Shown: piece after piece, positions 1 through 39,655 of the stretch
Layout: every line of letters starts with the position of its first letter
How positions within the stretch are numbered: position 1 is the first letter of the stretch
The notes under the pieces: model-generated
Databases searched by the model: none
What the model saw: only the letters and a program-made list of their open reading frames with translations
What the model was told of the DNA's origin: nothing
Translations under genes and position numbers: made by a program
Source of the DNA: Candidatus Thorarchaeota archaeon
GTDB lineage: Archaea; Asgardarchaeota; Thorarchaeia; Thorarchaeales; Thorarchaeaceae
Direction: 5' to 3'
Assembly: GCA_003345595.1 (NCBI GenBank)
Contig: PRDI01000066.1
Location: 1 to 39,655, forward strand
DNA length: 39,655 nt

Positions 1-221
1 AACCATGTCTTCTCATTCCGTAACCGCCTTGTCAGGATTGACCTGACACAAGTCCCAGTCTGGACCTATGCAGATGTTCGAAGTGAAAGGAATAGCAGCA
101 ACGGAAGTGGCTAATCAGTCGCGGTCGTTGCTGGCAGGAGATGTCAGCTGTGCAAGTGGACGTCCAGTGGCTTGCATGAAAGAAAGCCAAAGAGGATAGA
201 CCTACTGTCTCCAGTTGGTGC

Positions 222-788
222 CTAGATCCTCTCAGTCTTCACAGCCAGCGTTGCGCCGCAATGAGGACAGCGGACAGAGTCAGGCCCTACCCATTCCACT
301 TCCTTTGGGTTCATGTCTGCGCCACACTTGAAGCAGCGCTCGGGCACCTTTCTCGCGACCATCACTTCGCGCTCTACCGTCTTTGCCCCGGCAACGGCGC
401 CTTCGGAACGGATGAACGTCGAGTGTTCAATCGTGCCTCGAATCTTGCCACTTGCGATAGCAGCGTACAGCACACTCGTCACTCTCTCGGGTGATGCACC
501 GCTGAGGCTGGCTAGCTCCTGCATCGTCACTTTGGCGTGGCCCTGTGCAATTCCGACTATCTTTGTGCTGAGGCCAATCGCCCTTCTGCGCACGACACCC
601 TCCACTGCAAACACCCCAGTGAAGACGAAAGCAATTGGAGTCCACACTTCAGCTTCGTCAACTAGGTACATGCTGACTCCGTACAACAACGTCACCAACG
701 CGAGCAAGAAGAAGGTACAGCTTAACCACTCAAAACCGCTTTGAGACTGTATTGACACGATAGCGCTCCTCCTCATGCGGCAACGCAT
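222..788 (-). CDS. Membrane-anchored protein with PCI-like winged helix and C-terminal Zn ribbon
   Basis: Two N-terminal hydrophobic helices. VTMQELASLSGASPERVTSVLYAAIASGKIRGTI fits the PCI winged-helix pattern. C-terminal CFKC...CPHC. The true start may be slightly downstream. Confidence 0.7.
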   Translation of the reverse strand: MRCRMRRSAIVSIQSQSGFEWLSCTFFLLALVTLLYGVSMYLVDEAEVWTPIAFVFTGVFAVEGVVRRRAIGLSTKIVGIAQGHAKVTMQELASLSGASPERVTSVLYAAIASGKIRGTIEHSTFIRSEGAVAGAKTVEREVMVARKVPERCFKCGADMNPKEVEWVGPDSVRCPHCGATLAVKTERI

Positions 789-1044
789 GACAAGATGCTT
801 CCGAGCATCGTATCAGATAAATGATGCGCCCCCTCGTGTCAGGTCGCTTCGCCGGATGAAACGTCGTGACCATGCATTAGCAGTCACTGAAGTCGGATGC
901 ACAGACGTGGTCAATGCGCCGCCTGCTGAGCCGCTTTGCTCGACTTGAATCGAGATAATCGTTCATTCTCTCATTCCGCAATCGTTATACTAACATTGCA
1001 TTGACCGAAGACCCGACTGCAAACGACAACTTGGAGCCATTCCG

Positions 1045-2226
1045 ATGTTCGAAGAGCAAGGCATGACAACAGACGCAGTACTCAAGCGGCTCCAATCGCT
1101 ACTGGAGCCTGATTCGAGCTATGCGAGTGGTCGGCCTGTGGCTTCAATGTCTACTGCTCCTCACGGTTTCGGTGTGGATGTGTTCTCGCGGACGATTGAG
1201 AAGAACGCGGGACGTTTTCACACATTTCCTGGCTCTGCGGAGGTCGAGCGCGAAGTCGTTGAGATGGTTGGGGATCTGTTTCACCTAGAACAACCACTGG
1301 GAACCACGACCTCGGGAGGAACCGAGTCCAACATCCTAGCCATGCTTGCATGCCGGGAAACAGCCGCAAAGAAGACTCACACGCCTGAGATCATTGCTCC
1401 CGAAACTGTTCACGCCTCTGTCGACAAAGCGGCGTGGATCCTAGGTGCAAAGCTAGTCAAGACACGAGTCGACAGCCAGTTCAGCGCAGACCCCTCTGCA
1501 ATCGAGCGGGCAATCAACAAGAAGACCGTGGGCATCTTTGCCACCGCGGGCACGACATACCTTGGCCAGATTGATCCTATTGATGAGATCGCGGGCATAG
1601 CCAGCCGCCACTCGATCCCGTTCCATGTCGATGCCGCATTCGGGGGCTTTGTCATCCCTTTCCTCAACGACCTAGGAATGGGCCATCATGTCTTCGATTT
1701 CCAGATTGAGGGTGTCACGAGTATCAGCGTTGATCCTCACAAGATGGGCCTCGCTCCCATCCCCTCTGGCTGTGTTTTGTTTAGATCAGAAAGGCAACTG
1801 GAATCTGTAACTAGGAGAGTGCCATACCTTAGAGGACAGAGTGCCGTGCAGCACACACTTCTTGGAACGAGACCGGCCGGGTCAATACTCGCCGCTTGGG
1901 CAGTGATGAAGCAAATGGGCAGGAAGGGGTACAGGGACCTTGTCAGTCTGTGCATGAAAAGGACACTATTAGTCAAGAGTAGAGTAGAGGCTAACAGAAT
2001 GCTGCGGCTGGCAATCGAGCCTGTAATGAACATAGTCGGCGTAGAATGCAAGGAATTGTCGCTCGAACATGTGACAGATAGAATGGAAGAGCGAGGCTGG
2101 AGGATGGCGACCTCACCCTTGCCACCGAGCATAAGGATTGTCATCATGCCTCACATGACAGAGGGCACGGTGAATGCCTTCTTCAATGACTTGGATGATA
2201 TCTCAACAACGATTCCGGCAGACTGA
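1045..2226 (+). CDS. mfnA: PLP-dependent L-tyrosine/L-aspartate decarboxylase (MfnA family)
   Basis: TSGGTESN, HVDAAFGGF and SVDPHKMG (PLP lysine), LLGTRP; about 390 aa, typical of archaeal MfnA. Confidence 0.88.
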   Translation: MFEEQGMTTDAVLKRLQSLLEPDSSYASGRPVASMSTAPHGFGVDVFSRTIEKNAGRFHTFPGSAEVEREVVEMVGDLFHLEQPLGTTTSGGTESNILAMLACRETAAKKTHTPEIIAPETVHASVDKAAWILGAKLVKTRVDSQFSADPSAIERAINKKTVGIFATAGTTYLGQIDPIDEIAGIASRHSIPFHVDAAFGGFVIPFLNDLGMGHHVFDFQIEGVTSISVDPHKMGLAPIPSGCVLFRSERQLESVTRRVPYLRGQSAVQHTLLGTRPAGSILAAWAVMKQMGRKGYRDLVSLCMKRTLLVKSRVEANRMLRLAIEPVMNIVGVECKELSLEHVTDRMEERGWRMATSPLPPSIRIVIMPHMTEGTVNAFFNDLDDISTTIPAD

Positions 2227-2231
2227 CCGTT

Positions 2232-2651
2232 TCAGGCGGAACCTCGTTTCAGCTCCTCTATCCTCTCTTCGAGGTCGGCCATGCGCTTGGTGAGATCAAG
2301 CACGGTATTCAGTAGGAATGAGATCAGGTATCCATAGTTGACGGAATATCCCTCACCACGTGCGAGTATCTGTGCCTCTTCGAGCCGTCTGGCGGCATTC
2401 GTGATTGACTGTTTCGATACCTTCCTCTCGTCGACAAGCCGGTCTACCGTTTCCCGGACCTCGCGAGGAGCCACAGGCGATCCTCTGAGAGGCTTCAGCA
2501 GACTGTGAAGGATTATCAGGCCGGCGCCCATCCGCGGATTCGTCAGCATTGAGAATGTGTCGTCCAGCTCTTTCATGATGACCTTCTTCCCACTGGCAGT
2601 AAACGCTACGCTAGACAAAAAGCTTCCCACCGACCCCGAATGCACGAGCAA
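2232..2651 (-). CDS. Winged-helix protein with C-terminal coiled coil
   Basis: VSKQSITNAARRLEEAQIL..GEGYSVNY is a wHTH recognition helix plus wing; heptad tail LTKRMADLEERIEELK. Likely start MKELDD near 2576. Confidence 0.6.
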   Translation of the reverse strand: MLVHSGSVGSFLSSVAFTASGKKVIMKELDDTFSMLTNPRMGAGLIILHSLLKPLRGSPVAPREVRETVDRLVDERKVSKQSITNAARRLEEAQILARGEGYSVNYGYLISFLLNTVLDLTKRMADLEERIEELKRGSA

Positions 2652-2804
2652 CCGGAGATTCTGGAGGGACTTGTCATTGAGCGTTTACTGAGTCTGGCGA
2701 AGGCGGCAGCATTGGACACAGCTTGCCGCCGCTGTGGACGAAGTGCTAGTCACTATACGAAACAGTAAAAGATAGGTTCTCAGATAGTCCTGCAGGTTCG
2801 AGAG

Positions 2805-3491
2805 TTGGCAGAATCATTGGAGAGAGTTGTGTTCGTCGGGGTCATTCATACAGACCGTGATAGTGTGGAGAGGGCAAGGAAGATAGTGAAGCGGGTTAAG
2901 CCGGATGTGGTAGCCGTGGAGCTAGACCGGGAGAGGTATCAACAGATGATGCATCCGCCGACCCAAGAAGAGATTGCACGCATGGCACCGACTGGCGACC
3001 CTGTTCAGGACCTGTTTTACCAGATTGCGCTCTTGGAGAAGAAACTGGGTGACATCACGGGAAGTGATGCCGGTGCCGAAATGTTGGCTGCGATCAAGGA
3101 GGGCAGGAGCATCGGAGCCAAGATCGCACTTGTAGACAGGCCCATCCAAGCGACAATGCAAGCCATCATGAATGTCCCACTTGATGAAGTCTATAGAATG
3201 TTCAATATGATGCCCGGAGCTTCCAAGGAGATACAGGAAGGAGGAGCCCAAGACCTGTTGAGCTTATTGAAGGAAGAGGGAGCAGTGGACACTGTCATGG
3301 AGGAGTTCAGAGCCCAATTCCCCAACCTGAGCAACGCGCTGATTCAGGAGAGAGACAACTATGTCGCCAAAGCGCTGTTCACCATTCTCAATGATGTTGA
3401 GGGACGAATAGTGGCAGTCTTGGGTGCAGGCCATATTGAGGGCGTCAAGCAGTCCTTAGCCCGGATGCTCCAGACCCAAGCTGGCGCTTAG
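2805..3491 (+). CDS. TraB/PrgY (TIKI-like) domain protein
   Basis: VGVIH, KPDVVAVELDRER, GAEMLAA, LVDRPIQAT, LIQERDNY, VAVLGAGHIEG. Confidence 0.88.
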   Translation: MAESLERVVFVGVIHTDRDSVERARKIVKRVKPDVVAVELDRERYQQMMHPPTQEEIARMAPTGDPVQDLFYQIALLEKKLGDITGSDAGAEMLAAIKEGRSIGAKIALVDRPIQATMQAIMNVPLDEVYRMFNMMPGASKEIQEGGAQDLLSLLKEEGAVDTVMEEFRAQFPNLSNALIQERDNYVAKALFTILNDVEGRIVAVLGAGHIEGVKQSLARMLQTQAGA

Positions 3492-4147
3492 AGACCTAGG
3501 CCACGGATTAGGTCATCGATGCCCTGACCTGTCTTTGAACTCACCTTGTAGACAGGAAGCAAAGCGTCCACTTCGCGCACATCCTTCACCAGTACTTCGA
3601 CATCAAAGTCAAGTACGTCGGCGAGGTCAATCTTGTTGATTACTATGATGTCAGCTCTCTTGATTGTGAGCGGATGTTTGCGGACCATGTACGGGCCCTC
3701 TGTTATGCTAAGCACGACTATCTTCTTGTCAACCCCTAACGAATAACCTGCAGGACAAATAAGGTTACCAACGTTTTCAATGAATGCCACCTGATACTTG
3801 GACAAATCAACATTCTTCAAAGCGAGTCGAACCATTCTTGCATCGAGATGACATGCAGAGCCTGTGTTGATTTGCACCGTGTCAATGCCATGCGACTCAA
3901 CCCTGTCGGCGTCTATCCTTGTAGCCAGGTCTCCGGCCACCATGAGTATACGGTATCGCGCAGACAGCCTCTCGCACAAAGACTCGATCAGCAGGGTCTT
4001 ACCTGTGCCGACCGAACCCATGATGTCGAACGCGTGAATGTCGTGCTTCTTGAACTCTGCAGCGTTGATCTTAGCTGCATCCTCGTTTGCTCCGAACAGA
4101 TCCCTTCGGATGTCAATCGTGACGGTCCGGTCAGTCATTGGGGTCAC
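3488..4147 (-). CDS. hypB: Hydrogenase nickel-incorporation GTPase HypB
   Basis: MGSVGTGKT P-loop, INTGSACHLDA, FIENVGNLICPA, EG..K.P, INKIDL. Likely start ATG at 4138 after a GGTGA SD-like motif. Confidence 0.92.
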   Translation of the reverse strand: MTPMTDRTVTIDIRRDLFGANEDAAKINAAEFKKHDIHAFDIMGSVGTGKTLLIESLCERLSARYRILMVAGDLATRIDADRVESHGIDTVQINTGSACHLDARMVRLALKNVDLSKYQVAFIENVGNLICPAGYSLGVDKKIVVLSITEGPYMVRKHPLTIKRADIIVINKIDLADVLDFDVEVLVKDVREVDALLPVYKVSSKTGQGIDDLIRGLGL

Positions 4148-4715
4148 CTTCGTGATCTTCTATTGAGAGTGCCATGGGATAAACGTACAGGTACTGTCCC
4201 AGTATGGGTCTCACAACCAGTTTCTCCACCATTAGAGCAGCCGCAGCCCAAGCGGCTCCCTGCAATGCGTCTAGAACTGCTGCGAGAAGTGCGGCCCCTA
4301 AAGACTCACTAAGGGCTAGGAACACTGTCATGTCTGGCACAAAACCACCAATCAAGCCGCCCCCAAGTATGACGAGGAGGATGTATTTCGCGCTGTTCCG
4401 GTCAGACGTGATGTGTATCGCATAGCCCGTTCCAATGCCAAGGAAGACATTGCCTATCAGAGGCATGAGTGGCACCTCTCCCCCGGCTATAGCTCCGCCA
4501 ATCCCTACGATGGCCCCGACCACGGCCCCACCAATAAGCCCTCCAATCACACCCCCGAGTTCAGAGAAAAGGAAACCTGGGCTTAGCTCGAGCATGCCTG
4601 GTACAATGGGGATTCTAACGAACAAGCGCATCACGATTCCAAGTGCGGCCAGCATGGCCATGCTTGTCACTGTGATAGTGTTCGTCCTCAGTGGTAGAAG
4701 TACCATCAACCTCAC
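4131..4715 (-). CDS. Gly-rich integral membrane protein, ECF transporter S-component-like
   Basis: AMLAALGIV (AxxxA first helix) and 5-6 hydrophobic Gly-rich segments; overlaps the hypB start. Confidence 0.6.
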   Translation of the reverse strand: MRLMVLLPLRTNTITVTSMAMLAALGIVMRLFVRIPIVPGMLELSPGFLFSELGGVIGGLIGGAVVGAIVGIGGAIAGGEVPLMPLIGNVFLGIGTGYAIHITSDRNSAKYILLVILGGGLIGGFVPDMTVFLALSESLGAALLAAVLDALQGAAWAAAALMVEKLVVRPILGQYLYVYPMALSIEDHEGDPND

Positions 4716-4716
4716 C

Positions 4717-5163
4717 TTAGGAGGCAGTCAGCCGCTCTGGTGCCTCGGGCCAGGTTCCCAACAAGAACCTTCTGGTCTCGAGATACCATTTCTCGAGTTG
4801 AGACAGTATCTGTTTGCGGACATCCTCCGTCGAAACTGCCAAGTAGATGTAGTAGTAACCCCCTTTCTCAAGAGACCGCATCTCCCGTTCGACGAGCCCC
4901 TTCTTGCATAGCTTGTTGAGCACTCGCTGAACTGTGCTTCGATCACGTTTAATCGCGGAGGTGATTGACTCGACTGTCTTGGGACCAGAGAGCAGTGAGA
5001 AGTATGTATCAACCTCACTGTCGCGGAGGCCAAACGCACAGCATAGTAAATCAGAGGGTCTCTCAAACCTTCTAGAGAACAGGCCTGACATTGGATCCCG
5101 CATTGTCATCACCAAATGGTATTCTGGTGGTGTGACAGAAAAGGTTGTGCATCGGCCACGCAC
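4717..5163 (-). CDS. TrmB-like HTH transcriptional regulator
   Basis: LLCCAFGLRDSEVDTY, RDRSTVQRVLNKL..KGLVER, GGYYYIY. Real start probably MTMRDP near 5109. Confidence 0.82.
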   Translation of the reverse strand: MRGRCTTFSVTPPEYHLVMTMRDPMSGLFSRRFERPSDLLCCAFGLRDSEVDTYFSLLSGPKTVESITSAIKRDRSTVQRVLNKLCKKGLVEREMRSLEKGGYYYIYLAVSTEDVRKQILSQLEKWYLETRRFLLGTWPEAPERLTAS

Positions 5164-5223
5164 AGGCGATAATACTTCGGTTAAAATCCTCTGCTGTTCT
5201 ATGAGAGGTGGTGCTGCTAGCAG

Positions 5224-5691
5224 ATGGACTTCAGTTCGTTGAGGGGCGACCCGGACTCGGCCCGTTGGGATGAACCTGCGAGAAGCGGGTCCCTTCCAGC
5301 TGTCAACATGGCTCCTTTGAAGGGGACTCTAGAATCAGACCCAATACGGTCCCGAGTCCTCAGGCTACTCATCGAGGATGGAGGATGGGTCACGACTGCA
5401 GACCTGCTGAGAGTAGCACGTCAAGTCAGGCCGATCATAGGAGCTGTCACCATAGGTACGATCCTAGAGGGAATGAATGAGCTTGTTTCATCAAGATTGA
5501 TACTCAGCAGGGCCTCATTGTCCACAGGCATAGATTGGGCCGAATGGAGAATAAACCCCGACTGGCTCGAACCGACTCGGAAGTTGCTTCAGATGATTAT
5601 GCGCACGCGGGCGAAGGGGCCCGACGAGTGGACTCGCGAAGATGCGAAGCGTGGAGCAGAACGGACTTCATCGGGTCTTACTCATGATTGA
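5224..5691 (+). CDS. Hypothetical winged-helix-like protein
   Basis: DPIRSRVLRLL...WVTTADLL...TIGTILEGM...WRINP resembles a wHTH; fills the gap between genes; start uncertain. Confidence 0.5.
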   Translation: MDFSSLRGDPDSARWDEPARSGSLPAVNMAPLKGTLESDPIRSRVLRLLIEDGGWVTTADLLRVARQVRPIIGAVTIGTILEGMNELVSSRLILSRASLSTGIDWAEWRINPDWLEPTRKLLQMIMRTRAKGPDEWTREDAKRGAERTSSGLTHD

Positions 5692-5728
5692 GTAGCTAGT
5701 GCATCTTGAGTAATCTACTTAAGACGGC

Positions 5729-6397
5729 ATGACCGACCCCAAACACATGTCGCGTTCGATGTCAGCGTCGCCATCTGATGCTGCTGGAGCAACGGTCGTC
5801 CAAGAGCCCACGGCGATGGAAGCCTCAAGGGTTTCGGAAAGCAGCGAGAAAGCAAAACGCATCGTGGTTGCGGCCTTGCTTGCAGCTCTGTCAGTTGCAG
5901 CAGCACCTATTGCGACTTACCTTCCCAGAATAGGAGGCTGGGGAATAGCCTTCTTCGATCCTGTGTCCATATTCTGGATATCGGCCTTTCTAATCGGGGG
6001 TATATGGGTCGGCATGATCAGCACTGTAGCCGGCACATTCGTTCTCTTCTTCACGGACCCAACAGGCATTGGCCCAGTCTTCAAGTTCCTAGCGACAATT
6101 CCCATGATTGTGATACCATGGCTTGCCGTCCGCATCTTTGGCCGCGAGATGGGAGGGAGTTACCTCTCTGCGCGCCTGAATTATGCGTTTCCGATGAGCA
6201 TTGCGTATGTCGTGAGGCAACTGATCATGATTCCTGCGAACCTTGCGATTGTGCCGTTGTTTCTGCCTTTAATGCCTCCTGACCAGATAATCGCTTACAC
6301 GTTCCTCCTCAATACCATTCAAAGCTTCTGGGATGCACTAGTGCCCTATGTCGTTGTCTTCCCCAGCATGGTCTTCCGCCACTTCAAGATGTGGTGA
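5729..6397 (+). CDS. ECF transporter S-component-like membrane protein
   Basis: AALLAALS, FFDPVSIFWISAFLIGG and IGPVFKFLATIPM match archaeal ECF S components; about 6 TM segments. Confidence 0.72.
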   Translation: MTDPKHMSRSMSASPSDAAGATVVQEPTAMEASRVSESSEKAKRIVVAALLAALSVAAAPIATYLPRIGGWGIAFFDPVSIFWISAFLIGGIWVGMISTVAGTFVLFFTDPTGIGPVFKFLATIPMIVIPWLAVRIFGREMGGSYLSARLNYAFPMSIAYVVRQLIMIPANLAIVPLFLPLMPPDQIIAYTFLLNTIQSFWDALVPYVVVFPSMVFRHFKMW

Positions 6398-6502
6398 CAT
6401 GCGACAGTTGGTAGGATGGGGGGAGACCCAATCGGAATTCGCTTAAATAGCCAAGTAGCGGTGTCCTTCTCATTGACATCACACATGCAGTAGGGATCAC
6501 GA

Positions 6503-7318
6503 ATGGTGCGGCGATGCGAGTATTGCGACTCGCCAGTACCAGCAGATGCCACGGTCTGTCCTGTGTGCAGACAGGTCCTAGCCGAAGAAACCCTCGAAAG
6601 GGTTCTACCCATGCTAAAGAGACCTGGAGCACCCGAGGTCCGTGCATTGAGTGTCGGAGAAAGGCTGTGGGGTGTGATTAGACAACCTGCAGCGACTTAT
6701 CGTGACATCGGCCAGCGACCTGATGGAGCAGGGCCTTTCCTGATCGTACTGATGAACGCTCTGGTTCTTGCTGGCTTCTTCCTGGTTGTATCCTCGAAAT
6801 TCGCAGCGACAGTCGTCCTGAATCAGACAGCCGGTACCACTGCCATCGTGTCCGTCTTGGACACACAAGATGCCGGGCTCTACTACTTGACGGCTTTGGC
6901 TAGCATAGTGCCGAACATCATGCTCGGCTTTGTGTACCTACTGGTTGGAACTGCGTTTGCACACATAGCGTTCAAGATTACCGGGGGTTCCGGACGCGCA
7001 AGCAAGACCCTCGCTATCGTGGGCTACAGTATGATTCCCGTACTCATAATGCGACTAGTGGCACTAGTGGTGGTGTTTGCTGTCTTGCCCACTCACCTCG
7101 TTGACGACTTGGGCCTGTGGCCCAGCATAATCCAATCGATATACGATGCTGACGTGTGGCTAATCATAGACTATATGACGACCGCTGCATTTGTCTGGGT
7201 CGGCTTCCTCCTCATATTCGGCATCAGAGAAGCACACGACACGTCGACTGTGTGGGCATTTGTTGTTTCATCGGCATGTATGATAGTCTTGGTATGGACG
7301 TTCTGGCAAGCTCACTAA
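6503..7318 (+). CDS. Zn-ribbon + Yip1 domain membrane protein
   Basis: N-terminal CEYC...CPVC; LWGVIRQPAATYRDI, KITGGSG...TLAIVGYSMIP and GIREAH.S are Yip1 hallmarks; 5 TM segments. Confidence 0.8.
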   Translation: MVRRCEYCDSPVPADATVCPVCRQVLAEETLERVLPMLKRPGAPEVRALSVGERLWGVIRQPAATYRDIGQRPDGAGPFLIVLMNALVLAGFFLVVSSKFAATVVLNQTAGTTAIVSVLDTQDAGLYYLTALASIVPNIMLGFVYLLVGTAFAHIAFKITGGSGRASKTLAIVGYSMIPVLIMRLVALVVVFAVLPTHLVDDLGLWPSIIQSIYDADVWLIIDYMTTAAFVWVGFLLIFGIREAHDTSTVWAFVVSSACMIVLVWTFWQAH

Positions 7319-7325
7319 ACAGATG

Positions 7326-8258
7326 TCAGACCGCGCCGTACAGCGGGATTATCACGAAGGCGACGAGACCAATCAGAGCCCCGACCTTGTCTAGTGTGCT
7401 GCCCATTACAAGCCGCTTCTTCTTGTTTGGTCCAGTCAACGGGAAGAGGGCGGCGCCCATCACGACTGCAGACCCAAGGAGCAAGAGAAGCCACAGATCC
7501 CAGCTGGCATATCCCAGTATCCACACCAAGATGTAGCACGCGACTCCAATGATATTCAGGACTGCAGCCAGGGCCACTGCCGCTTGATTGCCATACACAC
7601 GTGCGATCGTACGAACATTCCTCAACGCATCGCCTTCGACATCCTCAGCACCCTTGATTGTTTCACGAGCCTGCAGTATCATGAATGCTGTCAGGAAGAA
7701 CAGCCATGACGGAACAGGAATGACGAAGAACGCAACCCGCTCGGCATACAGGAAGGATCCGTATATCACACCAAAAGCGAAAGAGAAGGAAACCATGAAG
7801 TTGCCTGCAAGTCCGAGAGCCTTGACCTTCGCCGCGTAGGCATAACCTACAACCTCAAAGAAGACAACCACCAATGTGCCGAGCGGACCATTGAGCCATG
7901 CGAACAAGATGCCGCACAGGCTCAGGAAGACAACGTAGGCCCAGGCCTGCTTCACAGTCATTCTCCCACTGGGCAATGCTCGATGAGGGCGATTGATCTT
8001 GTCGACTTCTATGTCGAAGATGTCGTTCACAACGTTGCCGCCTGCCGCAACGAAGAAGTAGGTAACATAGCCGAAGATGAACATGTACAGGTAAGCCGAT
8101 AACGAGGGGCCGACGGGATGGACTCGATAGGCCATCGCCAGACCCGCGATGACGGTGAGTCCGCCTATGACGCAGTTCTGCGGCCGGATTATCGAGAGGA
8201 ATGCCTTTGGATCAGCCCGCTGCTTCTGCCCATCGGTTGTCTTAGCCTTGTCCGACAT
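7326..8258 (-). CDS. Digeranylgeranylglyceryl phosphate synthase (UbiA family prenyltransferase)
   Basis: IIRPQNC, NDIFDIEVDKINRPHRALPSGR, ARETIKGAEDVEGD. Confidence 0.9.
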   Translation of the reverse strand: MSDKAKTTDGQKQRADPKAFLSIIRPQNCVIGGLTVIAGLAMAYRVHPVGPSLSAYLYMFIFGYVTYFFVAAGGNVVNDIFDIEVDKINRPHRALPSGRMTVKQAWAYVVFLSLCGILFAWLNGPLGTLVVVFFEVVGYAYAAKVKALGLAGNFMVSFSFAFGVIYGSFLYAERVAFFVIPVPSWLFFLTAFMILQARETIKGAEDVEGDALRNVRTIARVYGNQAAVALAAVLNIIGVACYILVWILGYASWDLWLLLLLGSAVVMGAALFPLTGPNKKKRLVMGSTLDKVGALIGLVAFVIIPLYGAV

Positions 8259-8496
8259 CAGATTGCAGTCCTCCCAGCCAAGGGTGAGAGGCTATGATTA
8301 AAGGCTTCCGGACAAGATGAGTAGTTTTCGAACCGATGTACAAAGCAATGCCCTCACCAGAACTGAACTGGTACCTTTGCATAGTAGTGCTAAAAAGGAC
8401 AGAGCATCAAGAACCGAAAGTGAAAGAGAAGCCTGCTCCGGACAGCGGTCACACTTGCCGGTCACATTCAGCAACGAGGCGATTCATCTGGCAGAG

Positions 8497-9333
8497 ATGC
8501 ACTTTGGTCCAGCCGGTTACCCAGCCGACACACGTGGCAGCCCACGCAGGGCGTTCCAGATGATACGCGAGGCAGGACTAGATGCAATGGAATATGCTGC
8601 TGTGTACGGGCTCAGAATTAGTGAAGAGAGAGCGGCCGCGCTAGGAGCTCTGGCCGATGAATATGGTATCACAATGAGCATGCATGCCGCGTACTACATC
8701 AGTCTTGCATCTAAGAGTGACGAGATCAGGAACAGATCGAAAGAAAGGCTTGTTGCGGGACTGATATTCGCACCCTTGATGCGAGTGAAGCGCGTTGTCT
8801 TCCACGCCGGCGGATACTGTGGACTAACTCCGGAGGACGCATACAAGGTCGTGAGAAACGCACTGAAAGAAATAGGGACTACTGTACTGCGCCGAGGAAA
8901 AGGCGCACTTCTCGCCCCTGAAACCGCAGGAAAGCTAGGAGCGTTTGGCTCTGTTGAGGAACTCGTGAGGCTATGCGCAGAGGTGGATGGTCTGATACCA
9001 ACGATAGACTGGGCGCATCTGCACGCTCGCACCCAGGGACAGATGGACAACAAGGACAACTACCTCAGAGTCTTGGACACATTCGAACGGGAGCTTGGAA
9101 ACAGGTTTGTGCATAACATGCACTTCCATGTCAGCGGCATTGAGTATTCGCAGGCGGGCGAGAAGGCTCACAGACCTCTTGGACAGAAATGGGGGCCCGA
9201 CATTCTACCTCTGCTCCAGATTGTGAGAGAGGTTGGTTACAGACCCACATTCATATCAGAAACACCCAATCCAATCCATGGCGCGCTGTACACCAAGTTA
9301 CTGCTTGACGAGTTGGAGAAGTCGACAGAATGA
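8497..9333 (+). CDS. nfo: Archaeal endonuclease IV / AP endonuclease family 2 (TIM barrel)
   Basis: HFGPAG, SMHAAYYISL, VFHAG, PETAGK..FGS, TIDWAHLHAR, HFHVSGIEY..GEK.H, ISETP. Start moved from 8317 to MHFGPAG. Confidence 0.85.
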   Translation: MHFGPAGYPADTRGSPRRAFQMIREAGLDAMEYAAVYGLRISEERAAALGALADEYGITMSMHAAYYISLASKSDEIRNRSKERLVAGLIFAPLMRVKRVVFHAGGYCGLTPEDAYKVVRNALKEIGTTVLRRGKGALLAPETAGKLGAFGSVEELVRLCAEVDGLIPTIDWAHLHARTQGQMDNKDNYLRVLDTFERELGNRFVHNMHFHVSGIEYSQAGEKAHRPLGQKWGPDILPLLQIVREVGYRPTFISETPNPIHGALYTKLLLDELEKSTE

Positions 9334-10667
9334 CAGACTACGTGTTCATCCTCGGGTCCAACTGGCTGCTCAGCATAGCTGAGCTCATCGTCTACTTCAG
9401 AAACAGGGACATTCACGTGGGTGTCAAAGACTTCTCCAAGAGGGCAGTTGTACTGAGCATTGCTGACGACTTCAACGATGAACAACTGACAAACATTCAG
9501 TCGGCCCTTGGGGGTTGCTACAAGGTGGCCAAGGTGGTCGCGAGCTATGACTGCAAAACGGCAAAGAGAGCTTTTCCAGTGACAGGTAGAATAAACCAGA
9601 GAGATAGAGCCGCTCTGCTCAGCTGCCCATGGGTGAAGGAGGTATGGGCGCATCCTAAGGATAAGAGGATCAAGTTCGGTGTCAGCGCGTATCCCATGTG
9701 GAATGACCAATCAGTGGACTTGAAGCGCTACACAGTCGCGATGGACGAAGCGGTCAAAGCAATCTTGGTCGAGATGGGCGCAAAGAATGTGGCGTACTAC
9801 GTATACGAAGGGCCAGATCGTAGGAAGTCAGACAGGCAGAACACCGCCCTGTGGCCGCAGACTCTGATTAGGCACGGCCTATTGACCAGTCCAAATGCTG
9901 AGGTCTTGACAGTCTTCACAACAAAAACCCTGTACATAGGCAAGACAGTCGCGGTATACGACTCAATCCTCCAACAGCACAGGGACGAAGCGAGACCCTA
10001 CACGTCGCCGGAAATAAGCACAAGTCCCAAACTCTGCAGGACTCTTCTGAATGTCGCTGGCGCAAAACCAGGTGACACAGTACTTGACCCATTCTGTGGA
10101 ACCGGAACTCTCCTGATGGAAGCGGCGGTCTTGGGCATGAGTTCCATCGGGATAGATATCGGCGATAACGCTGTCAAAGGTACCATAGCCAATCTCAGAT
10201 GGCTTGAGAGAGAACTCGACCAGAAGCTGAAGTTCACGGTGGTTAGGGGCGATGCCCGCGAAGCTGACAGCATTGTCAAGGAGGAAGTTGATGCTGTTGC
10301 ATTTGAGCCGGAGCTTGGACCAGTATACTCGACCGCGCCCGAAGACGACGAGGCGGAGAAGACCGTCAGGGACTTGACGAGCCTCTATCGCGATAGTCTG
10401 ATGGCCGCTTCACGGTGTTTGAAGCAGGGAGGGCGGGTGGCCATGACGCTTCCTGCTATCAACTCAGAACAGGGCCTGTTCAGAGTGGATTTGGCCGAGT
10501 TACTAAGAGGGACACCTTTCACCCTGATGCCGTTCCTGCCGAAGGACTGTGTAATTGATACGGTGACAAAAGGTGAAGAACCCAGACTCAAAACAGAACG
10601 CACAAGTCTGCCCGAGAGAAAGAGAGGGCAAATAGTACAGCGCGAGCTGGTAATGCTGTCAAGGTAG
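9330..10667 (+). CDS. tRNA (guanine-10-N2)-methyltransferase-like SAM-dependent methyltransferase (Trm11 family)
   Basis: RD..RP, SPKLCRTLLN, VLDPFCGTGTLLMEA, GIDI, GDAR, FEPELG; ATGA overlap with the upstream gene. Confidence 0.75.
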   Translation: MTDYVFILGSNWLLSIAELIVYFRNRDIHVGVKDFSKRAVVLSIADDFNDEQLTNIQSALGGCYKVAKVVASYDCKTAKRAFPVTGRINQRDRAALLSCPWVKEVWAHPKDKRIKFGVSAYPMWNDQSVDLKRYTVAMDEAVKAILVEMGAKNVAYYVYEGPDRRKSDRQNTALWPQTLIRHGLLTSPNAEVLTVFTTKTLYIGKTVAVYDSILQQHRDEARPYTSPEISTSPKLCRTLLNVAGAKPGDTVLDPFCGTGTLLMEAAVLGMSSIGIDIGDNAVKGTIANLRWLERELDQKLKFTVVRGDAREADSIVKEEVDAVAFEPELGPVYSTAPEDDEAEKTVRDLTSLYRDSLMAASRCLKQGGRVAMTLPAINSEQGLFRVDLAELLRGTPFTLMPFLPKDCVIDTVTKGEEPRLKTERTSLPERKRGQIVQRELVMLSR

Positions 10668-10706
10668 CCGAACCTGCACCACACATCTTGCACACATGTT
10701 GCTTCG

Positions 10707-11540
10707 CTAGAACATGTACCGGATGACATCGTCGAGAATCGCATAAATCTGAATACGATCCATGTCTTTCTTGACATAGGGCATGGCGTGTTCAAAGATC
10801 ATGTTTCGGTATGCCATAGCATCCACGACTTTCCGGGCCACATCGGTGACCACTTTGAGCATCTCCTCAAGTGCAACTCTCAGGGTCCTGTAAGGCACAC
10901 TATGGACATCGATTGAGATGACTTCGATGCCCGCCTCATCGACCGGGACAGATGCGAGAAAGGGATACGTTTCGATGAGGGACTGCAGCCGTTCATTTAT
11001 CCCGTCCACAAGCTTCTTTCGCGTCTTCTTGTCGATCTCCACCTGCATGATAGCCCTGAAGAGGTGATTGTAAACCTCTAGGGAGTCCATTGACTTGCTG
11101 GCCACAAGACTGTCATCGGTTTCTTCAAACTGGGAAACTAGCTCGTCGATGAAGTCGGCATAGTGGATGAAGCTCTCTGGGTTTCCGTGCCACTCCTTAA
11201 GCACTGAAGATATGTCGGACCCATCGGGAATCTCGTTACGCATGAACTCGTTCAATGCATATTCCAAGAGAAAACGCATGTGCCCCGTACGAGCGGCCTT
11301 GGAAACCGCCATGACAAAGAGAAGATTGTCGTTTGCCAGCCAGACGTATCTGTTCGTTTCGGTGTCAATCGTCTTCAGAGTCTCATTAGTAGCCTTGTCT
11401 ATGAATGTGTGAGTAGCAGAGAGAAAGGGAGCGATCAAATCCATGTCGATGTCTATTCCAGAGTACGCCCTCGCTACCAAGTTCCTACCTGTCTGTCGCT
11501 CAATCAACCACACTCCATGGATAGAACGTTTATCTGACAT
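10707..11540 (-). CDS. Longin-like domain protein with helical C-terminal extension
   Basis: IHGVWLIERQTGRNLVARAY..IDMDLIAPFLSATHTF..LKTIDT..RYVW..LLFVMAV follows the longin beta-beta-alpha-beta-beta-beta-alpha pattern. Start placed at MSDKRS (11540). Confidence 0.7.
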   Translation of the reverse strand: MSDKRSIHGVWLIERQTGRNLVARAYSGIDIDMDLIAPFLSATHTFIDKATNETLKTIDTETNRYVWLANDNLLFVMAVSKAARTGHMRFLLEYALNEFMRNEIPDGSDISSVLKEWHGNPESFIHYADFIDELVSQFEETDDSLVASKSMDSLEVYNHLFRAIMQVEIDKKTRKKLVDGINERLQSLIETYPFLASVPVDEAGIEVISIDVHSVPYRTLRVALEEMLKVVTDVARKVVDAMAYRNMIFEHAMPYVKKDMDRIQIYAILDDVIRYMF

Positions 11541-11794
11541 GAGGGGCCGCAAGTAAAACCGGAACCTAAGGAAATAAGCGTATGTCATACTGGAAGATGC
11601 ATGACATTCGGTTAGCTGTCACTGAAACACGCAAGACACGCGGAAAGCTAAGTGCGCTCACCGAAGGAGATCCCCACTCCCACTGGCAGCCTTTGTGCAG
11701 AGTTTCCTCTTTGGCGGAAGGGAGCCCGCATCTCACACCAGCCGATGGACCAGACTACTTATCGAGAACCTTGATTCTTACAACATACCTGCGG

Positions 11795-12757
11795 CTAGGT
11801 TGTTGAGATGCCTAATCGCTCCACCATCTCTTTGTACCGGTTGCGGACAGTGACCTCTGTGACACGAGCAGTGCGAGCTATTTCGAGCTGAGTCTTCCGT
11901 GAACCCGTGAGAATGCTAGCGACGTAGATTGCGGCCGCAGCCATCCCCTTCGGGTCCTTACCGATTGTAAGCCTCTCTGCTCGTGCTAGCTCCAGTATGT
12001 CTATCGCCTTCTTCTTGGCCTCACCCGGCAGGCCGAGCTCTGTGCCAAACCGGTGGACGAACTCGACAGGATTACTGTGGGGCACCTTCAGGTTGAGGTA
12101 TCTGAGTATTAACCGCACACACAGGCTCAGTTCCTTCCGTGTTATGTGAATCTGTTCAGTAACCTCCTCCAAGGGACGGGGCACCTTATGTTCCCTGCAT
12201 GCAAGGTAGAGCGAAGCTGCGATCATGCCAAGTATAGTCCTTCCTCGCGTCAGACGTTTCCGGAGGGCCTTCCTGTAGATCACAGCAGCAGTCTCTCGTA
12301 TTGAATACGGGATACTCAGCTGAGAACTGATTCTGTGGAGCTCTGTCATTGCAACAGCAAGATTCCGTTTGTCTGATGAGTGCACCTTAGTGCGAATCTG
12401 CCACTTGCGAAGTCTGTGTATCTGTGCTCGTCGTGTAGATGAGAGCTTCCGTCCTGACGCATCAACATTCTGTCTGCCGATGATCGTCGTGAGACCTTGG
12501 TCGAACTTGCTCCAGTCAGTGGGGCCTCCTACACGCTGTCGGGCATTCTGCTCATCAGCAGTGAAGGCACGCCACTCTGGACCCATGTCGATAGATCGGT
12601 CAGACAAAACAAGCCCGCAGTTGGAACAGATCACTTCTCCCCGGGTGTGATCAATGTACATCTCTCGAGAACTACAAGCAGAACAAACATAAGTGGTTGC
12701 ATCCATGCGCTCTCCAGGTCTTTTCGTCTTTGATTGTCCGCTGGCCAGTCCAATCAT
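11795..12757 (-). CDS. tfb: Transcription initiation factor IIB (TFB)
   Basis: Zn ribbon CSAC...GEVICSNCG, IDMGPEWRAF, RLRKWQ.R, two cyclin repeats, GKDPKGMAAAAIY, TEVTVRNRYKE. Confidence 0.96.
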   Translation of the reverse strand: MIGLASGQSKTKRPGERMDATTYVCSACSSREMYIDHTRGEVICSNCGLVLSDRSIDMGPEWRAFTADEQNARQRVGGPTDWSKFDQGLTTIIGRQNVDASGRKLSSTRRAQIHRLRKWQIRTKVHSSDKRNLAVAMTELHRISSQLSIPYSIRETAAVIYRKALRKRLTRGRTILGMIAASLYLACREHKVPRPLEEVTEQIHITRKELSLCVRLILRYLNLKVPHSNPVEFVHRFGTELGLPGEAKKKAIDILELARAERLTIGKDPKGMAAAAIYVASILTGSRKTQLEIARTARVTEVTVRNRYKEMVERLGISTT

Positions 12758-12909
12758 CTCCCTGCAGTCACTACCGTTAGGTAGGTGCGCTGTCAGAGCT
12801 GTCGATGTTTCCTCTGCTGTGCCTACTCACGGCGTATGAGAGAGCACGTTTGTGGTGGCAATCCTGGGGCAAGTGCTCCATGGGGAGCGACTGTGTTGCG
12901 CAGACGTCG

Positions 12910-12937
12910 AACCATTATAAGCGTTTGCACGGTTTTT
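12910..12937 (-). promoter_or_regulatory. Putative BRE/TATA promoter of tfb
   Basis: The minus strand reads AAAAACCGTGCAAACGCTTATAATGG, with TTATAA at 12915-12920, in the tfb/argS divergent gap. Confidence 0.4.
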
Positions 12938-13118
12938 GTTGTGTTGCTCATTTCATGATTTGCTAGTCATTCTTCTCCTCGCAGTCATTATCAAGCTTGT
13001 ATCCACACATACACAATTGATACCCTTGAGCCAGCATACTCACATTCACTTGGACTGATGATTTGTCTGAGCATACACTTATGAATCGAGGCGGGCATGC
13101 TTTCTCGAAATAGAGGAG

Positions 13119-15047
13119 ATGGCCGTCATGAGCAGGAAGGTCCCAGTCACAAATCCTTGGGACTCCGTCAAAGGGCTAGTCATCCAACTCCTTGCGGAAG
13201 CCACATCCCTTGAGAGCGGGACGATTCAGGAGTCAGTCGAGATACCGCCTGACCCAACGCTTGGAGACCTAGCTGCGACTATTGCATTTCAGTTGGCCAA
13301 GCAGCTCAAGAAGAATCCAGCCAATATCGCTGGAGACATTGCGGGCAGGATGGCAGAGCGGATCAAATCTGAACCGGTCCTCAGCCGTATTGAGTCAAAG
13401 GGACCATATCTGAATGTCTTTCTTGACCGGGGGCAGTTCGCCAAGTACACTATCCAAGCGGCCAATGGTCTGGGTCGACAGTACGGGAGAACTGACGCTT
13501 ACACTGGAAAGCGTGCTCTGATTGAGTTCCCGGCTGTGAACCCATCGAAACCTTGGCACATAGGTCATGCAAGGAATGCAGTAATCGGTGACACTCTCGG
13601 GAACATCCTTGATGCAGCAGGCTACGATGTGGTCAAGCTGGACTACATCAACGACCTGGGACTGCAGATTGCACAGCTTTGCTGGAGAATGATGCAGCAG
13701 CCAGTGCCACAAGAACAGCCAAACATGAAATACGACCAGTATCTCGGTCGGCTCTACGTTGAGGTTCAGAAATCATTCGAGAATGATGAACAGGCCGAGA
13801 AACAGATCCGTGAGGTGGCGAGGCAACTAGAAGACCTCAACTCGGACGCGGCCAATACGAGTGCCGTCATGGTGACAAAGTGTCTGCTTGCACAATGCCA
13901 GACTGCATACCGTCTAGGTATCTATCACCAGTATCAGGTCTGGGAGAGCATGATTGCGCATAGTGGTCTGCTCGATATGGCAAGAGAGATCATGTTGAAA
14001 TGTGACAACGTGGTCAAGCTCGAGGAGGGTGAAAAGGCAGGGTGCATAGTTGTCCGACTAGACACAATCGAGGAGTTCAAGGACATGCAAGAGCCCTACA
14101 AGGTTCTGTTCAGATCTGATGGGACAAGGACCTACACCGGGGCAGATGTTGCCTTGCAGATGTGGAAGTTCGGCATCATCCAGGACCCGCTCCGCTATCA
14201 GGTCTTCGATCACCAGCCGAATGGTAAGGATGTCCTCAGAACCTCACTGAAAGGACGAAAGTCACGCATCGGAAAGTTCGATGTTGTGTTCAATGTTATT
14301 GGCTCAGAACAGGCCCAACCACAGAGACTGATTTACACCATCCTCGACTTGCTGGGATACAAGAAAGAGAGTGAGAATTCCCACCACATTGCATACGCGT
14401 TTGTAGACGTCGAGGGCACCGATCTATCAGGTAGAAAGGGTACTTGGATAGGCTACTCCTGCGACGAGGTTCTTGACAAGGCAACAGAGCTCGCTAGGGA
14501 AGAGGTCGCAAAGAGAAATCCAGATGAGAGTGATGACTTCAAGGACAAGGTGGCGACACAAGTCGGAACTGGTGCAGTAAGGTACATGCTGCTCAAAGCC
14601 TCTCCTGACAGGAAGATCACTTTCAGGTGGAGCGAAGCACTGGACTTTGATGGAGATGCTGCCCCATACCTCCAATACTCCCACGCGAGAGCTCAGAGAA
14701 TCCTCGAGAAAGCAGGCGAGATTGTTTCTGCGCCTGCAGACTTGACGCTCCTGTCGACCGAAGTCGAGTTCGCTCTGGTGAAGGCGATTGCCATGTTCCC
14801 CCAAGAAGTGCTCGATGTAGTCAGGGGACTCAAGAAGAGCACGTGGGGGACCAGCTTCGACTGCAACAGACTCACATCATACTGCTACGGACTGGCGAAC
14901 CTCTTCAGTAGGTTCTATGACTCGTGCCCAGTGCTCAAAGCTGAGCCAGCAGTAGCTGCAGCCCGGTTGGAATTAGTGAAGGCCTTCAAGATGACAATGG
15001 CGAACTGTCTGGAAGTGCTTGGAATACCCGTAGTGGAGAGAATGTGA
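13119..15047 (+). CDS. argS: Arginyl-tRNA synthetase
   Basis: NPSKPWHIGHARN (HIGH), YINDLGLQ, RSDGT..Y, LSGRKG, APYLQYSHAR, FY..CPVL, C-terminal ERM. Confidence 0.96.
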   Translation: MAVMSRKVPVTNPWDSVKGLVIQLLAEATSLESGTIQESVEIPPDPTLGDLAATIAFQLAKQLKKNPANIAGDIAGRMAERIKSEPVLSRIESKGPYLNVFLDRGQFAKYTIQAANGLGRQYGRTDAYTGKRALIEFPAVNPSKPWHIGHARNAVIGDTLGNILDAAGYDVVKLDYINDLGLQIAQLCWRMMQQPVPQEQPNMKYDQYLGRLYVEVQKSFENDEQAEKQIREVARQLEDLNSDAANTSAVMVTKCLLAQCQTAYRLGIYHQYQVWESMIAHSGLLDMAREIMLKCDNVVKLEEGEKAGCIVVRLDTIEEFKDMQEPYKVLFRSDGTRTYTGADVALQMWKFGIIQDPLRYQVFDHQPNGKDVLRTSLKGRKSRIGKFDVVFNVIGSEQAQPQRLIYTILDLLGYKKESENSHHIAYAFVDVEGTDLSGRKGTWIGYSCDEVLDKATELAREEVAKRNPDESDDFKDKVATQVGTGAVRYMLLKASPDRKITFRWSEALDFDGDAAPYLQYSHARAQRILEKAGEIVSAPADLTLLSTEVEFALVKAIAMFPQEVLDVVRGLKKSTWGTSFDCNRLTSYCYGLANLFSRFYDSCPVLKAEPAVAAARLELVKAFKMTMANCLEVLGIPVVERM

Positions 15048-15048
15048 T

Positions 15049-16398
15049 TCATCCAGACGTCACTTGGGCCGACTCGACCACAATCGAGGGGGTCACCATG
15101 GTTCCAGTCGCCCTTGTATCAGCACCCACTCTGTGGATCCTTTGCAGCAGGTCGCGCATGTTGATACCGACGAGCGTGCTCTTGACAGGATGCTTCACTT
15201 CTCCGTCCTTTATGTAGAACCCTTCCATCACCATGGCACTCAAGTCGCCAGTCGTCATGTTAGGCCTGTCCCCGGTGTTGCGGCATAGGATGCCAACTTT
15301 GAGTTCCGAAACGAGGTCATCAAGTGTTCCTTTCCCGGGAGTGATCATGAAATTGGAGCTCGCAATGGATGGCGTGCCTGCGTACGAAGGACGACTTGCA
15401 TTGCCTGTGTTCTTGATACGGTCCTTGTTCGCTGTATAGGAGTTGTGTAGGAGACTCTTCAATACTCCACCATTCAGTATCTCTGTGCGCTGTGATGGAA
15501 CTCCCTCTGCATCGAACACGCGTGACCCAACGCCCCCCTTAAGGATGCCATCATCAACTATGTGTAACTCCTCAGAAGCAATTCTAGATCCAATGGCGTC
15601 TGAAACGTATGACCGCCCGAACTGTACCTCCTCAGCATTGATGGCCCCAGCAAAGCCACCACCAATCACAGTAGTGACAGCAAGAGGAGTCAGTATTACA
15701 GGCATCACTCCACCCTCGACGGTCTTGCCACCCAAGCAGTGTATGGCGTTCTCCGACGATGACCTGCCTACCCATTCGGGGTCTATATCTTTGAGGTGTC
15801 GCGAGATCTGGAATTCGTAGCTTGCAGTCTGCTCGCCTTCCTCCTTGATTGTGGGGTAAGTGTACACCGTCGCAGAAGTGGTCTGGTCAGAGAGTGAGAT
15901 GCCCTGCGAACTGACGATGGCCTTTGCGCCTGACGAAACGCTCAGTTGAGCCTCGATGGCGAACTTCTTGCCAGCAAGCACGGCCTTGGCTGAGTCCACA
16001 GCTCTGATCACTAGCTCCGCGGCATCCTCTGATTGCAGGCTGACAATGGTGCGGTCATAGAGACCACTCACTACGGGGTAGCGCTCTTCTGAGGACGGGA
16101 GACTCATGAAGCTCGGGTCAGCGACAGACGCTTTCGCGAGCCCTACAGAGTTCTTGGCCGCTTCTTCAATATCCTTCTCAAGCAGGGTTGTTACGTACGC
16201 GAAGCCCACACGCTTGCCGATCACTGATCTGATTCCACAGCCTGCATCGCGCCTCTCCGAAGCGCTCTTTATGGCACTATTCTCAACATCGACAGAGAAC
16301 GATCTTGCTGAGGCCAGATACACCTCAGCCTGTTCTGCTCCAAGGCGCTCCGCTGTTTTGACAGCCTTCTCGCCAATCGCTAACAACTGTTGAGTCAC
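15049..16398 (-). CDS. pmbA: TldD/PmbA family protein, non-catalytic PmbA/TldE-type subunit
   Basis: FDAEGVPSQR, LHNSYTA, TGNASR, TGDLS; no HExxxH motif; downstream of tldD. Confidence 0.88.
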   Translation of the reverse strand: MTQQLLAIGEKAVKTAERLGAEQAEVYLASARSFSVDVENSAIKSASERRDAGCGIRSVIGKRVGFAYVTTLLEKDIEEAAKNSVGLAKASVADPSFMSLPSSEERYPVVSGLYDRTIVSLQSEDAAELVIRAVDSAKAVLAGKKFAIEAQLSVSSGAKAIVSSQGISLSDQTTSATVYTYPTIKEEGEQTASYEFQISRHLKDIDPEWVGRSSSENAIHCLGGKTVEGGVMPVILTPLAVTTVIGGGFAGAINAEEVQFGRSYVSDAIGSRIASEELHIVDDGILKGGVGSRVFDAEGVPSQRTEILNGGVLKSLLHNSYTANKDRIKNTGNASRPSYAGTPSIASSNFMITPGKGTLDDLVSELKVGILCRNTGDRPNMTTGDLSAMVMEGFYIKDGEVKHPVKSTLVGINMRDLLQRIHRVGADTRATGTMVTPSIVVESAQVTSG

Positions 16399-16399
16399 T

Positions 16400-17785
16400 C
16401 TACATACCTCCTACTGGCACGCCACGTATCCGAGCATGCGGCCCCCCGCTGTTGTCGGGCACCAACTGCCCATTCTTTCCACATGTGCCAGCTTCCATCT
16501 CGAAGTCCTTGGCAATTCCATCTATCTTGGCTAGTACATCTAGGATTTGACCTGCGAGAGAGACATCACGCACCATTTGCCCTAGTTCCCCCTTCTCAAT
16601 GAGGTAACCGTGACTCGCTTGGAACATGAACTGCCCCTTGGACGGCTCGGTGTAGCCATAGTTGAAATCGCATAACATGACGCCTTGCTTGGTGTCTGCA
16701 ATGAGTTCGTCCACCTCCCAATCACCACGTTCCATGAAGGTGTTGCTCATGCGAGGAATAGGCTCATACATGAAAGACTGGGCCCTGGCTGCGCCATTAA
16801 GTTCCATCCCCAATCTACTGGATGACTCAAGACTATGAAGCAGGTCTGTCAGGATTCCGTTCTTCACGAGATGCCTCTTGCGAGTCTTGGTGCCCTCCCA
16901 ATCGTACTCGAAAGTGCCTCTCTGACCGACAAGCGTCGGATCATCGCTAAGATTGAGGCTTTCGGGACCCACCTTCGTTCCGACCTTATCCTCAAGGACG
17001 GTCGCATGAGCCGGCCAATTATCCGCCTCACATGCGTGGCCAAATGCCTCATGGACCATGACACCATTCAGTATTGGATCCATGATCACATCATGGACAC
17101 CGCCCTTTGCGGCCACTGACGAGAGCAGCTCAACAGCCAGTTTTGAAGACTCCTCTCCCAGAACCTGCACTGGCTCCGTCTGCATCTGCTCAAAGCCGCC
17201 CCTCACGCCAATTGACTTGTATGCACGCTGTCTGTTGGCACCATCCTTGGCTGTCGCCATGCAGGTGATCCGCGGAAGAGAGTTCTCTATGTGCACAGCC
17301 GTGCCCAAGGAGTTGGCAACATATAGCTCGCTCCACATGTCAGCATATGTCGTTCGGGTGTTGGAGATCCTCTTATCGAACCCCCGAGCTTGGTCGTCTA
17401 TCATCTTGGCGAGCCCGACCTTCTCCTCTATTGACACGTCTTGAAAGGGTCGCTTGACCTTTAGATGGACGCTGTCAGTGAACGTCTTCCCTTCAATGCC
17501 AAATTTGGCAGCCACACGTTCATGTGTGGCAAGTGCCAGCTTCGCAACAGACTCACCAGTCCGACGCATACCACTTGCAGTGAGGTCGGTACACTGACCG
17601 AATGCCCAAGCCCCATCAATAAGTGCCCTTATGCCAGCACCCTTCAGTCTCGACATGGTCGCACGCTTTGTGATCCCATCACTCATCTCGATGTTTGTCG
17701 TAATGGTGTTCTCAATACGGACATCAGAGAAAGCGACTCCAACCTTGATGGCTGCATCAATTGCTGCTTTTGCAAGACTCTCCAT
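16400..17785 (-). CDS. tldD: TldD family metalloprotease
   Basis: VHEAFGHACEAD (HExxxH), YDWEG, PIPRMSNT, GTCGKNGQLVP..GGPH. Confidence 0.92.
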   Translation of the reverse strand: MESLAKAAIDAAIKVGVAFSDVRIENTITTNIEMSDGITKRATMSRLKGAGIRALIDGAWAFGQCTDLTASGMRRTGESVAKLALATHERVAAKFGIEGKTFTDSVHLKVKRPFQDVSIEEKVGLAKMIDDQARGFDKRISNTRTTYADMWSELYVANSLGTAVHIENSLPRITCMATAKDGANRQRAYKSIGVRGGFEQMQTEPVQVLGEESSKLAVELLSSVAAKGGVHDVIMDPILNGVMVHEAFGHACEADNWPAHATVLEDKVGTKVGPESLNLSDDPTLVGQRGTFEYDWEGTKTRKRHLVKNGILTDLLHSLESSSRLGMELNGAARAQSFMYEPIPRMSNTFMERGDWEVDELIADTKQGVMLCDFNYGYTEPSKGQFMFQASHGYLIEKGELGQMVRDVSLAGQILDVLAKIDGIAKDFEMEAGTCGKNGQLVPDNSGGPHARIRGVPVGGM

Positions 17786-17974
17786 AATCGGCTGTCCCTA
17801 CATATGGCGGCTATGACCCGGAATATAACCGATTTGAAGACTGCATTCACACTCAACGCCTAGAGACAATTAGCCTCAAACTGGGTTTCCCTGCTAATAC
17901 CGACGTGATACACAGCCAATTATTCAAGACTATACCACGGTAAAGCTTGAGTCCAGAGGCCCGGAGGAAAACAG

Positions 17975-19543
17975 TTGAACGAAGATCCCTCAGTTCATGC
18001 ATGTCAAGTGTGCGGTAGCAATCGAGCCACTCATCTCTGTGAGGACTGCGGAGAGATACTGTGTCTGGACTGTATGGAAACGAAATCCAGCGTGCACTAT
18101 GTGTGCAGCAATTGCCATCATGCGCTAGGGACACCGCCGCCGGGGGAGAAGTTCGAGAGATGCCCAGAATGTGACTCGAAGGAGCTGAGTCTTGGCAAAC
18201 GCCTAGAAGAGATCTGTCCAAGATGTCACTCCTCGCGTACAGCTCCAATCGAGGAGAAGAGAAGAGCTCTAGCACAGGACATGCGTCGTGCAATCATGAG
18301 TATTCAGTACGGCTACATGAGGCTGAGAGACTTTACGAACAGGCTCACATCAGCGAAGAGGCTTCTGGTATCTCTTAGGATGGCCAACTTCCTTCACTAC
18401 CGATGGTTGGAAGACAAGATCGAGGACATACAGTCCGAGCTTCCGGCAATCAAGAACAGAGTTGCCAATCAGGCAGAGATCATTGCAAGACAGATGACGG
18501 CCGAAACCAAGGGCTTCCTCGACTACAACACATGGTCAGCGGCTCAGTTTCCCTTTATAGGAGGAGTGACCAACCGCATAACAGAACTTGGCAATCAGTA
18601 CAGGCGCAATGTCGATGAGGCTCTTGAGAGTGTACGACTTACAATCTCAGATTTGGAACAGCAACTGGATGGACTGGACTACTACAAGAAGCAGTTTGCA
18701 GGTTTCTACGACACTGCGGAGCTGTCGGTCAACGAACTGCCAGTCTGTGCTCTGCCTGAGATAAGGATTGCAGGCAGTGACTTCCTCAAGAATGACAAGG
18801 CTCTGGGCACGCTCTACATAACAAACAGGAGACTCATCTTCATTGCTGAAACAGGTCGGTTACGCAAGAAGACTGACATCATATTCGATTTCCCTCTCAT
18901 GTATCTGAAAAGCATCGAAGGTGACGGTCGTCTGAGGAAGAGGGTTGTCCTGAAGATGAAGCAGGGCGAAGTCAAGCTCTCTTGTAACGAGCAGACGGAG
19001 AAGGTGCTGCCAGACTATGTCGAAATCGCCAGGAAGTTCGACAAATACATGCAGTCGGATCTCCAGAGAACGAGGAAGCTCGGTCAATCAGATATCCCCG
19101 TCAGTGATGTTAGACTCAAGATCGAGGAGCTTGTGTACTCGCTCATCTCCTCAGGCGCCGCCGTAGAGCAAGACAGAGAAACGGGGAGGGCATCTGGTGC
19201 ATATCCGAGACATGTAGGGCCGTATGCGGCCGGCGCCCAGTTCCGGCGTGATTTCCGGCAGAGCAGCAGCCCCTACCCGCGTGACCGACTGAGAAGGGAC
19301 ATAGAAGGCATGTTTGAGAACCGAGAACAGCCACACCGACCAGATGGTTCAAGCAGTTACATGTCCAGCAGTGACACGTTGGTCATCGATGATGCAATAA
19401 AGGACACAGTGCATCTCTTCAGGAGCGGGCAACTGGTGCCCGAGGACTTCATCAGGCGATACAAGGGGCTCATGCGTGACTCATACGACACTAGAAGAAG
19501 ACTGGAGTCTGTTTCAAGATATGCGCAGAGTGTAGAGCGGTGA
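17975..19543 (+). CDS. ESCRT-I Vps23/TSG101-like steadiness-box protein with B-box/Zn fingers, coiled coil and GRAM/PH domain
   Basis: Six CxxC pairs in aa 9-85; long helical region; GTLYITNRRLIF..FDFPL..LKSIE (GRAM/GLUE-like). The C-terminal IDDAIKDTVHLFRSGQLVPEDFIRRYKGLMRDSY.TR matches the steadiness box. Adjacent to ESCRT-III. Confidence 0.72.
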   Translation: MNEDPSVHACQVCGSNRATHLCEDCGEILCLDCMETKSSVHYVCSNCHHALGTPPPGEKFERCPECDSKELSLGKRLEEICPRCHSSRTAPIEEKRRALAQDMRRAIMSIQYGYMRLRDFTNRLTSAKRLLVSLRMANFLHYRWLEDKIEDIQSELPAIKNRVANQAEIIARQMTAETKGFLDYNTWSAAQFPFIGGVTNRITELGNQYRRNVDEALESVRLTISDLEQQLDGLDYYKKQFAGFYDTAELSVNELPVCALPEIRIAGSDFLKNDKALGTLYITNRRLIFIAETGRLRKKTDIIFDFPLMYLKSIEGDGRLRKRVVLKMKQGEVKLSCNEQTEKVLPDYVEIARKFDKYMQSDLQRTRKLGQSDIPVSDVRLKIEELVYSLISSGAAVEQDRETGRASGAYPRHVGPYAAGAQFRRDFRQSSSPYPRDRLRRDIEGMFENREQPHRPDGSSSYMSSSDTLVIDDAIKDTVHLFRSGQLVPEDFIRRYKGLMRDSYDTRRRLESVSRYAQSVER

Positions 19544-20167
19544 TCAGACGCCCAGCTCTTTCTCAAGCGACTTGATGGCTTCTTCGAGCTCCTCGGCTTC
19601 TGTCACTGGTCTTGTACCCGAAGGCGCGCCAACAACCCCTGCGGCCGCATCTATCTCCTCCATGGCGGCTGCCATGTCTTCCGAGGTCACTTGGCTCTCT
19701 TTTGTGGAAACAAGAGCCTCTTCTGATATTCCGCTCTCAATTTCGAACTCTTCAAGCCTGCGAGTGATCTCGTCCAGATTCTGGATGACCTTTGTCGAGT
19801 CTGTTGCGTCGCTCAACATGCCAAGTATCTTCGCAACCTGTTCGACTGCTAATCCGGTCTTGGCGGTAGCTTGGGCCCGAGTGATGTGAGCAAGCACCCT
19901 CAAGAGATGAAGCCGTGAACGGTCAACTGACAGAGCGAATCTCCTAAAGCGAATCATCTCCGCCGCGTAGGTCCTGTATGCGTCTGTTTGGCCCTCCTTG
20001 CGGGCACGAACCGCTCGCGCCTTAGTATCGCGCTCCTCTTTCTCAAGCCTGTTCCTTTCGCGCTCAAGCTGCTTGGTCAGTATTCTGAGCTGGGATGTGA
20101 CCTCTGTAATGTCGGGTTTCCTACGACCCCAAGACATGGCTTTCTTGATTGTACCCAATGAGCTCAC
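19544..20167 (-). CDS. ESCRT-III subunit, Vps2/24/46 (CHMP1-3) class, Snf7 family
   Basis: Basic N-terminal hairpin (LRILTKQLERERNRLEKEE..KARAVRA), YAAEMIRFRR.AL..RSRLHL resembling Did2/CHMP1, acidic C-terminal half, MIM1-like ELEEAIKSLEKEL; divergent from Vps4. Confidence 0.88.
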   Translation of the reverse strand: MSSLGTIKKAMSWGRRKPDITEVTSQLRILTKQLERERNRLEKEERDTKARAVRARKEGQTDAYRTYAAEMIRFRRFALSVDRSRLHLLRVLAHITRAQATAKTGLAVEQVAKILGMLSDATDSTKVIQNLDEITRRLEEFEIESGISEEALVSTKESQVTSEDMAAAMEEIDAAAGVVGAPSGTRPVTEAEELEEAIKSLEKELGV

Positions 20168-20311
20168 CGCATCCGGGGAGAGACTCCCAAGTCGATTTCG
20201 GAGGCTGTCCGTTTAAACCTTCGCAGAAGACAAGACATCTTCGCCGAGGGCGAGTTTGAGAAACCTCGACACAGACCATGAACACACAAACTCTTAACCG
20301 CTGAAGAGCAA
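20168..20311. promoter_or_regulatory. Divergent promoter region between ESCRT-III and vps4
   Basis: GTTTAAAC at 20211-20218 is TATA-like for the minus-strand gene. AAACTCTTAAC at 20288-20298 is TATA-like for vps4. Confidence 0.4.
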
Positions 20312-21556
20312 ATGGCATTCGAACGCGAAATGTCAGGATCAGATGCTGACCGGCTGGACTTGGGCTTAAGGGCTCTCCTAGACAAGGCCATTGACCTTGA
20401 TTATAGAGGGATGAAGAAAGAGGCCTGCCAATACTATCTCAAGGCCAGCAAGATCCTCATCAAACTCTCCAATTCGACCTCATTGCCATCACTCCGCAAG
20501 CACTACTTCGACAGGGCTCAGGAGTGTGTGGATCGTGTGAAGCGCATCTCTGGAGCAAAGGGAGTCGCCGGCCCACCAGACAGCCTCAGAAGACTGGTGA
20601 CACAACCAGGAGAAAAGATCCAGAAGACTGCGACACGATCGGCATCAGAGGAAACAGAGGAAATCGACGAGGACACAAAGAGGCTTCGTGAGATGATTGC
20701 GGACACCATCATAGCTGAGCGGCCGGACGTAAAGATGTCAGAAGTGGCAGGACTAGAGGAGGCAAAGCAGGCAATCCAAGAGGCTGTAGTCGCCCCGATG
20801 AAACACCCGGAGCTGTTCAAGGGAAAGGCAAGACAGCCATGGAGAGGAATCCTGTTTTATGGACCAGCGGGCTGCGGCAAGACTCTCATAGCAAAAGCTG
20901 TTGCTTCGGAGGTGAACGCGACCTTCTTTAACGTGTCAGCAGGAAACATAGTGAGCAAGTGGTTGGGAGAGTCTGAGAAGCTTGTCATGACACTGTTTGA
21001 TATGGCGAGGAAGAACCAGCCGGCAATCATCTTCGTCGATGAACTTGACTCAGTCGGTGTTTCCAGATCCGATCACGATGTTGGAGGCGAGCGGAGGCTC
21101 AAGACTCAGCTGCTGACTGAGCTTCAAGGAGTGGCCAGCAACCCAAAGGAACGAGTCACAGTCATCGGTGCCACCAACCTACCATGGCAACTTGATTTTG
21201 CCCTGAGGTCTAGGTTTGAGAAGAGAATCCATATTCCCCTTCCTGGAAAGACATCACGACGAACGATGTTTGAGCTACATATGGAGGATGTAGAGGTTTC
21301 ACACGACGTTGACTTCGATGAACTTGCGGACCTGACAGAGGGCTATAGTGGTCGGGACATCAGCGTTGTGTGCAGGGAAGCTGCCATGGAGCCTATAAGA
21401 GATCTCCAGAGTACTGGAGAAATGGACCGCGATGGCCCGATTGAAAACATCCGACCTGTTTCGAGGCAGGATTTCCTCCAAGCCATTGACAGCATTGGAC
21501 CCGGTACTTCTCCCGAGGACGTGAAGAAGTATGTCGATTGGGCGGAGGCAACATAG
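20312..21556 (+). CDS. vps4: Vps4 AAA+ ATPase with N-terminal MIT domain
   Basis: MIT (KAIDLD..G.KKEACQYYLKA), ERPDVK..EVAGLEEAK, PWRGILFYGPAGCGKT, pore loop SKWLGESEK, IFVDELDS, RRLKTQLL, GATNLPWQLD, TEGYSGRDI. Confidence 0.95.
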   Translation: MAFEREMSGSDADRLDLGLRALLDKAIDLDYRGMKKEACQYYLKASKILIKLSNSTSLPSLRKHYFDRAQECVDRVKRISGAKGVAGPPDSLRRLVTQPGEKIQKTATRSASEETEEIDEDTKRLREMIADTIIAERPDVKMSEVAGLEEAKQAIQEAVVAPMKHPELFKGKARQPWRGILFYGPAGCGKTLIAKAVASEVNATFFNVSAGNIVSKWLGESEKLVMTLFDMARKNQPAIIFVDELDSVGVSRSDHDVGGERRLKTQLLTELQGVASNPKERVTVIGATNLPWQLDFALRSRFEKRIHIPLPGKTSRRTMFELHMEDVEVSHDVDFDELADLTEGYSGRDISVVCREAAMEPIRDLQSTGEMDRDGPIENIRPVSRQDFLQAIDSIGPGTSPEDVKKYVDWAEAT

Positions 21557-21559
21557 GCT

Positions 21560-22279
21560 GTGAGTGTGAAGGAACGACGAAGGCAGAAGGAGCGATCCAA
21601 GCCCCGAAGTGAGTCCAAGCATCAGGAGGGTGCGGTGGACACTGAGGCCAGCATCGAAAGCTTCGTCACTTCCGAGCAAGTCGAATCCCCTCTCGAAACT
21701 CCGGAAACAACTCAAGTTGCCGAGCCCGAACCGCAGGTTTCGGAGCCCGTCACTGAGGAGGCTCTCGTGCCACAGGTACTTCTGCCGCGGTGGGGTGACA
21801 ACAAAGAGTCAGAATGGATGTACCAGATTCCTCCCAGAGATGAGGACAGAGATATGTGGATGAATGAGTGGGCCGACTTCGTGATCCAGTGGACGCAGTC
21901 AAAAGGCCTTCATGTCCTCTCTGTTTCAGCCTTCATCAAGGAACCACCTTTCAGAGACATGCTTGGAAAGGTAGACGCTTTCAGACTGATTGGAAACGCA
22001 TTGGTCGACAAGGGAGTTGCAGAATGGCTTGATGACAAGAAGCGCCAACTCCGAGTCTACTGGAGACCCCTTGAGGAATGGGCCGATTTGGTATATGGGT
22101 GGGCCATTGAAACGGGAAACCTGCACCTAGATGTCAAATCCATAATCATACAGGAAGCTAGTAGGGAGTTTGCCAGTCTTCCTGAGAGAGACTTGCATCA
22201 AGTAATGGAGATGCTTGTAGACAGAAAAGTGGCAGAGTGGGTGGATAGGAAGAGGGGGGCAATACTAATCCGAGTGTGA
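21560..22279 (+). CDS. vps25: ESCRT-II subunit Vps25-like
   Basis: W.DFVIQW, PPF, LVDKGVAEWLD...VYWRPLEEWADLVYGWA.ETG is the Vps25 tandem winged-helix signature; 3 bp downstream of vps4. Confidence 0.88.
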   Translation: MSVKERRRQKERSKPRSESKHQEGAVDTEASIESFVTSEQVESPLETPETTQVAEPEPQVSEPVTEEALVPQVLLPRWGDNKESEWMYQIPPRDEDRDMWMNEWADFVIQWTQSKGLHVLSVSAFIKEPPFRDMLGKVDAFRLIGNALVDKGVAEWLDDKKRQLRVYWRPLEEWADLVYGWAIETGNLHLDVKSIIIQEASREFASLPERDLHQVMEMLVDRKVAEWVDRKRGAILIRV

Positions 22280-22284
22280 TTCCC

Positions 22285-23022
22285 CTATACCGAGCCGTTC
22301 CTGCCTCGAAGTCCTGGAAAGTAATACCGTCCCCCCGTGGAGAAACGGATGTCGGCGACAGCCATGCCTGAGTCGACCAGGCTAGACAGGACTTGGCGCG
22401 CGTGATCTTCAGACCACTTCAGCTGCATCATGAGTTCCTCTATAGAAACATGCCCTTTTGTAGCGGCTATGTTGATGACATCAGCCTGGTCTCTCCGCAG
22501 CTCAAGTGGACGCAGCTCGACGACCTTTACGCCGCCCCTTAGTGTTCTGATGCCAGGGATGAGACCGTGTTCTGCGACGCGGTTCACAGCCTCGATCACG
22601 TCATTGTAGCTCACAGATTTGAGTTCTGGGATAAGGCGCACTACCTCCACTATGAGTTCTGCCAGTCCCATGAGGCCCTTAGATGCGTTTGCCGTAGCAA
22701 CATCGAGCACGGCCAATCCGATGTGGTCATAGTATTCCTCGGTGGTCATGCCCTCGATTGAGGCCATTGAGCTCTTGCCGTGAAGACCCAACAGGACTGA
22801 TGCATCCGGAAATGACTCAAGCACCCTCTCTTGGTCGATGAAATTCACAGGATCTATGCCCATGTGTCGAAGGTCTTCGATACAGTCCTTGACCTCCGCA
22901 AGAAGCGCATCTGATTCCCTCTGAAATGACCGTACATCCACGGTCCCCATGTCGTACATCTTCTTGAGCTGATCCAGCGTCGCAATCGACGCCCATAGCT
23001 CGGATTGGAGTCGTTCACTCAT
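22285..23022 (-). CDS. ESCRT-II Vps22/36 (EAP30) protein with N-terminal Vps28-like headpiece
   Basis: EAP30 motifs: YYDHIGLAVL..GLMGLAEL, VSYNDV.EAV, PLEL..DQ..V, L.WS...A...L..LV..G....D....YYFP. N-terminal ELWASIATLDQLKKMY resembles Vps28. Confidence 0.85.
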   Translation of the reverse strand: MSERLQSELWASIATLDQLKKMYDMGTVDVRSFQRESDALLAEVKDCIEDLRHMGIDPVNFIDQERVLESFPDASVLLGLHGKSSMASIEGMTTEEYYDHIGLAVLDVATANASKGLMGLAELIVEVVRLIPELKSVSYNDVIEAVNRVAEHGLIPGIRTLRGGVKVVELRPLELRRDQADVINIAATKGHVSIEELMMQLKWSEDHARQVLSSLVDSGMAVADIRFSTGGRYYFPGLRGRNGSV

Positions 23023-23115
23023 CGGCTCGAATCCCTTCTTTGTCAGTTTCTACTACTGATTCACTATGAATCCGCACTGCTTATGCTTTAAGTGAGAGTA
23101 TTATTGAGGCGGGTG

Positions 23116-24492
23116 CTACGGCGTCAGTCTATCGCGGTCTCGTGGGAGCAGAGTCGCTTCTCTGATATTGTCAATCCCTAGGACCTGCATTGTCAGGCGT
23201 TCCACACCCAGACCAAGTCCTCCGTGGGGAGGTGCACCGTACCTGAATGGATCAATATAGAAACTGAAGTTATCAGGATTGAACCCCTTCGCCTTGAAGC
23301 GCTCCACTAGTAGATTGTGAAGATGTATGCGCTGGCTGCCCGTTGTAATCTCCATGCCCTTGTACAGGAGGTCGAAACTCTCTGTCATTCCTTCATCTGT
23401 CAGACTTGGCATAGTGTAAGCCGGTCGCAACTCGAGAGGATAGTGGGTCACGAACACCATGTCGGTTCCATACTTCCTGGGAAATACCTCTCCTAGGATG
23501 TGTTCGCAGTCTGGGTCGAGGTCGTCTGTATATGACAATTGTTTCCCGGCTTCGTTGACTATGTCAATGGCCTCTTTGTACTTCACCCTCTTGAACGGCA
23601 CCTCTGGGACCTTCAAATCGATTCCCAATAGCTCGAGCTCTGCGGCAGCCTCTTTCGTGGTCTTCTCGAAGGAGTGGTGGAGCATCTTCTCCTCCATGCT
23701 CATCACATCCTCGACGCCGCCAATCCACGCCATCTCGAAGTCGAAAGAAGTATACTCGTTGACATGGCGACGAGTGTTGTGTTTCTCAGCACGGAAGACC
23801 GGTGCAATTTCAAAGACCCGACCGAACCCGGCCAAAAGCATCAGCTGCTTGTAGAACTGCGGGCTCTGTGCAAGGTAGGCCTTTCTGTCAAAGTAGTTGA
23901 CCTCGAAGAGATTCGCACCGCCTTCTGTGGCTGCTGCAACAATCTTTGGCGTGTGTATCTCGACAAAATCATTCTTCTCAAGATACTCACGTGCATGCTT
24001 CACGAGGCAATGTTGTACCCTGAATATCGCATTCACCTTGGGCTTGCGAAGGTCAAGAACGCGGTGGTTAAGCCGGGTTTCCAGATCAATGTCAACCTTG
24101 CCTTCGACAATGTCGATTGGCAGTCGTTCAGCGGTGTTGATGAGGCGTATCTTGCTTGGAATGACTTCCACTCCGCGTTCGACCTGATCTGCCGCAACCA
24201 CCGTTCCATGTACAACCACTACCGATTCGGGCTTGAGCTGACCAGATACCTCGAACACATCCGTTGGGACTTTCCCCTGCGGTATTGTCACTTGAACCAT
24301 GCCACGTTCGTCCCTGAGGATAAGAAACTTGATTCTCCCTTTATCACGGAGAGTGTGAACCCATCCAATGAGTGTCACCTGCTTGCCAGCGATCTTTGGG
24401 GTCACTTCGCTAGCGAAATGCGAACGCCTATCTTTGCCAATGCGCTCAACACCGGCCTTAGCATAGAAGTCTTGTTCATTTAGATCACTCAT
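23116..24492 (-). CDS. aspS: Aspartyl-tRNA synthetase (archaeal type)
   Basis: OB fold GWVHTLRDKG.IKFLILRD, TRLNHRVLDLR, ATEGGA, YLAQSPQFYKQ, FRAE, GSQRIH, PPHGGLGLGVERL. Confidence 0.95.
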   Translation of the reverse strand: MSDLNEQDFYAKAGVERIGKDRRSHFASEVTPKIAGKQVTLIGWVHTLRDKGRIKFLILRDERGMVQVTIPQGKVPTDVFEVSGQLKPESVVVVHGTVVAADQVERGVEVIPSKIRLINTAERLPIDIVEGKVDIDLETRLNHRVLDLRKPKVNAIFRVQHCLVKHAREYLEKNDFVEIHTPKIVAAATEGGANLFEVNYFDRKAYLAQSPQFYKQLMLLAGFGRVFEIAPVFRAEKHNTRRHVNEYTSFDFEMAWIGGVEDVMSMEEKMLHHSFEKTTKEAAAELELLGIDLKVPEVPFKRVKYKEAIDIVNEAGKQLSYTDDLDPDCEHILGEVFPRKYGTDMVFVTHYPLELRPAYTMPSLTDEGMTESFDLLYKGMEITTGSQRIHLHNLLVERFKAKGFNPDNFSFYIDPFRYGAPPHGGLGLGVERLTMQVLGIDNIREATLLPRDRDRLTP

Positions 24493-24620
24493 TTCTCATC
24501 AGCCAACTGTGCGTGAGGACTCAATGCTGAGCACAGGCGAATGTCGCCGCACTCTGCCGCAATGCCACCTCTCGGATGCATTAAGAGGCTTTTGGATGCG
24601 AAAACAAGACAGGTCGAATT

Positions 24621-24664
24621 GAAGAGAAAGAAAAGAGAGCGCCGCAGAGTCTGGTGCGGCGTTC
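24621..24664 (-). terminator. Putative intrinsic terminator downstream of the wHTH gene
   Basis: On the minus strand, the hairpin CGCCGCA-CCAGACTC-TGCGGCG is followed by the pyrimidine tract CTCTCTTTTCTTTCTCTTC. Confidence 0.55.
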
Positions 24665-24701
24665 CCACAACGTCTGATATCATGCGAATGCATTGGTGAA
24701 A

Positions 24702-24914
24702 TCACATTGGCGCCGACACAAGCACATAGACCCTCTCTCTCGCATCGTCGCTGTGCTCCTCCTCATGGATGAGGCCTAGGGCCCTAAGCCGACTGACACC
24801 ATAGTTCACTGTTCTCGGTGGCAGATAGCTCAGAGTGATCAGGTCTTGCCGTGACAAACGGCGTCTGTCCTTAAGGAGCACGTAGACGAACTTCGCAGAG
24901 GGAGGCAACGACAA
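24702..24914 (-). CDS. Small archaeal winged-helix DNA-binding protein
   Basis: LPPSAKFVY.LL...LSRQDL...YLPPRTVNYGVSRL...GLI......DARERVY matches a known small archaeal wHTH family; the 5' end is uncertain (see findings). Confidence 0.75.
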   Translation of the reverse strand: MSLPPSAKFVYVLLKDRRRLSRQDLITLSYLPPRTVNYGVSRLRALGLIHEEEHSDDARERVYVLVSAPM

Positions 24915-25037
24915 AAACGAGTGCCGCGCAAACGCGATTCCCCCATTGGGTCATTGCCATGTACTGATACCTCCTGAGTTCTCTTGTGGCTCGAAGCAGA
25001 ATCCATCCAAATAAGGATTAGCATAATCGAAATGTTG

Positions 25038-26414
25038 CTATTCCTTCTTCAGAATGAGTATCCACTCTCCCGACATGCGTTCCTTTCTTGGTATGTGAAT
25101 GAAGTGCCTGATAAGGCCTGAGAAAAACCGCTTTTCGAGTGTGAAACCAACGTCGTCAGAAACGGCAATCTCGGAGAGGATGTCCTGCGACCTTATGTTC
25201 ACCCCGCGGATAGTATTGTTGCCAATCGCTACGCAGTAGTGTCCACCCGGTTTCAGGATTCTCAGGGTTTCACAGAACTGCTCCTTCATGTCCATAAAGA
25301 ACTTGTACGTGATATAGGACCGACGCGGGTCGACTTTGTGGATCTTCTTCAGCGATGGATCAAGTGCTACAAAACCAGACTGTCGGAGATCTGCGTACTC
25401 CTCCTTGTACACAGTTTCTGTGCCTATGTAGTTCCGTTTCACATCGGACAGCGGTCCCGCCTTCATGAGACCCAGCCAGTACATCTCAAGTTGGTGAGTC
25501 CGTGGATAGTCGACCGCATTGATGTAGGGAGGAGATGTGACGGCAAGGTCAATTGCTTCATCTCCAAGACCAGTCTTGGTCGCGGTTCCTTCACAGACTT
25601 TGGCAGCCGGAAGACCACCGGTCTGACAGGCACGCGAAAATGCTGTCATTGCATCAGTCTGTCTGGAGAGCGCCGAGATGAAACGACTCGCAGCCATGCC
25701 CTCAGCGACTTCCTTGTGAAGCCGCTTTCTCACGACTGTGCGTGTGCAGTGGGAATCGGCGTTCGAAACCTCCCTTATTATTGAGGAGAAAACCACTTTC
25801 AAGAAATCATGGATGTTCTCCCGTTCCTCAGAGTTCCCGCCTTCAATAGCTCGTGCCCTTGCAGCCATGTCGATTGCGTCCCTTATGATCCCGAGCTCTC
25901 GCAGAATGAAGGGCTCAAACCAACAGTCCCTGTAGGGAAAGCCCGGGACGTGAGGCTCATGCGAGTGATCTTCCAGCATACCCCGTACTCGCTCGATGAC
26001 CCAAAGCTTGGTTCGTTCCAGCGGGCCAGAGTCAAGCGCCGTAGTCTTCACCTTTGTTAGCAAACGCGCCATTGGGTCGATGTCTATCCCTATGCCGAAC
26101 CGGCGGCTCAACATCGCCTCAAGCACTGTAGTACCACTACCGCACATGGGGTCCAAGACAGTCGCACCGACCTGAGAGTACTTCTGAATCAAGTAGCGAG
26201 GAAGCTCCGGGAAGAACTTTGCAGGAAACTTGTGTATCCCATGGGTCAGGTATGTCTGGTCCTTGCTGATGACAAGGATATGAGCACCATCTGGGATGTC
26301 AGAGTCGATCGGGATGTCACCATTTATCTCTGTGACAACATTGACGTTTCTGCTGCCGCGACGGCCTGCAGATTGCTTCCCGGTGTCGTCGATCAGTGAT
26401 GGAATAGTACCCAT
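25038..26414 (-). CDS. Amino-DNA methyltransferase (N4-C/N6-A; motif I before SPPY)
   Basis: THGIHKFPAKF.P, VLDPMCGSGTT, GIDIDP, LAVTSPPY.NAVDY, LKPGG...IGN. Confidence 0.85.
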   Translation of the reverse strand: MGTIPSLIDDTGKQSAGRRGSRNVNVVTEINGDIPIDSDIPDGAHILVISKDQTYLTHGIHKFPAKFFPELPRYLIQKYSQVGATVLDPMCGSGTTVLEAMLSRRFGIGIDIDPMARLLTKVKTTALDSGPLERTKLWVIERVRGMLEDHSHEPHVPGFPYRDCWFEPFILRELGIIRDAIDMAARARAIEGGNSEERENIHDFLKVVFSSIIREVSNADSHCTRTVVRKRLHKEVAEGMAASRFISALSRQTDAMTAFSRACQTGGLPAAKVCEGTATKTGLGDEAIDLAVTSPPYINAVDYPRTHQLEMYWLGLMKAGPLSDVKRNYIGTETVYKEEYADLRQSGFVALDPSLKKIHKVDPRRSYITYKFFMDMKEQFCETLRILKPGGHYCVAIGNNTIRGVNIRSQDILSEIAVSDDVGFTLEKRFFSGLIRHFIHIPRKERMSGEWILILKKE

Positions 26415-26535
26415 TGAGTGTCCCTTGTATTCTACTGTGAAGGCTCTTATTGTTTTCAGGTTGAAAGAGGAATCCGACCGCGGCCAGATAGCCGTCAGAA
26501 CAGCGACTAGGTGATGGGCACACCCGACTCCATCA

Positions 26536-27891
26536 TTATGCGCTCAAGGCGCCTGCGATTGCCCTGTCAAATCTGTCCACAGCATCGTCGATGTCTGCCT
26601 TCGTTATCACGTAGCTTGGGGTGAACCTGATGCAGTTCTGACCAGCGCTGAGGATCCAGAGCTTCTGCTTCTGGACTGCGTTCTCTACCACGCGCTCTCT
26701 GAGTTCGCGGGCCTTCTCCTTCGACGTCTTGTTCTTCACGAACTCGACACCAACCATTAAGCCGATTCCCCGGACATCACCCACAACCTCGTGCTTGTCC
26801 TCCAATTCACCCAGCCGCTTCATCAAGTAAGCACCATTCTCGGCATTCTTCTTCAGAAAACCTCCATCCTCCATGTGCTTGATGAGCCACAGGGCCAATA
26901 GCGAGAGCTTCGGCTCGGCTGAGAATGTTTCCGAGTGACGAGATGCTGAAGTGAACATTGGCACGGGTCCAATGGACGCGCCCATGGGATAACCTCCTCC
27001 CAATGCCTTTGCTATCGATACGAAATCTGGAATAACACCATGGTTCTCGACAGCGCACCATTTGCCAGTTCGGCCCATGCCCGCTTGGACCTCATCAGAC
27101 ATGAAATAGGCACCAAACTCCTTGGTTACCTCATACATGCCTTTGACTGCTTTGGCAGGAGGCACAATCAGACCGCCCTCACCACAGATCGGTTCCATGA
27201 CTGTGGCGGCGATATCGTCACCCTCGACCTGAAGTGCATACCTGAGAGCCTCCACGCATTGGATATTGCAGCTCTCGACCTGCTGGCCATACGGACAGCG
27301 ATAGCAGTATGGGTAGGGAACACGTGTCACATCGACACCTTGTGGGAATCCTGACTTGTGACGAGAGTTGGAGGCTGTCAGTGCCAGCGCATAGCCAGTC
27401 CGACCGTGAAATGCAGGTCTGAAGGCCACGAACCTCCGTTTGCCAGAAACATCCATTGCTGACTTCATACATCCCTCGACAGCACGAGCCCCAGAGGTTG
27501 TGAAGACTACACGCTTCCTATGCGTTCCAGGGGTCAATCGCGCCACCCTTTCGGCAAGCAGAGTCTGTGGAATGGCATCGAAGTCCTGTCCCGGCAACTC
27601 TGTAACGACATCGGCAATACTGGCCTCAAAGGCGAGAAAGGGCTTGTATCTCAGTCCAAATGCGCGGACAGCTACGCCACCTGTGACGTCGAGATACTCG
27701 GTGCCTTCTACATCGTAGATCCTTACTCCATCTCCCCGAGTATGGTCCAGACATCCATAGACGTCCCGGTCCTGTGTGGTGATGGCAAGGGCTTCTGCCG
27801 CCCTCTTCTTCCAGTAGTCGTTTGTCATGGTCTTCGGACTGATGTCTGTGAACCCAAGATCCCTGAGAATCTGAATGTGTCGCTCGTCCAT
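26536..27891 (-). CDS. Class III PLP aminotransferase (4-aminobutyrate/acetylornithine type)
   Basis: DVEG.EYLD, AFHGRT, EPICGEGG..VP, DEVQAGMGRTG, AKALGGG.P, GDVRGIGLM.GVEFV. Confidence 0.9.
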   Translation of the reverse strand: MDERHIQILRDLGFTDISPKTMTNDYWKKRAAEALAITTQDRDVYGCLDHTRGDGVRIYDVEGTEYLDVTGGVAVRAFGLRYKPFLAFEASIADVVTELPGQDFDAIPQTLLAERVARLTPGTHRKRVVFTTSGARAVEGCMKSAMDVSGKRRFVAFRPAFHGRTGYALALTASNSRHKSGFPQGVDVTRVPYPYCYRCPYGQQVESCNIQCVEALRYALQVEGDDIAATVMEPICGEGGLIVPPAKAVKGMYEVTKEFGAYFMSDEVQAGMGRTGKWCAVENHGVIPDFVSIAKALGGGYPMGASIGPVPMFTSASRHSETFSAEPKLSLLALWLIKHMEDGGFLKKNAENGAYLMKRLGELEDKHEVVGDVRGIGLMVGVEFVKNKTSKEKARELRERVVENAVQKQKLWILSAGQNCIRFTPSYVITKADIDDAVDRFDRAIAGALSA

Positions 27892-28078
27892 GGTACCACC
27901 TCCCTTATTCGGGCGAACTCACGGCATACTTGAACCCGTTATCTAACTTGCTATACCGCTCGCTGACAGAAACAAGCAGGCCTGAATAGCCAGCATCCAG
28001 AGAAACAAAGAGTGCGGCAGACACAAGAGGTGGGTCTGCCGAACACTCTGGTTTTGGAAACTACTGCTCCGTGAATCT

Positions 28079-28405
28079 TCAGAGCAACAAGAGGATGGCA
28101 CCGATGATGACTAGGATGCCAGCCAACTCACCATCGAATAGGGCTAGCAGAATCCCTAGAATCAAGTACACAATCCAGTTGCTAGCAACCTTCAGCTGCT
28201 TTATGTTTACTTTTCCGCTCGTGGCGAGGACGATCAAGGAGAGAACTATCAGGATTACACCAACAACTACACCACCCCACCCTCCGAATAGATGCAGGAA
28301 TCCGACGTTCATGTTAAAAATAGCCAGTATTCCCTGAATGATCCCCACAATTCCACCTAGCAGAATCAGAATGTCTGCAATATTCTTGAATCCACCCTTA
28401 GCCAT
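28079..28405 (-). CDS. Small 4-TM membrane protein
   Basis: Hydrophobic throughout; SD-like GAGGTG upstream. Confidence 0.72.
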   Translation of the reverse strand: MAKGGFKNIADILILLGGIVGIIQGILAIFNMNVGFLHLFGGWGGVVVGVILIVLSLIVLATSGKVNIKQLKVASNWIVYLILGILLALFDGELAGILVIIGAILLLL

Positions 28406-28422
28406 TTCATCTACACCTCATT

Positions 28423-28791
28423 TCACTTCTTGAAGATCAGCAACAGGCCCGCGAGAAGAATCATGAAGCCGGCCAGCATTCCGATGTTGGTCAGCCAACC
28501 CAGTATGTCGAAAGTCAGACCTCTTGCGATCAACACTATGGCGATGAAGCCAAGGAGTGCAAGCAGTGCTCCGCTTCGTCCAATCTTGAAGTGGGTATAG
28601 CCAGACGCGTCGAACGACAAGGCAACAACGATAATCAATGCAATTCCAAGAACTATGGTCAAGGCTCCTTCAAAGACGCTGCCAGATAGTTCGTCCAACC
28701 CCTGCCTAAGCATATTAATGGCAAACACCAACAACACGATGCCACCTAGGACAGTATAGCCCTGCGCGGCACCTTCTGCTCTGCATCCCAC
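28423..28791 (-). CDS. Small 4-TM membrane protein, probable paralog of 28079-28405
   Basis: Similar layout (LGGIV, A.SG...K, AG.xxxxAxLL); tandem, 17 bp gap. Confidence 0.65.
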   Translation of the reverse strand: MGCRAEGAAQGYTVLGGIVLLVFAINMLRQGLDELSGSVFEGALTIVLGIALIIVVALSFDASGYTHFKIGRSGALLALLGFIAIVLIARGLTFDILGWLTNIGMLAGFMILLAGLLLIFKK

Positions 28792-29035
28792 GGCGTGTCA
28801 TCTCCGATAGAGGACGGTTCATTGCGGTAGGCTTGACGTCCTCTCTCCGACTATCAGGGCGTTTGTGCTCTGTAATATGTCTATCGGAGAACAGGGCAAA
28901 TGGCATAATCGTGGCTTCACAAATGGCGCCCTAGCGCTCATTGTGGGGAAGAATCGGCCTCTATGGGTAATACACAGTGTTGTATTCGTGTGGAAACGAG
29001 TAGAGGTCAGATAATGTAGACTGAGGTGGCCGCCC

Positions 29036-29923
29036 GTGAGGTACGATTCCTACGAGGATGAGAGGCGTGCTGAGAGATCAGTAAGACTCGATAAGACAGA
29101 GGGTTACGTTGTCATAGAGGGAAAGGCTTACCCCGCAAGGGAGATAGTCGAGGCTCTAGCTCAGAGCGGGTATGCAGAAATCAGGGCTATTGGAGACTCG
29201 CTCATGCTCGGTCGCCGGCGAATCACGCCCATCTTCAAATCACGCCAAGAGAGAGCCATGGCCGCTCTCTGCCATGCAAGTCTGGCATACTGCTGTCCGC
29301 TTTCCAAGAGATGTGCAGACAGAGACCGTGCTCTCGAGATGCTTGGACTCACGTCAGCTGACTACGAACACCTGAAGGCTGATTCCCACTCAAGCTTTAT
29401 TGACGCATCAAGAGGGCTCGAAACTCGCCAAGACTACTCATCACAACAGTCAGTAACCGCGAGGACAGCCAATAGACCGGCGACAGACTGGGGCTACGGC
29501 TCCGACGACTACCGAGGAGACTTCGACCGCCTCGATAGCGTGCTACAAACAAAACAGGCGGAGGCCGCCAAGACTGCTGGATCGAGGGATTGGCTCGCCG
29601 GCCAAGAAACCGAGCGCGCTCACTCACAAGAAGACCAGTCTTCGGAAAGGCCGGGTTCGAAACCGTTCACAGACGCACGCAATGAGGATTCCCTTTTTGA
29701 AGAACGCAGATCTGCAGGCCCTGAAAGAGGCACAGGGAGTAGCTGCAGGACTTGTTCTAGTGATCCTGTCGAAGGACTTGGAAACCTCTTCACTCAAGGC
29801 GAACTCAGTCCATTCATGGACGACTCTCGCGAGGAAGAAACAAGAAGTGGTTTCTGCTTCTCTTGCGGCAGGACCCTGAGAGAAGGCATCAAGGTCTGCC
29901 CGTATTGTGGATCGTCGAAATGA
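29036..29923 (+). CDS. Cys-rich protein: methanogenesis-marker-9-like motif, disordered middle, C-terminal Zn ribbon
   Basis: CHASLAYCCPLSKRC..RD.ALE.LGLT..DY..LK; C-terminal CFSC...CPYC; SD GAGGTG upstream of the GTG start. Confidence 0.65.
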   Translation: MRYDSYEDERRAERSVRLDKTEGYVVIEGKAYPAREIVEALAQSGYAEIRAIGDSLMLGRRRITPIFKSRQERAMAALCHASLAYCCPLSKRCADRDRALEMLGLTSADYEHLKADSHSSFIDASRGLETRQDYSSQQSVTARTANRPATDWGYGSDDYRGDFDRLDSVLQTKQAEAAKTAGSRDWLAGQETERAHSQEDQSSERPGSKPFTDARNEDSLFEERRSAGPERGTGSSCRTCSSDPVEGLGNLFTQGELSPFMDDSREEETRSGFCFSCGRTLREGIKVCPYCGSSK

Positions 29924-29935
29924 GCCCGAGCCGGT

Positions 29936-30970
29936 TCAGTAGTTGCCTATAGCACTCTCGCGTCTTGTCGAGTAGTCTGCAGGATAGTGGAACGAAACGA
30001 CAAACCTGTCGATCCCGGCGTCCTTACCCAGGGCCTTTATTTCTTGGAACTGTTCCAGCGTTCTTACACCCCACCTGAACAGAGAGGCCCGACCGCCGCG
30101 GCGCTTGAACTCTGTTGTGAAGTACAATGACTCGACGAGGTCATTGTACTCTTTGGTGCCTCTTCGAGGGAGCGTCGGTGACCACGGAAAGAGATTGATG
30201 AGAACATTGCCCGTTATCTCTCCGATCTTGGCATAGTCATACCCATACTTCTTCGAGCCACCTTCAGAAAGGCCGCTCTCGGGATCAATCAGAACCTCCA
30301 CTGCTATTCTGAGTGGTTTCGACCTGTGAGTTGCCTCACTGACATCACGAGCGGCGTCCTGCAGGTACCGAAGACCCTGCATGACCTTGTCAGTACGCCA
30401 CACGTGCCACTTTGCGAGGTATTCCGGGTTATCAGCTATATAGTCGTACACAAGCCGCTTGGGCTCTTGGTCAACCATCGGGGCGAATTCCTTCCGGCAT
30501 CTGTCACAGAAACAGAACTCCTCGCGCACATATCCTGTGCCAAAGACCAAGATCTCATCGATGGGGTAGGCTCCGAGTTCCTTCACAATCTCCGCGCCGT
30601 ACTGCCAGAACTCCTCACGGTTTGGACAGATCTGATGAGTCAGTGCAGTGCCCTTCTGACTCACAGATTGGTACTTTGGGTCTCGTGCGAACCAGCCGTC
30701 TGTATAGAAGTCCATCCCGACAGACGAATCAATACTCAATGCGTTTGTGAGAGCCACCCACTGCTCGAAGAACTGTGTGTACTTGTCATCAACTGGAGCG
30801 GTGCGGCTGGGATAGATTGTTTTCCCACTGGGGTCCTTTCCGACGATTCCTACCTCCCTCATGTATGATGCGTACGTCGACAAGAAGTCCTTGGCCGTCA
30901 TCTCAACATCATCAGGTCGGAAAAGAATCGTCATCTTCTGCATGAAGAACTCACGAAAGTTCAGCTTCAT
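29936..30970 (-). CDS. Glycoside-hydrolase-like TIM-barrel protein
   Basis: ICPN..E......IV.EL..YPID.I, then CFCDRC..EF and W..WR...V, as in GH42/GHL-type barrels. Confidence 0.55.
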   Translation of the reverse strand: MKLNFREFFMQKMTILFRPDDVEMTAKDFLSTYASYMREVGIVGKDPSGKTIYPSRTAPVDDKYTQFFEQWVALTNALSIDSSVGMDFYTDGWFARDPKYQSVSQKGTALTHQICPNREEFWQYGAEIVKELGAYPIDEILVFGTGYVREEFCFCDRCRKEFAPMVDQEPKRLVYDYIADNPEYLAKWHVWRTDKVMQGLRYLQDAARDVSEATHRSKPLRIAVEVLIDPESGLSEGGSKKYGYDYAKIGEITGNVLINLFPWSPTLPRRGTKEYNDLVESLYFTTEFKRRGGRASLFRWGVRTLEQFQEIKALGKDAGIDRFVVSFHYPADYSTRRESAIGNY

Positions 30971-31258
30971 CTTAACGCGGCCCCATCATCTTTGGCAGGT
31001 TCACGGCTGTCTGTCCCCTAGCGCTAAACCTGTGGTGTGCTATAAGAGTTTCTTAGTTGGACCGGTCACACCAGCGAGCAGATACATCAGTTATGAAGTC
31101 AAGTGGAATTAGCTATGCTAGAAACAGGGCACGCAAGATAATCTGGACTGTAACTCACTCGTCGCGCGAAGGCCCGGCACCAGACAAGTGCTGCGGCTCC
31201 TGTTTCGCTCGGTGAGATTACGGGCATCCCAATCGGATTACATTGGTTGACTGCATTC

Positions 31259-34084
31259 CTAGAAGAACTGTTCCAGAGTAGTGAACCCAAGAAGCTCCTC
31301 GAACTCAAGACCGACAGAATCTAGGACCTGTTCGAAGACTGAGTGTAGGGTATCGATGTACTTGTCCTTGTCAAGCCAGTAGCTCTTGCCCTGAGCCAGG
31401 TCCACTGGCAGAACTCCCTCATCACCCTTTGTCTTAATGTAGGATATGATCGTGCCGGCAGGTACGTCATAGCCAGCAGCCTTCAGCATGAGTGCGGCCC
31501 GAACATGTTGCGGCTTTGTCTTGCCATACTGCCCAAGGTCCTTGGTTATTTGCACTCTGAATGCCACTTCTTCCGGTGTATACGGTTCACCCCTACCTTC
31601 TAGCCGGTCTATGACCTGATTGACAATATCACGTATCTCAACCTTGGCCGTTTCGAAGCCGTCGACGCTGTCCACCTTGCTCAAGACACCAAGCATGCGC
31701 TTGAACGCCGCCTGTGCGAAGTCCGGCGTGTTCCGCTTCTTACCACTGAGACCCTTGACCTCAACCCCACCAGTCTTATACACGCCGATGTAATTCTTCT
31801 TACGGGCAGACAGAGCTACATACTTGTACGTCTTGTCCACCTCAAGATCGATACCTAGTTCCTTTCGAGACCATTGTACGAGCTGCTCCTGCTGCTCACG
31901 ACTTGGATTGTCTAAGAACACCGAGTCGGTGTCACCATACAATACCCTAATCCCCATGGACTCGGCTCTTGCCTTCGTACTCAGGATGGCGTTTCGTCCG
32001 TAGGCAGTGACACTCTCTGCAGCTGGCATGCAGAACAGCTCGAAATGAGATGCCCCTGTGACACCATATGACGCATTAACGAAGACTTTCAAGGCCTTCT
32101 CGACAACAGAGGACCACTTCCGAGTCTTGTCGTCAAGGGACGCGTCCTTGCTTCTTCCCTTGAACCACTTCACACGAGTGTCTCTGAAGAAGCCCACTGT
32201 CTGACTAATCATTCCTCGGCGCTTCTTGCACGTCCAGTGACTAGTTTCGGGCACTCTGTTGTCAGTTGCATTTCGGCATTCGTCATGAGGACAGTCCACT
32301 GTTTCATAGCTGATGTTGTGGCGTTTCATTATCGTCGGATACAGGCTTGCGAAGTCGAGGACAGTCGCATTGAAGTGTACGCCTGCGACAGGCTCAATCA
32401 CGATTGCACCTTTGAACCGCTTGTCCTTGATGACGGCTTCTGTCTGGGCCTCAGACGACTTTGCCGTTTCAATGTCAACTTGTCGGGGTATCAGGCACTT
32501 CCTAGTCCTGTGTTCCTGTCTGAATAGCGACTGGATCCAGGAAGATATGCCTTGACGCGTGACATCCTCCATTGAGAGGCGGGAGATACGCATGAGGAGG
32601 ACGATCAGGCGAAGCAAGAGGTTGCTGTCGAACTGAGTGATTCTGAGTGTGATGCTCGAGTCGTTCCAGCAGTAATGAGCCAGCTCAAGATATGGGAGAC
32701 CAGAGATATCATTGCTAAGCCCAAGTTTCCCTACGCCGAGCAGTCCCTTAGCCACAGCGTCAAGGTTGTTCTGTTCATAAGCACCTGACAGTGCATAGAT
32801 ACGGATTGAGGGGTTCTTCAGGAATTTGTAGAGGTCAACATGGATCCCTCTCTTCAGAAGAGCCATATCTTTGCCAAGTGTGATCGGACAGTTCCTCTTC
32901 AGATCGATGCCCAGACGCTCCGCCCGGTGATAAAGGTAGTTCAGATCAAAGGCATCGCCAACGAACGTGAGTACTATAGGGTATGTGTCAATCAGTCTGA
33001 AAGCTTCCTGTATCATATCTACCTCCTTGTCGAAGTAGACTATCTCTAGGTTGGCCGGGAAGTCGTTCCCCTTCTTCCCTTCAGGATGGTTCTTTCGTTT
33101 CAAAACAAGGCACTTGTCGTGTCCTTCGTTGTCAGCCAGCCCTACAGCTATCACTTCATAGTTGGCAGTCGCCGGGTCAGGGACTCTGTTCTTGACAGGA
33201 GCAAAGACCTCTATGTCCACAGCAACACGACGAATGTCTGGAACATCGGTAAAGAAGACTGGAGCGTATCTAGACACCAGCTTCTCCACTCCTTCCTCAT
33301 CCTGCACGGTCTTCCTGAATTCCTCTATTATCTTGTCATCGGTCTTTGAAGAACTAAGAACCAAGTTGCCCCGCTCTATTTTGTACATGAGCCCTGGGAC
33401 TATGTCTCTGTCATATGTGTAACAGTTTCTATATCGAATGTTTGCCTCCCACGCATGACTCACTCCGTCCTGGACAAGCATCTCTCTGATGGACCCGGAA
33501 CTGCCCCCTATACTGAGAGGGTCACCAGCGAGTACCTTGGTCATGCTCTTTTGCTGGTCGTGCAGCAAATCGAGTAGCTGTACAGTTTCCGTACGCATGA
33601 AACCCGAATGCCTCCGGATACGATCTATCTTCTCGACCGCTTGTGCCGGCAGGTCGGTGTAGCAGTACGGATAATGTCCAGTGTTGTCGAGCCAGAAGTA
33701 GAGGTTCTTGCTCTTTGGTTCGTACAGCCGGGCTATTGCTTTTCTCTGCTGTCCGGCATAGTCTACAGACAGGAGGAATGACGACGGCAAATCCTGAGGA
33801 GTATCGCTGTCAGCGACACGCACCTCGGTTATGACTTCGGCTTCTTCTGCGACTTCCTCTGCTACCTCTTCTGCGTATTCCTCTTCTGCGGATGCTTGCT
33901 CCTCTTGTGCTGGTTCTGGCTTCGGAGGAGCCGGAGGCGGAGAAGCTCTGGGGTTGGCCTCTACTACACCGTAAACAGGCGCCGGCGGCTCATCATTCTG
34001 AGCATCCTCATCCCTATGCTTCGACCCAAAGAAGTCCTCGATTGAAGACTGGTCTTTGTTGGCCGCTTTCTTCTCTTTGGCCAA
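31259..34084 (-). CDS. polB: Family B DNA polymerase (B1-like)
   Basis: Exo motifs DIEV, FDL.YL and YC..D; polymerase motifs LDFASLYPT, KVFVNASYG, YGDTDS, KKNY.G; DNTGH.PYCY and WEANIRY as in PolB1. Confidence 0.95.
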   Translation of the reverse strand: MAKEKKAANKDQSSIEDFFGSKHRDEDAQNDEPPAPVYGVVEANPRASPPPAPPKPEPAQEEQASAEEEYAEEVAEEVAEEAEVITEVRVADSDTPQDLPSSFLLSVDYAGQQRKAIARLYEPKSKNLYFWLDNTGHYPYCYTDLPAQAVEKIDRIRRHSGFMRTETVQLLDLLHDQQKSMTKVLAGDPLSIGGSSGSIREMLVQDGVSHAWEANIRYRNCYTYDRDIVPGLMYKIERGNLVLSSSKTDDKIIEEFRKTVQDEEGVEKLVSRYAPVFFTDVPDIRRVAVDIEVFAPVKNRVPDPATANYEVIAVGLADNEGHDKCLVLKRKNHPEGKKGNDFPANLEIVYFDKEVDMIQEAFRLIDTYPIVLTFVGDAFDLNYLYHRAERLGIDLKRNCPITLGKDMALLKRGIHVDLYKFLKNPSIRIYALSGAYEQNNLDAVAKGLLGVGKLGLSNDISGLPYLELAHYCWNDSSITLRITQFDSNLLLRLIVLLMRISRLSMEDVTRQGISSWIQSLFRQEHRTRKCLIPRQVDIETAKSSEAQTEAVIKDKRFKGAIVIEPVAGVHFNATVLDFASLYPTIMKRHNISYETVDCPHDECRNATDNRVPETSHWTCKKRRGMISQTVGFFRDTRVKWFKGRSKDASLDDKTRKWSSVVEKALKVFVNASYGVTGASHFELFCMPAAESVTAYGRNAILSTKARAESMGIRVLYGDTDSVFLDNPSREQQEQLVQWSRKELGIDLEVDKTYKYVALSARKKNYIGVYKTGGVEVKGLSGKKRNTPDFAQAAFKRMLGVLSKVDSVDGFETAKVEIRDIVNQVIDRLEGRGEPYTPEEVAFRVQITKDLGQYGKTKPQHVRAALMLKAAGYDVPAGTIISYIKTKGDEGVLPVDLAQGKSYWLDKDKYIDTLHSVFEQVLDSVGLEFEELLGFTTLEQFF

Positions 34085-34178
34085 ATGCTCTCTCTCACCG
34101 CTGTACTTGATTGATTAGGCTTGATAAGCACTTCCCATCTCTTGCACAATCGTTTGCGCCGAGCCCTTCATTAGACAG

Positions 34179-34628
34179 ATGGCAACGCCACCACATATGG
34201 TACGCTCATTAGTTACCAAGCCAAAACGGGTTGTGGTCGCACGTGCTGAGTCTGGCGAAGACATCTTGGAAGCAATTGAGAAAGCTGCTGTAGACAATGG
34301 CATAAGGACAGGACAGTTCAGCGCCATTGGAGCCCTATCTAAAGCGACGCTCGGCTTCTTCAACCGTGAAACGGCTAGCTATCAGGAAACCACGATTGAC
34401 AACGACCTCGAGATTGTGTCATGCACCGGCTCCGTCAGCACTTTCGAAGGTGGTACGACAGTCCACGCACACATCGCTGTTGCCGACGCACATGGAGTGT
34501 GCTATGGCGGTCATGTTCGTAAGGGCTGCAAAGTGTCGGTCACATTCGAGATCATTTTCATAGAGATGGAAAGGGAAATCAGAAGGAAAAGAGACCGAGC
34601 AACGGGGCTCAATCTCATGGATATCTAA
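34179..34628 (+). CDS. PPC/DUF296 domain protein
   Basis: GEDILEAI, AIGAL, LEIVSCTG.V, HAHIAVAD..G..YGGHV..G..V..TFE. Confidence 0.9.
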   Translation: MATPPHMVRSLVTKPKRVVVARAESGEDILEAIEKAAVDNGIRTGQFSAIGALSKATLGFFNRETASYQETTIDNDLEIVSCTGSVSTFEGGTTVHAHIAVADAHGVCYGGHVRKGCKVSVTFEIIFIEMEREIRRKRDRATGLNLMDI

Positions 34629-34673
34629 CCAGAGGCCTAAGAGCCAGCTACTCTTGGACGCCTCCGGGGGCAC

Positions 34674-35105
34674 CTAAGCGGAGCTGCGAATCATCTTGGC
34701 GATTCGATCTAGCTGTGCGCGCTCAGCCATCTTCTCTCTATACCCTTCTGGAAAATGGAATCCAAACTCATCCCCCTTGTTTCGTGGTATTATGTGAAAG
34801 TGCAGATGCGGGATGTCCTGACCCGCCCCGGGTCCATTTGCGGCTGCAGTAAGAATCCCTTCAGGTTTGAGAGCACTCTGTACTTTGCGAGTCAGCTCTG
34901 CCAATCGTCTGGCTAGGTGCGCAATCACATCAGGATCGACGTCGAGTAGATTCACGAAGTGTCTTTTGGGGATAAGCAGACAGTGCCCCCTGCTCACGGG
35001 GTAGACGTCCATGAACGCGAAACACACCTCGTCCTGGAATATGACCGAGGCTGGAATCTCTCCTTTCACAATCTTGCAGAAGATGCAGTCCGCCGGACTA
35101 CTCAT
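34674..35105 (-). CDS. HIT family nucleotide hydrolase
   Basis: DCIFCKIVKGEIP, AFMD..P...GH.L.IPK.H, AGQ.IPHLHFHIIPR. Confidence 0.95.
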   Translation of the reverse strand: MSSPADCIFCKIVKGEIPASVIFQDEVCFAFMDVYPVSRGHCLLIPKRHFVNLLDVDPDVIAHLARRLAELTRKVQSALKPEGILTAAANGPGAGQDIPHLHFHIIPRNKGDEFGFHFPEGYREKMAERAQLDRIAKMIRSSA

Positions 35106-35229
35106 GGCTATGATTCAAGCCAAACGGCATGATAAACTGTTCGCACTGGGGATGAAGGACCAACATAAATTAGTTCATTAGCCACATTCTGCTGCCTTCT
35201 ATACATTTGGCAGCAGCAGGTGGTGTGCT

Positions 35230-36444
35230 TTGAGTAGCAGGAGAAAGAGAATCGTCTTTGACCAGACACAGAACGAGAGAGGACGTCTTGAAACTACCTA
35301 CTCTCAGCTTGGCCAGCTCCTCACAGACCACGACTTCAGTGTCGAACCGTACACTGATTACATGATTATGACCAAGGGTCTCGAGGGTGTGAGCGTTTTT
35401 GTACTGGCATGCCCCAACAGCTCTAAGCTGAGACCAGCCGAGGCCGATGCTCTAAGAAAGTTCGTGCAGGACGGCGGTGGTCTCATGCTCCTGTCACTAT
35501 CAGGTGGTGATAGAGGACTCATGAACAACATGAGTATGCTCTCAAAGAACTTCGGCGTGGAGTTTGATAACACGGCTGTCAAGGACGAGAGACACAATGC
35601 AGGGCTTCCCACGTTGCCCATCATTACGGGACTGGTGCCGCACCCCATCAGTGAGGACGTCAGTGACGTCGTTCTTCCATCGCCGTGCAGCTTGAGACTG
35701 TCCGGAAAGGCAGTCGCAGTTGCCATCACCTCACAGGCGGCAGACCCGGCCAGTCAGCCCGTCATAGCGGCAGTGCAGTATGAAAAGGGCAGGGTGGTCT
35801 GCGTGGGAAGCTATGAGGTGTTCCGGAAAGGTGGCGGCCTCAAGAATGAGGGCAACGTTAGGTTTGCTGCCAACTGTTTCAGATGGCTCAGTGGGGATGT
35901 ACAACTGACCAAGCCTAGCGAGGTCGTCGCCGCACAGGCAAAGGCCGAGGAATCTAGGAGCAGACCCGGTGAAACAGCTGAGTCAGTGACATCTTCGGAA
36001 ACAGAGAAGACTCTTCGCAGACTCATCAATACAGTCTTTGACCTCCAGAAGGATATTGGACGTGCGACTGAAGGTATTAGTAGGGTGGAGAAGAACATCG
36101 AAACTCTAAGATCCCAGTTTCAGGACTTCGCGGACAAGATTCAACAGCAGCTCGGTGTTATGGTGCCTACGGGACAGTTCAGGACAGAAGATGAGAACAG
36201 GGCCGCAGAAGTTGAGGCCGATGTGACTTCCCTAGAGAAAGAGCTTAGATCTGTGCAGCAGCTCCGTGATCATATTGAACAGAGACACTCGTCAGGTGCC
36301 ATGACGAAGGAAGCCTATCTTGAACAGACACAGAAGCTGGACGAGCGAGTCGTAAACCTGAACAAGAGACTCGCCGAAAAACGAGAGGAACTGAAACGGC
36401 TTAACGCCCAGCCAGAGAGCACTGTTGCTGGACAAGGACAGTGA
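35230..36444 (+). CDS. GIFT (IFT52/GldG-like, GATase-I fold) domain protein with coiled-coil C-terminus
   Basis: IVFDQTQNE, FVLACP..KL..AE..AL.KFV..GGGL.LL..SGG, GRVVCVGS, N..F..N.FRWL; two long heptad segments follow. Confidence 0.75.
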   Translation: MSSRRKRIVFDQTQNERGRLETTYSQLGQLLTDHDFSVEPYTDYMIMTKGLEGVSVFVLACPNSSKLRPAEADALRKFVQDGGGLMLLSLSGGDRGLMNNMSMLSKNFGVEFDNTAVKDERHNAGLPTLPIITGLVPHPISEDVSDVVLPSPCSLRLSGKAVAVAITSQAADPASQPVIAAVQYEKGRVVCVGSYEVFRKGGGLKNEGNVRFAANCFRWLSGDVQLTKPSEVVAAQAKAEESRSRPGETAESVTSSETEKTLRRLINTVFDLQKDIGRATEGISRVEKNIETLRSQFQDFADKIQQQLGVMVPTGQFRTEDENRAAEVEADVTSLEKELRSVQQLRDHIEQRHSSGAMTKEAYLEQTQKLDERVVNLNKRLAEKREELKRLNAQPESTVAGQGQ

Positions 36445-36450
36445 ATGCTG

Positions 36451-37953
36451 TCAACTGCGCAGTGTCCTGAAACGTTTCCTAATCCGACCACCAGCGGTCC
36501 TGAAGAGGCTGTTGACCACTGAGAACTGATTGTGAAACGCATACGCAACAAACGCGACCAGCAAGAAGAACAGGTATACGTTTCGATCTGGTATGAGAAT
36601 AAACAGACTCAGAATGAAAGGAATCAAAACCATCCACAAGGACGGATGCACTTCAGTGGACTCCTTGGAGCACATAGCCGACGTCGAGAGCACTGAAGCA
36701 AACGGCAAGATGGCAACGGTATAGTACTTGTAGATTCCACGTGGCGAGAACAGGTGGACCCACAGCAACATCATCAGAGAGAGGAAGATGAGTTTCCGCC
36801 AGTAGCCCGTGATGTTTCGGTCATCTTTCACTTCTAACAGCATGAGAGCCATGATTGGGAGAAGACCTACAAGCAGTCCCACGGTGTAGTATGTCGCAAG
36901 GTTGATGGACTGAGTCAACCATTCAGGGGCACCTAGCACAATGAAAACGACTGCTAGCGTTATCGGATTGGTCGCAGGTGGAGAGTGGGTCAGGTCTGTA
37001 AGAAGTGTGGCACCCACTCGCTGGAAGATATAGTACACATAGTTGGCCGGGTCGAACAGGTATGGCATTGACATGGCCCCAGCATACAGAATCACCATAG
37101 CAGCGATTCTGGCGAACCCACGAAGGTCCAGTCTATCGCCTGCCGGTCGTTTCTGATATTCAGGCACCGAGTTCTCGACCTGTTCCGTTGTTTGAGGAGG
37201 CACCTTCAGGAGATAGGCCACAAGAGGGAGTCCAAGGAAGAAAGCAGTCTGTTTGAACAGAGCCGAAGTGACCATTGCCAGTGCAGCCGCAACCCTGTGC
37301 CCGGTCATTGCCAAGTAAAACGAGAGCACTGCAAAGAAGACAAAAGGCGCCGGATTCAGCCACTCGTAGGTTGTATAGTAGAGGACTAGCGGGTTGAAAA
37401 GATACACGGCTGCTGATATCTCACCCACGTGTTTGTTGCCAGACAGGTGCCTTGCGATGCCATAGACTGGCAGCGCAGTGAAGTAGCCAAAAAGCGAAAT
37501 CACAAGCCCAATCCCAAAGGGCTGGAGTGGCAGTATTCGGCCCAGAGCACAGACGTACAGAAAGCAAGGCGGAAAGAAATATGGGATGTGGTATTCAACC
37601 CCGCCGACAAAGTGGTACTCGAAGGCATGAGAGTATGGCATGATGCCGACCAAGAACTGGTCTGCCCAGCTCACGTAGTAGTAGTCGTAGTCTGCCCAAC
37701 CTTCGAATCTGAGCGGCAGAGTGAAGCCGAATACGTTGATTTCTCCCACTCCATTCCAAGCGGCCCTGAAAGGCTCTGGTCCATCATTGACAAAAACTGT
37801 GGCCGCCATGCCGAAGACAGCCGCCCATACAACGGCTGCAGAAACCAACACCGACAGGAGTACCCAATGATCGGCCATGACCATGAGCATCTTCTGACGT
37901 AGACTCGGTGTTTCTTCAGACGTCAGAGGTGCCTCCCTCTTCTGAGATTCCAT
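36451..37953 (-). CDS. GT-C superfamily polytopic membrane glycosyltransferase (GT87/PIG-M-like)
   Basis: Luminal DY..Y motif after TM1, G.MPY, Y.FPP, LFNP, ALFKQ; about 11 TM segments. Confidence 0.7.
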   Translation of the reverse strand: MESQKREAPLTSEETPSLRQKMLMVMADHWVLLSVLVSAAVVWAAVFGMAATVFVNDGPEPFRAAWNGVGEINVFGFTLPLRFEGWADYDYYYVSWADQFLVGIMPYSHAFEYHFVGGVEYHIPYFFPPCFLYVCALGRILPLQPFGIGLVISLFGYFTALPVYGIARHLSGNKHVGEISAAVYLFNPLVLYYTTYEWLNPAPFVFFAVLSFYLAMTGHRVAAALAMVTSALFKQTAFFLGLPLVAYLLKVPPQTTEQVENSVPEYQKRPAGDRLDLRGFARIAAMVILYAGAMSMPYLFDPANYVYYIFQRVGATLLTDLTHSPPATNPITLAVVFIVLGAPEWLTQSINLATYYTVGLLVGLLPIMALMLLEVKDDRNITGYWRKLIFLSLMMLLWVHLFSPRGIYKYYTVAILPFASVLSTSAMCSKESTEVHPSLWMVLIPFILSLFILIPDRNVYLFFLLVAFVAYAFHNQFSVVNSLFRTAGGRIRKRFRTLRS

Positions 37954-39655
37954 GAGAGATTCTCGGCGGGTAGATGTAAGCGCTCAACTTGGCTCTCATG
38001 TGATCAGTCGCCGGCAGGCTAGAATGTATGTACTGTCGAATCCGTGATGAAACCTGCCTCACGGGCGCCGTGAACCAATACCAGAACGTGCCAATCTGTG
38101 AACTAAGAAGATACCCTACGAATATCAGAATGACCCCGAATAAGTAGACGTTTCTGTTGGGAATGAGAATCATCAGACTGAGACTGACAGGTAGCCAAAG
38201 CATCGAGAACGAGAATGGCACTCTGTCCTCTTGGCTGTTCACCATCCGCGCCGAGGAGAAAATCGAGAAGAAAGGTGCAAAGAGAGTGAAATAGTACTTG
38301 TAGACTCCTCGTGGACCTGTAAGGTTCACCCAGAGCATCATGAGCATGGTTAGGAGGAGCAACCGGCGGAAGTACTGCCTCTCGCGACCCATTTCCTTGG
38401 GCACGAACAGCATGAGCCCAGCGAACAGCACTGTCCCAAATGCGATCAAGAATCCATAGTAGACCAGCCAGTCAAGGACTCGGGCCAGCCATTCGACCCC
38501 TGCAACAACGGGCAATACCTGGAGGCGCATTGGTGAGTTACCTGGCGGTGGCTCCGTGAAGGATTCCAGTGGAAAGCCGCCCGCAGCAAGACTAAGATGA
38601 AGGAGCAAGTTAGGTTGTGCCAAAAGGAAAGGATACATCACCGCTAGGACAAATAGGACTGCGACCAATGTGTTACTTGCGAAACCTCGGATGTCAAACA
38701 CCTCAAGAAGTCTATCCACCAGTTTCGTCGGCTCCGAAGTTGTGTCGCATGTGGAGCTCGGTAATGGGTTTGAACCGCCTGCTTCTCCACTGCCATCAGG
38801 CGTCTGCACTTCATCTGTCTTCCTCGGTCTTGGCCTCAACAAGAGATACACGACAAGGGGAATCCCCAGAAACCATGATGTCTGCTTGAACAGCGCTGCC
38901 GTGACAATCAAGATTGTTCCAGTGTATTGTCGCCCCTTAACAAGCATATAGAACCCTGAGAAGAAGAAGAAAATGAAGGGGGATGGGTTCAACCACAAGA
39001 AAGTGGTGTGATACAGGACATTCGGGGTTAGGAGATAGGTGAGAGCGGCCGCTTCTCCAACGTGCCGATTATGCGACAGGTCGCTCGCAATCCCGTACAC
39101 TGGCAATGCTGTCAGATATCCGAAACACGCGAGTAGTAGTCCAATACCCCAGTCATCAACCGGGAGAGCTATGCCTGCTGCATAGAGGTACGCGTAGAAA
39201 GGCGGGAAGATGTACAGTCCGTTTCTGTTGACGAACCCGCCCATCCGGAGATAGCCAAACGCGTCATTGTAGGGCATAACACCGTTCAGCATGTTGTATC
39301 CCCAGTGAACGTAGAAGTAACTGTAGTCGGTGTAACCCTCAAACTGAAAATTGATGGTATACCCGAAGAGAACTATGGGTCCGTTACCTAGCCAGACACC
39401 TCGGCTATTCCAGAATGAGCTTGACATGTAGTCGATTACTGCGGCATTGAAGACTGATGTCCAAACAAGCATACCCAAGCATAGGACGATGAGCATTGGC
39501 AGGTACTCTGCAACCGAACGCTTGGCAAGAGTAGTCCACAGTACAAAGCCGGCGTAGATGAGCAAGAGCTGTGGCACGAAGACCTCGACTGCTGTCGAGA
39601 ACGCATACGACCAGACTAACGCACTGACATAGAGGGCCGCAAGAAGCACAGCGTA
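37916..39655 (-). CDS. GT-C membrane glycosyltransferase, paralog of 36451-37953 (probably 5'-truncated by the window edge)
   Basis: Shares FEG..DY..YV.W, TALPVYGIA..LS.N.HVGE, WLNP.PF.FF, ALFKQT, PRG.YKYY and ILIP.RNVYL. The frame stays open to the window end. Confidence 0.72.
   Translation of the reverse strand, partial: YAVLLAALYVSALVWSYAFSTAVEVFVPQLLLIYAGFVLWTTLAKRSVAEYLPMLIVLCLGMLVWTSVFNAAVIDYMSSSFWNSRGVWLGNGPIVLFGYTINFQFEGYTDYSYFYVHWGYNMLNGVMPYNDAFGYLRMGGFVNRNGLYIFPPFYAYLYAAGIALPVDDWGIGLLLACFGYLTALPVYGIASDLSHNRHVGEAAALTYLLTPNVLYHTTFLWLNPSPFIFFFFSGFYMLVKGRQYTGTILIVTAALFKQTSWFLGIPLVVYLLLRPRPRKTDEVQTPDGSGEAGGSNPLPSSTCDTTSEPTKLVDRLLEVFDIRGFASNTLVAVLFVLAVMYPFLLAQPNLLLHLSLAAGGFPLESFTEPPPGNSPMRLQVLPVVAGVEWLARVLDWLVYYGFLIAFGTVLFAGLMLFVPKEMGRERQYFRRLLLLTMLMMLWVNLTGPRGVYKYYFTLFAPFFSIFSSARMVNSQEDRVPFSFSMLWLPVSLSLMILIPNRNVYLFGVILIFVGYLLSSQIGTFWYWFTAPVRQVSSRIRQYIHSSLPATDHMRAKLSAYIYPPRISHGISEEGGTSDV

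Follow-up and report, generated by a model that had tools for sequence, protein, structure and literature searches.

How are ESCRT subunits joined to one another in an archaeon whose ESCRT-I and ESCRT-II modules appear to be shuffled between protein chains? The question is raised by positions 17975–23022 of contig PRDI01000066.1 (assembly GCA_003345595.1) from a Candidatus Thorarchaeota archaeon; the whole stretch of 39,655 nucleotides that was analysed is referred to as the window. A preliminary description had read this region as a compact, apparently ubiquitin-independent ESCRT locus with an architecture not known to have been described, in which a single headpiece contact would connect a membrane-targeting protein to ESCRT-II. 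We compared each of these points with profile searches, structure models and Asgard genomes.

A conserved five-gene ESCRT cluster

Five abutting ORFs fill positions 17975–23022, as first described, and domain matches were obtained for all five products. They encode, in gene order, Znr_CC_PH_SB, an ESCRT-I-like targeting subunit (17975–19543, forward strand, 522 aa, TTG start); an ESCRT-III protein of the Vps2/24/46 class (19544–20167, reverse, 207 aa); Vps4 with MIT, AAA and Vps4_C domains (20312–21556, forward, 414 aa); Vps25 (21560–22279, forward, 239 aa); and a Vps28N–Vps22 fusion (22285–23022, reverse, 245 aa). The intergenic gaps measure 0, 144, 3 and 5 bp. Though contiguous, the genes alternate in orientation and thus do not form one operon.

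The three middle proteins are readily classified. The ESCRT-III protein matches Pfam Snf7 (E = 1e-9), its best PDB matches are CHMP3 (1e-6), CHMP2A (4e-6) and CHMP1B (6e-6), and its C-terminus carries an L-x3-I-x2-L MIM1-like helix, the spacing of which was judged by eye alone; a Snf7 core nearest to CHMP2/3/1 combined with a MIM1-type helical tail defines the Vps2/24/46 class. Vps4 matches AAA (6e-40), AAA_lid_3 (6e-15) and CdvC (7e-82) in Pfam and NCBIfam, together with weak MIT (6e-4) and Vps4_C (5e-4) matches that are under the Pfam cut-offs but correctly placed. Vps25 matches PF05871 over residues 88–188 (E = 4e-15; 56.6 bits, cut-off 27) and begins with an extension of ~85 aa, basic then acidic, that is also present in ThorAB25_09020. 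Compact as it is, the locus is incomplete: a second, Vps20/32/60-like ESCRT-III is encoded elsewhere in same-genus genomes, so that the cluster is not self-contained. A tblastn search with a same-genus query did not find this second protein in the present, 83% complete assembly.

Nor is the architecture undescribed. Hatano et al (2022; PMC9192718) cloned the five-gene locus ThorAB25_08990–09030 for yeast two-hybrid tests, and their Supplementary Data list ThorAB25_08990 (SB), 09020 (Vps25) and 09030 (Vps22). These are orthologues of our first, fourth and fifth genes, their locus tags fit an identical gene order, and they share the N-termini seen here, among them the acidic extension of Vps25 and a Vps22 that starts like Vps28; that locus differs in coming from another genus and in its first and last proteins being labelled simply “SB” and “Vps22” (PMC9192718). 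Makarova et al (2024; PMC10936438) describe Znr_CC_PH_SB (cog.011556), in which three Zn ribbons are followed by coiled coil, PH domain and steadiness box (SB), as well as a “Vps22#” fused to an SB (cog.002769), with residues 1–70 of the Thorarchaeota Vps22 matching PF03997, the Vps28 N-terminal SB, at an HHpred probability of 99% in their Table S3. As presented in that table and text, cog.011556 and Vps22# show no architectural difference from the proteins of this locus. The lack of ubiquitin in Thorarchaeota is likewise noted by Hatano et al (2022). The cluster, its parts and the missing ubiquitin are therefore already published: positions 17975–23022 are a conserved ESCRT cluster of Thorarchaeota, and the identity of the parts of its five proteins is near certain.

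The two hairpin proteins

The first protein is the orthologue of ThorAB25_08990|SB and has the complete cog.011556 domain order. At least 168 homologues, all from Thorarchaeota and 47–90% identical, start at a common alignment column, and the AlphaFold2 model has a pLDDT of 81.5. The three Zn ribbons (residues 10–85; 18002–18229, forward) comprise six CxxC pairs, which are kept across the family alignment, adopt short beta-strands in the model and give a weak Pfam DZR match. A coiled-coil “stalk” of three long helices follows (residues 92–241; 18248–18697, forward), with helices 92–136, 143–178 and 189–241 modelled at a pLDDT of around 90. The PH/GRAM-like domain (residues 256–357; 18740–19045, forward) has weak Pfam bPH_3 and GRAM matches, and Foldseek relates it to the EAP45/Vps36 GLUE domain (2hth_B, TM 0.56; 2dx5_A, TM 0.64; 19% identity), to the Lam6 PH-like domain and to the MTMR2 GRAM domain. 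Znr_CC_PH_SB thus resembles eukaryotic Vps36, with its split-PH GLUE domain and NZF fingers, in placing a GRAM-like PH domain beside zinc fingers in one ESCRT subunit; however, the fingers do not interrupt its PH domain, the SB chain and not a winged-helix chain carries the module, and at 19% identity the sequences are unrelated.

At the C-terminus lies a Vps23-type steadiness-box hairpin (residues 460–521; 19352–19537, forward; pLDDT >90). Its family profile places yeast Vps23 on top of the PDB matches (2p22_A at E = 0.0095, 2f66_A, 2caz_A; range 0.0095–0.052), and BLASTP aligns it to the SB of Asgard UEV-Vps23 at E = 8e-8. Two results weigh against the Vps23 assignment: its PDB match is at E about 0.01, and Pfam Vps23_core gives no match in this hairpin. 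A Thorarchaeota-only profile of the hairpin found nothing in five non-Thorarchaeota Asgard genomes. The N-terminal UEV domain typical of Vps23/TSG101 is absent, as searches of the protein and of the whole genome for UEV or UQ_con showed.

CdvA recruits CdvB in TACK archaea. By analogy, the module might be a CdvA-like division-site anchor instead of a cargo sorter, with the membrane-bound PH/Zn protein recruiting winged-helix proteins and ESCRT-III for cytokinesis. In each Asgard family that was checked, the Znr_CC_PH_SB gene has an ESCRT-III gene as its neighbour, and Makarova et al (2024; PMC10936438) relate the SB hairpin to CdvA. We regard this reading as unlikely, if worth weighing; it bears on the cellular role of the module, for which division, vesicle budding and repair are candidates, but not on the order in which it would assemble.

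The last protein, the orthologue of ThorAB25_09030|Vps22 (AlphaFold2 pLDDT 83.6), combines a Vps28 N-terminal domain (residues 1–77; 22792–23022, reverse), made of a hairpin of helices 2–24 and 30–53 plus short helices, with a Vps22 helix and two winged-helix domains (residues 94–234; 22321–22743, reverse). The four best PDB matches of the N-domain profile are all yeast Vps28 N-domains (2p22_B, 2f66_B, 2caz_B and 2f6m_B; E = 0.004–0.007), canonical Asgard Vps28 genes are matched at E = 1e-12 to 1e-20, and Foldseek superposes the fusion on the human ESCRT-I headpiece chain 6vme_V (rmsd 1.9 Å, 79 columns). A sister-family orthologue of the fusion clears the Pfam VPS28 cut-off (26.9 versus 24.5 bits). 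Pfam EAP30 covers residues 52–224 (E = 7e-15), and the tandem EAP30 winged helices are nearer to Vps22 than to Vps36, with human and yeast Vps22 heading the Foldseek matches (9e-10 to 2e-7) and Vps36 chains behind (1e-5). Positions 64–218 of the EAP30 model are matched; positions 1–63 are missing and are replaced by the Vps28N domain, the N-terminal helical domain of Vps22/SNF8 being absent. The Vps28 C-terminal four-helix bundle, which binds ESCRT-II, is absent too: in the fusion, the hairpin leads on to the winged helices of EAP30, and the genome has no PF03997 match.

Profile matches and structure models agree on the domain reading proposed earlier for these two odd proteins, the searches returning Vps23 for the first and Vps28 for the last. 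Family profiles were required in both cases, as single-sequence Pfam and NCBIfam scans detected neither Vps23_core nor VPS28 in the hairpins. The two are of different hairpin types and not recent duplicates of each other, hhalign of their profiles against each other being not significant (probability 5%).

Across Asgard genomes the fusion is confined to the Thorarchaeota order. In two other genomes (G102 and G086) the homologous N-domain forms part of a full-length Vps28 encoded between UEV-Vps23 and a full-length Vps22. Because the non-Thorarchaeota domain sits in a canonical Vps28 within a vps23–vps28–vps22 row, a deletion–fusion origin is suggested: most likely, such a row lost the C-domain of Vps28 together with the N-helices of Vps22, and the fusion resulted.

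Predicted docking of the two hairpins

The eukaryotic headpiece consists of three hairpins. Our complex model took in two, the C-terminal hairpin of the first protein and the N-terminal hairpin of the fusion, and reached an ipSAE of 0.67, compared with 0.01 for the best of three controls; of 80 solved complexes 58 attain this mark, as do 2 of 110 mismatched pairs, counts that apply only roughly here because our own alignments were used. At least 94% of contacts agreed between runs, with a partner pLDDT of at least 78. The predicted interface on Znr_CC_PH_SB spans residues 479–508. Conservation is higher at the interface than over the rest of each hairpin (0.72 versus 0.56, and 0.82 versus 0.68); among the contact residues A11, A14 and T15 are invariant and R483, E490, Y496, M500 and R501 near-invariant. 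The model may reflect memory of solved yeast and human ESCRT-I headpieces and is to be read as likeness, not binding.

Both profiles match partner chains of common crystal entries (Vps23 as chain A and Vps28 as chain B of 2p22, 2f66 and 2caz), and both genes were found in 25 genomes of the family, 24 of which have them on one contig, about 4.7–5.7 kb apart. Compared with the yeast and human ESCRT-I headpiece (Vps23–Vps28–Vps37; PDB 2F66, 2P22, 2CAZ, 6VME), one hairpin corresponds to Vps23 and the other to Vps28, and the model places them next to each other; here, however, UEV and the C-terminal bundle of Vps28 are absent, no Vps37 is recognised, and the Vps28 hairpin belongs to the ESCRT-II chain. 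On the strength of the model and the profile matches, the steadiness-box hairpin probably docks on the Vps28-type hairpin; the module shuffling and headpiece link of the preliminary description are to this extent upheld, while their novelty is not. The pairing of the two hairpins with each other is not stated in the text of Makarova et al (2024; PMC10936438).

The same hairpin could serve a different contact. In eukaryotic ESCRT-II, Vps22 is tied to Vps36 through N-terminal helices, and the Vps28-type hairpin might mainly join two Vps22 chains, replacing these lost helices (EAP30 positions 1–63), while the steadiness box pairs elsewhere, for instance with a conserved Thorarchaeota coiled-coil/hairpin protein of 213 aa encoded on contig C39 (314 homologues, 75–95% identity), the C-terminal hairpin of which looks SB-like and has a weak PF18822 match. 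In yeast two-hybrid tests Thorarchaeota Vps22 self-interacts. In the same study a Lokiarchaeota SB protein binds Vps22, which speaks for docking, although a Thorarchaeota SB–Vps22 interaction is not stated in its text (Hatano et al, 2022; PMC9192718). The heteromeric hairpin model scores well above its controls and involves conserved surfaces, however, and the C39 hairpin is significantly similar neither to the two SB profiles nor to the PDB, so that its identification as a steadiness-box protein was rejected for want of statistical support. We therefore consider Vps22 dimerization as the main function of the hairpin distinctly doubtful; it would also be compatible with docking, as a three-hairpin headpiece is possible. 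The docking reading thereby comes down to a pair of short hairpins whose conserved contact residues can be named.

Ubiquitin and the proposed assembly order

No ubiquitin-system domain was found in any larger ORF of the window, as the preliminary description had noted, and the whole-genome search that it called for returned no match to ubiquitin, E2, UEV (and hence UEV-Vps23) or standalone Vps28 in this 83% complete Thorarchaeota MAG. One search applied to all genomes detected ubiquitin in none of the 26 genomes from the archaeon's own family, versus 107 of 151 sampled Asgard genomes. This is a Thorarchaeota lineage without detectable ubiquitin, E2, UEV-Vps23 and full-length Vps28, in this genome and in its family alike. 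Two weak matches were dismissed. A 425-aa coiled-coil protein of one Thorarchaeota genus matches PF03997 at 21–25 bits, and its orthologue here (C115:19346–20602) has no VPS28 match in Pfam or the PDB; a weak EAP30 match on contig C49 falls on a winged helix that belongs to MCM.

The term ubiquitin-independent applies to the genome and its family, as a trait of the lineage. It is not owed to the PH/Zn protein: Znr_CC_PH_SB proteins are present in 104 of the 151 Asgard genomes sampled, and the majority of these 104 have ubiquitin. That the GLUE-like PH domain and Zn ribbons read cargo tagged with a SAMP/Urm1/ThiS-type ubiquitin-like protein or a very divergent ubiquitin is quite improbable: among ESCRT structures the PH domain comes closest to a ubiquitin-binding GLUE domain, and most Asgard families have both Znr_CC_PH_SB and ubiquitin, but ubiquitin, E2 and UEV are unmatched in this genome, and ubiquitin is missing from all 26 family genomes while found in 107 other Asgard genomes.

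As the best explanation of the whole, a conserved Thorarchaeota ESCRT cluster with the following assembly order seems to us reasonably probable. The PH domain of Znr_CC_PH_SB, perhaps with its three Zn ribbons, would select membrane or cargo, lipid binding being putative. The Vps23-type hairpin would pack on the Vps28-type hairpin covalently joined to Vps22, and this headpiece contact would bring in ESCRT-II directly, without a Vps28 C-terminal domain. Vps22 would bind Vps25, Vps25 would nucleate the Vps20/32/60-type ESCRT-III encoded outside the cluster, and the clustered Vps2/24/46-type ESCRT-III and Vps4 would complete and recycle the polymer.

More tentatively, and with slightly less than even confidence, the Thorarchaeota order may have lost UEV-Vps23 and the Vps28 C-domain, the half of ESCRT-I that reads ubiquitin, after which an in-frame deletion across the adjacent vps28 and vps22 genes would have hard-wired the headpiece hairpin to ESCRT-II. 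Its pairing with the hairpin of the PH/Zn-ribbon SB protein, the older of the partners, would then be the sole entry point of a minimised, ubiquitin-free ESCRT-I/II, and the SB protein itself an ancestral, CdvA-like membrane adaptor of Asgard ESCRT. The cluster shows how, in a ubiquitin-free Asgard lineage, ESCRT-II, ESCRT-III and Vps4 may nevertheless be connected to a subunit that targets membranes, and it bears on which parts of the eukaryotic ubiquitin–ESCRT pathway are ancestral.

Gene content of the ESCRT locus

Five abutting ORFs occupy window positions 17975-23022 in the orientations +, -, +, + and -, separated by gaps of 0, 144, 3 and 5 bp. The cluster is flanked upstream by an arginyl-tRNA synthetase and two TldD/PmbA genes and downstream by a class II Asp/Asn-type tRNA synthetase, all of them housekeeping genes. 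The window corresponds to one complete contig (C66) in an assembly of 2.73 Mb (129 contigs, 83% complete), and the nearest homologues of its proteins are labelled Candidatus Thorarchaeota. Elsewhere in the window, a eukaryote-like flavour attaches to a Yip1-domain membrane protein (6503-7318, +; 1e-21), an IFT52 GIFT-domain protein (35230-36444, +; 2e-15) and a weak PCI-domain match (222-788, -; 4e-4).

The preliminary description of the five genes proved sound. The second gene (19544-20167, -) encodes an ESCRT-III protein (Snf7, E = 1e-9), assigned to the Vps2/24/46 class because its closest solved structures are CHMP3, CHMP2A and CHMP1B. The third (20312-21556, +) is Vps4 (AAA, 6e-40; CdvC, 7e-82), with MIT and Vps4_C matches that are weak but correctly placed, and the fourth (21560-22279, +) is Vps25 (PF05871, E = 4e-15), whose N-terminal extension, basic and then acidic, is common to the published Thor orthologue. 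In three of three same-genus genomes, a second ESCRT-III of the Vps20/32/60 type with the Vps20-like start MGFLSGKKK is encoded apart from the cluster (e.g. G019:C2:91541-92026), and the cluster is therefore not self-contained. This nucleating ESCRT-III was not found in the 83% complete assembly and probably sits in the unassembled 17% of the genome.

Two proteins with ESCRT-I hairpins

For the product of the first gene (17975-19543, +; 522 aa), AlphaFold2 gave a confident model (pLDDT 81.5, alignment of 48 homologues) with three Zn ribbons (residues 10-85, six conserved CxxC pairs on small beta structures), three long helices (92-241), a PH domain (256-357) followed by a disordered linker, and a C-terminal helical hairpin (460-521, pLDDT >90). 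Foldseek confirmed the PH fold, its ESCRT match being the EAP45/Vps36 GLUE domain (TM 0.56-0.64, 19% identity), alongside GRAM-type PH domains. Pfam Vps23_core has no match in this protein. A profile of the last 68 residues searched against the PDB placed yeast Vps23 on top (2p22_A, E = 0.0095; 2f66_A, 0.019; 2caz_A, 0.052), aligned on its steadiness box (SB), and the SB of a canonical Asgard UEV-Vps23 aligns over 49 gapless residues (E = 8e-8; 9e-4 with hhalign). The TTG start is backed by homologue alignment; the recorded protein (489 aa, 100% identical) starts later and so lacks the first Zn ribbon.

The fifth gene (22285-23022, -) encodes a 245-aa fusion (model pLDDT 83.6). Its N-terminal hairpin (residues 2-24 and 30-53) is followed by short helices as far as residue 77, and a disordered linker joins this part to a single helix and a pair of winged helices. 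The best Foldseek matches are human and yeast Vps22 (9e-10 to 2e-7), with Vps36 behind, and a human ESCRT-I headpiece chain matches the N-terminal part (rmsd 1.9 A over 79 columns). The four best PDB matches of a profile of residues 1-92 are the yeast Vps28 N-domain (E = 0.004-0.007), and the sister-family fusion clears Pfam's own cut-offs for VPS28 and EAP30 alike.

This N-domain profile found one gene each in 105 of 151 Asgard genomes. Matches from the Thor family and its sister family are the fusion, in ORFs of 250-280 aa; those from other families (1e-12 to 1e-20) mostly belong to ORFs of roughly 205-240 aa, with longer ones of about 300-490 aa in a few families. Both short ORFs checked are full-length Vps28 (Pfam 2e-17 and 1.5e-13), each with UEV-Vps23 upstream and full-length Vps22 downstream. 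Given this row, and with EAP30 model positions 1-63 and the Vps28 C-domain both missing from the fusion, the simplest origin would be a deletion spanning adjacent vps28 and vps22 genes.

A second EAP30/Vps22-like protein, of 799 aa, is encoded on contig C39 of this genome (L005:8027-10426, +; C39:20026-22425). Its winged helices share 33% identity with the fusion's and are preceded by about 590 aa of coiled coil and other domains. Its family (about 745-800 aa) occurs mainly in Thorarchaeota, and its gene is divergent from those of an Arf-family small GTPase and a protein with a weak HTH_Cmi2_C match. Contig C39 also carries the gene for a 213-aa protein (L005:4713-5354, -) in which a long Pro/Ala-rich linker connects an N-terminal helix to a C-terminal hairpin. 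The protein has a weak PF18822 (CdvA/SB) match, and its hairpin has a steadiness-box-like turn (G-x-I-P-E-D-E-Y) and 75-95% identity among 314 Thorarchaeota proteins. This hairpin, a candidate for a third, Vps37-like headpiece hairpin, showed no significant similarity to either SB profile.

Ubiquitin, canonical partners and earlier reports

The absence of a ubiquitin system, first noted for the window, was borne out in all its larger ORFs and extended to the 83% complete genome, in which ubiquitin, UEV, UQ_con, VPS28 and Vps23_core had no matches. Ubiquitin was likewise found in none of 26 genomes of the family; we regard the search as valid because it detected ubiquitin in 107 of 151 Asgard genomes. 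Weak VPS28 matches in one Thor genus were discarded, since they lie inside a coiled-coil protein whose orthologue here carries no Vps28 signal. The PH/Zn SB protein occurs in 104 of the 151 genomes (41 of 52 genera), mostly together with ubiquitin, and is not linked to ubiquitin loss. Its gene adjoins an ESCRT-III gene wherever coordinates could be compared, and it shares a contig with the fusion gene, 4.7-5.7 kb apart, in 24 of 25 same-family genomes having both.

The architecture, initially not known to have been described, is already in the literature. Makarova et al. (2024, PMC10936438) list Znr_CC_PH_SB (cog.011556), the family of the first protein, as a likely ESCRT-I component and cog.002769 as Vps22 fused to SB, with residues 1-70 of a Thorarchaeota Vps22 matched to PF03997 ('N-terminal domain - SB', 99%). 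Hatano et al. (2022, PMC9192718) cloned ThorAB25_08990 (SB), 09020 (Vps25) and 09030 (Vps22), by sequence clearly orthologous to genes one, four and five of this locus, for yeast two-hybrid assays, and reported self-interaction of Thor Vps22, binding of a Lokiarchaeota SB protein to Vps22 and the lack of ubiquitin in Thorarchaeota. A 2023 preprint reports Thorarchaeia to lack UEV-Vps23.

Predicted pairing of the hairpins

The two hairpins correspond to partner chains, Vps23 and Vps28, of the same crystal structures. Modelled as a complex, residues 455-522 of the first protein and residues 1-92 of the fusion scored 0.67 (best of three controls, 0.01), passing a mark attained by 58 of 80 solved complexes versus 2 of 110 mismatched pairs, counts that apply only roughly because custom alignments were fed to the model. 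Runs agreed in at least 94% of contacts, with partner pLDDT of at least 78. Since like complexes, the yeast and human ESCRT-I headpieces, are already solved, this pass may reflect memory, and the model shows likeness, not binding. Predicted contact residues are better conserved than the remainder of either hairpin (0.72 versus 0.56 and 0.82 versus 0.68) and include the invariant A11, A14 and T15 and the near-invariant R483, E490, Y496, M500 and R501. The proposed wiring, a headpiece contact linking both chains, is sound and now better supported; docking of hairpin to hairpin would be a reasonable, testable corollary of the known architecture rather than a new kind of system.

Follow-up and report, generated by a model that had tools for sequence, protein, structure and literature searches.

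Gene Organization of the Locus

The analyzed window, a 39,655-nucleotide stretch of DNA from a Thorarchaeota archaeon, belongs to an assembly of the metagenome type that is fragmented into 129 contigs and 83% complete. It carries a compact ESCRT cluster in which the gene for a Vps28N-Vps22 fusion protein is encoded together with vps25, vps4, an ESCRT-III gene and the gene for a Zn-ribbon/PH/steadiness-box (SB) protein (Table 1). The fusion gene starts with an ATG codon at 23022 and ends with a stop codon at 22285-22287; its frame is intact, with no internal stop codon or frameshift. An earlier note on this DNA, made from the sequence letters, had assigned residues 1-80 to positions 22783-23022, which is borne out by the ORF coordinates, and the string quoted there, SELWASIATLDQLKK..., corresponds to residues 7-45 of the 245-aa product. 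The synteny of the fusion gene and the SB-protein gene is kept in three named Thorarchaeota assemblies, where the two locus tags are 4-5 apart.

Table 1. Coordinates of the fusion gene, its domains and the neighboring ESCRT genes (window positions).
Feature	Position	Strand	Evidence or remark
Vps28N-Vps22 fusion protein, whole gene	22285..23022	-	245 aa
Vps28 N-terminal (headpiece) domain, residues 1-80	22783..23022	-	Models, fold matches, sequence/profile homology
Variable linker at the junction, residues 81-92	22747..22782	-	pLDDT <50 at residues 82-89; poorly conserved columns
First winged helix of the EAP30/Vps22 core, residues 93-170	22513..22746	-	Pfam, PDB matches, AlphaFold model
Second winged helix of the EAP30/Vps22 core, residues 171-238	22309..22512	-	Pfam, PDB matches, AlphaFold model
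Vps25 (ESCRT-II), convergent with the fusion gene	21560..22279	+	Pfam ESCRT-II PF05871, 56.6 bits
Vps4 AAA ATPase with MIT domain	20312..21556	+	Pfam AAA, AAA_lid_3, Vps4_C, MIT
ESCRT-III (Snf7 family)	19544..20167	-	Pfam Snf7, 38.7 bits
Zn-ribbons/coiled coil/PH-GRAM-like/C-terminal steadiness-box (SB) protein, 522 aa	17975..19543	+	Predicted Vps28N partner
Steadiness-box hairpin of the Zn-ribbon/PH/SB protein, about aa 462-515	19358-19519	+	

The public record of the Zn-ribbon/PH/SB protein (17975-19543, plus strand) comprises 489 aa and starts at M34, a position that falls inside the first CxxC...CxxC zinc ribbon. Since the ribbon is cut by this start, an open frame extends back to a TTG codon at 17975 and a close homologue has 522 aa, the public gene call is probably truncated at the N-terminus. 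Vps25 (21560-22279, plus strand) has an acidic, proline-rich N-terminal extension of ~85 residues ahead of its winged helices, with the Pfam ESCRT-II match beginning at residue 88. The same window also encodes a Yip1-domain membrane protein (6503-7318, plus strand; Pfam, 78 bits) and an IFT52 GIFT-like domain protein (35230-36444, plus strand; 57 bits), both members of families that have trafficking links in eukaryotes.

Residues 1-80 Form a Vps28 N-Terminal Domain

According to the structural models (pLDDT of about 80-92), residues 1-80 comprise a helical hairpin (helices 2-24 and 30-53) followed by short helices at 58-64, 67-70 and 72-78. Nine positions of the hairpin region (A11, I13, A14, T15, L16, D17, Q18, K20 and G26) were invariant among 21 orthologues. 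Pfam VPS28 (PF03997) stayed below threshold both on the single protein and on residues 1-90 (13.3 bits for the single sequence, E = 0.07, cut-off 24.5); profiles were therefore needed, and one was built from the N-terminal 92 aa of the 21 orthologues.

Searched against the PDB, this N-domain profile ranked yeast Vps28-N chains first among natural matches (E about 0.1), and Vps22 chains aligned with it only from residue ~90. Against 1.84 billion representative proteins, it yielded 53 matches at E ≤ 0.001, which beyond the Thorarchaeota-type proteins were mainly proteins of 200-225 aa, plus UEV-VPS28 fusions. Full-length Pfam VPS28 accounted for 16 of the 17 matches tested. These independently Pfam-called VPS28 proteins, one of them from Odinarchaeia, were recovered at whole-library E-values of 1e-12 to 1e-4 and themselves matched the solved eukaryotic Vps28 N- and C-domains. 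Profile-profile comparison of the N-domain with 17 VPS28 proteins (hhalign) gave a probability of 99.0% (84 columns, 30% identity) and an E-value of 8.8e-18, which is somewhat flattered because the VPS28 set was chosen by its match to the N-domain profile; the whole-library E-values and the Pfam calls are unaffected.

Structural comparison was carried out with an AlphaFold model of residues 1-92 (pLDDT 81). All ten top Foldseek matches were Vps28-N (TM 0.66-0.74, rmsd 2.5-3.0 Å, 81-83 columns). Exhaustive structure alignment superposed the model on human VPS28 (6vme_E) with a Z-score of 11.2 (rmsd 2.2 Å, 78 residues) and on yeast Vps28 (2caz_E) with a Z-score of 8.8, while generic hairpins (among them the Vps23 steadiness box and CdvA) did not exceed 8.0. 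As the match spans the hairpin together with all three short helices behind it, it corresponds to the complete Vps28 N-domain, not just to a hairpin of the steadiness-box type. The resemblance of residues 1-80 to VPS28, put forward in the earlier note, was thus confirmed by profile and by fold: this segment is the Vps28 N-terminal domain.

The C-Terminal Core Is Vps22 with a Different N-Terminus

The tandem EAP30 winged helices that had been expected to follow the Vps28-like part were found, with Pfam and SNF8 matches over residues 93-245. Pfam EAP30 (PF04157) scored 55.8 bits (cut-off 26.8) across residues 52-224, and human SNF8 (3cuq_A, 2zme_A) aligned with about residues 91-238 at ~30% identity. 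The match to 3cuq_A had an E-value of 8e-15 with the sequence; a profile built from 25 orthologues brought it to 7.7e-19. In the full AlphaFold model (mean pLDDT 79.7), two winged helices lie past residue 93, and the best Foldseek matches of the full-protein model were Vps22 and Vps36 of ESCRT-II (1.5e-8). Neither a GLUE/PH domain nor zinc fingers of the Vps36 type gave a Pfam match at E ≤ 10, and the N-terminus is all-helical in the model. The architecture is almost certainly Vps28N (residues 1-80), linker, first winged helix and second winged helix.

Coverage of the EAP30 profile starts at position 64 of 219 in the window protein and mostly at position 62-85 in the fusions across the order; in Asgard Vps22 proteins from outside Thorarchaeota, the profile is covered from position 1 or 2 to 218. 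At all 20 non-Thorarchaeota Asgard loci that were fetched, Vps22 has its own N-terminal region of 80-100 aa, and these ordinary N-termini showed no similarity to the N-domain profile or to VPS28 (hhalign probability 0.1-0.3%). Given this coverage gap and the unlikeness of the canonical N-termini, the Vps22/Vps36-type N-terminal helical region (EAP30 profile positions 1-63) has been replaced in the fusion protein and not simply added to.

Distribution of the Fusion among Asgard Archaea

A total of 138 homologues were found at E ≤ 0.001, and the best 120 of these shared 60-93% identity with the window protein. Of the best 120, those that bear a name belong to Thorarchaeota, except for a few under the labels Promethearchaeota or Lokiarchaeota; these 120 proteins carried the Pfam tag EAP30 only and were called 'hypothetical' or 'EAP30/Vps36 family', in line with the misannotation risk anticipated from the sequence. 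The fusion is also seen in over 130 protein clusters drawn from several sources.

In a phylum sample of 201 genomes, the fusion was present in 41 of the 44 genomes of the order, including single-contig assemblies. Of the 43 genomes sampled from the family of the window's own genome, 40 had Vps28N and EAP30 in one open frame, and the other three had neither match. The sole sampled genome of the second family of the order also encodes the fusion (42% identity). The fusion frame measures roughly 250-280 aa across the order. Altogether, 133 of the 201 Asgard genomes had a Vps28N-like match, each exactly one. Outside the order, this match fell in a Vps28 of roughly 205-235 aa or in a UEV-Vps28 of roughly 470-490 aa, and Vps22 was a separate, complete frame. 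Within this 201-genome sample, the fusion is confined to the order and is not a general Asgard trait.

One same-genus relative has a Vps28N match in a 106-aa open frame (C13:104460-104681), with a TGA codon within the match and a weak EAP30 match (E = 8e-6); the fusion gene of this relative may be broken or mis-assembled. In one large Asgard family, EAP30 was detected in 37 of 40 genomes and the Thorarchaeota Vps28N profile matched in 1 of 40, so that Vps28 of this family would be either very divergent or missing.

Two readings under which there would be no genuine Vps28-Vps22 fusion, both foreseen in the earlier note, can be weighed against these data. If residues 1-85 were ordinary Vps22 N-terminal helices, their Vps28 likeness would be a chance hairpin match, as might be suspected from the sub-threshold Pfam VPS28 score of the single sequence, from a short 'GIDP' stretch resembling residues 70-86 of yeast Vps22 and from the many middling structural matches that hairpins draw. 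However, profile-profile comparison placed the domain with VPS28, the whole-library matches were VPS28 proteins, EAP30 coverage begins only at profile position 64, and the canonical Asgard Vps22 N-terminus, taken over the 20 non-Thorarchaeota loci, resembles neither the N-domain nor VPS28. The 'GIDP' likeness itself was rejected as a sign of an ordinary N-terminus (-0.6 bits; no match to the canonical N-terminus), and we consider this reading highly improbable. The other reading, that an assembly or gene-calling error has joined separate vps28 and vps22 genes into a chimera, draws on the fragmented state of the source assembly. Against it stand the frame, which has no stop codon or frameshift, and the recurrence of the same uninterrupted frame in 41 sampled genomes and many independent data sources. 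Because this frame is shared by 40 of the 43 family genomes and by the second family, a chimera can be excluded with near certainty.

Apparent Loss of the Vps28 C-Domain and Proposed Origin of the Fusion

The vps28 and vps22 genes of Asgard archaea outside Thorarchaeota were compared for position and orientation. In a tally made by eye on the best 150 EAP30 matches of the 201-genome sample, for which the counts are approximate, about 68 of 84 non-Thorarchaeota pairs lay within 1.5 kb on one strand. For the rest, about 13 pairs were 2-3.3 kb apart, one was in opposite orientation at 5.5 kb and two were on separate contigs. At all 20 fetched loci, which were picked from the adjacent vps28-vps22 cases, a vps28 with both N and C domains lies immediately upstream of vps22 and in the same orientation. 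Unless an extra gene intervenes, the two genes are separated by a few tens of nucleotides or less, and the called frames overlapped in three loci; at one UEV-Vps28 locus, the distance to the first ATG was about 0.6 kb. At five of the 20 loci, a separate gene of 90-100 aa encoding only the Vps28 C-domain lies between the full vps28 and vps22, which fits the remark that some Asgard genomes encode this domain separately (PMC10936438).

A Vps28-C profile gave no match at E ≤ 0.01 in any of 61 genomes of the order (the window's own genome and 60 relatives), a sample in which 24 genomes are at least 90% complete and the own assembly is 83% complete. In the positive control, the same profile matched in five of five genomes (E from 1e-33 to 1e-40). 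In only 2 of the 61 genomes did Pfam VPS28 score above its cut-off, so that domain counts that recognize ESCRT-I from a complete VPS28 match will miss it in this order.

Two candidates for a hidden Vps28 were rejected. A weak PF03997 match in the own genome (C64:9734-9898) belongs to the coiled-coil tail of an unrelated ORF and has a TAG codon within the match. A coiled-coil protein of 411 aa that is conserved in Thorarchaeota (own copy at C115:19370-20599) gave weak full-length PF03997 matches of 15-26 bits, over the cut-off in one genome, and an hhalign probability of 0.3% against VPS28. This protein may be the 'BAR-SB' protein of PMC10936438, and it is a trap for domain-based ESCRT-I surveys.

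Since the vps28 gene of other Asgard archaea is complete and lies in most cases immediately upstream of an equally complete vps22, the fusion probably arose by an in-frame deletion across this gene pair, a scenario that rests on present-day gene order. The deletion, about 0.6 kb in length, would have occurred across adjacent co-directional vps28 and vps22 genes in the ancestor of the order and would have eliminated three stretches: the Vps28 C-domain, the spacer between the genes and the N-terminal helices of Vps22.

Predicted Partner of the Vps28 N-Domain

In eukaryotic ESCRT-I, as described in PMC10936438 and PMC9192718, the Vps28 N-domain packs on the steadiness box of Vps23, and the Vps28 C-domain contacts Vps36 of ESCRT-II. 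The only SB candidate in the window's own genome was the C-terminus of the neighboring Zn-ribbon/PH protein (Vps23_core, E = 0.08-0.2), of which the last ~60 residues are strongly conserved.

Complex prediction for the N-domain (residues 1-82) and the SB C-terminus (residues 433-522) gave a median of 0.63 (0.63, 0.68 and 0.61), and the best control reached 0.01. Among solved complexes, 58 of 80 attained the 0.63 mark, as did 2 of 110 mismatched pairs, a calibration that holds only roughly because the alignments were made by the analyst. As a look-alike complex has already been solved (Vps23-C:Vps28-N, 2F6M), this pass may reflect memory of that structure. The runs shared at least 57% of contacts, with a partner pLDDT of at least 64. 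The predicted interface involves residues 3-40 of the N-domain, including the invariant A11, A14 and T15, and residues 47-76 of the 90-aa partner segment, including the invariant Y64 and M68; it adjoins the invariant F60, R62, R63 and L67 (numbering of the segment 433-522).

On balance, the Zn-ribbon/PH/SB protein is the predicted binding partner of Vps28N. In the proposed arrangement, Vps28N would pack against the SB hairpin of this Zn-ribbon/coiled-coil/PH protein from the same cluster in the way that Vps28-N packs on Vps23-C. An upstream membrane/cargo module would thereby be tied covalently to Vps22-Vps25, which would recruit ESCRT-III and Vps4. The covalent ESCRT-I/ESCRT-II bridge put forward in the earlier note gains from the lack of a Vps28-C match in the 61 genomes, from the docking model and from the public names of the protein ('hypothetical' or 'EAP30/Vps36 family'), the binding itself being predicted in silico.

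Alternatively, the Vps28N-like domain could be a homodimerization module that forms an ESCRT-II stalk and stands in for the lost Vps22/Vps36-type N-terminal helices, with no link to an ESCRT-I-like partner. According to PMC9192718, Thorarchaeota Vps22 interacts with itself in the yeast two-hybrid assay, and Asgard Vps22 homodimers were proposed in place of Vps22/Vps36; the absence of the canonical N-terminal helices from the fusion protein agrees with such a role. In view of this self-interaction, the domain could dimerize instead of, or beside, bridging, and the two functions could coexist. However, the domain is specifically Vps28-N-like, with Z-scores of 11.2 and 8.8 compared to at most 8.0 for all else, and the predicted hetero-complex with the neighboring SB passes the control test. 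We consider homodimerization without a partner link rather unlikely. The whole explanation, in which Vps28N-Vps22 would have arisen by deletion and its Vps28N would dock on the SB protein, seems likely to us.

Comparison with Known ESCRT Proteins

The core fusion is already known from the 2024 literature, as follows from the text and Table S3 of PMC10936438. Makarova et al. 2024 (mBio, PMC10936438) write of the Asgard proteins of the Vps22 family that they 'are fused to an SB', and Table S3 assigns residues 1-70 of the Thorarchaeota Vps22 KXH75178.1 to PF03997, 'VPS28 protein (N-terminal domain - SB)', with an HHpred probability of 99%. In Hatano et al. 2022 (PMC9192718), orthologous ThorAB25 proteins were used in two-hybrid tests. 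The Zn-ribbon/PH/SB protein of the window is the 'ThorAB25_08990|SB' of PMC9192718 and belongs to the Znr_PH_CC_SB family of PMC10936438. The Thorarchaeota Vps22 proteins KXH75178.1 (of SMTZ1-45) and ThorAB25_09030 have the same architecture and lie in the same cluster of SB protein, ESCRT-III, Vps4, Vps25 and Vps22, and nothing essential differs from the locus described here. However, PMC10936438 states the fusion for Asgard Vps22 generally, whereas our 201-genome sample confines it to this order. Since the basic fusion has been published, the value of the present analysis lies in confirmation and comparative detail. Beyond the published statements that we found are the restriction of the fusion to the order within our sample, the replacement of the Vps22 N-terminus, the lack of a Vps28-C match in the order and the probable origin by deletion across a gene pair.

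With Vps28 (PF03997; 6VME, 2F6M, 2CAZ, 2P22), residues 1-80 share the sequence signature and the fold of the N-domain. In contrast, the C-terminal four-helix bundle of Vps28, which makes the ESCRT-II contact in eukaryotes, is missing from the fusion, and the winged helices of Vps22 are found instead. As this bundle is absent, only the N-domain counts as a VPS28 member. The tandem winged-helix core and the neighboring vps25 are held in common with Vps22/SNF8/EAP30 (PF04157; 3CUQ, 2ZME, 1U5T), whereas the N-terminal helical region of Vps22/Vps36 is absent and replaced by Vps28N. The Heimdallarchaeial UEV-Vps23-Vps28 fusion, described in PMC9192718 and also met among the proteins compared here, likewise unites in one chain ESCRT modules that eukaryotes have on different proteins. 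All parts of that fusion belong to ESCRT-I and the Vps28 C-domain is retained, whereas the Thorarchaeota fusion runs from ESCRT-I to ESCRT-II and drops this domain.

Implications for ESCRT Coupling in Thorarchaeota

To our knowledge, Asgard archaea lack Vps36; in yeast, it is the zinc finger of Vps36 that receives the Vps28 C-domain. For Odinarchaeota, the factor bridging ESCRT-I and ESCRT-II is stated to be unknown in PMC9192718. In Thorarchaeota, ESCRT-I would be coupled to ESCRT-II by a peptide bond.

Neither ubiquitin nor UEV-Vps23 is reported for Thorarchaeota in the surveys of PMC9192718 and bioRxiv 10.1101/2023.07.25.550441, and both absences fit a ubiquitin-independent, streamlined pathway. 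An order-wide rewiring can be envisaged in which the vps28-vps22 deletion put a peptide bond in place of the non-covalent ESCRT-I/II contact, the lineage lost the Vps28 C-domain and a single ubiquitin-independent ESCRT-I/II assembly operates with the SB protein; we see the chances for and against this broader proposal as evenly balanced. Thorarchaeota would be convenient for reconstituting a minimal pathway from upstream ESCRT to ESCRT-III and for testing whether ubiquitin is needed. If the proposal is true, this ubiquitin-independent assembly would be a natural minimal model of how upstream ESCRT is coupled to ESCRT-III.
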